NCBI GenBank assembly: GCA_963833985.1
Contig: CAWIAD010000002.1
Span: 2,816,001 to 2,880,000, forward strand
Direction of reading: 5' to 3'
DNA length: 64,000 bases
DNA from: an uncultured Planctomycetaceae bacterium
GTDB taxonomy: Bacteria; Planctomycetota; Planctomycetia; Isosphaerales; Isosphaeraceae
Shown here: positions 1 through 64,000 of the stretch, in pieces
Layout: every line of letters begins with the position of its first letter
How positions within the stretch are numbered: position 1 is the stretch's first letter
Position numbers and translations under genes: made by a program
Notes under the pieces: model-generated
The model's input: the letters and a program-made list of their open reading frames with translations, nothing else
Databases searched by the model: none
What the model was told of the DNA's origin: nothing

Positions 1-2
1 CA

Positions 3-644
3 CCCTTCGGCATCCAGACCATCGGCAACGCGATCTACGTGAGCTACGCCATGCAGGACGCAGCCAGGCACGATGACGTCGCAGGCGCAGGGCACGGCTT
101 TGTGGACGTCTATTCCTTGAGTGGATCGCTGCTCATGAAGCTGGGAGGTCCGGGGCTTCAACCCGAGCTCAATTCTCCGTGGGGCATCGTCCAGGCGCCG
201 GCGAGCTTCGGCCCGTTTGGGAATGCGATCCTGGTCGGCAACTTCGGCGATAGCCACATCAGTGCCTTCGACTCGACCACGGGCGCCTTTCTCGGCCAGT
301 TGAGCGACGCCCAGGGCCATCCGCTGGTGCTCGCCGGCGGTGTGTCGGGCAGCGATACGAAGGGTCTTTGGGGACTCTCCTTCGGGAATGGCAAAGGGTC
401 GGGAAGCACCAGCACGCTCTACTTCAACACTGGCTTCAACGACGAGCAGGACGGGCTCTTCGGCAGCCTGACGGCCAGCTCGGCCGCCACGGCCAGCGCG
501 CACTCGATCGTCGCGATTCCCGCGCACTCCGCTGGTGCGGCCTCGGCCCCGTCAGGCCGGACTTCCGCGGCCGCGGAGGCGATCGACATCGCCATCCTGT
601 CTCTGCTGGAGCATCGCGATCGGCTGCACCATCGCTCTGCGTGA
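3..644 (+). CDS. TIGR03118-family secreted protein, C-terminal part (5' truncated by window edge)
   Basis: Open frame from base 3 (PFGIQTIGNAIYVSYA...). Motifs LNSPWG, ILVGNFGD, GLWGLSFGNG and LYFNTG...GLFG are typical of this family. Confidence 0.75.
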   Translation, partial: PFGIQTIGNAIYVSYAMQDAARHDDVAGAGHGFVDVYSLSGSLLMKLGGPGLQPELNSPWGIVQAPASFGPFGNAILVGNFGDSHISAFDSTTGAFLGQLSDAQGHPLVLAGGVSGSDTKGLWGLSFGNGKGSGSTSTLYFNTGFNDEQDGLFGSLTASSAATASAHSIVAIPAHSAGAASAPSGRTSAAAEAIDIAILSLLEHRDRLHHRSA

Positions 645-852
645 GAGGTCAGATCGGGCTCTCTCGAGTACGGCTGGGTGCGCGGGGTCAGGGACGAGCC
701 CGCGGCACTCGGCCATCGCGCTTTCCGGATGTTACGAGATCCGTGCCGCGGCAGGCACCGTGGATGGCTCACGCCACCGGCATCCGGCTGGGGTTATGGC
801 GCCCGGGCCTGCAACGATAAGATGATCCTCGACACGGGAACGGAGGTGAGGC

Positions 853-1437
853 GTGAGCAGTGAGACATCGCAGGGAACAGTCGGTGAGTACATCGCGCGT
901 ATCCGGGCCGGCGACGAGGACGCGGCAAGCGAGCTGCTGCGGCGCTACGAACCGAAGGTGCGGCTGGTCGTACGGCGGCAACTGCCGCGGTTGCTGCGCT
1001 CGAAGTTCGACTCGCTGGATTTTCTCCAGAGCGTCTGGGGCAGCTTTTTCCATCGCGTTCGCACGGGAAGCACTGACATCGAGGACGAGCCGAACCTGGT
1101 CGCCTTTCTTACCTGGGCCGCACGCAATCGCGTCTTCGACGAGTACCGGCGCGCCTCGACCCGTAAGCATGACGTGCGCCGGGAGGAGCCGCTGGGCCAG
1201 GGCGATGATCCGGAGCAGGGCCTGGTCGCGTCCCTGGAAACCGCCAGCGAGATCGTGCAGGCCCGGGAGACCTACGAGCAACTGCGGAAACGGGTTCCCG
1301 AGGATCGGCAAGCCGTCTTGATGTTGAAAGCAGAAGGGTACTCCTGCCGCGAGATTGGCGAGCGCCTGGGCCTGAGCGAGCGGACCGTGCAGCGCGTCAT
1401 CGAGAGCCTCCGGGAGAGCACGCGGGATAGCTCGTGA
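853..1437 (+). CDS. ECF-type RNA polymerase sigma factor (kinase-associated type)
   Basis: GTG start after GGAGGTGAGG. Sigma2 region (GDEDAASELLRRY...FLTWAARNRVFDEYR) and sigma4 HTH (EGYSCREIGERLGLSERTVQR). Adjacent to a Ser/Thr kinase. Confidence 0.9.
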   Translation: MSSETSQGTVGEYIARIRAGDEDAASELLRRYEPKVRLVVRRQLPRLLRSKFDSLDFLQSVWGSFFHRVRTGSTDIEDEPNLVAFLTWAARNRVFDEYRRASTRKHDVRREEPLGQGDDPEQGLVASLETASEIVQARETYEQLRKRVPEDRQAVLMLKAEGYSCREIGERLGLSERTVQRVIESLRESTRDSS

Positions 1438-1449
1438 CGAGGTGGACCG

Positions 1450-4400
1450 ATGATTTCCGACCCACTCTGGGACCAGGCGGACGGCCCCGAGCCGCGATTG
1501 CTGGCAGAGCGGTTCGAGACCGCGTGGCGCGCGGGCCACATGCGGCGCCCGGACCCGGCAGAGTTCCTGAGCAGTGATCGTGCCGCGGACCCGGCCGCCC
1601 TGCTGGCTCTGCTGCGCACCGACCTGGTCTTGCATCACGAAGTGGGTGAGCCCCTCGCCGTCGAGAGCTACCGTGACCGCTTTCCCGGCCTGCCCGCCGC
1701 CGTGCTGGTCGCCCTGCTCTACGAGGAATACTGCCTGCGCGAGGACACCGCCCAGGCTCCGACCCTGAGCGAATACGAGCGCCGCTTTCCCGCGCTCGCG
1801 GGCGAGCTGCGCGAGATCCTCGAGATCCACAGCCTCGTCCGCAATGGACAGCACCGGGTCTCGCCCGCCACCGGCCTTCCCGCCTCTCCGTTCCCCGAGG
1901 TCAGCCAGACGATTGCCGGTTACCACCTGGTGGAGGAGCTGGGCCGCGGCGCCTTCGCGCGGGTCTTTCTGGCACGCGAACGCGCGCTGGCAGACCGCCT
2001 TGTGGCGCTGAAGGTGGCCCGCAACGGCTCGCGAGAGCCCCAGACGCTGGCCCGATTGCAGCACACACACATCGTGCCGGTGTACTCGTACCGGATCGAT
2101 CCGGCGACGGGCCTGCACATGTTATGCATGCCTTACCTGGGCAGCGTGACTCTCGCCGACATCCTGGCCTATCCTCGGTCAAGGAGCTGGAGATCCGGGG
2201 CCGACCTCGTCGCCGCGCTCGATGCGCTCGGCGCAAGCCCGATGACCGAAGTGCAACGTCCCGAGGGGAGGCGAGAGCTGATCGGCCGCTCCCATGCGCG
2301 TGCCGTCGCCTGGTGGGGAGCCCGGCTTGCCGAGGCGCTTCAGCATGCGCACGACCGTGGCGTGCTGCACCGCGACGTCAAGCCCTCGAACATCCTCATC
2401 ACTGGCGACGGTTTGCCGATGCTGCTGGATTTCAACCTGGCGCAGGAGTGCTGGGTGTCCGATCCACAGGCCGCCTCCGCCGCGCTGGGCGGAACCCTGG
2501 CCTACATGGCACCGGAGCATCTGGAAGCCCTCGCGGATGGGCATGGCCAGCGCGTGGACGGCCGTGCCGACGTGTATGCGCTGGGAGTGGTGCTGTTCGA
2601 GGCGTTGAATGACGGCCGGCGGCTTTTTGCGTCTCCGCGAACAAGCACTTCCGTCCCCGAGCTGTTACGCCGCGCCGCAAGGGAGCGGCGCGCAACGGTG
2701 CTCAGGCTGCGCGCCGTGCGTCCAGACATTCCACTGGAGCTCGAGGCCGTGGTAAGGCGCTGCCTGGCTCCGGACCCGGCGGAGCGGTATGCCGCCCCCT
2801 CTGAGCTTGCGGCGGACCTGCAAGCCGTTGCCGACGATGCGCCCTTGCGGCACGCCCCGGAACCGCTGACCAGCCAGGCCAGGCGCTGGCTGCGCCGGCA
2901 TCGCCGTACGCTGGCCCTGGCCGCTCCTGTCGTCCTGGTCCTGGCGTCGCTCGCCGTGATGACCGTCAATGCCAGGCTTGCCGGGCTCAAGCTCGCCGCG
3001 GAGATCGAGCTCGAGATGCGCGAGGCCGAGCATTCCTTTGCCGCCGATCAGCTCGAGCAGGCGGCGGGCCAGTTCGGCACGGCCATGCGGCTGGCGGCTG
3101 GCAGTCCGGCGCTCGTGTCGCTCCGGGACACCTGCCTGGAGCGCCGAAGTCTCGCGCTCGCGGCCAGGGAGGTGCGCGACCGTGCCGATGCACTCTCGCG
3201 GCAAGCCGAGACATTGCGCTTCGGTCTGCTTGGGTTCGGCGGCGATCCGCAAGCCGCGCTGCACGATGTCGAGGAGGTCCTCGGCAAGTTCGCGATTCCC
3301 GCCAGGGTGAACTGGTCCGATCAGCAGGAGCTGCAACTTCTGGATGCCCCTCGCCGCGCTCGCCTGTTTGCGGAAGCCAACGAGCTGCTGTTCCTGTGGA
3401 TCCTGGCGCTGGACCGCGGCCGTCCGGCGGAGCCGGAGAGAGACCGCCGGTCGCTGGAGCTCTGTCATGCCGCTCAGGTCTTTGCCGCGGATGCGGGTCC
3501 CTGGCCCGCCCTGACAGCACGCTACGAGGCACGCCTGGCCGGGCGGCGGGTGCGCCCGGCCGCGGATCTACCTCCGCCGGACGCATCGGCCCTGGCCTGC
3601 TTCCAGTGGGGCCTGCTACGTCACCTGGAGGGAAAGCCGGATGCAGCCATCGCCTGCCTGGAGCGCGCGGTACAGCTCAAGCCCGATGATTTCTGGTTTC
3701 AGTTCTACCTGGGCTACCGGCACCAACGCGCAGGACGCGTCCAGCAGGCGATCGAACACGACAGCGTGGCCATTTCGCATCGCTCCGAAATGCCCTGGGC
3801 CCTGTACAACCGGGCGCAGCTCCGCCGCCAGCAGGGGGAGTGGGAACTGGCCCTCGCCGACATCCAGAATGCCCTCGCCGCCGCCCGGAAAGGGGGCTTC
3901 GAGTTCATCGAGGCACGCCTGGAGCTGGGAGTCGTGCGCGAGTTTCTGGGCGATCTTGCGGCAGCACGCGCCGAGTATCAGAAGGTCATCGACGCCGGCG
4001 GAAAGGAAGCCTACACCCGGGCGGCCCGGCTCAACCTGGCCAAGCTCGATCTCAACAACGGATCCCGGGCACGGGCCCAGGCCCTGTGGAGCGTTCTCCG
4101 CACGCACGAGTCGCTTGATCCTGGCGAGCGTTTCAGCCTTGCCGTGCTGGCGATGCGGCTCGGTGAACCGGCATGGGCGGAGTCCAGCCTGACATCGCTG
4201 CTCCGCGACCGCGGTGGCGATGCAGCCGAGATCCGCTCGCAGCGCGCGGTCTGCCGGCTGGCGCTCGGCAAGAGCGCCGAGGCCTGGGCGGACGCTGATG
4301 CGGCGCTTTCACTTCATCCCTGCCCCGGGCACGAGCGGCTGCGGCTTCGCGCACTCCTCGCCAGTCGTCCCGCAGCCGACCTGCACGAGCTGTTCGTCCT

Positions 4401-5176
4401 GGACGACCCGGAGGAGGTCCGGCGGCTGGATGTGGCCGGTGGCACGTTCCAGCAGGATCTCCGCACCGCGGCACAGCGACTGCGCGTGCTGGCCCGGCGC
4501 CGAGCCGTCCTCGCCGCCCCGGCGTTGCGCACCTGCGCGGTGCTGCTTGCCACCCTTCGCGACCCGGACGCCGGACCGGAAGCAACCCGGGCGGTGGCTG
4601 CGGCGCCGACATCCGCCGATGGCTACCTGGTCCGTGCCCGCATCGCGCGGCTGGCGGGCAACTTGCACGCCGCGCTGGCCGATATCGGCGTGGGCCTGAC
4701 ACTCGCTCCGGCGGATCCAAGGCTGCGCGAGCTGCGCGGCCGGCTGCTGCTGGATCTGGGCAAGCCGGCAGCCGCTCTGACCGATCTCGACCACGTAGGC
4801 GTACGCGGGGTCCGCGGCCCGGCGCACGCGGCCCGCGCCTCGGCACTCGAGCTCCCTCGCTCGCGACCACGAAGCGCTGGACGCCTGGTCCGCTGCGCTG
4901 GCCTTCGACGCTGAGGATGCGCAGGCCTACCTGGGCCGGGCGCGGAGCTTGCTGCGGCTGGGCCGCTGGCAGGACGCCTGTGCCGACCTGGAGCAGGCGG
5001 CAGGATGGTCGCGGAACCGCCCCGGCCTGCTCCTCCGCATCACGCTGACGTATGCGACCTCCGTGGCGCTCCATCCCGGCAAGCTCCCTCATGCCAGGGA
5101 CCTTGCTCGCCAGACCCTGCAAGCCTGGACCAGCTCGCTGGCCACGGCGGGGACGGGAGCTGCATCCGGAGAGTGA
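1450..5176 (+). CDS. Membrane Ser/Thr protein kinase with C-terminal TPR repeats; apparent frameshift at ~4852
   Basis: LGRGAFARV, VALK, HRDVKPSN, LLDFNLA, GTLAYMAPE and DVYALG motifs, then a TM segment (LALAAPVVLVLASLAV) and TPRs. The TPR pattern continues in another frame (RDHEALDAWSAALAFDAEDAQAYLGRARSLLRLGRW) to TGA at 5176. Confidence 0.85.
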
Positions 5177-5187
5177 GCCCCCGCGGA

Positions 5188-6648
5188 TCAGAGCAGGGGG
5201 AATGGTCCATTGCGCGGCTTCCTGGCCGCCCGAGTCGGGACTCGGGGCCGGAAGAACGCACGCCGGTGCGGCAACAGATCGAGGAACTGTGCCGGATCGA
5301 TGGATATGCCGTAAGCTGCGGCCAGGGCCGCGTAGCACGTGCCCGCGGAGACGGAGGGCGGACCGGCCGGCTGCTGTGCTCGCAACCCCGGGGCCGCAAT
5401 GGCCACCATCAAGGGGCCAAGGGCGGCCGCGCATGGTTCCGTTGTGGTCGTGACCGCACCTTCGATGAGCCCGTGGCCATTGGCCCGGGACGTCGTCTCC
5501 CGCTCGCCTTCTTGCCAGTCACCGGTCGCGGTCGCGGCCAGGACCGGCAACCCGCCCGGCCCCTGGATGGCGACCAGGGGCCGCGGTCCCTCGGAATCAT
5601 CTCCATCGCCTGAACGATTCTCGAATGCGTGGGCGAAAGCCACTGCACCCGAGGGTCGGTCCGCGAGCAAGTCCGAGCGACCTGGCGCCGGGGCGGCCAT
5701 GGCAAGCGTGACGGTGGGAGCGGTGTCGGACAGGAATCCGGCCGAAGGGGCAGCCGCCAGCGCCGAGGAGTGGGCCGAGGTCAATGCCGACGCACTCATG
5801 GCGGACGCGCTGCCGGTAGACCCTGCCGAGACGGACACGTCCCGTCCCGGTCCTGCGAAATTGAGAGGGCCGGCTGCCGTGATCGCGGCCTCGGACGCAC
5901 CTCCGTCCAGGCTCAACCCCGCGGACCCCGCCTCGGCGGACGAGGCTCGCAGGAACCACAGCTGGTAATTCACGGCGGTTCCATCCTGGCCGGAGTTCGC
6001 GGAATCAACTCCGATATAGACGTTCGAGCCGCTCACGAGCCCGGAGAGCCCGGACACGACGCTCCGGTCGACCACGCCGCCGGAGGTCGTCGCCGTCGCG
6101 AGCACCCGCCCCTGGGCGTCAAAGATCCACAGCCGCAGCGTGGGGGTACTGCCGTTCAGGCCCGCAGCAACAGCCAGGCGCAGGGCGAGTATCCCCGAGC
6201 CGAGCTGCACGCGGTAAAGATCGACCGCGTCGCCGCTGTCGTATGAGCCGGGGACCCCGACGAACGGAACATTCGGGATCTCCTGCGCCGTGGCGACGGT
6301 GCCATGAAATCCCGGCGTCTCCGGCACGACCACGTACGAAGCCGAACCCGAAGACGGAGCGTACGACTCGTTATGCTCTGAGGATGCAGCCGGCCCCGGG
6401 TTTTCGTGAGAGTCGACGCCAGGACGAGCGACCGCTGCCGCGGGTTGTGGCGCGAGGGTCCACCTGCGGACCGCCAGGAACGGGTCCAGGCCGGCGGCCC
6501 GAGCGTCCATGAGAGACGAGCCGCCCGCCATCAGGAGACGAGGCTCCAGGACTTCCAGGCAGATTCGCGATCGATCCGCGCGCTGCCTGGAAAGGACCGG
6601 GTCTCGTTTCCGCCGGCCTGAACTGGGACGGAGAGGTCGGCGCTGCAT
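5188..6648 (-). CDS. Secreted protein with planctomycete LEPRxLL leader and PPC-like domain
   Basis: Basic N-terminus followed by LEVLEPRLLMA. ATAQEI...DAVDLYRV...LRLWIFDAQGRVLA resembles a pre-peptidase C-terminal (PPC) domain. Confidence 0.6.
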   Translation of the reverse strand: MQRRPLRPSSGRRKRDPVLSRQRADRSRICLEVLEPRLLMAGGSSLMDARAAGLDPFLAVRRWTLAPQPAAAVARPGVDSHENPGPAASSEHNESYAPSSGSASYVVVPETPGFHGTVATAQEIPNVPFVGVPGSYDSGDAVDLYRVQLGSGILALRLAVAAGLNGSTPTLRLWIFDAQGRVLATATTSGGVVDRSVVSGLSGLVSGSNVYIGVDSANSGQDGTAVNYQLWFLRASSAEAGSAGLSLDGGASEAAITAAGPLNFAGPGRDVSVSAGSTGSASAMSASALTSAHSSALAAAPSAGFLSDTAPTVTLAMAAPAPGRSDLLADRPSGAVAFAHAFENRSGDGDDSEGPRPLVAIQGPGGLPVLAATATGDWQEGERETTSRANGHGLIEGAVTTTTEPCAAALGPLMVAIAAPGLRAQQPAGPPSVSAGTCYAALAAAYGISIDPAQFLDLLPHRRAFFRPRVPTRAARKPRNGPFPLL

Positions 6649-7152
6649 TGCGAACTTTCCGCAGTTAAAGCCTGATGCGGGGACGACGCCGACGTGTGAT
6701 CATCCTACGGTGCCGGGAACCTCGAATACCAACTGAAAATCTCGGAACCCGCATGCCCGCGGGCCATTTCGCCGGACTCTCCTTCTGCTTTGACGCGGAA
6801 CCAGGACGGATCCCGACACGATTTCTTGTGACATTTTTCGATCGCCCGCGCTGGCGCGATCGCCCCGGGCTCGGTCCGCTGGATCACGTAGCAGCAAGCG
6901 CCCCGGCGCGCCTGGTGGGAACGCTCGGTTCTGCTCAACGGTGGACACGAAAACCAGATTCGCGGCGAGGTCTTCCTCTGGCAGGGCGCAGGGATGCGTC
7001 CGGCCTGGCCGCCTTCCGGCCTTGAAGCTCTCTTGCATGAGAGACGCACAAGGTGCTGAACTGGGGTGGCTTCCCGAGGAAGATGGCGTCGTGACCCGGT
7101 TGGCGAGAGACGTCCCCTCGCGGTTTCAGGCTCCTGTACCCACGGCTTGTCC

Positions 7153-8832
7153 ATGTCGCGATTGACTCTCTGGCTGTGCCTGGCGGCGTCGCTTGGCTGG
7201 GGCGTTTTGCTGCGCATCCCGCTCATGATCAACGCCCAGGCGCACCTGGATAGCGACCTGGCGGTGGACGGGCTGACGCTGCGGGAGGCCGTGCATGGGC
7301 ACTGGCGCTGGCACTACCCAGGCACGCCGTACACGGGCACCGGGGCAGTGCTTCTGAGCTGGCCGCAGGCGCGGATCTGGGGGGCGAATGCGGTCACGCT
7401 CGTGAGCGGGGGAACGGTCGCGCACGGGCTTGTGACGCTGGCCGTCTTTCTGCTGGCCTGGCGCGTCTTCGGGCGCACCGTGGCACTCTGCAGCCTTTTC
7501 CCGCTGACCTTCGCGTCCACCGGCGAGCTCTGGCTGTCGGGGCGGATCACCGGCGGGCACCTCCTGGTTGTGGCCTGGAGCGCGTGGGCGTGGCTGCTGC
7601 TGCATGAGTTCTGCCTGCGCCGCAGCGTGCCGGCGGCGCTTGTGCTGGGGCTCTGGTGTGGTCTGGGCATGTATCTGGACTCGATGTTCACGATCACGCT
7701 GGCGGCGCTGGCTGGCGGCGGACTGGCGGCCCTGGTGCTGGCCCGAAGGGAGAGTCGCCGCGCCGGCGGCGCCGCGCCGGCAAGCCAGCGCACGCGGGCT
7801 GCCGCGCTGGCAGGTCGTGCGGTGCTGGTGCTGGCATTCCTTGTGGGGCTGGCGCCGCGGATCATTGGCCAGCAGCTCGATCCGCACGACCCCTACCACG
7901 AGCAGTTCTCCTGGAGCCTCGAATCGCAGGTTCTGGCCGGGCACGGGCGCATCCTCGTGCTCGATTGCCTTCCCCGGCTGGTGGCCGGCCACCGCCTGCC
8001 TGGCCTGGAGGCCGACCCGGACCCCGCGCTGCTGGGCACCGCAGGGCCAGTCCGGCGCGGTGTGGGAGGCGGAGGATCGTTTCACGGCTGGTCGCTGCTG
8101 CTTGCGGTCCTGGCGCTTGGTTACTTCGCCGCGTCGCTCGCAGCGCTCGGTGCCATGGCCGTCCGCGGTCGCGAGCCCGGCCAGCGGGTCGTCGCCGCGG
8201 GACTCTTTGCATCGGCGCTGGTGATTGCCGCCGGGTTCCTGGTCAATCGCAATATCTTCAACTCGGACAACTACCGGTATCTCGTGCTACTGATCGTCCC
8301 CCAGGCGATTGGCAGCGGGCTGGTGCTGCGCCTTGCGGCGCACGCGCGACGGCCGATCCGGTGCGGGGCCACGGCCCTGGTGCTCACCCTGGGCGCGCTC
8401 TACACCGGCGACGCCGTGACGTGGTATCGTCGTTTCGGGTGGATCGATGGGAGGTTGGTGCCGGTCCAGGCTCGGCCGGTTGACCAGGCGCTTGCGTGGC
8501 TGCGGGACCATCCCGAGATCCGTTCGATCTTCGGCGATTACTGGGATGTTTACCGGCTGGCTTTCCTGAGCGGCAGAGCGGTGGAAGGCGTGCCGTTCCC
8601 GCTCTATCCGAACCGCTTTCCGGAGTGGTCGGCCGGACTGCCTGAGGATCGGCCGGAAACGCTGCTGGCCCGGCGGTCGCCGGAGGGTCGACTGTTCCTG
8701 CGTCGTGCGCTTCGCCAGGGTGGAACCGTCCTCCACCAGCAAGGCGGGCTGACCGTCGTACACTGGCCGTGGCCGGCGTCGGCGTCGGAGTCGGAATCGG
8801 CGCCGGTGTCGGCAGAGGCATCAGCGCCCTGA
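7153..8832 (+). CDS. Polytopic membrane protein, probable GT-C-fold glycosyltransferase
   Basis: Many TM helices. Acidic DSD motif in the first loop (HLDSDLAVDG), YRYL after a late TM helix, and a C-terminal soluble domain with DYW. Confidence 0.55.
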   Translation: MSRLTLWLCLAASLGWGVLLRIPLMINAQAHLDSDLAVDGLTLREAVHGHWRWHYPGTPYTGTGAVLLSWPQARIWGANAVTLVSGGTVAHGLVTLAVFLLAWRVFGRTVALCSLFPLTFASTGELWLSGRITGGHLLVVAWSAWAWLLLHEFCLRRSVPAALVLGLWCGLGMYLDSMFTITLAALAGGGLAALVLARRESRRAGGAAPASQRTRAAALAGRAVLVLAFLVGLAPRIIGQQLDPHDPYHEQFSWSLESQVLAGHGRILVLDCLPRLVAGHRLPGLEADPDPALLGTAGPVRRGVGGGGSFHGWSLLLAVLALGYFAASLAALGAMAVRGREPGQRVVAAGLFASALVIAAGFLVNRNIFNSDNYRYLVLLIVPQAIGSGLVLRLAAHARRPIRCGATALVLTLGALYTGDAVTWYRRFGWIDGRLVPVQARPVDQALAWLRDHPEIRSIFGDYWDVYRLAFLSGRAVEGVPFPLYPNRFPEWSAGLPEDRPETLLARRSPEGRLFLRRALRQGGTVLHQQGGLTVVHWPWPASASESESAPVSAEASAP

Positions 8833-8890
8833 GTCAGTCGGGGCATCGTCCAGCTTGTTCGCGGGCCTGGCAACGTATCGAGGGGCCGTC

Positions 8891-11530
8891 GTGGCAGGAG
8901 CAGTTGCAGAGCCGGAGGCAACGCAGGCCCCGGCGCAAGGTGATACCTGGTTCGTGCGAACGGCCCGGAGCCCGGCGGACCTGGCTGCCCTGCTGGTCTG
9001 GACACTCGCAGTGGTCTGGCTCTTCCGCGAGGCCGTCCTGCTCCGCGGCGCGCTCTTCTACTTCGACATCACCGAGATCAACTTCCCCTACCGGGCGTTC
9101 TTCGCCGCCGAGCTGAGGGCTGGGCGATTCTCGCGCTGGTGTCCGCTGCTGTACTGCGGCATGCCGCTCTACAGCGAAAGTCAGGCGGGCTACCTGCACC
9201 CGCTGAAGTACCTGCTCTATCCCTGGATGGAGACCTGGAAGGCGTTCAACCTGGACACGGTGCTCTCGATCTGGCTCACCGGCCTTGGCACGTACGGATG
9301 GCTGCGCCGGCACGTTCGCCCGGCGGCCGCGCTCACGGGCGCGGGTCTCTTCGGGCTGGGAGGCTTCACCTGGGCGCACCTGGTTCACACCAGCATGATC
9401 AACGCGCTGGCGAGCGTGCCGTTTGTCATCTGGGGGCTGGAATGGTCCTGGCAGGACGGCCGCTGGCGCGGGATCATCCTGGCGGCCCTGGCCCTGGCGT
9501 GTGAGGTCTTCGCGGGGCATCTCCAGGACGTGCTGCTCACGTCTGGAATCGTCGCGCTCTATGGGCTGTACCGGTTCGCCACCGGGCCGCCGAGGCCAGC
9601 GCGGCGCGATCTGGCAATGGCCGCGGGGCTGATCGGCCTGGGCGTGCTGATCTCGGCCGTGCAATGGATCCCGTCCAAGGAGCTGCTCGACCGCTCGCCC
9701 AGGGCCGGCGGGCTGAGTTACAAGGAACTGACCTACGCTTCCTGGTCTCTCGAGCTGCTGCCGACGCTGGCGATGCGCGAAGCCTACGGCACGCGGGCCC
9801 GCGATACCGACTGGATGAACGGGTTCTATCCCTATCACGAAATGGACGCCTACCTCGGGCTGCTGGGGCTGGCCCTGGCGGTGATCGGCGCGGGAGGGCC
9901 GGGTCTGCGCGATCGCTGGACGGGCTTCTGGGTGCTGCTGGCGGCCCTCGGCGGGGTGCTCATGCTCGGTCGGTTCACTTTCCTGTTCGACTACGCGAAC
10001 CGGATTCCCGTGCTGGGCAGCTCGCGGGAGCCGGTCCGGTTCCACCTCTGGGTGTCGCTGGCGGTGGCCGCGCTGGCGGCCACCGGCGTGGAGCGACTGG
10101 CCCGGCCGGGCTTCGTGCGGCTCCGCTGGGCGGCCCTGCTGGTTGCGGGGCTGATCGCCGTCTCGATCCCGATCATGGTCTTCATCTATTCGCCCGTCTG
10201 GACCGATCCGGGGCGCTGGAGCACCGCGTACCACCTTCAGCGTTACGCCTGGCTGGGGAAAGAGCTCCAGCGCGCCGGGGCGCGCGACGCGGTCTTGATC
10301 GTGCTGGGTCTGGCGGTTGCCTGGTGCGCCAGCCGATCCCGGCTGGCCCGGACGAGGGGGGTCCTGGCCTGGGTGTTCCCGATTCTCGTCCTGGTTGACC
10401 TGGGCTGGGCACACATGCACGATGCACCGACGGTGGACCCGGCCTACTGGACCACTCCGCCGGAGACGGTGGTCCGGCTCAAGTCCGACCCGGGCTTCAT
10501 CCGGGTGTTTGGGCGCGGCGACAAGCATTCCGGCGAGCCGGGCCATGCGTCGGAGGCCATCGATTATCTGCCGGCGCGCGACGCGCTGGACTGGAGCTTG
10601 CCGGCGGTCTGGGGGCTGGCCTCATCCAAGGGAGAGACGCCGATGATTCCGCGCCGCCTGCTGGATTACTTCGACCACGTGCAGCGCGGGACCGGGCGGT
10701 TCGACATCGAGTGCGTCAGCCACTTCGTCACGGGACGAGCCCTGAGGAAAACTTCGACCTCGGGCGAGCCCGTGGGCATTGCGTTCATTCATCGCAACCC
10801 CGGCGTGCTCCCCAGGGCCCGGTTGCTGGGCCGGCCGGTGTACGTGGCAGACGCGGCCGAGGGAGTGCAGGCTCTGGAGCGTCTCGGACCGGAGAACTTG
10901 AAACGGCTGATCGTGGAGGACGCGGACCGGCCGCTCGACCCGGACGCCGGGGTTTCGGGAACGGCCCGGATCATCACCGATCTGCCCGAGCGGGTGGCCG
11001 TCGCGACTGAAGCTTCAACGCCGGCCTACCTGTTCCTGGCCGACACCTTCGATCCCGGCTGGTCGGCCACCGTGGATGGTAAGCCAGCGCCGATCCGCCC
11101 GGCCTACGTGGCATTTCGAGCGGTGGCACTGCCGGCGGGGTCGCATACGGTCGTGTTCCGTTACGTGCCCGCCGGCTTCAAGCTGGGGCTGGCGATCTCG
11201 CTCGCAGGGCTCTTGCTTGCGATCCTCGTCTGGCTGCGGCCGGCTCTGGCCATTTCCATGACCCGTTTGAGTTCGACGAGCATCTTGCTCGCGAGCGTCC
11301 TCCGGCTGCGGCCGGCTGCGGCCGGTTCACCGTACGGCGACCACCTGGTGCTGGACCGGGCGCCCTGGTTCCGCAAGCGGCTCTTCCTGGCGCTGGCGTT
11401 CATCGTGGCGGTCTCCACTGTGAAAATCGCTCCGGGGCCGAGGCTCACGGTGCACGACCGCTGGACCGGCGGCGTTCACCGTTTCACCTGGGGCGCGGGG
11501 ATCGCGGCGATGAAGGATAACCGGCAATGA
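8891..11530 (+). CDS. YfhO-family membrane protein (GT-C-like)
   Basis: N-terminal D...P motif, W.P...CGMP, QAG.LHP and LISAVQWIP. C-terminal LADTFDPGWSATVDG...FRAVALPAGSHTVVFRY is YfhO-like. Start could also be TTG at 8855. Confidence 0.75.
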   Translation: MAGAVAEPEATQAPAQGDTWFVRTARSPADLAALLVWTLAVVWLFREAVLLRGALFYFDITEINFPYRAFFAAELRAGRFSRWCPLLYCGMPLYSESQAGYLHPLKYLLYPWMETWKAFNLDTVLSIWLTGLGTYGWLRRHVRPAAALTGAGLFGLGGFTWAHLVHTSMINALASVPFVIWGLEWSWQDGRWRGIILAALALACEVFAGHLQDVLLTSGIVALYGLYRFATGPPRPARRDLAMAAGLIGLGVLISAVQWIPSKELLDRSPRAGGLSYKELTYASWSLELLPTLAMREAYGTRARDTDWMNGFYPYHEMDAYLGLLGLALAVIGAGGPGLRDRWTGFWVLLAALGGVLMLGRFTFLFDYANRIPVLGSSREPVRFHLWVSLAVAALAATGVERLARPGFVRLRWAALLVAGLIAVSIPIMVFIYSPVWTDPGRWSTAYHLQRYAWLGKELQRAGARDAVLIVLGLAVAWCASRSRLARTRGVLAWVFPILVLVDLGWAHMHDAPTVDPAYWTTPPETVVRLKSDPGFIRVFGRGDKHSGEPGHASEAIDYLPARDALDWSLPAVWGLASSKGETPMIPRRLLDYFDHVQRGTGRFDIECVSHFVTGRALRKTSTSGEPVGIAFIHRNPGVLPRARLLGRPVYVADAAEGVQALERLGPENLKRLIVEDADRPLDPDAGVSGTARIITDLPERVAVATEASTPAYLFLADTFDPGWSATVDGKPAPIRPAYVAFRAVALPAGSHTVVFRYVPAGFKLGLAISLAGLLLAILVWLRPALAISMTRLSSTSILLASVLRLRPAAAGSPYGDHLVLDRAPWFRKRLFLALAFIVAVSTVKIAPGPRLTVHDRWTGGVHRFTWGAGIAAMKDNRQ

Positions 11531-11755
11531 TTCAGCCGGAGTTCGCAGCGGACGCCATCCCTTGCATGCTGAACCCGTGCGATCGCGCCGGGGTTGAGGT
11601 CGGGAAGTGCCGGCAACCGCGGAACTCCGTTTCTTGAAGCTCAGGATCCTCTCCGGTACTCATCCCCGGGCGCGAGGAATCCCCCTTGTCCCTGGTCCGG
11701 CAGTCCCATCTTACCCATAGATGCAAGCATGATGCGGCGGCTCGCTGATGAGGGA

Positions 11756-11784
11756 TTGAATTCCGCCGCGTCTTTGCCTATTGT
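11756..11784 (+). promoter_or_regulatory. Putative sigma70 promoter of rpsO
   Basis: TTGAAT-N17-TATTGT about 70 nt upstream of the rpsO ATG, in a locally AT-rich patch. Confidence 0.45.
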
Positions 11785-11856
11785 TGGTACCTTAAAGTGT
11801 TGTACGGTTTCACAATGACGGCCGTCGGACGAAGGGCGGCGGTAGTGGGGTCAGAG

Positions 11857-12126
11857 ATGTCGATCACCAGGGAGAAGAAGTCGGAACTGATCGAGTCGTT
11901 CAAGCGGGGCGAACACGACACGGGTTCGCCGGAGGTGCAGATCGCGCTGTTGACGGCCCGGATCAATGACTTGACGGACCATTTCAAGACGCACGCCAAG
12001 GACCATGCCAGCCGCCGCGGACTGCTCATGATGGTCTCGAAGCGGTCGGGGCTGCTCAAGTACTTGCGGCTGCACGATCGGAAGAAGTATCTCGACGTGA
12101 TCGGCCGCCTGGGAATTCGCAAGTAG
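11857..12126 (+). CDS. rpsO: 30S ribosomal protein S15
   Basis: 89 aa, MSITREKK...[37 protein letters not shown]...LGIRK. Lies upstream of pnp. Confidence 0.98.
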
Positions 12127-12518
12127 CCTGCTCCCCGATCGCGGGGCAGGCATGCCGCGCAGTCAGGCAGCCGCGGCCCGTAGCATCTGGGACAGACGCC
12201 GGTTCCATCCGGCCTGATTTGCGTTTCATCGAAGATTGTTTTCTTGCCGGTGCAATGCCAGCAACGGGATCCGAGTTCACCGTGACAATTCGCCCGCGTT
12301 CTGCCGGGGAGCCCTGCGATGGTGAGCCTGCGAGCAGCCGAGGCCTGGCTGGCGTAGTCGAACTCCACGCGCCGGGTCAGCGGGCTGGCGGACTTGCGGT
12401 CGGTCCCCGCGGAGACGCGTGCACGCTCCCACGGAGCGCGTGCCGCCGGCAGCGGGCATTCCACTCCTCCTCTTACATTCAGTGACGCCGCCTCGGGCGG
12501 CCTTGCAGGTAGTATTCC

Positions 12519-14911
12519 ATGTCCAGTAACGCCTTAGCTCGCAAGATTGTGGAACGGACCATCGGTGGGAAAGTGATCAGCATCGAGACGGGCTTCCTGG
12601 CCAAGCAGGCCAGCGGCGCCGTGGTCGTGCGCATCGGCGATACCATGTCGCTGGTGGCAACCATGGCCGCGCCGGACGGGAGGGCCTTGATTTCTTTCCG
12701 CTCACCGTGGATTACCGCGAGAAGACCTATGCCGCGGGCAAGTTTCCCGGCGGCTTCATCAAACGTGAAGGGCGGCCTTCCACCAAGGAGATCCTCACCG
12801 CCCGCCTCATCGACCGGCCGATCCGCCCGCTTTTCCCGGAGTGGTATCGCGAGGAGGTGCAAATCCAGGCCGGGCCGATCTCGGCCGATCGCCAGAACGA
12901 TCCGGACGTTCCCTCGATCATCGGGGCCTCGGCCTCGCTGTTGCTGACCAAGGCGCCTTTCCAGGGGCCGATCGGCGCTGTGCGGCTGGCGCGCGTCGAG
13001 GGCGCGCTCATCGCGTTCCCCACGGTGGAAGAGCTGGAGAACAGCGATCTGGACCTGGTCGTTTGCAGTACCTCGAAGGCCGTGGTGATGATCGAGGGCT
13101 TCGGCGACGAGCTGCCCGAGCCCGAGATGGCCGACGCGATCATGCACGCACACGGGCTGAACCAGGAGGTCATCCAGCTTCAGTTCGATCTGCTCGAGGC
13201 CCTGGGTCTGCCCATACCCGAGCATGCCGAGACGCACCCCGACGCGCTCCGACAGTTGCTTTACGACCGCTTTGCCGAGCGGCTCCGCGAGGTGAAGCAG
13301 ATTGTGCTCAAGCAGGAACGGAACAGCGCCACGAAGGCCCTGCTGGAGCAGGTGATCAAGGAGCTGATCCCCGCCGAGGGCGAGCCGCTGGCCGTTGCCG
13401 CGGCAACACCGGCCGGGGGCAGCGAGGGAGCCGAAGCACCGGGGCCGACGCCCGTGACGCCCGGCCGGATCAAGGCCGCGTTCACGGCGGTCGAGGAGCG
13501 GGTGGTGCGTGAGCTGATCCTCGACGGCAAGCGGCCCGACGGCCGCGGCCCGCGCGACCTGCGCTCCATCCGCTGCGAGGTGGGTCTGTTGCCGCGCGCC
13601 CACGGCTCGGCCATCTTCCAGCGCGGCGAGACCCAGGCCCTGGTGACCACGGTGCTGGGCACCACCGCCGACGAGCAGCGCGTCGATGGCATCATGGACG
13701 AATATAGCAAGAAGTTCATGCTCGATTACAACATGCCGCCGTTCGCCGTCGGCGAGATCCGGCCCATTCGCGGGCCGGGCCGGCGTGAGATCGGCCATGG
13801 CGCCCTGGCGGAACGCTCGGTGGCGCCGATCCTGCCCAATCCCGCGAAGTTTCCGTACACGATCCGGGTGATCTCCGACATCCTCGAGTCCAACGGCTCC
13901 AGCTCGATGGCCTCGGTCTGCGGTGCCACGCTCAGCCTGATGGACGCAGGCGTACCGATCAGCGACCCGGTGGGGGGAATCTCGATCGGCCTGGTGCAGG
14001 ACGAGTCCGGCGGCCGTCACACCCTCCTGACCGACATCATCGGCGACGAGGACCACTTCGGCGACATGGATTTCAAGGTCGCCGGCACGCAGCGCGGGGT
14101 CACCGGCATCCAGCTTGATCTCAAGAACAAGGGGATCACCGAGGAAATCATCCGCGAGACCCTGGAGCAGGCCCACGAGGCACGGCTGGAGATCCTGCGG
14201 GCCATGCTGCGGGCCATCAAGCGGCCGCGTGACGAGATCTCGTCGAACGCTCCTCGGCTCATCCAGATCCAGATCAATCCCGAGAAGATCGGCCTGATCA
14301 TCGGCCCGGGTGGCAAGACCATCCGCCGGCTCCAGGACGAGACGGGCGCCAAGATCGACATCGAGGACAGCGGCGTGGTCACGCTCTCGAGCCCCGATGC
14401 GACCGGGGCCGAGGCGGCCCGCGACAAGATCGTCGCCATGACCGAGGGCGTGCAGATTGGCCGCATCTACGAGGGCCGGGTCACCTCCATCAAGGAGTTC
14501 GGGGCCTTCGTGGAGATCCTTCCCGGCAAGGACGGCCTGGTGCACATCAGCGAGCTTTCCGACGGCTACGTCTCGAGCGTGACGGACATCTGTCGGGTCG
14601 GCGATCCGATGCTGGTGAAGGCCATTGCGGTGGACGACCAGGACCGTGTGAAGCTCTCGCGCAAGGCGGCGATGGCCGAACGCGGCCTGCCCGACGAATT
14701 CGCGAGCAGGACCCGGCCGCCGGGCGGCCCCGCCGAGAGACCGCCGGGCGGCGGGCCGGGAGCCGCGCCGCGACGCGTTCCAGGGCCTCCGGGAGACCCC
14801 GGCAGGGATCGCGACCGTGAACGCGAACGGGGCTTCGCCGGCGGCGACCGTGATCGTGATCGTGATCGTGATCGTGATCGTGGCGGCGCGCGGGGACCCT
14901 CTCGGCCCTGA
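12519..14911 (+). CDS. pnp: Polyribonucleotide nucleotidyltransferase (PNPase); apparent frameshift at ~12673
   Basis: The N-terminus (IETGFLAKQASGAV) joins DFFPLTVDYREK in another frame. RREIGHGALAERS, ESNGSSSMASVC, DMDFKVAGT, KH and S1 domains present. Confidence 0.95.
14846..14881 (+). repeat. (GAYCGT)6 hexamer repeat encoding Asp-Arg dipeptides in the PNPase tail
   Basis: GACCGT followed by GATCGT x5, read directly from the sequence. Confidence 0.85.
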
Positions 14912-15005
14912 CCGACAAGCGATGCAAAACGCGGGCCGGCCCGGTTGTTGCGGGGAGGTCCATTTGCCCACAGCCGGGAATCGAGGGATTCCGCGAAGGG
15001 GTCTC

Positions 15006-15971
15006 ATGGTGAACCCTGCTCCCCGCTCCGCTGCCGATCCAGTCGTCGAGCCGGCCGGCAGCACCGGGCCGCACGCCCGGGCCGCCAGTCCGGCCGCGTC
15101 TGCGTCTGGGTCTGCATCCGCGTCTCCGTCTGCATCCGCGTCCGCACCGCCGCGATCGCAGGCCGGCGGTGCGAACCCGCGCGTGCTGTCCCGTCCGCCC
15201 GGGCCGGATGCCGATGCCCCACCGGTCGACCAGCCGGGCGACCCTGATCTGACGAATCGATTGCGGGCGCAGTATGCCGAGATCTCCCAGCTTGCGGGCG
15301 GGCTGGCACACGAGATTCGCAATCCGCTGTCCACGCTATCCCTCAACCTGGACCTGCTGGCCGAGGATTTCCAGACGCCCGAATCGCCGCGCGACCGCCG
15401 GGTCAAGCAGCGGCTGGAGCGGCTCAAGCGCGAGACGCAACGGCTCTACGACATCCTGGAAAACTTCCTGCGCTTCGCCCGGGTGCAGGAGCTGAAGCGA
15501 TCCGCCACCGATCTGAACGCGCTGGCCGCCGAGCTGACCGACTTCTACGAGCCGCAGGCCTCGACCCGGGGCATTCTGGTGCGCACTTACTTCGCCCCCG
15601 ACCTGCCGCGGCTGGAGATCGACGCCGACCTGATCAAGCAGGCGCTCCTGAACCTGATGCTCAACGCCGAGCAAGCCATGGGTCAGGGTGGAGAGCTGAT
15701 CATGACCACCAGGCGCGAGGGACCCTGGCTCGTGCTCGAGGTGACCGACACGGGCAGCGGCATGGCGGCGGACGTCCAGCGCAGGATCTTTGATCCGTTT
15801 TACTCCACGCGTCCCGGCGGCAGCGGCCTGGGCCTGCCGACCACCCGGAAAATCATCGAGGCGCACGGCGGGACGATCGAGGTTCACAGCGAGCCGGGCA
15901 AGGGGTCGCGCTTCTCCCTGCGGTTGCCCCTGCGGACCCCGGCGCAGACGATCGCCTCCGAGACGTCGTGA
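15006..15971 (+). CDS. Cytoplasmic histidine kinase (no TM or sensor domain evident)
   Basis: H-box [10 protein letters not shown]-box [22 protein letters not shown] and GSGLGL. The N-terminus is a low-complexity Ala/Ser/Pro stretch. Start uncertain. Confidence 0.9.
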
Positions 15972-16099
15972 GTGGGCGGCGTCCTGCTTTCCTTCCCCGT
16001 GAGCGGTCCTGGTTGGCCCGGCATTCGAGTGTCGTCATGCAGGGCAAATCGGGTCCCGCGGAAACCAACGCACCACCCGGACGAGCTGAGAAGCGGCCG

Positions 16100-17470
16100 A
16101 TGGACCAGCAGATTCGCGTGCTTGTGGTCGACGACGATGAGCCCCATGCCGAGGCCGTGGCCGAGAGCCTGGAGCGCGTGGGCTACGAGTGCGTCGTGGC
16201 CAACAGCGGTCGCGAGGGACTGCGGCTGATCGAGGAACAGACCTTCGACATCATCATCTCCGACCTGATCATGGAAGGCGTGGGCGGGCTGGAGATCCTG
16301 GCCAAGGCCAAGCGCGAGCTGCCCGACGCCGAGGTGGTCATCCTCACCGGGCACGGTACGATCAAGACCGCCGTCACGGCCATGCAGGCGGGCGCCACCA
16401 CGTACCTTACCAAGCCGCTCGATATCGGCGAGCTGCGCACGGTCGTGGACAAGGCATCGCAGTCCCAGCGCCTGGCGCGGTCGAACGTCGAGTTGCAGAA
16501 GCAGCTCAACGAGAAGTTCGGCTTCGAGGGGGTGATCGGCAACTCGCCGGCGATGCACACCGTCGTCGCCCGGCTGCGGCAGATCGCACCCACCTCGGCC
16601 TCGGTGCTGATCACCGGCGAGTCAGGCACCGGCAAGGAGCTGGTCGCCAAGGCGCTGCACAATAACAGCCCCCGGCGGTACAAGCCGTTCGTCGCGCTGA
16701 ACTGTGCCGCGCTCTCCGACAACATCCTGGAAAGCGAGCTGTTCGGGCACGTCAAGGGCGCCTTCACCGGGGCTGACCGGGAGCGCAAGGGGTGGTTCGA
16801 GCACGCCAACGGCGGCACGCTCTTCCTGGACGAGGTGGGCGACATCCCGCTGGGCACCCAGGTGAAGCTGCTGCGCGCACTCGAGAGCGGCGAGATCGTC
16901 CGCGTGGGCACGAACGAGCCGATCAAGGTCAACGTCCGGCTCATCTCGGCCACCAACCGCGAGCTCAGCGACGCCATCGCCGCCAGCGACTTCCGCCAGG
17001 ACCTGTACCACCGGCTCAAGGTGGTGAGCATCAAGCTTCCGCCGCTCCGCGAACGGCGCGAGGACATGGACCTGCTGATCGACCACTTCCTCAAGGAATT
17101 CTCCGCGTCCCACAGTCGCAAGATCAGCGCCGTCACTGCCGCGGTGCGCAAGCTCTTGCGGCAATACTCCTGGCCGGGAAACGTCCGAGAGCTGAAGAAC
17201 GTGATCGAGAGCATGGTGGTCATTGACACCGACGGCGTGCTTGACGTCGACGACCTCACCGAGGACATCCAGGCCGCCACCGTGGCCAGGACCGGCGACA
17301 GCGGCAGCGTCTCCGATGCACTCCTGGGCAAGCCGCTCGATGTCATCGAGAAGCACTTCATCCTGGAAACGCTGAAGCTCTGCGGAGGCAACCGCGAGGA
17401 GGCCGCGCGGATGCTCGGCATCGGCGAGCGCACGCTGTACCGCAAGCTCAAGGAGTATGGCGGAGGCTGA
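16100..17470 (+). CDS. NtrC-family sigma54-dependent response regulator (REC-AAA+-Fis HTH)
   Basis: VLVVDDD and SDLIM receiver motifs, [29 protein letters not shown] and WPGNVREL. C-terminal [19 protein letters not shown]. Confidence 0.95.
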
Positions 17471-17526
17471 TGCGGTCCGGCCATTTCGATGGCACATGTT
17501 CCTGTAGACAATGGGAGATCCCGTTC

Positions 17527-18804
17527 ATGGAAATGACGCTCGAGACCGGCGCGGCGGGCCGCGCTGCCCTGACATCGATGTTCTTCTGTGTGCTGCCCCT
17601 GGTGCTCGAGCCGGCGGGCCGGTCCCAGGAGGTCCTTCCGCGCGCCACTCCCGAGTCGGTCGGCGTCTCCTCCGAGCGACTCCAGCGCGTCGGCACGGCC
17701 ATCCAGCGGCACATTGACGCGCAGCACATCTCCGGGGCCGTCACCCTGGTGGCTCGCAAGGGGTTCGTCGTTCAGTATGAAGCGTACGGCGTGCGGGATG
17801 TCGCATCGAAGGCGCCCATGACCCGCGACACGATCTTCAGGATGGCCTCGTCGACCAAGCCGGTCACCGGAGCGGCCGTGCTGATGATGGTCGAGGAGGG
17901 AAAGCTCCATCTGGCCGATCCGGTTTCGAAGTACATCCCGGAGTTCAAGGACCTGAAGGTCGCCGTCGAGAAGGAGCATTCGTCCGATGTGGAGCTGGTG
18001 AAGGCCGACCGCGAGATCACCGTGCGCGACCTGCTCACCCACACGTCCGGCTTGCTCAGCGGCGGTGCGGGCACGCGGAAATCACCCCAGGACCTGATGT
18101 GGCCGAAAGGCGAGGACACGCTTGCAACGCACGTCCCCCGGCTGGCCGCGGCCGCGCTGGATTTCCAGCCGGGCACGAAGTGGCGTTACAGCGGCCTGGC
18201 CGGCATCGACACCCTGGGGCGCCTCGTCGAGATCGCCTCGGGCGAGAGCTTCGACGCCTTCCTGCGACAGCGGATCTTCGAGCCCCTGGGCATGCGCGAT
18301 ACCTGTTTCGTCGTTCCCGACGACCGCCAGGCGCGGGTCGCGACGATCTACCGGAGCACGGGTAACGGGCTGGAACAGAACCCCATGCAACTGCGGTTCC
18401 CGAAGACCTATTTCTCGGGAGCCGGCGGGCTCGCCTCCACGGCCGCGGACTACTTCCGCTTCGGCCAGATGCTGCTGAACCGCGGCGCACTCGACGGCAA
18501 GCAGATCCTCAGCCCGCGCAGCGTGGCGCTCATGTCCTCGAACCACGTCGGCGAGATGTTCCCGGGTCAGCTTGGCCGGCCCGAGGGCATGGGGTTCGGC
18601 TTCACGGTCGAAGTGGTGGTCGACCCGATCGCCGCCGGGACCTATCGCTCGGCCGGCAGCTTCGGCTGGGATGGCGCCTTCGGCACCCACTTCTGGGTCG
18701 ACCCCGAGGAGCAGCTCGTCGCCGTACTCATGATCCAGACCTCCGCCGCCCGCCCCATTCACCGCGACTTCGAGACCGCCGTGATGCAGGCGATCGTGGA
18801 GTAG
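17527..18804 (+). CDS. Serine hydrolase, beta-lactamase class C/AmpC-like family
   Basis: SxxK (MASSTK), LLTHTSGL, PGTKWRYS and FGWDGAFGT motifs. Confidence 0.9.
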   Translation: MEMTLETGAAGRAALTSMFFCVLPLVLEPAGRSQEVLPRATPESVGVSSERLQRVGTAIQRHIDAQHISGAVTLVARKGFVVQYEAYGVRDVASKAPMTRDTIFRMASSTKPVTGAAVLMMVEEGKLHLADPVSKYIPEFKDLKVAVEKEHSSDVELVKADREITVRDLLTHTSGLLSGGAGTRKSPQDLMWPKGEDTLATHVPRLAAAALDFQPGTKWRYSGLAGIDTLGRLVEIASGESFDAFLRQRIFEPLGMRDTCFVVPDDRQARVATIYRSTGNGLEQNPMQLRFPKTYFSGAGGLASTAADYFRFGQMLLNRGALDGKQILSPRSVALMSSNHVGEMFPGQLGRPEGMGFGFTVEVVVDPIAAGTYRSAGSFGWDGAFGTHFWVDPEEQLVAVLMIQTSAARPIHRDFETAVMQAIVE

Positions 18805-19094
18805 CTCCCAGGTACTCAGGACGAACCTCCCGGCGCAGCAGGCGACTGGCCGCCCCTGGTGCGCCTGAGAGTGGGGTCGACGAACTCGAAGCGTGACCGA
18901 GCCGGTCGTCGAGCAGGCTGATGACCTGGCTCGACCTGCCGGGGACGGCCGCCCGGTGGCCCCCGCCGTCTCCATCCGGTAAGATGGCGCACAGGTACCC
19001 GCGCTCTGCTGCGCGTTCCCGATGCCGGACCGAAAGCATGCCCCGGCGCCTGGGGTTGACGGGTACCTCGATCGGTCCGGAGCGGAGCCCTCAC

Positions 19095-20676
19095 ATGGCG
19101 GTCTCGTCCAGCCCATGGACCCAGGCGGTGGACAGCGTTGTCCATGCTCGGGGTGCCTTGCCGATCGCTCTCCTGCTCGCGGGGCATTTCCTCTTCCTGG
19201 CAGCCTTTTTCGCACCGGCGATCTCAACCCCTGATGCGAATGGGTACATGGCCCAGGCGCGGCTGATCGCGCGGCAGGGGCGGACGGACATCGTGGTCGA
19301 ATCGCCCGCGCAGTACGTGGGCGACCACTGGATGCCCGTGGCCGACGGCGAGTACTACGGGCAATATCCGCCGGGACTGCCTGCGTTGCTGGCGCTGGTC
19401 TTCAGGCCGCTGGGTTGGTATGCCACGCTCTGGGTGATCCCGATCCTTGGCTCGCTGTCGCTGCTGGGGCTCTATCTCGTGGTCCGAGACTGGGTCGGGC
19501 CGGAATGGGCGCTTCTGGCCGCGGTGCTCATGGCGGTCAATCCGTTCGCGAACAAGCATGCGCTGGGGGCGGACTCGCACACGGCCGTCTGCTTCTTTCT
19601 GATCTGGGCGCTGTACGCGCTGGTGCGCTGGGAGCGCAGCCGCGCGCCGGGGTGGGCCGCCCTGGTGGGGTTCTGCCTGGGCGTCATCCCCAGCATCCGC
19701 TACGCCGAAACACTGTTCCTCGTTCCCTTCGTTGTGTACGTTCTGGCCAGCCCGCCGCGCGGTGGCCGCTGGTGGCGGTCGATGCTGACGGCGCTGGTGT
19801 GTGCCAGTGTCCCGCTGATCGCCCTGGCCGTGCGCAACCAGGTCGCATTCGGTGCCTTCTGGAAGACCGGCTACAGCGTCTCTGGTGAGCAGACCGTATT
19901 CGGCCTGGGATACTTCGTGCGGCACGCGATCCCCTACCTGGTGATGCTGCTGATCCTGGGCGTGGCACTGCACTGGGGCCTTCCCTATTCCACGATCGCG
20001 CTGTACCGCCTGAAACAGGAAAACCTGGCCATCGCCCGGGTGACGCGGGCGGTGCAGGAGCACGTGCAGCCTGGCAGTGTGCTGATCGCGCAGAGCGGAC
20101 TGTTGCAGCACCTCGATTATCTGGGCGACTGGCGGCTGGCCCCCGAGGAAGCGTTCGAGCGGCCGGTGCGTCACTCCGGGCCGCGCGGTCCGGGAGCACA
20201 GTGGAGCGAGGAGGCGGCCGAGCCCGGTTCGAGTCCCGCCGGGTACGCCCGCGGCTTCCTGGGCGACATCGCGCGCTGGGCGGGCCCCGCGGGGCAGGTG
20301 TACTGGCTGACGACCGCGGATCAACTCCAGGCTATTCGCGCGCGCCTCGGGCCGGAGGCGGGCCACTGCGAGCCGATCGCGGAGGTTCATGTCGACCTGC
20401 GCCGGTCCGGGTCCGCCACGCTTCGGCGGCGGTTCTCCGGACGCGCGCCGCGGTGGCCCGCCCCGCGGCCCGGGAATGTTTCCCTGGGCCGGGCCGCCGC
20501 CCGGCGGCATGAACCTTCCGGGCCCTCCCGCGCACTTCGACCCTCCCGAGGACGGCCAGTTCGTGCTCATCCGCTGGACGCCGCACGCGACTTCCCGCGC
20601 GGCGACTCCGAGCGGGGCAGGGGGAGGCGGATCGATCGCACTGCGGCTCCAACCTTTGCATTCTGTAGCATATTGA
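19095..20676 (+). CDS. GT-C-like (ArnT/PMT-type) membrane glycosyltransferase; apparent frameshift at ~20400
   Basis: ATG after GGAG. PDANGY...AR and QYPPGLP motifs with multiple TM helices. The natural C-terminus appears to lie in the shifted frame (GPGPPRFGGG...GQFVLIRW) ending at TGA 20676. Confidence 0.6.
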
Positions 20677-20693
20677 TTGAAAGATTATTGAAC

Positions 20694-22790
20694 ATGTTCA
20701 TCCTGAATTCAGGTGGCCGTCTCGTCCGGTTCTTGACGCGTTCCTTCTCCCGAACCACAGGCGTGGACAATCGCCCGTCGGGGCGCTCGCGTCATCAGTC
20801 ATCCTGCCGGCTCGTGGAGCGGCTCGAGCGGAGGGAGCTGCTGGCGACGCTGATGGTCTCCACCCTGGCCGACTCCGGGCCGGGCTCACTCCGCGCGGAG
20901 ATCTCGCAGGGCAACGTGGATACGAGCCCGGATACGATCACCTTCGGTCCCGGGGTGGTCGGGACCATCGTGCTGGTCTCCCCTTTGCCGGACCTGTCCG
21001 CAACGCTCTCGATCATGGGTCCCGGGTCCTCGGCGCTGGCGGTCGCGAGGAGCAGCGCCTTCGGAACGCCCTCGTTCCGAATCTTCAGCGTGGCTCAAGG
21101 CGCACGCGTCGTGATGTCCGGACTGACCATCACGGGAGGGAGCTTCACGGCGGTGCCGCCGACGGGAACCGATGGCGCGGGGATCCATAACGCCGGCGTG
21201 CTCACGCTCAGCGGCTGCACCATCGAGAACAATTCCAGCTCCGGCAATGGCGGAGGCATCCTGAACTCCGGCACCCTGTCGCTCATCGATTCATCGGTGA
21301 GCGGCAACAGCGCGGGGTTCGAGGGGGGCGGAATCGAGAGCTGGGGCACGCTCACGGTGAAAAACTCTATGATCGGCAACAACACGGCCGGAACATCGGG
21401 TGGCGGAATCAACAGCAATTACCCTGGGAGCCTGAATCTGGTGGGTTCGACCGTCTCCGGCAACATGGCGGATGGGACCGGAGGGCGTGGTGGCGGCGTG
21501 GGCGGGGGCATCTTCAGCGAGGGTCCGATCACGGTCAGCAACTCCACCTTGAGCGACAACACCGCCATCGGTGAGGTCCAGTATGGCGGCGGAGCGGGAG
21601 GCGGGATCATCTGCTCCAACCCGCCTTTCGGACTGACGATCACCGGCTCGACCGTCAGCGGCAACAAGGTGGTCACGGTCGGCGGCGTTTCGGGATTCAC
21701 CGGGCAGGGGGGCGGCATCTGGTGCGGCAATGCTCCGCTGCTCATGACCAACTGCACCGTGAGCGGCAATAGCGCCTTCGACGGCGGCGGAATTCTCGGC
21801 TCTCTCGGCCGCATCGTGTTCTCGACGATCAGCGACAACTCGGCAACGCGCGGCGGTGGCATCGCGCTCTCGGAGCTTCAGGGGCCGGTGCTGACGCTCG
21901 GCGACTCGCTCCTCTCCAATCCTCAGGGTGGAAACCTGGCGCTGTCCTTCAACTCGAACGGTTCCTACGTGTCTCTGGGACACAACCTCTTCTCCGACGT
22001 TCCGCCGATCGCTCTGGCTGCGACCGACCTCGTGAACACCAACCCGCTGCTTGGTCCACTGGGCGATCACGGTGGACCTACCTTCACACGGGCGTTGCTG
22101 CCGGGCAGTCCGGCCATCGACGCCGGTGTGACCATCGGCGGGGTTCTGACCGACCAGCGCGGGATTTTCCGTCCTCAGGGTAAGGCGCCGGACATCGGCG
22201 CGTTCGAGGTCGAAGCGACGTCGCCGACGGTCATCCTCCTGCAACGCCTCGGGGTCCACGACCAGCCGACCTCCTTGCTGGTCACGTTCAGCTTGCCCAT
22301 CGATCCCATGCGCGCCGAGGACCTCGCGAATTACCGCTTGGTCTGGTCCGGCCCGGATGCGAAGTTCGGCACCAGGGACGGTCGACTGATCCCGATCGTG
22401 ACGGCCCGGTACGATGCCGCGACGCAGACGGTGACTCTCCGTCCGCGGTGGCGTTTGCCGCTCCGCGACACGTTCCGGCTCACGGTGGTCGGCACGCCGC
22501 CTGGCGGACTGGCCACCCCGACGGCGGCCTACCTCGCTGGCTCACCGGGCGCCCGGCCAGGCACGAACTACGTCGCGCGGATCACGGGCAAATTACTGTC
22601 GCCACCAATCGAGCATCCCCGGGCGCAGCGGGCAGCCGCGGTCCGCGAACACGCATCTCGATCCAGACCCGGTCCCGTCCCCGTTCCCATCCATTCAGCG
22701 CGCTCGCTGTCTGGCTGGCACCGGGCAACTGCCGCCAGGCCGCGTGCCAGGGTGTTCCACCCGGCTACCTTGTCGCCGCTGCCGCGGTAG
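20694..22790 (+). CDS. Secreted beta-helix repeat protein with planctomycete leader and choice-of-anchor-Q-like domain
   Basis: VERLERRELLA leader, DSGPGSLR, repeated GGGI.N.G.L.L..S.VSGN units, and LGPLGDHGGPT..ALLPGSPAIDAG...DQRG..RPQG...DIGAFE. Confidence 0.75.
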   Translation: MFILNSGGRLVRFLTRSFSRTTGVDNRPSGRSRHQSSCRLVERLERRELLATLMVSTLADSGPGSLRAEISQGNVDTSPDTITFGPGVVGTIVLVSPLPDLSATLSIMGPGSSALAVARSSAFGTPSFRIFSVAQGARVVMSGLTITGGSFTAVPPTGTDGAGIHNAGVLTLSGCTIENNSSSGNGGGILNSGTLSLIDSSVSGNSAGFEGGGIESWGTLTVKNSMIGNNTAGTSGGGINSNYPGSLNLVGSTVSGNMADGTGGRGGGVGGGIFSEGPITVSNSTLSDNTAIGEVQYGGGAGGGIICSNPPFGLTITGSTVSGNKVVTVGGVSGFTGQGGGIWCGNAPLLMTNCTVSGNSAFDGGGILGSLGRIVFSTISDNSATRGGGIALSELQGPVLTLGDSLLSNPQGGNLALSFNSNGSYVSLGHNLFSDVPPIALAATDLVNTNPLLGPLGDHGGPTFTRALLPGSPAIDAGVTIGGVLTDQRGIFRPQGKAPDIGAFEVEATSPTVILLQRLGVHDQPTSLLVTFSLPIDPMRAEDLANYRLVWSGPDAKFGTRDGRLIPIVTARYDAATQTVTLRPRWRLPLRDTFRLTVVGTPPGGLATPTAAYLAGSPGARPGTNYVARITGKLLSPPIEHPRAQRAAAVREHASRSRPGPVPVPIHSARSLSGWHRATAARPRARVFHPATLSPLPR

Positions 22791-22874
22791 GCTGCGGTCC
22801 GGAAGCGGTAGTCCATGCCGGGTGCACGCACAGCCTTCGCATGGTTCTGAAGATTCATTGATCATTCATTCGAA

Positions 22875-24188
22875 TCATGCATCAATATTGATCGGAGAAC
22901 CTTGGGTCAGTCCCCCCGCGGTCCAGTCACAGTGCCAGCCCGGGAAGGCCACCTGCGGGTAGGGGTCCGGGGCAATCAGGTCCCGGGACTCGTGCACAAC
23001 CTCGAACTGGCGATCGGCCCGCACCCGGCCGAGACGGAATCGCTTGTATGCGTGCTGAGTCTTCGGGTCGATGGTGAGCGTCCCTCCGGGCGCGTCGAAC
23101 TCGATGCCTGCGCAAGGCCTGCCGGACCCGCTCCACCTCGAATCCGCCGGCTTTTTCCACGGCCAGCTTCCAGAGATGCACCTGGGAGTACGCGGCCTCG
23201 ATGGGGTCATCGGTCACGCGGTCGTAGCCGAACTCGCTTTGAAACCGGTCGATGAATTCCCGGTTCTTCGACGACTCGACGCTTTGGAAGTAGCTCCACA
23301 CGGAGTAATGACCCGCGACACGCGACGGCAGGATCCCCCGCAATTCGTCCTCGCCGACACTCGTGGCCAGCACCGGGAGCTGCTTTGCGGTGATCCCCTG
23401 CGCGGCCAGTTCATCGTAAAAGCTGGCGTTACTGTCGCCGTTGATCGTACTGATGATGGCATCCGGATCGGCCTTGCGAATGTTCTGGATGGTCTCCTTG
23501 AAATCACGATGGCCGAGCGGTACGTAGGTCTTGCCCACGATGCGGGCGCTGCGCCCTGCAAGCACCTGGTGATGATGTAGTTGGCCGTACGCGGGAAGAC
23601 GTAGTCCGAGCCGATCAGGTAGAGTCGCTTGCGAGCGCCCGCGGCCTCGCTCATGAGCCAGTCGATGGCTGGCAGAATTTGCTGGTTGGGCGTGGCGCCC
23701 GTGTAGACGATGTTGCGTGAAGACTCGTTTCCCTCGTACTGGACCGGGTAGAAGAGCAGGCCGTCGAGCTCCTCGAACACCGGCAGCACGGCCTTGCGGC
23801 TCGCGGATGTCCAGCAGCCGAACACGACGGCGACCTTGTCCTCGACAAGCAGCTTCCGGGCCTTCTTCGGGAAGACCGTCGTGAACCGCGAGCGCCCGTC
23901 CTCGACGACGGGTTCGAGCTGGCGGCCGAGGATTCCGCCCGACGCGTTGATCTCCTCGATGGCCAGGATCTCGGCGTCGCGCAGCGAGGTCTCGCTGATC
24001 GACATCGTTCCGGTCTGCGAGTGCAGGATGCCCACCTTGACCTTCTCCGGGCGCGTGCGAAAGCCCGGGACGCAACCGGACGTGACCAGCGGCGCCACCG
24101 TGTTCGTCGCGGCCAGGGCCAGCGCGCGGCCCCACTGTCGGATGTGGTCGCGGCGCGTCGATGCGCCGGTCTGGATGCCGCTGGTCAT
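22875..24188 (-). CDS. UrtA/AmiC-like urea/amide-binding periplasmic protein; two apparent frameshifts (~23555, ~23110)
   Basis: [72 protein letters not shown] and FDAPGG are spread over three frames. Twin-Arg-like leader ending in VTSGC. Confidence 0.85.
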
Positions 24189-24226
24189 CTTCGAGCCCTT
24201 CCTCCGTCAGCCATCTGTCCATTCAA

Positions 24227-25018
24227 TCAGTAGGAGTCCTCGATCATCATCCTGTGCAGGTTCTCGAACGCCTCGGGAGTCACGCTCACCTCGCCCCGGA
24301 ACGGGTTGTCCATCGCCGCGATCAGGAAGATCATGGCCCCCAGAAAAAAGGCAAGCAACCCTCCCAGGACAAGCTGGGTGATGAGCCGCATCTCGAACAT
24401 CCACAGGAACGCGAGGTTGATGGCGGCGCCCAGGATGACAACGTACCAGAGGACGGCGGGGATTCCGGTCGTGACGGTGTTGATGCGCATCCGACGCGCC
24501 TCGAGGAACGTGTTGAACTGGCGGAGGGTCTCGGCGTGGAGGATCTCCTCGGCCTTCGTCTGCGGCTGAAATGTGGTGAGCCGCTCCTGAAAGGCCACCA
24601 CGCGCACCTGGCCTTCCTCCGGGATGATTCCGCGCTGCTGGAGCGGCCAGGCATACTTGACCACGTAGCGGCAGTAGTCGCGCAGCAGCCAGCGCAGGTT
24701 CTGGTTGTAGGGCTCGGGGAAGCTCTTGCAATCCAGGTACAGGGCCGAAAGTGTGACCACTTCTTTCGAGACGTTTGATTCCACCTCGCTCAGGTTCTGG
24801 TACGAAGCCACCGCGATCAGGCCCAGCAGCAGGCCGTAAAAGACACCGAAGCAGGAGAGAATGTGGCCGACGATGTCATTGGACCCGGAGGTCGACCGCA
24901 CGATCAACCGAAGGATCGGCCGGATTACGAGACAGCCCGCCCAGAAGACCCCGACAAATGTGCCCGAAACCAGGAGCGCCAGTTCCGTGCTCGAGAAGTC
25001 ATAAATCCAGTAAAACAT
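24227..25018 (-). CDS. DUF4239-like four-TM membrane protein (bestrophin-like layout)
   Basis: Two TM helices, about 110 aa of helical insert, two more TM helices, then MDNPFRG. GVFYGLLLGL and EARRMR motifs. Confidence 0.7.
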   Translation of the reverse strand: MFYWIYDFSSTELALLVSGTFVGVFWAGCLVIRPILRLIVRSTSGSNDIVGHILSCFGVFYGLLLGLIAVASYQNLSEVESNVSKEVVTLSALYLDCKSFPEPYNQNLRWLLRDYCRYVVKYAWPLQQRGIIPEEGQVRVVAFQERLTTFQPQTKAEEILHAETLRQFNTFLEARRMRINTVTTGIPAVLWYVVILGAAINLAFLWMFEMRLITQLVLGGLLAFFLGAMIFLIAAMDNPFRGEVSVTPEAFENLHRMMIEDSY

Positions 25019-25097
25019 GTCGCAGGCCCTCTCCGTCGCAACGCAGCAGAAAGGCTTCCTCGATCGGCGACGAGGCGGAGATCCGCTGCATGGACCG

Positions 25098-25150
25098 CCA
25101 GCACCAGCACCAGCACCGGCACCGGCACCAGCACCAGCACCAGCACCGGT
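25098..25150. repeat. Intergenic hexanucleotide repeat (CCRGCA)8
   Basis: CCAGCA x3, CCGGCA x2, CCAGCA x3 plus a partial unit, between the divergent DUF4239 and mutL starts. Confidence 0.85.
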
Positions 25151-25467
25151 CGCCAGAGCCGGTATGGGGCATGGGACGCCGGTCTGGCCCGGAAGCTCTC
25201 CGGCCATGGCTGCTGGATACCTACTGCACAGGCTCTCGCCAATCATGGCCTGGCCTGCTGGGTGGTACAAGCCGGAAGCCCGCAAATGGCGCCGGGGAGT
25301 GGTCAGGTCGCGCCGTCTGTCATGCTCCGCTGCCGCAATCCGGGCCGTTCCGTTCCGTCCTTTCCTTTCCTGTGTCTTCGTCTTTCTGTACGCAAGATCA
25401 GCAAGGTACAATGGGGGGTGCTCACGCAGAGCTGGCGATGGCGATGGGCACCAGGGAGGACGCTACG

Positions 25468-27497
25468 ATGGGAGTGATCCGTCAGTTACCGCAGTCGGTG
25501 GTGAACCAGATCGCCGCGGGCGAGGTGGTGGAGCGGCCGGCGAGCGTGGTCAAGGAACTGCTTGAAAACGCCATCGACGCCGGCGCCACACGCGTGGACG
25601 TGAGCGTGGAGCGCGGGGGGAAGGACCTGGTGCGGATCGCCGACAACGGCCTGGGGATGGCCCCGGAGGACCTCACCCTGGCGTTTCAGCCGCACGCGAC
25701 CAGCAAGCTGACGGACGTGGACGATCTCTGCCGGGTGCGCACGCTCGGGTTTCGCGGCGAGGCGCTGGCGGCCATTGCCGAGGTGTCGCGGGTACGCTGC
25801 CAGACGCGGCAGGCCGACGCAACGGAAGGCTCGGAGATCGCGATCGAGGCGGGGATTGCCGGCCCGATCAAGACCTGCGGGTGCCCGCCTGGCACCATGA
25901 TGGAGGTGCGTAACCTGTTCTTCAATACGCCCGTCCGGCGCACCTTCCTGAAATCCGACAGCACCGAGGCCGGGCACGTCGCCGAGACGTTCTCGCGGAT
26001 CGCCCTGGCGCACCCGGAGGTCCACCTCACGTTCCGCTCCGGCGGCAAGATCGTCCACGACCTGCCGCCGGTGACCGGCATGCGCGAGCGGATCGCCATC
26101 TTCTTCGGCCGCGAGCTGGCCGAATCGCTGCTCTGGATCGAGGGGAAGCTCGACAGCCTGTCGCTCTGGGGCTACGTCGCCCACCCGTCGCAGAGCCGGT
26201 CGAGCAACAAGGCCCAGTTCCTCTTCCTGGGAGGGCGCTTCGTCCGCGACCGCTCGCTCAGCCACGCACTGAGCGAGGCCTACCGCGGGCTCCTCATGGT
26301 CGGCCGCAACCCGATCGCCTTCCTGCACCTGGAGATTCCACCCGAGGAAGTGGACGTGAACGTGCACCCGACGAAGATCGAGGTCCGGTTCCGCGACCCC
26401 CAGCGCGTTTACAGCCACCTCCTTTCCACCCTCCGCCAGACGTTCCTCGCCAGCGACCTGCACGCCCGGCTTCAGTCCGCCCAGGATCAGCCTGCCGAAC
26501 CGGCAGGCACCATGGATGACCGGGTCGGCTTCACCGCCGGCGGCCTTGACCGGGCTGGCAGCGCCGGCTTCGCCGCGGGAACCAGCCCGGGCGCCCACGC
26601 TGGCCCCGCTCCGGGCACGGGCGCGACCTACGAGCTGTCGGCACGGGCTCCCGACCGGCAGCTCGTCTCCTCGTGGTTCGAACCGTCATCCTCCGGGCGG
26701 CCGGCGCCGGCGATCCCGGACTCGGTGGGCCGCGTGGAGCCGCCTGCGTGGTCCCGGTCGCTCCCGGGTCAATTCCAGTTCGAAGGCGCGGACAGCTTCA
26801 ATGAGTTCTCGGGCCCGGCGGAATTCTCGGGCCCGGCGGCACGGCCGGGGGCGTCCGGCTCCGGCAGCGAACCAGGCTCCCACACCAACGGGGATGCGGG
26901 TCTGCCGCCGGACCGTCCCGGACCTTTGCCTCCCCGCGCGATCCAGGTGCACGACAGCTACCTGATCGCCGAGACCAGCGACGGCATGATGGTCATCGAT
27001 CAGCACGCGCTGCACGAGCGGATCCTCTACGAGGAGCTCCGCCAGCGGGTGGCCGCGGGCAAGGCGGAATCGCAGGGCCTGCTCGTGCCCGAGCCGGTTC
27101 ACCTGAGTGCCGATGAGGCCGCCGTGATCCTCGAGCAGCGCGCGCTGCTGGCCGAGCTGGGCCTGGATGTGGAGCCCTTCGGCGGCGATACGGTCGTGGT
27201 GCGCGGCACGCCTGCGATGCTGGCTCATCTGCCGCCCGACCGCCTGGTCCGCGACCTGGCCGAGCATCTGCACGCCCAGCCCGTCCCCCCGTCGCGTGAT
27301 GCACTCCTGGCCGACATCCTGCACACCGTCGCCTGCAAGGCGGCCGTGAAGGCCGGCGACCGGCTCGGGCCCGAGGAGATCGAGGCCCTGCTGCGCGCAG
27401 GCACCTGGTGGCCGACTCGCACCATTGCCCGCACGGCCGCCCCACGGCGCTGGTCTTCACCAAGGCCGAGCTGGAGAAACAGTTCGGCAGGACCTGA
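25468..27497 (+). CDS. mutL: DNA mismatch repair endonuclease MutL; apparent frameshift at ~27393
   Basis: [57 protein letters not shown] and ACK. CPHGRP...FGRT* lies in the shifted frame. Confidence 0.95.
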
Positions 27498-27546
27498 TCG
27501 TTCAATTCATCCAGGGCAAGGGCGACCGGACACACCCCTACAACGT

Positions 27547-28622
27547 TCAGGCCAGGCAAAGGCCCATTCGAATCGACCGGTTCAGGGACCGGCGCACCAC
27601 GGGCCAGACGCGGTCGGGAGTGAGCTCGGTGAAGCAGTCGAGCCGATCGCACGTCTTCCGGCAGCTCGATGCACACGGCACCTGGCTCTGAACGGCGGAG
27701 ACATTGCGGCCGTAAGGACCCGTGAGTGCTGGGTTCGTGCATGTGTAAATGCCGACAACACTCGCGTCGGCGGCAGCCGCCACGTGCAAGGGGCCCGAAT
27801 CGTTCGAGACGAACAGGTCCGCCTGCCGCGCCAGCGCGGCGAGCCGCGGCAGCGTCGTCCTGCCGGTGAGGTCCAGCAGGGGCAGCGGATCAAGGGCGCC
27901 GGCCAGTGCGCTCGCAAGCGGGGCATCCTCGGCAGCTCCCACGCAGATCAGCCCCGCGCCGAATTCCGTGGCGGTGCGCCGGGCGATCTCGGCGAAGTGT
28001 TCCACGGGCCAGCGCTTGGTGACCCAGCGGGCGCCGAGGTTGAGGACCAGCCGCGGGCTCGGGACGCCCTCGAGCACCTGCCCGGCCCAGAACGTGTCCT
28101 TGTCGCTGGTGCAGACCTGGAAGGACGGCTCGAACCCCGCCAGACCAAGGCATTCGACCACGCGGACCACGCGATCCACGGCGTGCATCCGCAGCCGCGA
28201 GGCGGTCACCTGGTGGGTGTAAAACCAGCGCGCGCCCTCGCGTGCGTCGGCCATGCCGACACGCACCGCGCGCGGGTCGCCGCGGTCATCAGGCCGGATC
28301 GCAGCAGTCCTTGCAGATCGATGGTCAGGTCGAACCCGTGCGCCAGCAGCCGGCGGCAAACCCGGCCGATTCCGGCGACCCCGCTGGATGAGATCCCGGT
28401 TTTGCCTCGATCGAAGACGATCACCCGAGCGAGGAGCGGATGATGATCGAGCAGGCCGCGGAACGCGGCGCTGACCACCCAGGTGATCTCGGCCTCGGGA
28501 AAGAGATGGTGAAGGCCAGGCAAGATGCAAAGGCTGTGGGAGATATCACCCAGCGAGCTTGGCTTGATGATGCAAATTTTCCGAGGCTTCAGCCTCCGCA
28601 CCCGATTGGCCAGGTTTTCCAT
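27547..28622 (-). CDS. GT9 lipopolysaccharide heptosyltransferase (WaaC/WaaF-like); apparent frameshift at ~28268
   Basis: IIKPSSLGD and IDLQGLLRS in one frame; TKRWP and NDSGPLHVAAA...TGPYG in the next. Confidence 0.85.
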
Positions 28623-29225
28623 GAGAGAAGGCCTTCCTTTGCAAGGAGAAGTTCGGTCGCAAACGCCCGGGGAGCGGATCGGGCAGCGCAGGGCCCGATT
28701 TTCGTGCCCCTCCGGACGGGACATGACCCAGGACAACCGATGCGCCCGCCTCAGCGCTCCCGGCCACCGGGCCGCCGGGCGGAGCAGTGCCCGGTCGGGA
28801 CAAGATTCAGAGGACAGATCCTGGCCGCGGCAAAGCATGTCGCCGGGCCACGGCGTGTCCGCGCACGGCCGGCAGCCCCTGGGGGGACAGGATTGCCCAG
28901 ACCACAAGAAGGAGGACACGCGCCCGCGGCACCGAACCTGGCGGGTTCAAAGGGCCTTTACTCCGACCCGCGCTGGCCGGCGTGCGGCCTCCGCAACAGG
29001 AATCGCGCTTTCTGGCTCGGAGCGCGCGCTCAGGATGAGAAATCGATCGCGCGGCCGGCCGTCTCGCCGGTCCGCGAGGCGAGCGGCTTGCGAACGGGTC
29101 CGCGACGTCCCACTATCCTTGAGCGGCTGGGTTCTCGTACAATCAACGACCTTGATAGGGGCCTGTTTCCGAGGGTCGTGGTCAAGGCATCCGGGCGCAG
29201 GTTCTTGAAAACGGGGCCTGTCAGT

Positions 29226-30731
29226 ATGATTTGCGTGACGATAGGACGGGGGAGGCATTCCTCGCTGGTTGAGGAGTGGCAGGCAGCCGCCAGGGCGGGG
29301 GCTGATCTGGTCGAGCTGCGGATTGATTGCCTGCGCAGGGATCCGGATCTGAAGCGGATCCTCAAGGAGCGGCACACCCCCATGGTCTTTACCATCCGCC
29401 GAGGCGCCGATGGCGGCCTCTGGCGCGGGCAGGAAGAGAAGCGGCAGCAGTTGCTGCGTGAGGCGATCGCGCTGGGCGTCGATTACGTCGACCTGGAGCA
29501 GGACATCGCCGCCAAGATCCGTCGCTTCGGCAAGACGAAGCGGATCATCAGCCATCACAACCTGAAATCGACGCCGACCGACATCCAGGACGTTGCCGAG
29601 CAGTGCGAGGAACTCGACCCGGACATCGTCAAGGTCGCCACCACGGCGACGACCCTGGCCGAGGCCTCGCGGGTGCTCCACCTGGGCGTGACCGGCAAGT
29701 TTCCCACGATCCCGATCGCCATGGGAGAGATCGGCGTCTTCACGCGCATCCTGGGTGCGAAGTTCGGAGCGCCCTTCACGTACGCGGGGTACAACCCGGA
29801 GCGCGTCTTCGCGGTGGGCATGCCCCGGTTCGCGGTGCTCAAGAAGGACTATTTCTACAACAGTATCGACTCCAAGACCGAGATTTACGGCGTCATCGGC
29901 GACCCGGTCGAGCAGAGCCTGAGCCCGGCGGTGCACAACGCGGCGTTCCGCCACCTCGGTCTGAACAAGCTGCTGGTGCCATTTCTGGTTCCCAACGGCG
30001 AACTCGAGGCGTTCTTTCGTGAGCTGCTCTGGTTGGAAATCAAGGGTTGCTCCGTGACCATCCCGCACAAGGAGGCGATCGTCCCTCTCCTCCAGCAGAA
30101 GGAGGGCGCCGTCGACCGGACCGGGTCGTGCAACACGGTGGTCTTCGACGCCGCCGGCCGGCGGATCGGCTACAACACCGACTACCGCGCGGCCATGGAG
30201 TCGCTCGAGGCGGCCATGGGGGGGACCGCCGGCGGCGACGAGGATTCCAGCCCGCTCATCGACAAGCAGGTGCTCATCCTGGGCGCCGGCGGAGTGGCCC
30301 GGTCGATTGCCTTCGGCGTGCTGCGCAGAGGCGCCCACGTCACCGTGACCAACCGGCACGACGAGCGCGCCACCAGCCTGGCCGAGGAGGTCGGATGCCG
30401 GATGATCACCTGGTCGCAGCGTGCCACGGCCATCGCCGACGTGATCATCAACTGCACTCCGGTGGGCATGTACCCCAACGTGGACGACACGGCGCTGCCG
30501 CCGGCGGCGTTTCCCCGTCCCGGCATCGTGCTCTTCGACACGGTCTACCACCCCGAGAGCACGATGCTGCTGAAGCTGGGCCGGGAACGCCAGGCCGTCA
30601 CGATCAGCGGTGTGGACATGTTCCTCCGCCAGGCCGCCCTCCAGTTCAAGATCTACACGGGGCAAGACGCCCCGCTCGAGGTCATGAAAACCGCCTTGAA
30701 ACGGAAGCTGGGGCAAGTACGCGACGAATGA
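29226..30731 (+). CDS. aroE: Bifunctional type I 3-dehydroquinate dehydratase / shikimate dehydrogenase (AroDE)
   Basis: ADLVELRID, DYVDLE and IISHH (DHQase I). SLSPAVHN, SVTIPHKE, NTD, GAGGVAR and INCTPVGM (shikimate dehydrogenase). Confidence 0.93.
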   Translation: MICVTIGRGRHSSLVEEWQAAARAGADLVELRIDCLRRDPDLKRILKERHTPMVFTIRRGADGGLWRGQEEKRQQLLREAIALGVDYVDLEQDIAAKIRRFGKTKRIISHHNLKSTPTDIQDVAEQCEELDPDIVKVATTATTLAEASRVLHLGVTGKFPTIPIAMGEIGVFTRILGAKFGAPFTYAGYNPERVFAVGMPRFAVLKKDYFYNSIDSKTEIYGVIGDPVEQSLSPAVHNAAFRHLGLNKLLVPFLVPNGELEAFFRELLWLEIKGCSVTIPHKEAIVPLLQQKEGAVDRTGSCNTVVFDAAGRRIGYNTDYRAAMESLEAAMGGTAGGDEDSSPLIDKQVLILGAGGVARSIAFGVLRRGAHVTVTNRHDERATSLAEEVGCRMITWSQRATAIADVIINCTPVGMYPNVDDTALPPAAFPRPGIVLFDTVYHPESTMLLKLGRERQAVTISGVDMFLRQAALQFKIYTGQDAPLEVMKTALKRKLGQVRDE

Positions 30732-31327
30732 GCCATCCTTCCACGCCGATCTCGAGTGATCGCCGCGGCCCCGGTCTGGTCCTCGTGGGCTATAGAGGAA
30801 GCGGCAAGACCACCGTGGGCACGATGGTAGCCGGATCCCGGCGGCGCCCGTTTCTGGACCTGGATCACGAGATCGAGACGCGGGCCGGACGGCCGATCCG
30901 GGCAATCTTCGCCGAGTCGGGAGAGGAGGTCTTCCGCGACTGGGAAGAGCTCGCCTTGCGGGCGCTGGCCACGCAATACCCGGGCGCTGTGCTGGCCAGC
31001 GGTGGCGGCACCGTGCTTCGTGCGGTCAACCGCCGGCTGCTGCGCGCGTTTGGCATCGTCGTCTGGCTGCGGGCCGAGCCGGCCGCCCTGGCGCAGCGGA
31101 TCGAGTCCGACGTGCGAGCGGGCCGCGAGCGCCCGGCACTCACAACCGCCGGGGCGGTCGCCGAGGTCGCCCACGTGCTCGCGCAGCGCACGCCGTTGTA
31201 CGAGGAAGTCGCGGACGCTGCCATCGAGACCCGTGACCGCGCACCCGAGGAGATCGCCGCCTTGATTCTGGACCTCTGGCCCGCTGATCCTGACGCCTTC
31301 CGGGAGAACCTGCCGCCGTGCTTGTGA
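30728..31327 (+). CDS. aroK: Shikimate kinase
   Basis: GYRGSGKTT, DLD, FRDWE, SGGG, RP.L and R..LY motifs. ATGA overlap with aroDE. Confidence 0.93.
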   Translation: MSHPSTPISSDRRGPGLVLVGYRGSGKTTVGTMVAGSRRRPFLDLDHEIETRAGRPIRAIFAESGEEVFRDWEELALRALATQYPGAVLASGGGTVLRAVNRRLLRAFGIVVWLRAEPAALAQRIESDVRAGRERPALTTAGAVAEVAHVLAQRTPLYEEVADAAIETRDRAPEEIAALILDLWPADPDAFRENLPPCL

Positions 31328-32268
31328 TGGGACCGGTCCTGGTGCTGCTTGGCTGCTTCGTCTTCGCGATCGGCACGGTCGTGGGCAGCTTTCTGAACGT
31401 CTGTATCTACCGGATCCCCTGGGAGAAGAGCGTGATCTGGCCCAGTTCCCGCTGTCCCCACTGCTGGAACCCGATCGCGGCTTACGACAATATCCCGATC
31501 GTGAGCTGGCTGGCCCTGCGCGGGGAGTGCCGGCAGTGCGGTGCTCCCATCTCCCGGCGCTATCCACTGATCGAGCTGCTCGTGGGGTTGCTATTCGTCG
31601 GGGTCTTCTATGTGGACGTGATTCTGGGCGAGCGCGGGCGGTACGGTTATGACATCGGTCTGCCCCTGGCGCGCCTGGGCTATCACGCAATCCTGGTGGC
31701 CCTGCTGGTGGCAGCGACCTTCATCGATTACGACCTCTACATCATCCCGGACTCGATCACCCTCACCGGGATGGTTCTGGGGCTCGCCCTGGGGACCGCC
31801 ATGCCAGGGCTGCGGCTCGAGCCGGCGGCCGCGACCACCACCGCGCATGGGCTCTGGACGGGGGTTCTGGGGCTGGTCATCGGCGGCGGGATCACCCAGA
31901 CGGTGCGGGTGGTTGGCACCTGGGTCTTCCGGCGTGAGGCGATGGGCTTTGGCGATGTGACGCTCATGGGGATGATCGGCGCGTTCCTGGGCTGGCAGGC
32001 GGCGATCCTGTCCTTCTTCGCCGGGGCCTTCTTCGGGCTCGCCCACGCGCTCTGGAAACTTTCCATTTACGTGCGGAAATGGATCCGGGGCCAGCAATTA
32101 TCGTCGGCCGATCGCGAACTCCCTCTGGGGCCCTACCTGAGCATGGGAGCCGTCGCCATGCTCCTGTCCTGGCCGTGGACCTGGAACGACTGCTTCCGGA
32201 TCCAGTTCGCCACCATCGGCTGGCTCTTCTGGCACATGCTGGGAGTCCGGGTGTCGATACCAGACTGA
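31327..32268 (+). CDS. pilD: Prepilin peptidase / N-methyltransferase (A24)
   Basis: GSFLNVCIYRIP, CPHC...CRQC, FIDYD, MGFGD and LPLGPYL. TGATG overlap with aroK. Confidence 0.92.
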   Translation: MGPVLVLLGCFVFAIGTVVGSFLNVCIYRIPWEKSVIWPSSRCPHCWNPIAAYDNIPIVSWLALRGECRQCGAPISRRYPLIELLVGLLFVGVFYVDVILGERGRYGYDIGLPLARLGYHAILVALLVAATFIDYDLYIIPDSITLTGMVLGLALGTAMPGLRLEPAAATTTAHGLWTGVLGLVIGGGITQTVRVVGTWVFRREAMGFGDVTLMGMIGAFLGWQAAILSFFAGAFFGLAHALWKLSIYVRKWIRGQQLSSADRELPLGPYLSMGAVAMLLSWPWTWNDCFRIQFATIGWLFWHMLGVRVSIPD

Positions 32269-32304
32269 GATGGTGCCATCGCCCATGAGCAGGGAGCGTC
32301 ATCC

Positions 32305-32688
32305 ATGGCTTACCAGTACAGGCGGCTGCGGCCGTCCATCATCCGCAACCTCTGGGTGTACCGCAGGCTGGTCGGCTCGGCCATCCTGCTGGGGCTCATG
32401 CTCTGGTTCATCTGGGCCAATGACACGCTCGTGACCGTCGCCTTCCCCTTCCGGCTCGGAAACCTGACAAGCAGGCTGGGCATCGTCATCCTGCTCAGCG
32501 GCATGGTCGGGGCACTGGCGACGTTCCTGATCATGACCGTGGTGCGCACGGCGCGGCGGATCCGCGGTTCGCATGGCTCCCCGGCGTCCCAGGTCCCCGC
32601 CGAGATGCCCGAGGACCGCCCGCCCCCCGACTATGCCGCCAAGACCACCGAGGGATTCTCGGGTGCTCCCTGGTCGCCCCGGAACTGA
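32305..32688 (+). CDS. LapA (DUF1049)-like small membrane protein
   Basis: Two TM helices separated by FIWAN..V.V.FPF, followed by a basic tail. Confidence 0.6.
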   Translation: MAYQYRRLRPSIIRNLWVYRRLVGSAILLGLMLWFIWANDTLVTVAFPFRLGNLTSRLGIVILLSGMVGALATFLIMTVVRTARRIRGSHGSPASQVPAEMPEDRPPPDYAAKTTEGFSGAPWSPRN

Positions 32689-32779
32689 GCCGGAATTTCG
32701 CAACATCCGCCCCTCGAACGGTCGAAAAGAAGACTGGAACGTCATCACCGCTTCGATGTACTTTTGAACACAGGATGCC

Positions 32780-33484
32780 GTGGGCTCGCACAGGACCGAT
32801 TCTCCATGCCTGGGGCCTTCGCGCTTGCGGCGATTCGCAACCACGCCGTCAGCCAGGCCTTGCGCTGCGCCGAGGCAGTCTGGAGCCGGCCTGGCGCTGC
32901 TGGCGCTGGCGCTCTGCGGCACGGCGGGCTGCGCGGACCGCGAGAGCTTCCTGAGGACTGGCCCGTCGACGAGCCAGCTCAAGGTCAGCCTCAGCCATGT
33001 CCAGTTCGAGAACGAGCAGTTGCGGACCGAGGTGGCGCGGCTGAAGGAAGAATCGCGGTCGATGGAGGACCGCCTGGTCCAGGAGCAGATTCATAACGGA
33101 GACCTGGCCGCGCGGCTTGACGACGCGCGCAACGTCCTCAGGGATCGCGGGTTGGATTCGGGGACGCGGCTCGGCGCACGCGCCGGGGGAAAGGCACTCC
33201 CGGATCCTGACGACGCCAGCACGCGGCCGCGTACCTTGCCGGCCGGCCGGACCACGCGCAAGCCGCGCAAACCGCCCGCCGCCAGCATCCCCGGCGAGCT
33301 TGACCTGCCCACGGCCGCGGAGGATACCGAGACGCAGACCGGAACCATCTCGCTGCTCTCGCCCACCCCTCCCTCGCGCCGCGCCGTCTTCCCCGACGAT
33401 TCCTCGGGATTCAGCGCCGATGACGACCTGCGCTGGCAGCCGGTGGCGACCGCCCCGGCCGCGCAGCCGGTACCCAGGCGCTGA
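32780..33484 (+). CDS. Hypothetical lipoprotein with coiled coil
   Basis: Lipobox-like LALCGTAGC, heptad region ENEQLRTEVARLKEE, disordered C-terminus. Start uncertain. Confidence 0.55.
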   Translation: MGSHRTDSPCLGPSRLRRFATTPSARPCAAPRQSGAGLALLALALCGTAGCADRESFLRTGPSTSQLKVSLSHVQFENEQLRTEVARLKEESRSMEDRLVQEQIHNGDLAARLDDARNVLRDRGLDSGTRLGARAGGKALPDPDDASTRPRTLPAGRTTRKPRKPPAASIPGELDLPTAAEDTETQTGTISLLSPTPPSRRAVFPDDSSGFSADDDLRWQPVATAPAAQPVPRR

Positions 33485-33573
33485 GCCACCCGGCTCGAAG
33501 CGTTGCGAGCGCCGCGCCGGCGCTGCTACGATCGCTGCGGTGAATTGCAGGGGCTCTGCCGGGATCCGCTTTC

Positions 33574-34179
33574 ATGATCGCGATCATCGACTATGGGATG
33601 GGCAACCTGAGGAGCGTGCAGAAGGCCGTCGAGGCCGTCGGGCACCAGGCGGTGGTGACTTCCGATCCGGATACCGTGCGCCGGGCCAGTCACGTCATCC
33701 TGCCCGGAGTCGGGGCATTCGCCGACGCCATGGCCGAGCTCGATCGTAGCGGGCTGGGCGCGGCGTTCGTGGAGGCCGTGCGTGCCGGCACGCCATGCCT
33801 GGGGGTCTGCCTCGGGCTCCAGTTGCTCTTTGAGAGCAGCAGCGAGGACGGCGCGCACCAGGGCCTGGGACTTTTGCCCGGGAAGGTCGAGCGGTTCGTC
33901 TCGCGTCCAGGCCTGAAGATCCCGCACATGGGTTGGAACACGCTCGCGGCGCGACGGGACGTTCCCTTGCTGGCGGGGCTGGGTCCCGAGCCGTCGGTCT
34001 ATTTCGTGCATTCGTACCACGCCGTTGCCGGCAACCCCGACGACGTCGCCGCCGTGGCTCTTTATCCCGACCCGTTCGCGGCCATCGTCTGGCGCGAGAA
34101 CCTCATGGCTTGCCAGTTCCACCCCGAGAAGAGCCAGCGCGTGGGCCTGGCGATGTACGCCAACTTCGCGGCACTCTGA
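33574..34179 (+). CDS. hisH: Imidazole glycerol phosphate synthase glutaminase subunit
   Basis: IIDYGMGNL, LPGVGAF, GVCLGLQLL, PHMGWN, YFVHSY and QFHPEKS. Confidence 0.97.
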   Translation: MIAIIDYGMGNLRSVQKAVEAVGHQAVVTSDPDTVRRASHVILPGVGAFADAMAELDRSGLGAAFVEAVRAGTPCLGVCLGLQLLFESSSEDGAHQGLGLLPGKVERFVSRPGLKIPHMGWNTLAARRDVPLLAGLGPEPSVYFVHSYHAVAGNPDDVAAVALYPDPFAAIVWRENLMACQFHPEKSQRVGLAMYANFAAL

Positions 34180-34261
34180 GGCGGACTCGCAACTTGCGGC
34201 GACCCGCGGTCAGAGATACAGTGTGAGGTTGTTGAAGGACCTCTGTCGTTTTGGTGAACCC

Positions 34262-35020
34262 ATGCAAGTGATCCCGGCGATCGACCTGCGCGGAGGGCTG
34301 TGTGTCCGTCTCCGTCAGGGCGATTACGACCGTGAGACCGTCTTTGGCGACGACCCGGCGGCGATGGCCGCGCGATGGCAGGGCGAAGGGGCGAGCCGGA
34401 TTCACCTGGTCGATCTCGACGGTGCGAAATCGGGCCGGCCGGCGAATGAAGCAGCCGTGCGGAAGATCCTCGAATCGGTGCGGGTGCCCTGCCAGCTTGG
34501 CGGCGGCATCCGCGACGAAGCGATGATCGAGCGCTGGCTTCGCGCCGGGGTCGATCGGGTCATCGTCGGCACCCGTGCCGTGCGCGATCCGGACTGGTTC
34601 CGGTTGATGATCGAGTCCTATCCCGGCCGGTTGCTGCTGGGGCTCGACGCCCGCTCGGGCAAGGTGGCCACCGAGGGCTGGCTGGAGACGTCCTCGGTCG
34701 ACGCCGCGACCCTGGCCGGGGAGTTCAGTGGGCTGCCGCTGGCCGGCATCATCTACACCGACATTGCGCGGGACGGCATGCTCGAGGGCCCGAATCTTGA
34801 AGCCACCCAGGACCTGGCGGTGCGGGTGAAGGCGCCGGTGATCGCTTCCGGCGGCGTGGGCAGCCTCAGCGACATCGGTCGTCTCAGCCAGTTGCCGATC
34901 GCCGGCTGCATTGTCGGTCGGGCTCTCTACGACGGTCGGTTCTCGCTGGCCGAGGCCATCGCACGCGCCTCAAAAACGCCAGAACGAAGAGGTGCTGCCT
35001 CCGTACCGGACGAAGGCTGA
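34262..35020 (+). CDS. hisA: ProFAR isomerase
   Basis: VIPAIDLRGG.CVRL.QG, HLVDLDGA, GGGIR, YTDIARDGML.GPN and ASGGV. Confidence 0.96.
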   Translation: MQVIPAIDLRGGLCVRLRQGDYDRETVFGDDPAAMAARWQGEGASRIHLVDLDGAKSGRPANEAAVRKILESVRVPCQLGGGIRDEAMIERWLRAGVDRVIVGTRAVRDPDWFRLMIESYPGRLLLGLDARSGKVATEGWLETSSVDAATLAGEFSGLPLAGIIYTDIARDGMLEGPNLEATQDLAVRVKAPVIASGGVGSLSDIGRLSQLPIAGCIVGRALYDGRFSLAEAIARASKTPERRGAASVPDEG

Positions 35021-35098
35021 AGCACCGTCTGCGCACGCGACCGTACCGAACCACGTTCCATTCGCCATCAAGGCCGATCCATCGGAGATTCTCGTTCC

Positions 35099-37186
<2,088 letters not shown>

Positions 37187-37219
37187 TATCCAGGTGCCGG
37201 CCGGCCAGACCCAGCATGC

Positions 37220-37250
37220 GGGCTGTGCGCAGTCCGAAGGCGCACGGCCC
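37220..37250. terminator. Hairpin between convergent genes
   Basis: GGGCTGTGCGC / GCGCACGGCCC, 11-bp stem, no U-tract. Confidence 0.35.
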
Positions 37251-37303
37251 CACCAGCGCCTGCTCACTTCAAGTGCAGCGCACGGCACGCGGAACTTCCA
37301 GGC

Positions 37304-37843
37304 TCACCAGAATCCGCCGAAGTTGCCGACGCCGAAGCCCATGCCGTAGACGAACCGCGGCATGGCGTAGTTGTCGATATGCCGCTGGATCGAGTTGTAC
37401 CGCGAGATGCCAATCTGCTGCGCCTGCATCTGCTCGGCGCGGCTGGGATAGCCACCGACCCCGAACTGGGCCACGCGCACCGGGTCGTTCTCAACCTGGA
37501 AGCGGTCGCCGGGCGGATAGTACTCGGCATAGCGTCCCACTCCGCCCGGATTGCGGAATCCGGCCGTCTGATCGCTGTTGTAGTAACCGGGGTAGGGGTA
37601 CGCATAGTGCTGGACGATGCTCCGGCGCCGCTGGGGAGCGTAAGCCTGGGGGTGGATGTGATCCGGCACCGCCGGGCGGCCGGCCTGGGAACGTGCGGCC
37701 GCTGCCGCGTTCGGCGGTGTCGGTGATGCGGCCGGGTTGGCCTGCTGCTGGGCCCTTGCCGCGGGTAGCCCGCACAGCAAGAGAGCACCGGCTCCGAGAA
37801 GCCTGGTTACACTGCCCGCCAGCCGAGTCCGTTGGACACGCAT
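37304..37843 (-). CDS. Hypothetical secreted Tyr/Gly-rich protein
   Basis: Signal peptide (LLGAGALLLCGLPAARA), Y/P/G-rich body, ends GFGVGNFGGFW. Confidence 0.65.
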   Translation of the reverse strand: MRVQRTRLAGSVTRLLGAGALLLCGLPAARAQQQANPAASPTPPNAAAAARSQAGRPAVPDHIHPQAYAPQRRRSIVQHYAYPYPGYYNSDQTAGFRNPGGVGRYAEYYPPGDRFQVENDPVRVAQFGVGGYPSRAEQMQAQQIGISRYNSIQRHIDNYAMPRFVYGMGFGVGNFGGFW

Positions 37844-37897
37844 GAATGCCAGGTCCTGCAAGAAAGGGGATCTATGTTGCTTCTTTGATGCTATTCG

Positions 37898-37914
37898 TGC
37901 AAACCCTATTCCAA
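37898..37914 (-). promoter_or_regulatory. Putative sigma54 (-24/-12) promoter
   Basis: Minus strand TTGGAATAGGGTTTGCA = GG-N10-GC with TTGC, about 55 nt before the ATG at 37843. Confidence 0.5.
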
Positions 37915-38332
37915 CCTACATCACGACGGGCAAGAGCCGCGACGACAATCCTCTCGTTTTTTTCACTTTCCCGGGCCAGCCGCGGAGTTGTGGCGACGCA
38001 CGTCTCAGCCGGTTCATCATGTCCTGCCGAGTCACTTCCCCCCGCGCCCTTCTGCGATCTCGCTTGCTTGGCTCCTCATATCGCGCCGGACGAAGCGCGG
38101 GTCGCTTCCAGGTTCGCAGCATCCATTGGCGTTGACGCCTTACTCTGGAGTGCGTGCTCGGCATGCCATCGCATGACATGCCGTCCTTGTTGAGACCACG
38201 GTGCAAATGCCGTGTACCTGCCAATCTGCCCGCGGTTCGAGCCCTGCGCGAGGACAGGGCCGACGGCCTCGTGCAGCCGCCAGGACAGCGCACGTGGCCT
38301 CATGCGGCAGCACGTGGTCTGGCTCCTGACCT

Positions 38333-39627
38333 TCAATCAAGGCTCAGGAGCGGCTCGACGAGCCCGTCGGTCGTGAACCGGCCAACCAGCCACCGCGCAC
38401 TGGTCTGGTAACCCAGGAACGATCTCGAGGCGGGTGCGCCAGGCTGCGATAGATCACGAGCGTATCTTCACGTCCCCAGCTCACGCGCACCGCAAAGGCG
38501 GTGTCGGGGGCACAGACGCGGGACTGCTGGGCAACGGTGAGCACCCTCCAGTTTGGCGGCCTGCGGCAGCGCCTGGGATCCCAGGTGAGCAGGAGCGGCA
38601 TCCAGAGCTTTCGTCCTTGCGCCATGGCGGCGAGCGACAGGCGAGTCCCGTCATCGGCCGCGCGAAGGTGGCCGCGGTCGGTGTCGTAGGGCGCGGCCGG
38701 CAAGGCGAGCGGGAGCGCCTGGGCTTTCACGCGGCCCCGGGCGGAGCGCAAGAGCATTCCGCGACAGTTTTCAAGGCGCTCGGCCGTGATTCCGGGCGGA
38801 AGACAGAACTCGGTATGGCAGAGGGTTCCGGCGAGCGTTCCGGCCTCGGCCTGGACGGCCAGCAGCGCCGTCTTGCGGCCGCGGAAGAGTACGGCAAGCT
38901 GTCGGAGCCGCAAAGCGCCGGAGCGGTAAGACCATTCCAGGCAATCGGCGGCCGAGCTGGTCACCCACGTTCCCGGCCGCGCTGCTGTGGTGAGTGCGTC
39001 CAGGCCGGGCTGCCGCCATTCCGGGCCGAGCCAGGAACAGCCCGCGCCCACCAGCTCCAGCCGGGTCTGGGCCGTTGTGCCGCGATGATCGACGACCAGC
39101 AGGTCGTCGTCCTTCTTCCAGCCTCCGCGCAGTACCGCCAGCACGCGGCGCTGGCACGACCAGGCCGGCAAGGGAGGTGGAACGACCTTGCGGCTCTGGC
39201 GTCCCAGCCACCAGCCGAGCACGCGCCCTTCGGCGGCCCGAGAATGGCGATCGAAAAGCTCGGCAAAAAGAGCCCGGTGATCCGCATCCCTGGTGCCACC
39301 GTCAAGGTCGGTGGCGATGGAGCCTGCGGGCCTGGAGAAACGCAAGGCAGCGCGCAGCAGGCCGAGCACGCGCTCCTCGACGGGCTGTGGCCAGCCCGGG
39401 CGGCTGCGTGCGGCGCGCATCAAGGCGGCAACACAGTCCCACCATTCAAGGAGGTCCAGGCGGACCGGAACGCCGTCGGCGTCCAGCTCCCGGCCCAACC
39501 ATCGAACCAGCTTCGTCGCGTCGCGCTGGTGAATCCAGTGGTCGACCGCCGCGGCCAGTGCATCGAGCGCCGGTGAAGCGGCGCGAACTGCGGGTTGCGT
39601 CGTCAATCCGGGAAGACTCCTGATCAC
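38333..39627 (-). CDS. Conserved-looking hypothetical protein; apparent frameshift at ~38436
   Basis: Long Trp-rich ORF. The C-terminus reads more protein-like in the shifted frame (SRSFLGYQTSARWLVGRFTTDGLVEPLLSLD*). GTG start at 39627 is tentative. Confidence 0.55.
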
Positions 39628-39970
39628 GGCGCGGACGGAGAGCCGCCTGAAGGAACGGGCGCCCGGGTCCGGAGCACCAGGGGCGTCTCGAGGCCAGTCA
39701 AGAGTAATGGATCCGCGGCCCGATCCCCAGTGGCCAGGCAGGAAGAACGTGGGAGTGCCCAGGTCACCCTCCCTCTGTCTGCTGGATTCTTGGGCGGCCG
39801 TGCACACGAAAGTGACTCGGGTTTTTCGCGGCGTGGAGAGCGCGCGATATTCCGCGAGCCGGGATGCGCTCAGAGCCCTCGACGTAACTCCCGATCGCCT
39901 CTCGCAGTCCGGCAGCGGCACGAGAGCGGGCCGGGGGAGAATCGATTTGTCTCAAGTTCGGAGAAAGTCT

Positions 39971-39987
39971 CTGGCATTGTGTTTGCT
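39971..39987 (+). promoter_or_regulatory. Sigma54 (-24/-12) promoter
   Basis: CTGGCATTGTGTTTGCT: TGGCA and TTGCT with exact GG-N10-GC spacing. Confidence 0.7.
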
Positions 39988-39997
39988 CTATACCCTG

Positions 39998-40307
39998 ACG
40001 TGACCTGGAAGAGAAGAAGAAAACAAAGGCTGCACGAGACATACGCAGCCAGGTAGCTCAGGCAGAGCTTCATCTTACAAGCAGCCACCCCACTGGCGAC
40101 GGTCGTTCTGCTCCGGTAGAACGGCTCCCCCGCCAAAGGGCGAGCGGGACGCCTCGCACGACCCCCCGCTCGCCCTTTCTCGAACAATGGTTGAGCTCGA
40201 AGCAAGGCTTCTGGAGTTCCCATCCCGCTAACCGGCCAGTTGATTTCGTACCGTACGACTAAGGGAGAGGTAGTCGTACGATACGGAGTCTCTGGCCGGT
40301 TTTTTTA
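39998..40307 (+). ncRNA. Candidate sigma54-dependent structured small RNA (~310 nt), family not recognised
   Basis: No credible ORF. Seven consecutive hairpins, including a cUCCGg tetraloop stem and a perfect 14-bp stem. G-U pairs favour the + strand. Ends in a hairpin plus T7. Confidence 0.6.
40230..40306 (+). terminator. Long hairpin with U-tract
   Basis: AACCGGCCAG...CTGGCCGGTT closes a ~29-bp imperfect stem, followed by a T run at 40300-40306. Confidence 0.65.
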
Positions 40308-40333
40308 TTGCCTGCCAGACGCCAGGCCTGGTC

Positions 40334-41314
40334 TCAGGGCCGCTCGGATTTTGATCCGCTGTCCAGGAAACCTTGACCCTTGAGCCAGGTCGCGCAGAGC
40401 TTCGGCCACTCCCCAAACGCCGCGTTGGGACCGATGCCGAACTGGCGAGCGCCTCGGCCCAGCCCCAGGCCGTGCTGGCCCTTCTCGAAGAGGTGGAACT
40501 CGACGGGCACCTTCGCGGCCCGCAGCGCCATCACGAAAAGCAGGCTGTTCTCCGCGGGTACGCCCGTGTCCTCATTGGTGTGTGCCAGGAAAGTCGGCGG
40601 CGTCGCGGAGGTCACCTGGGTCTCGTTGGACAGCGAATGAACGAGTTCGTCCGGGGCATGGTCGCCCAGCAGGTTTCGTTTGGAACCGGTATGTCCATAC
40701 GGCGTGGCCAGGGCGATCACAGGGTAGAGCAGGATCATCCGGTCTGGCCGCGAGCTGACACGCTCGATGGGGTCCTCGGCATCGGTCTTGCCGGCGTCGA
40801 AATGCGTGCCGGCCGTCGAGGCCAGGTGTCCTCCGGCCGAGAACCCGAGAATGGCGATCCGGCGCGGGTCGATGTTCCATTTCTGGGGACCGGCCGCCCT
40901 GACCGTGCGGATCGCCCGGGCGGCGTCCTGGAGCATGGCCGGGTGGTGATACCGCGGACCGAGCCGGTACTTCAGTACGAACGCCGAGACGCCCAGCGAG
41001 TTGAGCCACTCCGCGACCTGTTTGCCTTCGTGGTCCATCGCCAGCATGCCGTAGCCCCCGCCCGGGCAGATGACCACCGCGGCTCCCGTGGCTTTTTCCG
41101 GCGGCGGCAGCCAGACCGTCAGGGTGGGGACGTCGAGTTGCGGATCGGAACCCTTGGCACTCGGAGTTCCCGCCGGCCAGAGGGCCACGACGGGGTGCTG
41201 GGTGGGCTGGTCCTGCCCGGTGGCCTCCACTGCCCGCCCGCCCACCAGCGCCAGCCCGCAGAGCAGGCTCGCCAGGCCAAGCTTCATCCGCTTCCTTCCA
41301 GCCATTCCGCGCAT
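40334..41314 (-). CDS. Secreted alpha/beta hydrolase (acetylxylan-esterase-like)
   Basis: GGAGG RBS and signal peptide. CPGGGY, GFSAGGHLA, TPPTFLAH...D and HGLG. Confidence 0.88.
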   Translation of the reverse strand: MRGMAGRKRMKLGLASLLCGLALVGGRAVEATGQDQPTQHPVVALWPAGTPSAKGSDPQLDVPTLTVWLPPPEKATGAAVVICPGGGYGMLAMDHEGKQVAEWLNSLGVSAFVLKYRLGPRYHHPAMLQDAARAIRTVRAAGPQKWNIDPRRIAILGFSAGGHLASTAGTHFDAGKTDAEDPIERVSSRPDRMILLYPVIALATPYGHTGSKRNLLGDHAPDELVHSLSNETQVTSATPPTFLAHTNEDTGVPAENSLLFVMALRAAKVPVEFHLFEKGQHGLGLGRGARQFGIGPNAAFGEWPKLCATWLKGQGFLDSGSKSERP

Positions 41315-41438
41315 CGTTCCGCCTCCGGTTGACCACGCCATCAGGGACCACAACCCGTTCGAGGGTATACCGGCCGCCGGGACGGAGCAATCGGCTGGAC
41401 CGTCGGTGCGGTCGGAGGCGCGGAACCGATCCCTCGTG

Positions 41439-42621
41439 TCAATGTCCGGCCTGCTCGGCGATGAGCGCAGCCACGGCACGATCCAGGTCGTCCCCGCGGA
41501 CGTCCTTGAAGCGGATCACGCCCGCGGGGTCGAGCACGAAGATCGAGGGAAAGGAAAGAACCCCCCAGCGGCTGGTGATCGGCCCGGTCATGCCACCATC
41601 CCACCAGCAGCGCCAGGTGATCTCTTTCTTCGCCACGGCGGCGCGCAGCGTCTGAACATCCGCGTCGGTGTTCACGCTCAGGAGCGCGAAGGGCTTGCCC
41701 GCGTAGCGCGCGACGAGCTCTCGCTCCTGGGGATACATGCCCACGCAGGGTCCGCACCAGTTCCCCGAAAACGTCAGCACGACGACCTTGCCGCGAGACT
41801 CGCTGAGCACGAATTGGCTGCCGTCCTGGTCGTGGCCGGTGATCTCAGGTGCTACCTGGCCGATCGCAAGGTTGCGCCGGGCGAAGAGCTCGCCGGCGGC
41901 GATCACCCCCAATGGCCGCTGATCGTACCAGTCCGGAATCGCGCCGAACTCGGCGACGACCCGCTCCAGCAAGGCCTCGGCTTGCCGCTCCAGTCCAGGA
42001 ACGTCGGCCTGGTCGACGAACCGGGTCGTGGCCGCCTTGTGCCGCTCGTGCACATACTCGTCGATCGCCGGCGGCCGCGCGCGGACCTGCGTGACCATCC
42101 TGGCCTGGTTGAGCAGGTAACTCGCCAGCGCGTGGCAAGCCCGGCCACGGTCGAGGTGGTTCGGGTTCTGCTCGAGCACCGAGCGCATCAGGGCCTCGGC
42201 CTCCGGGGCATGTGCGAAATAAAAGAGCCGTGCGCAGACGCGGCCCATACCCGGGTCGCGGATGTGGTCGCGCCGTGCCAGGCCGATCGCCCGGTACGAC
42301 TGGTCGCCGGGGCCTGCCTTGGCCGAGGCGATCACGAACTCGATAGCCTCGACGTCCGTGGGATCCTCCGGGTTGTCGCGAATCAGGTTCAGGGCCTCTT
42401 CCGTGTTCGCGGCCGTAACGGCGTGGTAACGGTCGACCGCGTCTTTCCGGGCCTCCGTCCCGGTCCCCGCGCAGCTCCTCCCCGAACCGGACCCTGGCCT
42501 TGTCCTGCCGCTCGACAAGCGCGGCGAGCCGGTCCCTGGCGAGCACGCCTGGCGGCCCCGAGCCCGCAAGACCGGGCAGAGACAGCATCAACGCGGCCAC
42601 GCACAGCACTCGCCGTATCAT
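41439..42621 (-). CDS. Exported TlpA-like thiol-disulfide oxidoreductase; apparent frameshift at ~42467
   Basis: Signal peptide in one frame. Helical domain and thioredoxin fold (GQVAPEI, RGKVVVLTF, WCGPC, FP) in another. Confidence 0.8.
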
Positions 42622-42741
42622 GTGGAATGCTCCCGTGCCCTCCCCGGAACCTTTTCTCGGGCACTGGTCTGACAGTAGTAAAACTTTAGAGGCTGTCTGT
42701 CAACAGCCGGCCGGCCACGGAATGACAAAAAGCGGCCGAGG

Positions 42742-42756
42742 CTGCCACATTGGCAG
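42742..42756. promoter_or_regulatory. Palindrome, candidate enhancer (UAS) for a sigma54 activator
   Basis: CTGCCA-CAT-TGGCAG perfect inverted repeat about 80 bp upstream of a -24/-12 motif. Confidence 0.5.
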
Positions 42757-42832
42757 AGGGAGGATGGCCGTCCATTCCAGACCACTCGACGAAAACCGTT
42801 TCCGCATCAATGTTTATGCAATTCGGGCGGCG

Positions 42833-42848
42833 TGGTACATGAGTTGCA
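42833..42848 (+). promoter_or_regulatory. Putative sigma54 promoter of the groEL operon
   Basis: TGGTACATGAGTTGCA = GG-N10-GC with TTGCA, about 110 nt before the groEL start. Confidence 0.6.
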
Positions 42849-42959
42849 TTTCGGTGCACCATCTTGCTGTGGAGAAGCTGTCGACAAGACGTGACTCGCA
42901 GAGGGTGCCGGGCAGTCAGTCCTCGGCGCACATGCAGAATACGGCAAAGGAGATCGAAC

Positions 42960-44654
<1,695 letters not shown>

Positions 44655-44734
44655 TCACAGGTTCCCGTCACGCAGCGACGACTATCCGGCAACACTGACT
44701 TTTCAGGCAATTCTTGAATAAGGGTGACAAGGCG

Positions 44735-45034
44735 ATGGCAAAGAACACGATTCGTCCGCTCGAGGACCGGGTGGTGATCCAGCAGATTGAGGCCGAGGAG
44801 AAGACGGCCGGAGGCATCGTGCTCCCCGATACGGCGAAGGAGAAGCCCCAGCGCGGCAAGGTCCTTGCCGTGGGCCCCGGCAAGCTCCTGGATTCCGGCG
44901 AGCGTGCCCCGATCGGCGTGGTCGAGGGTGACGAGGTCCTCTTCGGCAAGTACTCGGGCACGGAGATCAAGGTCGACGGCGAGGAGATCAAGATCCTCCG
45001 CGAGTCCGACATCCTGGCCAAGATCATGAAGTAA
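44735..45034 (+). CDS. groS: Co-chaperonin GroES
   Basis: [35 protein letters not shown] and ESDILA. Confidence 0.98.
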
Positions 45035-45079
45035 CGCGGCATCGCTGCTGGTCTTTCCATCCATCCGTCCGAGGAGCAA

Positions 45080-46711
<1,632 letters not shown>

Positions 46712-46877
46712 TCGATTTGCGGACGGGTGGCTGGGACGCGAGCCGCGGGAGAAGGCTGCTCTCTTCCCGTGCAGCCGCGGCAAATGTACCAGCCGCCCGG
46801 TCGCGATCCTTATAAAACCTGCTCGAGAGGCACGATTCCGTAACTCATCGGGTCATCTGTCACGAACCGGCGTCGTA

Positions 46878-46896
46878 TGATATTCTGGAAATATCA
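46878..46896. promoter_or_regulatory. Operator-like palindrome upstream of dnaJ
   Basis: TGATATT-CTGGA-AATATCA, overlapping a TATGAT -10-like hexamer at 46876-46881. Confidence 0.4.
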
Positions 46897-46966
46897 ATGG
46901 AGACGGGGAGGGTCGATGGACGGCCCACGCCGATCCGGGAACGTCCATGAGGACTGCTGAGACGCC

Positions 46967-48124
46967 ATGCCGATGGCCACGACCAAGCGCGATTTCTACG
47001 AGGTGCTCGGGGTTGCTCGAGATGCCGAGCTTGATGACGTAAAAAAAGCTTACAGGCAGATGGCGCTCAAGTTCCATCCGGACCGGAACCCGGGTGACCA
47101 GGAGGCCGAGAAGAGGTTCAAGGAGGCCGCCGAGGCGTACGAGGTTCTTTCGGACCCCGAAAAGCGGCAGCGCTACGACCGTTACGGCCACGCGGGGCTG
47201 GAAGGCGCTGCCTTCCACGACTTCCGGTCCACCGACGATATCATGTCGGCGTTCAGCGACATCTTCGGGGGCGGGCTCTTCGGCGATCTCTTCGGTGAGC
47301 GCCGGCGCGGGCCGCGTCCCGGCCCCGACCTGCTCATGAAGGTGGAAATCGAGCTGGTGGAAGCGGCACGCGGCACTTCCCGCACGATCGAAGTGAGCCG
47401 GCAGGATTTTTGCGGTGAATGCCGCGGGTCGGGGGCACGCAGAGGAACGGTGGCCACCACCTGCAATTACTGTGGCGGCCGCGGCCAGATCGTGCAGGCC
47501 CGCGGCTTCTTCCAGGTGGCCACCACCTGCCCGGCTTGCGGAGGCGACGGCGTTCGCATCACCGACCCCTGCCCGACCTGCCGGGGCGCGGGCCGCCTCC
47601 CCGCCGCCGCCAGGCTCCAGGTCGATGTGCCGCCGGGCGTGGAAAGCGGCATGTGGCTGCAGTTACGCGGACAGGGCGAACTGGGAGATCTGGGAGCGCC
47701 GCGTGGAAACCTGCGCATCCAGGTGGTCGTCAAGCGGCACCCGTTCTTCGAGCGGCGTCGCAACGACCTGTTCACCCAGGTTCCCATCAGCTTCGCCCAG
47801 GCCGCCCTGGGCGCGGAGATCCAGGTCCCGACGCTGGACGGACCCGACAAGGTCGCCGTTCCCCGAGGAACCCAGAGCGGGGAAATCATCCGCATCAAGG
47901 GGCGCGGCATGCCGGACGTGAGCGGCCGGGGACGGGGCGACGAGCTTGTCGAGGTGATGGTCGAGACGCCGCGGCACCTCACGGCTCGTCAGGAAGAGTT
48001 GCTCAGAGAATTCGCCGAGATCGAGCACAATCAGGTGAGTCCCCGGCGCAGGAGCTTCTTCGACAAGCTGCGGGATTACTTCACCGAGGAAACCGAGACA
48101 GACGAGCCCGGCGAGGCGACGTGA
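46967..48124 (+). CDS. dnaJ: Chaperone DnaJ
   Basis: J domain with HPD, G/F region and four CxxCxGxG repeats. Confidence 0.98.
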
Positions 48125-48188
48125 ACGTGCGCGGGCCGGGCCGCCCCCTGCGATCAGACCGGCCGCGAATTGCCACACGAGGTGAATC

Positions 48189-48767
48189 ATGAACAATCTC
48201 AACCCCGAGTCCGAACGGATGGATGAACCGGCCACCGGCCCGGAGAGTGGTGACGATCCTGCGAACGGTCCGGACGGCGGCTCGGGCCCACGCGGCCGAA
48301 CCGCGCCGGAGCGCGGCGACGAGATCGGCGTGCTGCAAGGGGAGCGGGACGCGCTGAAGGAGCAACTCCTGAGGCTTCAGGCCGACTTCGCCAACTACCA
48401 GAAGCGTGCCAAGCAGCAGGCCGACGAGGTGCGCACCTTCGCCGTGGGCAACCTGGCGCAGGATGTTCTCGGGGGAATCGACAACCTCGAACGCGCCATC
48501 GACGCCCTGCGTTCCTCGGCCAACCAGGGAATCTCCGCGGGACTGGACATGGTCCAGAAACAACTGCTGGGCATCCTGGCCAAGTATGGGGTCGAGCCGA
48601 TTCCGGCCCTCGGCGAGCCCTTCGACCCGCATTACCACGAGGCGCTCCTGCAACAGCCCAGCGACCAGCATCCGGAGGGAACCGTGGTCGCTGAGCTTGG
48701 CAAGGGCTACAAGATTCACGACCGCGTGCTCAGGCCCAGCAAGGTGGCCGTGTCGGTCCGGCCCTGA
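48189..48767 (+). CDS. grpE: Nucleotide exchange factor GrpE
   Basis: RLQADFANYQKR, DNLERA, FDPHYHEA and GYKIHDRVLRPSKV. Confidence 0.97.
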   Translation: MNNLNPESERMDEPATGPESGDDPANGPDGGSGPRGRTAPERGDEIGVLQGERDALKEQLLRLQADFANYQKRAKQQADEVRTFAVGNLAQDVLGGIDNLERAIDALRSSANQGISAGLDMVQKQLLGILAKYGVEPIPALGEPFDPHYHEALLQQPSDQHPEGTVVAELGKGYKIHDRVLRPSKVAVSVRP

Positions 48768-48807
48768 TCTGATCGGCCGGCCAGGGAAGTCGAGAGGGAG
48801 TCATCCT

Positions 48808-49144
48808 ATGCCAACATACGACTATATTTGTGATGCTTGCGGGCACGAGTTCGAGGCCTTCGAGTCGATCACATCGCAGCCGCAGACGGATTGCGAGAAG
48901 TGCAAGGCGCCCGAAGCTGCGCCGCAAGATCGGCCCCGGAGCGGCAATCCTCTTCAAAGGGTCCGGCTTCTACCAGACCGACTATCGCAGCGATTCGTAC
49001 AAGAGTGCGGCGAAGGCCGAGAAATCGTCGTCCGACTCCACGAGTGCGTCCAAGTCCGACTCGGGCAAGTCCGACTCCGGCAAGAGCGACTCCAGCAAGT
49101 CGAGCTCGTCATCCTCTTCGGGATCGTCCAGCGGAGCCGCATGA
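48808..49144 (+). CDS. FmdB-family zinc-ribbon protein; apparent +1 insertion at ~48911
   Basis: MPTYDYICDACGHEFE...CEKC continues as KLRRKIGPGAAILFKGSGFYQTDY in the next frame. Ser-rich tail. Confidence 0.88.
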
Positions 49145-49368
49145 TGATCCGGGGCCGCTGTCCCATCTGCTCCAAGCGATTTGAAGCCGCCCGGCTGGAC
49201 GACGCGCCCTTCTTTCCCTTCTGCTCGGAACGCTGTCGCCTGGTGGACCTGGGCCGGTGGATCGACGGCAACTACACGATTCCCGCCACCTCATCGGCCT
49301 CGGCTGATTCCTCTGAGGACGATCGTGCCCCTGAACGGGTCGACGACAACGAGGCCGAGGATTTCTAA
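49141..49368 (+). CDS. yacG: DNA gyrase inhibitor YacG
   Basis: CPIC...PFCSERCRLVDLGRW..G.Y.I zinc-finger signature. Confidence 0.92.
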   Translation: MMIRGRCPICSKRFEAARLDDAPFFPFCSERCRLVDLGRWIDGNYTIPATSSASADSSEDDRAPERVDDNEAEDF

Positions 49369-49470
49369 ATAGGTCCTCGCCTCTTGGAATGTGGGCCAGC
49401 CGCCCTCGGCTGGCTCAGGACGGCCGAGGGCGGCCGTTCCACACTTTCCCTCTTACGGGGAGCTATTTAG
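49365..49470. repeat. 106-bp palindromic mini-element with REP-like doublet
   Basis: Ends CTAAATAGGTCC / GGAGCTATTTAG. Core TGTGG...GCCGCCCTCGGC / GCCGAGGGCGGC...CCACA. Confidence 0.65.
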
Positions 49471-49532
49471 GACCCATTGCCCGCAGCAGCTCAGCAGGCA
49501 CCGCTGGCTGCTGTCCAGGCTGCCGGTGTGCC

Positions 49533-50918
49533 TCAGATATTCACCGATTCGCCCAGACCCTGGCCTGCCGCTTCCATGATCGACTCGGAGAAGGTCGGGT
49601 GCGGGTGCATGATGTGGTGAATCTCGTCCTCGGTCGCCTCGAGCTTCTTGGCCATGACCAGTTCGCTGATCATCTCGGTGGCCATGGCGCCGATGAGGTG
49701 CGCGCCGAGTAGCTCGCCGTACTTCGCGTCGAAGATCAGCTTGACGAAGCCGTCGGTCTCGCCGGCGGCGAGAGCCCGGCCGCTGAACTGGAACGGGAAC
49801 TTGCCGATGCGGATCTCGTGCCCGGCCGCGCGCGCGGCCTTCTCGGTCATTCCCACGCTGGCCACGCCCGGCTCGGTGTAGGTGCAGCCGGGAATGGTCG
49901 AATAGTCGACGGTGCGGTCGGAGACCCCGCAGAGCCTCTCGACACAGCAGATCGCCTCGAAATGCGCCACGTGCGCCAGCCAGGGGGGGCCGATCACGTC
50001 ACCCACGGCGTAGATCCCCGGAACGCTGGTCACATAGCCGTTCCTGGGATCGACCTGGATGTGGTTCTTGACGATCTGGACCTTGACGGAGTCAGCAAAG
50101 AGCCCCTCGACGTTGCCGACCACTCCGATCGCCACCAGCATCACGTCAGCCTCGACCGTGGTCGTGCCCGAGGGCGTCTCGATCTCGGCCTTCACGCCCC
50201 GCGCCGTCTTTTCCACCCTGGTGGTCTTCGAGCTGGTGAGGATGGTCAAGCCCTTGGCACTGAGGCTCTTCTTGAGGGCCGCGGAGATTTCCTCGTCCTC
50301 ACCGGGGACGATGCGGTCCAGCATCTCGACGACCGTCACCTTGGTGCCGATGGCGTTGTAGAAGTAACCGAACTCCATGCCGATCGGCCCCGCGCCGATG
50401 ATCAGCATGGCCTTCGGCTGCTTCGTGAGCGACATTGCTTCCTTGGACGAGATGACGACCTTGCCGTCGAACTCGGCGCCGGGGAGCGGGCGCGGCCGGG
50501 CGCCGGTGGCGATGACAATGGATTCGGCCGTGAGCGTCTCGTCGCCGACCTGCACCTGGTGGGGGCCGGTCACTTTCGCGGTACCGAGTTTGGACGCCAC
50601 CTTGTACTTGCGGAACAGGCCCTCGATTCCCTTGTTGAGCTGGCCGGCCACGTTCCGGCTGCGGCCGATGATCTGGCCAAAATCCCAATCGCCCTGGCCG
50701 TTGTAGCCGAAACGCTTGCCGTGGTGGTTGATCAACTCCACGAGGTGGGCGTTGGACAGCAGCGCCTTGGTCGGGATGCAGCCCCAGTTCAAGCAGATCC
50801 CGCCCAGCTTATCTCGCTCCACGCAGATGACCCGCTTCTTGAGCTGTGCTGCACGAATTGCTCCGGCGTATCCGGCCGGACCGCCGCCGATCACCACGAA
50901 GTCGAAATCGTATGCCAT
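49533..50918 (-). CDS. lpdA: Dihydrolipoamide dehydrogenase (E3)
   Basis: GGGPAGY, GGICLNWGCIPTK, GAGPIGME, GDV and HPHPTFSE. Confidence 0.96.
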   Translation of the reverse strand: MAYDFDFVVIGGGPAGYAGAIRAAQLKKRVICVERDKLGGICLNWGCIPTKALLSNAHLVELINHHGKRFGYNGQGDWDFGQIIGRSRNVAGQLNKGIEGLFRKYKVASKLGTAKVTGPHQVQVGDETLTAESIVIATGARPRPLPGAEFDGKVVISSKEAMSLTKQPKAMLIIGAGPIGMEFGYFYNAIGTKVTVVEMLDRIVPGEDEEISAALKKSLSAKGLTILTSSKTTRVEKTARGVKAEIETPSGTTTVEADVMLVAIGVVGNVEGLFADSVKVQIVKNHIQVDPRNGYVTSVPGIYAVGDVIGPPWLAHVAHFEAICCVERLCGVSDRTVDYSTIPGCTYTEPGVASVGMTEKAARAAGHEIRIGKFPFQFSGRALAAGETDGFVKLIFDAKYGELLGAHLIGAMATEMISELVMAKKLEATEDEIHHIMHPHPTFSESIMEAAGQGLGESVNI

Positions 50919-51228
50919 GTTGTCCTTCTCTTGTGCCACCTGTCATCCAGAATCCGTCAGGCGAACTTTCTTGCCACTGTGGAGCCTGATCTGGCTTTGC
51001 GCCTCAGCCGACCGGAGAATGGGCTGTCGCTGTGTCACCGCGGGATGGTGGCATCGTACCAGGATGACGTGCCTGCTGGCAGCCCTTCCGGTCTGAAGAG
51101 GATTGCCGCGGCACCAGCGGCAGGGTCCGCGTGCTCGGTCATTGAGCGGTTTTTCGTCTCCTTCGAGCACGGGCTGCCGGCATGCAACGCGAGATTGCAC
51201 TTCGCCACCATCTTCAGGGAGTGACACC

Positions 51229-54200
51229 ATGGCGTGGTCAGCGGATCGATCCACCCCCTTGCGCCGCCGCAATCGTCCGGTACGCAGGCACAGATTCACT
51301 CCGTCCTCCGGAGGGCTGCTTCTGGAGCCGCGCGTGCTGCTATCGAATGTCGATGTCCTCCAGTATCGTAATGACCCCGGCAATACCGGGCAGAACCTGC
51401 TGGAGACGGCGCTCACGCCCAGTAACGTGAACCCGGCGGACTTCGGCAAGCTCTACCAGTACCCGGTCGATGGTTACATCTACGCCCAGCCCCTGTACGT
51501 GGCGAACCTGGCGGTGCCGGGGCAGGGGACGCACAACGTGGTGTTCGTGGCGACCGAGCACGACAGCGTCTACGCCTTTGATGCCAACGGCAACGTCGGT
51601 GTGAACGGGACCCCGCTCTGGCACGACAGCTTCATCAACCCGGCCGCCGGCATCACCACGCTCAGCCAGGGCGATGTGTTCGGCGTGGGCGACATCGTGC
51701 CGGAGGTCGGTATTACGGCGACTCCGGTGATCAACCCCTCCGCCGGGCCCAACGGGGCGCTCTACGTGGTCACCAAGACCAAGGACATGGAAAACGGCGT
51801 GGAGCACATCGTGCAGCAACTGCACGCGCTGGACGTGGCGACCGGGGCCGAGCTCTTCGGCGGTCCGGTCATGATCGCCGACACGACGGTCAACGCGGAT
51901 GGTAGCTACACCTACAACAGCGGCCCATCGGTTGCCGGCACCGGTGACGGTAGCGTCAACGGCGTGCTCAATTTCAACTCGCTGACGCAGAACGAGCGTG
52001 GGGCACTGGTGCTGAATAACGGCGTCATCTACCTGTCCTACAGCTCGCACGGTGATGTGCCACCCAACCACGGCTGGGTCCTCGGTTACAACGCCACCAC
52101 CTTGCAGCAGTCCGCGGTCCTTTGCACCACGCCCAACGGCACGGACGGCACGATCTGGGGTGGCGGCGAGGCCCTGGCCGTCGATCCCCAGGGAAACATG
52201 TATTTAGTGACGGGCAACGGAACATTTGACACGACGTTGAACTCGAGCGGCTTCCCGAGTAGTGGCGACTACGGCGACTCGGTCGTGAAGATCGCCGTCG
52301 ATCCGAGCAGCAACCCGAAGAATCCGAACATCAATGGCTGGGGCCTGAAGGTCCTCGATTACTTCACTCCCTCGGACCAGCAGAACCTGAACAACAACGA
52401 TACGGATTATGGCTCGGGTGGTCCGCTTTTGCTGCCGGCCACATCCACCGGCCCTCAGGTTCTGGTTACCGCCGGCAAGGAGGGCACAATCTACGTGCTG
52501 AACACCGGCACCGGGAAGATGGGCAAGTTCAATTCCAGTCAGAACTACGTTTACCAGGAAATCCAGGGCCAGATGGGTGGAATCTGGGGAGCGCCCGCGT
52601 ACTGGAACGGCTCGATTTATTATGGACCGGTGGGAGATTATGTGAAGGCCTTCCAGGTGCATGCCAACAACATGCTGAGCACCAGCCCCACGTCCACGTC
52701 GCCGGAAGGCTTTGGATATCCCGGACCGAACCCGGCCGTCTCGGCGAATGGCTCATCCAGTGGCATCGTCTGGGCAATCGACGCGACGGCTTACGGTGGG
52801 CCGGGGCCGGCCGTGCTCCACGCCTACGACGCGACCAATCTGCAAAACGAGCTTTATAGCTCGTCGACCTCCGGCAGTCGCGACCAGGCGGCCGGCGCGG
52901 TGAAGTTCGTCGTCCCCACGATCACGAACGGGCAGGTGTTTGTCGGGGGCGAATATGCGCTGAGCATTTATGGAGAGATCGGCAACGTCGTTCTCCCCGC
53001 GGCGCCATCGCAGCTCGTGGCCACCGCCCTTTCCAGCAGCCAGATCACACTCACCTGGAAGAACCACTCGGCCAACGAGACCGGGTTCACCATCGAGCGC
53101 TCCAGCGACGGCGTGAACTACAGTCCCGTCGCCACCATCAGCGCCTACTTGACGAGTTACACCGACACCGGGCTCTCTCCGTTGACCACCTACCACTACA
53201 AGGTGGTCGCCAGCAATGCCGCGGGCAGTTCTCTGCCCTCGAACGCCGCACAGGCCAGGACCAAGGCGTCGACGCTGCCAGCCGGCTGGACCCAGGCAGA
53301 CATCGGCGGTCCCTCGTATGCGGGCTCGGCCTCATACGCCAGGGGCGTGTATACGGTCACTGCCTCCGGCAACGACATCTGGAACTCCGCCGACCAGTTC
53401 CACTTCACTTACACCACGATGACGGGCGACGGCACGATCGTCGCCGAGATTGCCAGCGAGGGCAACACCGACCCCTGGGCCAAGGCAGGCGTGATGATCC
53501 GCCAGAGCCTCGACGCCGACTCGCCGTTCGTGGACGCCTTCGTCACGCCCGGAAACGGTGTGGACATGCAGTGGCGCCCTGCTCAGGGAGCCGGGGCGAC
53601 CTGGGGCGGTAACATCGGGGTGAACGCCTCGGCGCCCTACTGGGTGAAACTCGTTCGTGCCGGCACCTCGATCACCGGCTACGCCTCGGCGGATGGCCAT
53701 AACTGGACCAATCTCGGCTCGATCGTGGTGCCGATGTCGACCCAGGTCTACGTCGGGCTGTCACTCACGGCCCACAACGATGCGGCGGTCAACACCTCGA
53801 CATTCAGCAATGTCCAGGTCACGACCGCGCGTTCCAGGGGATACGTTGCGATCGAGGCCGGGGGTGGTCCGACGGGAACCTACCAGGCGGACACGAACGT
53901 GAGCGGCGGGTACACGGCTCAGACAGGAGCCTCCATCGACATGAGCAATGTGACAGACCCCGCTCCGATGGCAGTCTATCAAAGCGAGCGTTACGGGACG
54001 TTCACGTACACCATGCCCAACCTCAACCGCGGCCAGCTCTACACGGTCCGGCTCCATTTCTCCGAGAACTTTGACACCTACGCGGGGCAGCGGGTCTTCG
54101 ATGTTTCCATCAATGGCACGCAGGTGCTCTCCAGTTTCGACATCCTGGCCGCCACGGGGGCCATGGACACGGCGATCGTCGAGCAGTTCTCGGCCCAGCC

Positions 54201-54834
54201 GAACGCCAGCGGGCAGATGATCATCGCGTTCAATCCGACTCCGGGCAGTCCGGACCAGAATGCCAAGGTGGACGGCATCGAGCTCGTCCCCGTCCACTTC
54301 AACGGGCAGATCGTCGCGCAGGCGGTGAGCGTCGCACCGGTGCAGGGGCAGGCATTCACCGGCACGGTCGCGACATTTGTCGATAGCGACCCGGGCGGAC
54401 TGGCTGGCGACTACATCGCGACGATCAAGTGGGGCGACGGATCGACCTCCATCGGCACGATCCAGCCCGATCCCAGCGGCACGGGCTTCGACGTGGTGGG
54501 CAGCCATACCTATTCCAGGCACGGCCGTGTCACCCTGAATATCACGATCCAGAGCGCCAACGGCGCCGGGGTGAAGCTTACGAATCCGGTCACGGTCGCG
54601 TTGCCGGCAGCCAGCCCCGTCCCGGCGTCCCTCACGGGTGCCGGGGGAGTCACGCCGCCCGCACCGTTCGCTCTGTCCACGCTCGGCGGCGTGAGCCGCA
54701 AGCAGGCGTCTGTCCCCGGCTCCTCGGTTGCGAGCGCGATGCTCGCCGCGCTGGTGAGGACGCGGCGCCCTGGCCTGGCTTCCTGGTCAACGGCAGTGCG
54801 TTCCGTTTCCATGGTCCGCAAGAACCAGGGTTAA
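51229..54834 (+). CDS. Large secreted multidomain protein: planctomycete leader, PQQ-like beta-propeller, FN3, ConA-like lectin, malectin, Ig-like
   Basis: LLLEPRVLLS leader; VDGYIYAQPL and VATEHDSVYAFDA (propeller); LTW...ETGFTIERS...YTDTGL (FN3); ADQFHF and WAKAGVMIR; VRLHFSE and GQRVFDVSING (malectin); TIKWGDG...GSHTY. Confidence 0.8.
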   Translation: MAWSADRSTPLRRRNRPVRRHRFTPSSGGLLLEPRVLLSNVDVLQYRNDPGNTGQNLLETALTPSNVNPADFGKLYQYPVDGYIYAQPLYVANLAVPGQGTHNVVFVATEHDSVYAFDANGNVGVNGTPLWHDSFINPAAGITTLSQGDVFGVGDIVPEVGITATPVINPSAGPNGALYVVTKTKDMENGVEHIVQQLHALDVATGAELFGGPVMIADTTVNADGSYTYNSGPSVAGTGDGSVNGVLNFNSLTQNERGALVLNNGVIYLSYSSHGDVPPNHGWVLGYNATTLQQSAVLCTTPNGTDGTIWGGGEALAVDPQGNMYLVTGNGTFDTTLNSSGFPSSGDYGDSVVKIAVDPSSNPKNPNINGWGLKVLDYFTPSDQQNLNNNDTDYGSGGPLLLPATSTGPQVLVTAGKEGTIYVLNTGTGKMGKFNSSQNYVYQEIQGQMGGIWGAPAYWNGSIYYGPVGDYVKAFQVHANNMLSTSPTSTSPEGFGYPGPNPAVSANGSSSGIVWAIDATAYGGPGPAVLHAYDATNLQNELYSSSTSGSRDQAAGAVKFVVPTITNGQVFVGGEYALSIYGEIGNVVLPAAPSQLVATALSSSQITLTWKNHSANETGFTIERSSDGVNYSPVATISAYLTSYTDTGLSPLTTYHYKVVASNAAGSSLPSNAAQARTKASTLPAGWTQADIGGPSYAGSASYARGVYTVTASGNDIWNSADQFHFTYTTMTGDGTIVAEIASEGNTDPWAKAGVMIRQSLDADSPFVDAFVTPGNGVDMQWRPAQGAGATWGGNIGVNASAPYWVKLVRAGTSITGYASADGHNWTNLGSIVVPMSTQVYVGLSLTAHNDAAVNTSTFSNVQVTTARSRGYVAIEAGGGPTGTYQADTNVSGGYTAQTGASIDMSNVTDPAPMAVYQSERYGTFTYTMPNLNRGQLYTVRLHFSENFDTYAGQRVFDVSINGTQVLSSFDILAATGAMDTAIVEQFSAQPNASGQMIIAFNPTPGSPDQNAKVDGIELVPVHFNGQIVAQAVSVAPVQGQAFTGTVATFVDSDPGGLAGDYIATIKWGDGSTSIGTIQPDPSGTGFDVVGSHTYSRHGRVTLNITIQSANGAGVKLTNPVTVALPAASPVPASLTGAGGVTPPAPFALSTLGGVSRKQASVPGSSVASAMLAALVRTRRPGLASWSTAVRSVSMVRKNQG

Positions 54835-54978
54835 CTCGGTTTTCTGACGCGTTGCGGGCAGTTACTGAGTTTCGGAGAGGGGGGCAGACATTCCTGTCTG
54901 CCAGGACAGGCATACTCCGGCAGGCAGGAATGCCTGCCCCCCGGTCTCAGTCTGCGATCCGAGTGAAAACCGCTCTAA
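54831..54978. repeat. ~148-bp palindromic mini-element with REP-like doublet
   Basis: Ends TTAACTCGGTTTTC / GAAAACCGCTCTAA. Core GGGGGGCAGACATTCCTGTCTGCC ... GGCAGGCAGGAATGCCTGCCCCCC at 54879-54942. Confidence 0.7.
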
Positions 54979-55005
54979 GACACGGAAGTGCGCGACTCGC
55001 GCGGC

Positions 55006-56404
55006 TCAGAGCAGCATCATCGCCGGCTCCTCCAGCAGCCGTTTGACGGTGCGGACGAACTCCGCGGCCATCGCGCCATCGACGGCGCGATGGTCGGCGG
55101 TGAGAGTCACCGTGAGCAGGGTGCCGGGAACCAGCGCATCGCCCTCGACCACGGGACGCCGCTCAGCCGCCGAGACGGCCAGGATGCCCACCTCGGGCAT
55201 GTTCAGGATGGCGTCGAACTGGCGGACGCCGTACATGCCCAGGTTGCTGATCGTGAAGCTACCGCCGGTGAGCTGCTCGGTCGTGAGCTGGCTGGAACGC
55301 GCCGCGGCCGCCAGTGCTGCGCCCTGGCGCCGGATCTCCGCCAGGCCGAGCATGTCGGCGTTCCGCAGCACGGGCACGATCAGGCCCTCCTCGAGTGCGA
55401 CGGCGATGCCGATGTTGATCTCGCCGTGACGGACAATCGCGTCGGGCTCGAAGCTGGCGTTCAGCCCGGGATGCTTGCGCAGGGCCATGGCCACGGCCTT
55501 GGTCACGAAGTCGCCGAGTGAGAGCTTGAGGTTCTCGGTGGCAAGCTGTCGGTTCAGCTCCTCGCGAACGGCCATCAGCTTGTCGACGCGGATCTCCACG
55601 GTGACGTGGATCTCCGGGGCCGTCTGCTTGGCCTGAAGCATGCGCTGAGCGATGGTCTTGCGCATCCGGGTGTGCGGAATCCGCTGATCGGCGGGCGCGG
55701 CCGCGGCGAACGCCGGCTGGCTGCGCGCGGGGGGTACGGCGGCCGCGGGACGCGCGGCCGGAGGCTGCGTGGTCGCGGGCTGGTGCGAGGGCTCGGATCT
55801 GGTCTCGAGGGCGGGGGCCTGCGCGGGCGGCCGGAGCCGTGCCGGCGAGCAACGCCTCGATGTCTCTGCGGATGATCCGGCCGCCTGGTCCGGTCCCCTG
55901 GATACCGGCCAGATCAACCTGGGACGACTCGGCCATCTTCCGCGCCAGCGGGCTGGCCTTGAGCCGGCCGCCGTGGGACACCGGCGAGGACTCGGCCGAT
56001 TCCTGCTGGCCATTCCCGGTTGTCGTGGCCCCGCCGGAGCCCGCGGCCGAGAGGGCCGGCCTGGTCACCGTCTCGGACGGTTTCTGGGCCGGTGCGCTGG
56101 CTGGCGCGGCCGCGGCCTGGGCGCCGCCGAGACCCAGCCCCTGCGCCACCTTGCTGGCATCCTCGCCCTTCTTGGCCAGCACCATCACGCGCTGGCCGAG
56201 TGCGACCTCGTCGCCGGCGGGATGATCGATGTGCACGATCACCCCGTCGTCGTACGACTTCATCTGCATCGTGGCCTTGTCGGTCTCGATGTCGGCCAGG
56301 ATGTCGCCTTCCTTGATGGAGTCGCCCACCTTCACCAGCCACTGCGCGATCACGCCGGATTCCATGGTGGGGCTGAGCTTGGGCATCGTCACTTCAATCG
56401 GCAC
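55006..56404 (-). CDS. pdhC: Pyruvate dehydrogenase E2 dihydrolipoamide acetyltransferase; apparent frameshift at ~55826
   Basis: Lipoyl domain (MPKLSPTM...ETDKA) and E3-binding domain (ASPLARK...GTGPGGRI). Catalytic domain in another frame (ISNLGMYG, DHRAVDG). Confidence 0.93.
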
Positions 56405-56436
56405 GTTCAGTCTCCAGCGAAAAGCACCAGGCTCGA

Positions 56437-57417
56437 TTACCGGTAGAGCACGTCATGGACCGCGGCGACCACCCGGGGTACCGACGGCAGCATGGACTCT
56501 TCGAGCCCGCGGTTATACGGGACCGGGGCGTCCTTCGACGCCACCCGGCGGATGGGGGCATCCAGCTCGTCGAAGACGCGCTGGGTGATCCGGTCGGCGA
56601 TGCCGGCGCCCAGTCCGCAGTAGGGCCAGTCCTCCTCGACGATCACCGCGCGATGCGTCTTGACGACCGATTGCAGCAGCGTGTCGAGATCGAGAGGGCG
56701 GATCGTCCGCAGGTCGATCACCTCGGCCGAGATGTCTTCCTTCTCGAGCTGGGCCGCGGCCGCGAGGGTGGTCTTGAGCGACCGCGAGTAGCTGATGAGC
56801 GTCACGTCGCTGCCGGCTCGTTTGATATCGGCCTTGCCGATGGGCACGATGTGCTCGCCCTCCGGAACCTCGCCGCGGTCGTGGTAGAGCACCTCGTGCT
56901 CCATGAAGATCACCGGGTCGTCCGAGCGGATCGCGCTTTTCAGCATGCCCTTGGCGTCGGCCGGCGTGGCGGGCATCATCACCGTCAGGCCGGGCACGTG
57001 GGCGTACCAGGCCTCCAGCCGGTGCGAGTGCGTGGCGGCCAGGCAGCCGGCCATGCCGGAGCTGCCCCGGAACACGATCGGCACGGCGAACTGGCCTCCG
57101 CTCATGTACCGCATGTTGGCCGCGTTATTGACGATCTGGTCGATGGCGACGATGCTGAAGCTGAACGTCATGAACTCGATGACCGGCCGCAGCCCCACCA
57201 TCGCCGCGCCGATGCCGATCCCGGCGAAACCCTCCTCGGAGATCGGCGTGTCGATCACCCTGCGGGCTCCGAACCGCTTGAGCATTCCCTGGCTCACCTT
57301 GTAGGCGCCGTCGTACTGCGCCACTTCCTCGCCCATGAGAAAAACGCGATCGTCCCGGTCCATCTCCTCGGTCATCGCCTGGTTCAGGGCTTCCCGGTAA
57401 GAAAGCAGAGCCATCAT
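56437..57417 (-). CDS. pdhB: Pyruvate dehydrogenase E1 beta subunit
   Basis: GEEVAQYDGAYKVS, DTPISE, EFMTFSF, HS and IDLRTIRPLD. Confidence 0.96.
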   Translation of the reverse strand: MMALLSYREALNQAMTEEMDRDDRVFLMGEEVAQYDGAYKVSQGMLKRFGARRVIDTPISEEGFAGIGIGAAMVGLRPVIEFMTFSFSIVAIDQIVNNAANMRYMSGGQFAVPIVFRGSSGMAGCLAATHSHRLEAWYAHVPGLTVMMPATPADAKGMLKSAIRSDDPVIFMEHEVLYHDRGEVPEGEHIVPIGKADIKRAGSDVTLISYSRSLKTTLAAAAQLEKEDISAEVIDLRTIRPLDLDTLLQSVVKTHRAVIVEEDWPYCGLGAGIADRITQRVFDELDAPIRRVASKDAPVPYNRGLEESMLPSVPRVVAAVHDVLYR

Positions 57418-58430
57418 CACTCCTGCGGAAGAAAAGGGGCCACGGTGATATCCTCGTAAAGCTGGTCGAGCGCCGGCGGTTCGCTTTGCTCGGCGAACTC
57501 GATGGCTTCCTCGACCTCGTGCTTGATCTCCTCGCGGAGCTTTTCGAAGGCCGCCTCGTCGATCCAGCCGCGCTCCTTGAGGATGTTCTCGTAAACGACG
57601 ATCGGGTCGTTTTTCATGGCGCTGTCCAGCTCGTCGCGGAGCCGGTACTTGCCCGGATCACTGATGGAGTGTCCCTTGTAGCGGTAGGTGCGGGCCTCGA
57701 TGAACGTGGGCCCCTCGCCGGCACGCGCCCGGTTGGCGGCCTCGCGCGTGGTCTTCGCCATGAGCTCGATGTCGTTGCCGTTGATGGTGATTCCCGGGAT
57801 GCCGTACGCGGTGGCGCCGCGGAGCCGTAAATCGAGCACGGCCGTGGACCGCTCCAGCGAGGTGCCCATCGCGTACAGGTTATTCTCCACGATGTAGATC
57901 ACCGGAAGCTTCCAGAGCGCGGCCATGTTGAAGGCCTCGTGCACCGAGCCCTGGTTGATGGCCCCGTCGCCGAAGTAACAGACGCAGACGCGATCCTCGC
58001 CCCGGTACTGTAGCGCGAAGGCCACGCCGGTGGCCAGCGGGATATGGCTGCCCACGATCGCGTGTCCGCCGAGAAACCCCTTCTCGACGTCGAAGAAGTG
58101 CATCGAACCGCCCTTGCCGCGCGAGCAGCCCGTGGCCTTGCCGAGGAGCTCGGCCATCCCTGACCGCGCGCTCATTCCACGGGCCAGCGCGTGGCCGTGG
58201 TCGCGATAGGCGGTGATCACGTAGTCGTTTTCTCGCAGAACGCCGATCGAGCCCACAGCCACCGGCTCCTGGCCGCTGTACTGGTGGAAGAAGCCGCCAA
58301 TCTTGTTGCCTTTCTGGTAGAGCATCTCGGCCCGTTCCTCGAACCGGCGGATCAGCATCATCTGGCGAAGCCAGACCAGGGCCTGAGTCCGGTTCACGAT
58401 CGGCTTGGCTTCGGTTTGCGTCTGGGCCAT
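57417..58430 (-). CDS. pdhA: Pyruvate dehydrogenase E1 alpha subunit
   Basis: GFFHQYSGQE, YRDHG, GKGGSMH, TPP motif GDGA...NN and YRYKGHSISDP. Confidence 0.96.
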   Translation of the reverse strand: MAQTQTEAKPIVNRTQALVWLRQMMLIRRFEERAEMLYQKGNKIGGFFHQYSGQEPVAVGSIGVLRENDYVITAYRDHGHALARGMSARSGMAELLGKATGCSRGKGGSMHFFDVEKGFLGGHAIVGSHIPLATGVAFALQYRGEDRVCVCYFGDGAINQGSVHEAFNMAALWKLPVIYIVENNLYAMGTSLERSTAVLDLRLRGATAYGIPGITINGNDIELMAKTTREAANRARAGEGPTFIEARTYRYKGHSISDPGKYRLRDELDSAMKNDPIVVYENILKERGWIDEAAFEKLREEIKHEVEEAIEFAEQSEPPALDQLYEDITVAPFLPQE

Positions 58431-58779
58431 ATCTCCTCAGCTCCTGGGTCCATGCGGGGATCTTGCGGCCGGTGGAGTCGCAGATCCACCTCTTGAAAAA
58501 GTCAATTGCCGGGGGCCGGTCAAGGAAGGACGGGGTCGATACCCGACGCAACAGGCTGGTCATCAAGCAGGGCTGGCTCACAAAGCGGGGCGAGGAGGCA
58601 GGCTGCCGGCGGACCCTTCCGTACCCCGGTACGCGATCGATGATTTCAACTGATACCCCGTTATTTTACACGGGAGGCCAGCCACCTCGCCAGGAAGGTT
58701 TTCCAAGGAATTGGCGGCCGTCAATCCGGCCGGGACCATCCACGATAACCGGTTGCCCCGCGCTGCTCGGCCACCGGAC

Positions 58780-59307
58780 TCAGATCCCCGCAATCCGCCA
58801 GACGAGCCAGGCCATCAAGCCGAAAGCGAGTACGTAAACCCATAGAAGAATCTGGGTTCTGGTGGAAATGCCGGCCGGAGTCGGCGCTCCCCGAAGATAC
58901 CGCTCCTCGACCGCATCGCATGCGTGCGTGTTGGCGTGGACTAGCCAGGCCGATGCCCCGCAGTCACGGCAATAGAACTGGGCGAGCAGGGGCGAGAGCA
59001 GCAGCACGCCGAGCGAAGCGCAGAACAGGAGCACGTTGCGTGTCCGCAACGAGTGCTGGATGAGTGCGACGGCGGAGAGGGCGCAGAGCACGGGCCAGAG
59101 CGGGTTGACCAGCAGCCGCTGGTGTGCGGGCACCTGCTCGGCGGGCAAGCCGACCGGACGCCCGCCGGCGACGCCGGCGGTGGCATCCAGAGACGCGTCG
59201 TAAAGGGATGAGCTGGAATCGTTGTTCACGTCGAGGCACGCTTCGGCGAACTTGCCGGTCCGGGCTCCGCTGCCGCAGGACCAGGCGAGCTGGGCTCCAC
59301 TTTCCAT
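58780..59307 (-). CDS. Hypothetical membrane protein with CxxC...HxC motif
   Basis: Three hydrophobic segments and FYCRDCG...HAC. True start may be GTG at 59229. Confidence 0.55.
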   Translation of the reverse strand: MESGAQLAWSCGSGARTGKFAEACLDVNNDSSSSLYDASLDATAGVAGGRPVGLPAEQVPAHQRLLVNPLWPVLCALSAVALIQHSLRTRNVLLFCASLGVLLLSPLLAQFYCRDCGASAWLVHANTHACDAVEERYLRGAPTPAGISTRTQILLWVYVLAFGLMAWLVWRIAGI

Positions 59308-59624
59308 TTTACAGATTGCCGGCCGCCGGCAATGAAGAATCCCGGCGGCGCGGCGGATCGCGCCGGTGACAGCGCCAGCGACCCTTCACCAGTGCTTCAC
59401 TCAAGTCCGGGGGTGCGCGAGCCTCCGGCCTGGAGAGGCCGCGCGCGAGGCCGATCGGGCACTTGAGTGTGGACCTGGCGGAGCGCTTCATGAGAAAGTG
59501 AAACGCTCCGAGAGCGATTGCGAGCCGAACCGTGGCGGGGAGGCCTGGGGTGGGATGGCCCGTGCAGCCGGATCGCCGCTCGCCCGGGCCGACCTGCCCG
59601 AACCGACCGAGGCCGGAGACACGT

Positions 59625-61757
59625 ATGCTTCGCGGCAAGATCGCCCTGCTCGTGTTCCTGACGAGCGCCCTGCTCAGCCATTCGCGTACCACGGCCCACG
59701 AGCCGCAGCCACCCACCCCTCCCCGGGCCGAACGCAAACCGGAACGCCTCGAGAAATTTGGCAAGACCCGGACCGACGACTACTTCTGGCTGCGCAACCG
59801 CCAGGACCCGCGTGTCATCGCCTACCTGGACTCGGAGAACAGCTACACCGACAAGATGACGGCGCATACCCGGGCCCTCCAGCACGCGCTCTTCGAGGAG
59901 ATCGTCGGCCGCATCAAGCAAACCGATCGCTCTGCGCCCATCTTCGATCATGGATATGATTACTATTCGCGACTGGAAGCGGGCCGCGATTATCCGGTGC
60001 TTGCCAGGGCGCGGAGGGTACGGGGAGCCGTGGAGGAGGTGCTGGTCGACGAGAATGCCCTGGCGCGCGGTCTCGGCTACTTCTCGCTGGCGGGCAACCA
60101 CGTCAGTCCCGACAACCGCATACTGGCCTTCGGCATTGACACCGGCGGCCGGCGCTTCCACACGATCCAGTTCAAGGACCTGGAAAGCGGCAAGCTGCTC
60201 GAGGATCGCATCGCCGACACGACGGCGAACATGGCCTGGGCGAACGACAGCAGGACGATCTTTTACACCCGTCAAGACCCGGTCACGCTCCGCGCCTACC
60301 GCATTTACCGGCACCGGCTGGGCACGCGGCCGGCCGACGACCGGCTGGTCTACGAGGAGCCTGATGAAACATTCTCGTGCCATATCTCGCGGACGAAGTC
60401 CGACCGGTTCCTCCTCATCGCATGCACGCAGACGCTGAGCACCGAGTTCCGCTACCTCGATGCGGACCATCCCGAGGGCGAATTCCGGATCGTCCAGGCA
60501 CGCCGGCCGAACCTGGAATACAGGGTCGATCACCTGGGAGATCACTTCTACTTTCGTACGAACCTCGGGGCCCGGAATTTCCGGCTCATGCGTGCGCCGG
60601 TCGCTGCACCGGGGCTGGAACACTGGGAGGAGGTCGTGCCGCAGCGCGCCGGGGTCTTCCTGGAGAGCTTCGAGCTGTTCCGTGACTTTCTGGTGCTCGA
60701 GGAACGGCGTGACGGCCTGATCCGGCTACGTGTCCGCCGCTGGTCCGATGGAGAGGGACACCAGGTCGGGTTCGACGAGCCGGCCTACGACGCGGCCATC
60801 GGCGAGAACCACGAGATGGATACCGACTGCCTGCGCTTCACGTACGCCTCACTGACGACTCCCCGATCGTCGTTCGACTATGACATGAAGCATCGCACGA
60901 AGACGCTTGTCAAGCGCGACGAGGTCCTGGGCGGATTCGACCCCGCCAGCTACGTGACCGAGCGCCTGCACGCGACGGCGGCCGACGGCACCAGGGTGCC
61001 CATCTCGATCGTGATGCGGAAGGGGTTTCGCAAGGACGGCCGCGCACCGCTCTTGCTCTATGGCTACGGCTCTTACGGGGCCAGCAGCGACGCGACGTTT
61101 CAGCCGGAGCGGCTTGCTCTGCTGGACCGCGGGTTCGCCTTCGCGATCGCCCACGTCCGGGGCGGCCAGGAACTGGGCCGGGCGTGGTACGAGGGCGGCA
61201 AGCTGCTCCACAAGAAGAACACCTTCACGGACTTCATCGCCTGCGCCGAGCATTTGATCCGCGAGCAATACACCCGCCCCGACCGCCTCTTCGCTCAGGG
61301 CGCCAGTGCCGGCGGACTGCTCATGGGGGCCGTCATCAATATGCGACCGGACCTGTTCAAGGGGGTCGTCGCCATGGTTCCTTTCGTGGACGTGGTCACG
61401 ACCATGCTCGACGCGTCGATACCGCTGACGACGTCCGAGTACGACGAGTGGGGCAATCCCGCGGACAGGACGTATTTTGACTACATGCTCTCCTATTCGC
61501 CCTATGACAACGTCGTGCCCGGAAACTATCCCAGCCTGCTGGTGACCACGGCGCTTCAGGACTCGCAGGTGCAGTACTGGGAACCCGCCAAGTGGGTTGC
61601 CAGGCTCCGCGCCACCAAGACGGATTCCAATCGACTGCTGCTGCGAACGTACAAGGAGGGGAGCCACGGCGGGGTCTCGGGCCGCTACAAGCGGTACGAG
61701 CAGACGGCGTTCGTGTACGCATTCCTGCTGGATCTTGCCGGGCAGGGCGGGGGTTGA
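59625..61757 (+). CDS. ptrB: Oligopeptidase B (S9A), with signal peptide
   Basis: DDYFWLR, YGYGSYG, HVRGGQELG, GASAGG, DSQVQYWEPAKW and SHGG. Confidence 0.93.
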   Translation: MLRGKIALLVFLTSALLSHSRTTAHEPQPPTPPRAERKPERLEKFGKTRTDDYFWLRNRQDPRVIAYLDSENSYTDKMTAHTRALQHALFEEIVGRIKQTDRSAPIFDHGYDYYSRLEAGRDYPVLARARRVRGAVEEVLVDENALARGLGYFSLAGNHVSPDNRILAFGIDTGGRRFHTIQFKDLESGKLLEDRIADTTANMAWANDSRTIFYTRQDPVTLRAYRIYRHRLGTRPADDRLVYEEPDETFSCHISRTKSDRFLLIACTQTLSTEFRYLDADHPEGEFRIVQARRPNLEYRVDHLGDHFYFRTNLGARNFRLMRAPVAAPGLEHWEEVVPQRAGVFLESFELFRDFLVLEERRDGLIRLRVRRWSDGEGHQVGFDEPAYDAAIGENHEMDTDCLRFTYASLTTPRSSFDYDMKHRTKTLVKRDEVLGGFDPASYVTERLHATAADGTRVPISIVMRKGFRKDGRAPLLLYGYGSYGASSDATFQPERLALLDRGFAFAIAHVRGGQELGRAWYEGGKLLHKKNTFTDFIACAEHLIREQYTRPDRLFAQGASAGGLLMGAVINMRPDLFKGVVAMVPFVDVVTTMLDASIPLTTSEYDEWGNPADRTYFDYMLSYSPYDNVVPGNYPSLLVTTALQDSQVQYWEPAKWVARLRATKTDSNRLLLRTYKEGSHGGVSGRYKRYEQTAFVYAFLLDLAGQGGG

Positions 61758-61932
61758 AGGAGAGGGCTGGCGGCGGCTCGGGCGCAGCTCGGGGTGCCGT
61801 GTGAGCGGATCACTCCAGCGCCGGGGCTGGGCGGTCCGTGTATAATGATCCGTAAATGATGCATCAACGAGGGATGGCCGGAGCAACTGAACGTGTGTCT
61901 GCCCAGCCGTCCTCGTGGAACAGGACGTGCCG

Positions 61933-63197
61933 ATGAGCGAGGATCTGTCCAGGATCGACGATGCCATTCAGGCCCTGCGCGAGGGACGCCCGATCATTGT
62001 CGTGGACGATGAAAACCGCGAGAACGAGGGCGATTTCGTGGCGGCCGCGGAGAAAGCGACCCCCGAGCTGATCGCCTTCATGATCACGCATGGACGCGGG
62101 CAGCTCTGCATGCCCATTTTGCCGGAAGTGGCGACCCGGCTGCATCTACCCCCACTGGTGGACCACAACACGGCCCCGCACCAGACGGCGTACACGATAC
62201 CCGTCGATCACATTTCCTGCCGCACGGGCATCAGCGCGTCGGAGCGGCGCGGACCATCCAGGCGATTCTGGACCCGGCGACACGGCCCTCGGACCTGGTT
62301 CGTCCGGGACATCTGCACCCGCTGGTGGCCAAGGAAGGGGGCGTGCTGCGCCGCGCCGGGCACACCGAGGCGGCCGTGGACCTGGCACGGCTGGCGGGGA
62401 TGGCTGCCGCCGGTGTGATCTGCGAGATCACGGACGGCATCCACATGGCGGGCCGGGAGAAGCTCCAGGAAATTGCACGCGAGCACGGCCTGCCCATGGT
62501 CTCCATCGAGGCCCTGATCAAGTTTCGCCGGCTTCGCGAGAAGCTGGTGCACCGCGCCACCGAGGCCGACCTGCCCACGCGCTACGGTCCCGGGCGGATC
62601 ATCGCCTACAAGGTTCAGCACGAGCCGGGTAACGAGCCGATCGCCCTGGTCATGGGGAACTTGAAAGCGGCCGACGCGCCGCTGGTCCGCCTGCACTCCT
62701 CGTGCTTCACCGGCGACCTGCTGGATTCCCTGCGGTGCGACTGCGGCGACCAGCTTCACATGGCCCTTGCCATGATCGGGGCCGAGGGCGTCGGCGCTCT
62801 CATCTATCTTCCCCAGGAAGGCCGCGGGATCGGCCTCATCGAGAAGATTCGGGCCTATAACCTGCAAGACAAGGGAATGGACACCGTCCAGGCGAACATC
62901 GCGCTGGGCTACCAGGCGGACCTCCGCGACTACGGGATCGGATTGCAGATCCTCAAGGATCTCGGGCTCACCAGGGTCCGCCTGCTGACCAACAACCCCA
63001 AGAAGACGGATGCCTTTGTCTACTACGGGTACGATCTGGCGGTGGTCGACCAGGTGCCCATCATTGCCCCGGTCCGAGCCGAACGCCAGCGCTACCTGGA
63101 CGCGAAACGAGACAAGATGGGCCATCTGCTGCCGCCCCGTCCGTGTTGCGGGGGCGTGGGCGAGCCGGCCCCGGCCGGCGCTCCCGGCGAGCCGTAG
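61933..63197 (+). CDS. ribBA: Bifunctional DHBP synthase / GTP cyclohydrolase II; apparent frameshift at ~62247
   Basis: [10 protein letters not shown] and TGISA, then [21 protein letters not shown]...[11 protein letters not shown] and LTNNPKK in the next frame. Confidence 0.95.
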
Positions 63198-63296
63198 GGA
63201 CGCGTTCCTGCCGCCAGAACCGTGTTTCGGCCGCAGGGATCGAGTCCGCAGTGATCGGGCCGGTAACGGCTGCTGCCGCGAAGAGGAGATCAATTC

Positions 63297-64000
63297 ATGA
63301 GCTCATTTCAAGAGACGCCGATCGTGCTGGTGCATGGCTTCCTCGGGTACGACGAGCTGGATCTCCCCGGGTTGTCGATCTCATATTTCCGGGGAATTCC
63401 CGACGCACTCCGCGGCGCTGGTTACAGCGTCCCCGAACCGCCCAAGCTGAACTCTGGCGGCAGCGTCAAGGAACGCGCCTCTGATCTGCGTGAATACCTG
63501 GAGAGCAACGATGAGGTGGCCGGCCGCAAGGTCCATCTGATCGGCTACAGCATGGGCGGGCTCGATTGCCGTTACCTCGTCTCCTGCATGGGCATGGCGG
63601 AACGCGTGATGAGCTTGACAACGCTGGGGGCACCGCACCGGGGTACCGCGCTGGCGGACGTCGCCGTCGAGGTACTCGGGAGCCTGGTGAAGGCCATCGA
63701 TGCCACACGCCTCCTCGACCTCCGCGGCTCCTTCGACCTCACGGTGCGCAACTGCAAGGAGTTCAACCGCGAGGATGTGCCCGACACGGACCATGTCCGC
63801 TACTATTCCGTGGCGGGCCTCTACCATCCGGAGTCCACCGATGGCCCCGACCTGCTGGGGCTGTCGCACAAGTACCTGATGGAGCGTGAAGGAGACAATG
63901 ACGGCCTGGTCTCGGTGCGGTCGGCCACCTACGGCACGTTCCTCGGCACCTGGCCCGGCAACCATTTCCGCCTTGTCAACTGCCCGACGAACCTCATCGA
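63297..64000 (+). CDS. Triacylglycerol-lipase-like alpha/beta hydrolase (3' truncated by window edge)
   Basis: PIVLVHGFLG, VHLIGYSMGGLD, TLGAPHRGT and NDGLVSV.SA. Open to the window end. Confidence 0.85.
   Translation, partial: MSSFQETPIVLVHGFLGYDELDLPGLSISYFRGIPDALRGAGYSVPEPPKLNSGGSVKERASDLREYLESNDEVAGRKVHLIGYSMGGLDCRYLVSCMGMAERVMSLTTLGAPHRGTALADVAVEVLGSLVKAIDATRLLDLRGSFDLTVRNCKEFNREDVPDTDHVRYYSVAGLYHPESTDGPDLLGLSHKYLMEREGDNDGLVSVRSATYGTFLGTWPGNHFRLVNCPTNLI

Follow-up and report, generated by a model that had tools for sequence, protein, structure and literature searches.

The window, that is, the whole 64,000-nucleotide stretch of DNA that was analyzed, contains the gene for a small RNA whose family is real, conserved, and apparently undescribed. 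Sequence comparison suggests that the RNA is sigma54 dependent, is induced by an NtrC-type activator, pairs with the leaders of glnA-III and amtB mRNAs without Hfq, and raises the expression of these genes, and this explanation is probably the correct one. All coordinates given here are positions in the window unless a contig is named; the genome that contains the window is referred to as G000 and its family as f1.

A sequence-only reading of this DNA had proposed a self-contained, sigma54-driven RNA gene with a -24/-12 promoter, a purine tract at 40007-40027, a series of hairpins, and a T7 tract, all of which lie where that reading placed them (Table 1). The promoter is kept at all 24 aligned loci and at 83 of the 85 homologous loci found in the GTDB collection, and strict -24/-12 matches number only 35 in the whole of G000. 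One-hairpin homologues have transcripts of 278 to 324 nt among the lengths sampled. A metatranscriptome contig from a relative (n = 1) stops 8 nt beyond the U7 tract, which is a weak hint to the 3' end. Contigs from metatranscriptomes lie on the element in 12 of 14 and 13 of 13 cases, but these are contigs of relatives from eight runs that were chosen because they hold the element, and they carry no strand, ends, or level and thus do not prove expression or habitat; in a set of 24 metatranscriptome runs the share was only 0.05.

The gene stands apart from its neighbors. As had been noted, it faces a convergent gene, which encodes an alpha/beta hydrolase (40334-41287, - strand), and it holds no credible open reading frame (ORF): no small ORF is conserved among 78 homologous transcripts, for which reason a small-peptide reading was dropped. 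A riboswitch or other cis-acting leader is characterized by a fixed co-directional gene downstream, and no such gene was found among the homologous loci, where the downstream neighbors are co-directional in 37 cases and convergent in 37. Since these genes face both ways equally, the RNA gene is an independent transcription unit and not a leader. The divergent neighbor (approximately 38344-39615, - strand) belongs to no Pfam family and adjoins the RNA gene in 45 of 85 loci; a longer ORF call for it, extending to 39921, overlaps the upstream activator site (UAS) and is probably not real. Many dispersed copies would have pointed to a repeat. The element is present in a single copy in G000, and a dispersed repeat of the REP or MITE type, which requires many copies per genome, was rejected because there is only one.

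Table 1. Features of the predicted RNA gene and its upstream region, in window positions
Feature	Position	Strand	Basis and remarks
NtrC-like upstream activator box, TGC-N11-GC	39780..39796	+	192 bp before the -24 element
sigma54 -24/-12 promoter	39972..39987	+	Sequence; TGGC at 39972-75, GC at 39985-86; predicted +1 at 39998
Predicted RNA, ~309 nt	39998..40306	+	Promoter spacing and U-tract; both ends predicted
Variable purine-rich 5' region with nonconserved hairpins	39998..40084	+	Length and sequence differ among homologues
C-rich stretch CCACCCC, conserved, single-stranded	40085..40091	+	Near-invariant columns in alignments A1 and A3; mostly unpaired
Core helix P1, with a covarying variable hairpin (40101-40126) closed by invariant GGCG/CGCC	40095..40134	+	Helices 1-3 of the pair analysis
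Core hairpin P2, near-invariant stem, only in f1	40135..40178	+	Alignment and core-model search
Seed A, invariant loop CCUCGCACGAC and C-bulge	40152..40165	+	Complement enriched in amtB leaders
Variable spacer hairpin	40193..40219	+	Hairpin predicted here in most homologues, sequence unrelated
Terminal long hairpin, a modular unit that doubles as predicted intrinsic terminator	40230..40301	+	Homologues have 1-7 in tandem
Seed B, loop N-GGGAGAGG, complement of CCUCUCCC	40262..40270	+	Invariant in 31/31 hairpins of alignment A2
U7 tract, predicted 3' end	40300..40306	+	Sequence; U-rich tail in most homologues

The 316-nt region folds better than shuffled sequences on both strands (z = -5.06 on the + strand and -5.07 on the reverse complement), and because the two score alike, fold energy alone is silent on the strand. 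The + strand, which had been claimed from G-U pairs, is called from the promoter and the U-tract and from 78 homologous transcripts, in whose loop-closing stem 52 cells are G-U and 6 are A-C on that strand. Covariation had been suggested as a check of the RNA, and it is present: 23 of 47 pairs change on both sides and 94.6% of cells pair in the 24 aligned loci, a number of double-sided changes that exceeds all 500 shuffles and all slid controls, with the reservation that kinship inflates such counts. In the terminal hairpin, all seven loop-closing pairs are compensatory (30 hairpins) and the stem covaries freely. The core is held together by GGCG at 40095-98, which pairs with CGCC at 40131-34 in 24 of 24 homologues. 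Because of this pairing, and because CCACCCC at 40085-91 is mostly unpaired, the stem previously drawn at 40084-40097 is probably wrong. The 5' tract, the stems at 40028-50 and 40055-69, the cUCCGg loop, and the stem at 40193-40219 are present as described in the window; their sequences are not conserved. The first 40 nt of the transcript average 64% purine.

The invariant loop of the 3' hairpin is NGGGAGAGG, and its seed B is unpaired with a probability of 0.97 to 1.0. The terminal loop had been given as a fixed AGGGAGAGG; in 78 transcripts it is instead N-GGGAGAGG, in which N is variable. Intramolecular pairing of the G-rich loop with a CCCUUUCUC tract was considered and dropped, since the tract varies without compensation and is missing from the minimal RNAs described below.

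The novelty that had been claimed for the RNA holds against Rfam (15), in which no family reaches the gathering threshold for the region (best match, 11.9 bits) and 20 homologous loci yield one match, with an E value of 0.28, below threshold. Nor, as anticipated, is it one of the housekeeping RNAs: the genes for SRP, 6S, tmRNA, and RNase P lie elsewhere in the genome, with a 6S-like RNA at G000:C1:2171325-2171489 scoring 39.6 bits, below the Rfam cut-off. No description of the family was found in the literature searched, a scope that leaves out most subscription papers. Three papers on motif discovery (PMC8632094, PMC5737381, and PMC11109978) do not name planctomycetes in their main text. The planctomycete sigma54 regulon is treated in PMC12316311, in the accessible part of which sRNAs do not figure, and a table in the accessible part of a 2022 review lists only eight annotated sRNAs for the whole PVC group (PMC9029176). 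A regulatory sRNA with assigned targets in Planctomycetes was likewise not found in the literature searched.

The RNA was found in 23 of 24 genomes of the same family by BLAST and in 36 of 36 f1 genomes with a hairpin model. An exact pattern of the core, run over the GTDB collection, gave the 85 loci mentioned above; the 80 listed titles are all planctomycete records, and since every cultured name among them belongs to a genus of the Isosphaeraceae, f1 is most likely this family. Cultured carriers include Paludisphaera soli with 5 hairpins, Aquisphaera insulae with 4, and Tundrisphaera lichenicola and Tautonia sociabilis with 1 each. The terminal hairpin occurs once in 72 of the 85 loci, in two to seven copies in eight (in one of which the second match is distant and probably unrelated), and is absent from five core-only paralogues. 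In these five (L049, L052, L071, L075, and L093) a CCCUCCC bulge is present and the G-rich hairpin is missing; amtB is no more than 1.5 kb away from four of them, a gene for a CitMHS_2-type transporter follows four, and four of the genomes contain a full copy of the RNA as well.

Outside f1 the core module has no credible match among 150 other genomes of the phylum, in which the core model R1 gave weak matches (best E value, 5.6e-4), none with the loop hairpin. What is found there is the hairpin itself, in the form of an approximately 75-nt minimal RNA that a sigma54-like promoter immediately precedes; a small GGCGAGAGCC hairpin often comes before the loop hairpin, and the RNA sometimes occurs as tandem genes (four in G204). 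Of the 33 genomes of family f5, 26 were confirmed to carry this minimal RNA (30 loci inspected; three genomes without a match), and the hairpin RNA was also seen in f7, f9, and f81. In f3, f4, f78, and f83 the weak matches to models R2 and R3 are ordinary terminators without the loop, for which reason the RNA is counted as not found in the f3 and f4 genomes searched. A promoter-plus-loop pattern run over 351 genomes of the phylum stayed at noise level, with many matches in controls, and therefore says nothing about other classes; a viral scan gave seven matches, all due to chance and without stem or loop. The four tandem genes of G204 (L175, G204:C1:583900-587300) are complete, each with sigma54 promoter, small hairpin, and loop hairpin, and the fourth has the loop variant GGGAGAGA. 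The gene divergent from the minimal RNA in L169, L175, L179, L180, and L224 is presumably a serine acetyltransferase gene.

The search for targets started from the presence of amtB and BBP2 porin genes among the neighbors of the RNA gene and from CU-rich complements of the loop in the amtB leaders of G000. In 23 of 85 loci, no more than 1.5 kb separates the RNA gene from amtB, a BBP2 porin gene, or the LysR gene that precedes gltB, and two loci (L458 and L459) contain full clusters of RNA, porin, (glnK), amtB, and glnA-III, with the porin, amtB, and glnA-III genes within 16 kb of the RNA gene. In G000 the RNA gene is outside the nitrogen cluster. Start codons for the leaders were predicted by a crude script, and all counts of sites come from kin genomes, so that p-values overstate the case. 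In the discovery set, perfect CCTCTCCC was present in 6 of 29 f1 amtB leaders compared with 0.9% of G000 genes. In the held-out set of 28 f1 glnA-III leaders (29 of 30 loci were used and one further locus was dropped because it had no predicted start), 15 contained CTCTCCC, which came out on top of all 16,384 7-mers, against a background of 3.4% in 3,892 G000 leaders and 1 of 28 on the antisense strand of the glnA-III leaders. A further held-out set of 20 amtB leaders contained it in five.

The same word stands out in a second family. Among 27 f5 glnA-III leaders, CCTCTCCC is first of the 8-mers (9 leaders, compared with shuffles) and CCTCTCC first of the 7-mers (14 leaders); in f4, where no RNA was found, the loop complement occurs in none of 10. 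Full 8-bp helices with one G-U allowed can be formed by 14/28 glnA-III leaders in f1, 15/27 in f5, and 0/10 in f4, with a background of 4.2%. Within f5, the site is present in 15 of 21 genomes that bear the RNA and in 1 of 6 that lack it (Fisher p = 0.027, among kin genomes). In the six RNA-bearing genomes without the site, glnA-III is internal to an operon; the exceptions in the other direction are G504, which has sites and in which no RNA was found, and G505, which has a near-site without the RNA. Sorted by context, the 34 sites whose flanks are complete make 29 unrelated groups, and control regions of the same family contain the site in 1 of 78 and 3 of 78 cases.

Other genes give a more mixed picture. 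P-II leaders are not enriched (1/9, or 2/29 without start prediction), and close relatives of gltB give weak support (CTCTCCC in 2/13 and CTCTCC in 5/13, four of which are nearly identical). A perfect site within 300 nt is absent from about half of the glnA-III leaders and from most amtB leaders, and by chance the 7-mer turns up in about 3% of leaders overall. The 31 G000 genes with the perfect 8-mer near the start form no coherent set. For seed A, helices of at least 9 bp with at most one G-U are found in 7/28 and 3/20 amtB leaders against a background of 3.5%, a comparison made post hoc; glnA-III leaders form no such helix (0/28 and 0/27). In G000, the sigma54 promoter of one amtB gene (C1:2040072) is followed within ~25 nt by both seed complements, adjacent to each other, and this gene shares first place among the 7,157 predicted genes when ranked by combined score; glnA-III contains two seed B sites and gltB one. 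The predicted pairing comprises a loop seed of 7 to 9 bp at about -14 kcal/mol. Covariation between seed and target cannot be shown because the seed never varies. The RNA thus has, by computation, the conserved exposed seed and the complementary sites in mRNAs that characterize a base-pairing sRNA, and together these data make a strong computational case that nitrogen genes are its predicted targets. A separate motif, CCTG..GATCGGCTCTC..CCGATC, recurs before the BBP2 porin gene in L062, L080, L086, L096, L097, and L118, at 400-620 nt downstream of the core; it is structured, contains the seed B complement, has no Rfam match, and may be a target site or a separate cis element.

A different function had been put forward for the loop, namely, that of a protein sponge acting through ANGGA loops and an Hfq-type A-tract. 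No partner was found for the second part: Hfq (PF17209) has no match in G000, a genome that is 96% complete; sRNAs of the Qrr and GlmY/Z type depend on Hfq in their host. The first part, in which the GGA loop would titrate a CsrA paralogue or another RNA-binding protein and the CU-rich sites would be a promoter-proximal element or a protein site, is quite unlikely. It could draw on the 10 CsrA genes and single FliW gene of G000, on the repetition of the hairpin unit one to seven times, and on the full exposure of a GGA in the loop, and sponges such as CsrB, RsmZ, and CrcZ (the last of which is sigma54 driven) also have repeated hairpins and a purine loop with GGA. CsrA-type proteins bind the motif ANGGA, and sponges of this type expose many copies of GGA or ANGGA, whereas in 78 homologous transcripts GGA is depleted (453 vs 625 expected), as is ANGGA (94 vs 121 expected). 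Among the one-hairpin RNAs, 55 of 71 expose just one GGA; hairpin units mostly have one that is unpaired, and where ANGGA calls for an A, the base varies (U 34, A 32, G 25, C 4). The presence of CsrA in the host says little, as CsrA is encoded in 151 of 151 genomes of the class, in 2 to 17 copies, and is most numerous in f4 (6 to 17), where the RNA was not found. A sponge would also leave unexplained that in two families no word ranks above the exact loop complement in the glnA-III leaders. An 8-nt loop that is invariant on a variable stem is more like a pairing seed. No RNA antagonist of the planctomycete CsrA paralogues was identified in G000 and 150 genomes of the class, and the accessible part of PMC4682653 proposes FliW, not an sRNA, as the CsrA antagonist in Planctomycetes.

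The RNA may be processed into hairpin units. If so, the transcript might be a precursor whose hairpins act mainly on another target, such as an sRNA or the anti-SD (anti-Shine-Dalgarno) sequence of the ribosome, with the nitrogen leaders minor or incidental. The modules are indeed separable (5 of 85 loci have the core alone, and outside the family the hairpin occurs alone), the loop is similar to an SD sequence, and no partner has been assigned to the invariant core stem or to CCACCCC. The pairing of the loop with the 16S tail is nevertheless weak (-6.9 kcal/mol compared with -10.1 for a canonical SD), nothing convincing was found in rRNA, tRNA, tmRNA, SRP, or 6S RNA, and G000 lacks another hairpin that combines a CCUCUCCC loop with a stem longer than 5 bp, all of which makes such a main target very improbable. 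The core loop as an anti-SD seed was rejected as well, the TGC-GAGG word ranking 27th of 64 at ribosome sites.

The case for nitrogen control of the preferred sRNA begins upstream of its promoter. NtrC-type activators recognize the consensus that was used for the box search, and with one mismatch or fewer it is found upstream of 46 of 78 homologous promoters compared with 12 in shuffles, with a peak about 190 bp upstream of the promoter and 31 sites in the single 20-bp bin from -200 to -181. A UAS matrix trained on these sites places the window's site at the top of 61 sigma54-like promoters of G000, which is in part a consequence of the training, and its scores exceed the 95th percentile of the background at 13 of 17 held-out f5 RNA promoters and 7 of 17 amtB promoters; the amtB and glnA promoters of G000 itself gave no score. 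None of the enhancer-binding proteins of G000 passes the NtrC cut-off, though several NtrC-family activators are encoded. One of these lies in the window at 16118-17455 (+ strand), 22 kb from the RNA, has receiver, sigma54 AAA+, and Fis HTH domains, and is the third-best match to the ntrC model in G000, below the cut-off. Also upstream, about 90 bp before the promoter, is GACGTAA (39881-39887), which 17 of 85 loci retain and which ranks first among the 7-mers of one set of amtB leaders; that it is part of an IHF-type bending site is a guess. Five closely spaced, near-identical sigma54-like sites (GGTGGCACYTAACTTGC) at G000:C2:2520932-2521152 suggest a short repeat array. Elsewhere in the window, 42960-48767 is presumably a groEL-groES-groEL-dnaJ-grpE-like chaperone cluster, and 33574-37186 holds what we take to be hisH, hisA, and an EF-G-like gene.

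Under nitrogen limitation, an NtrC-type activator would bind the upstream box and stimulate sigma54 transcription of the RNA. The invariant G-rich loop would then pair, independently of Hfq, with CUCUCC(C) in the glnA-III and amtB leaders, and in f1 seed A may provide a second contact on amtB leaders. The likeliest route to a greater output is that the mRNA 5' end or leader would be shielded from RNase E/G or from Rho loading. Rho and RNase E/G are encoded; RNase J was not found. Because amtB C1:2040072 of G000 carries both complements just after its own sigma54 promoter, it would form a coherent feed-forward loop with the RNA.

The sign of regulation is likely to be positive because the targets scavenge nitrogen and because the sites rarely overlap the SD and are often at the predicted mRNA 5' end. 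A seed complement is present in the first 45 nt behind 9 of 16 sigma54-like promoters of amtB. In one orthologous group of f5 the site follows a -10-like TATAA(C/A) box by exactly 8 nt in six of seven genomes, the intervening 8 nt vary, and the seventh genome (G501) has neither site nor RNA. An amtB site in L291, at -244, is upstream of the predicted promoter. The positive sign is also suggested by the distribution of sigma54 promoters, since glnA-III has its own mainly where the RNA is missing (6/10 leaders in f4, 1/28 in f1, and 0/27 in f5). Most target sites are free of pairing, and few are paired with the SD. Blocking of the site made the ribosome site easier to open, with a gain above 1 kcal, in just 10 of 37 leaders, so that simple relief of an anti-SD fold is not general, and it was rejected as the general mechanism.

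The same pairing with the same targets might instead repress or fine-tune, through negative feedback or by delivering a duplex to a nuclease. Target enrichment says nothing about the sign, a few sites are within ~40 nt of the start, and amtB is repressed by some other nitrogen sRNAs, a subject on which the literature search found no paper. Repression is nonetheless unlikely, for the sites are mostly far from the SD and do not cover it, and the occurrence of glnA-III sigma54 promoters mainly where the RNA is absent reads as a swap of activating routes. A broader scenario built on the preferred, activating sRNA can be offered only tentatively: an RNA ancient at the level of the class may have replaced direct sigma54 transcription of glutamine synthetase in several families, capping mRNA 5' ends without Hfq through its G-rich 8-nt loop, with dose set by duplication of hairpins in tandem or of whole genes and with a fusion in one family that created a two-seed clamp on amtB.

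Multi-loop C-rich sRNAs (cuckoo/CcsR/NfeR1, LhrC, and RsaE) also use redundant identical loops as seeds, and several are Hfq independent. Their anti-SD loops (CCUCC) bring about repression at the ribosome site, whereas the planctomycete loop is the G-rich opposite and its complement is upstream in the leader. A closer parallel is NrsZ of Pseudomonas, which has an RpoN promoter, NtrB/C-dependent induction by nitrogen, processing into short forms, and 1 to 6 tandem hairpins with an invariant 8-nt loop, ACAGGCAG, and spacer hairpins; in the accessible part of the paper (PMC4253122) activation is proposed to occur by pairing in the rhlA 5' leader, gel shifts detected no binding, and the mechanism is called unknown. 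The planctomycete RNA shares the RpoN promoter, the tandem hairpins (1 to 7) with an invariant 8-nt loop, the spacer hairpins, and the proposed activation by loop pairing in a 5' leader, and NtrB/C-mediated nitrogen induction, shown for NrsZ, is predicted for it. The two differ in the loop (GGGAGAGG vs ACAGGCAG), in the targets (nitrogen genes vs rhlA), and in phylum, and there is no sequence similarity (no Rfam match) and no common loop that would make them homologues; unlike that of NrsZ, the loop complement of the planctomycete RNA is statistically visible in target leaders.

The mode of action proposed here, mRNA protection, is that of sRNA154 of Methanosarcina mazei, a nitrogen-starvation RNA with two loops that stabilizes glnA1, nifH, and nrpA mRNAs by masking nuclease sites (PMC5867862, accessible part). 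That RNA differs in being archaeal, without sigma54 and of unrelated sequence, and in repressing glnA2 through an anti-RBS loop. The planctomycete RNA is therefore NrsZ-like in architecture, sRNA154-like in proposed action, and a member of neither family. It is a clear case of the NrsZ architecture with target sites visible in genomes, the NrsZ mechanism having been left unproven by its discoverers in the part of their paper available. Planctomycetes are abundant in soil, peat, and water; to the study of how they control nitrogen assimilation the present analysis contributes an RNA family with two seeds and named targets, a predicted activator box, and a natural experiment in the presence and absence of the RNA.
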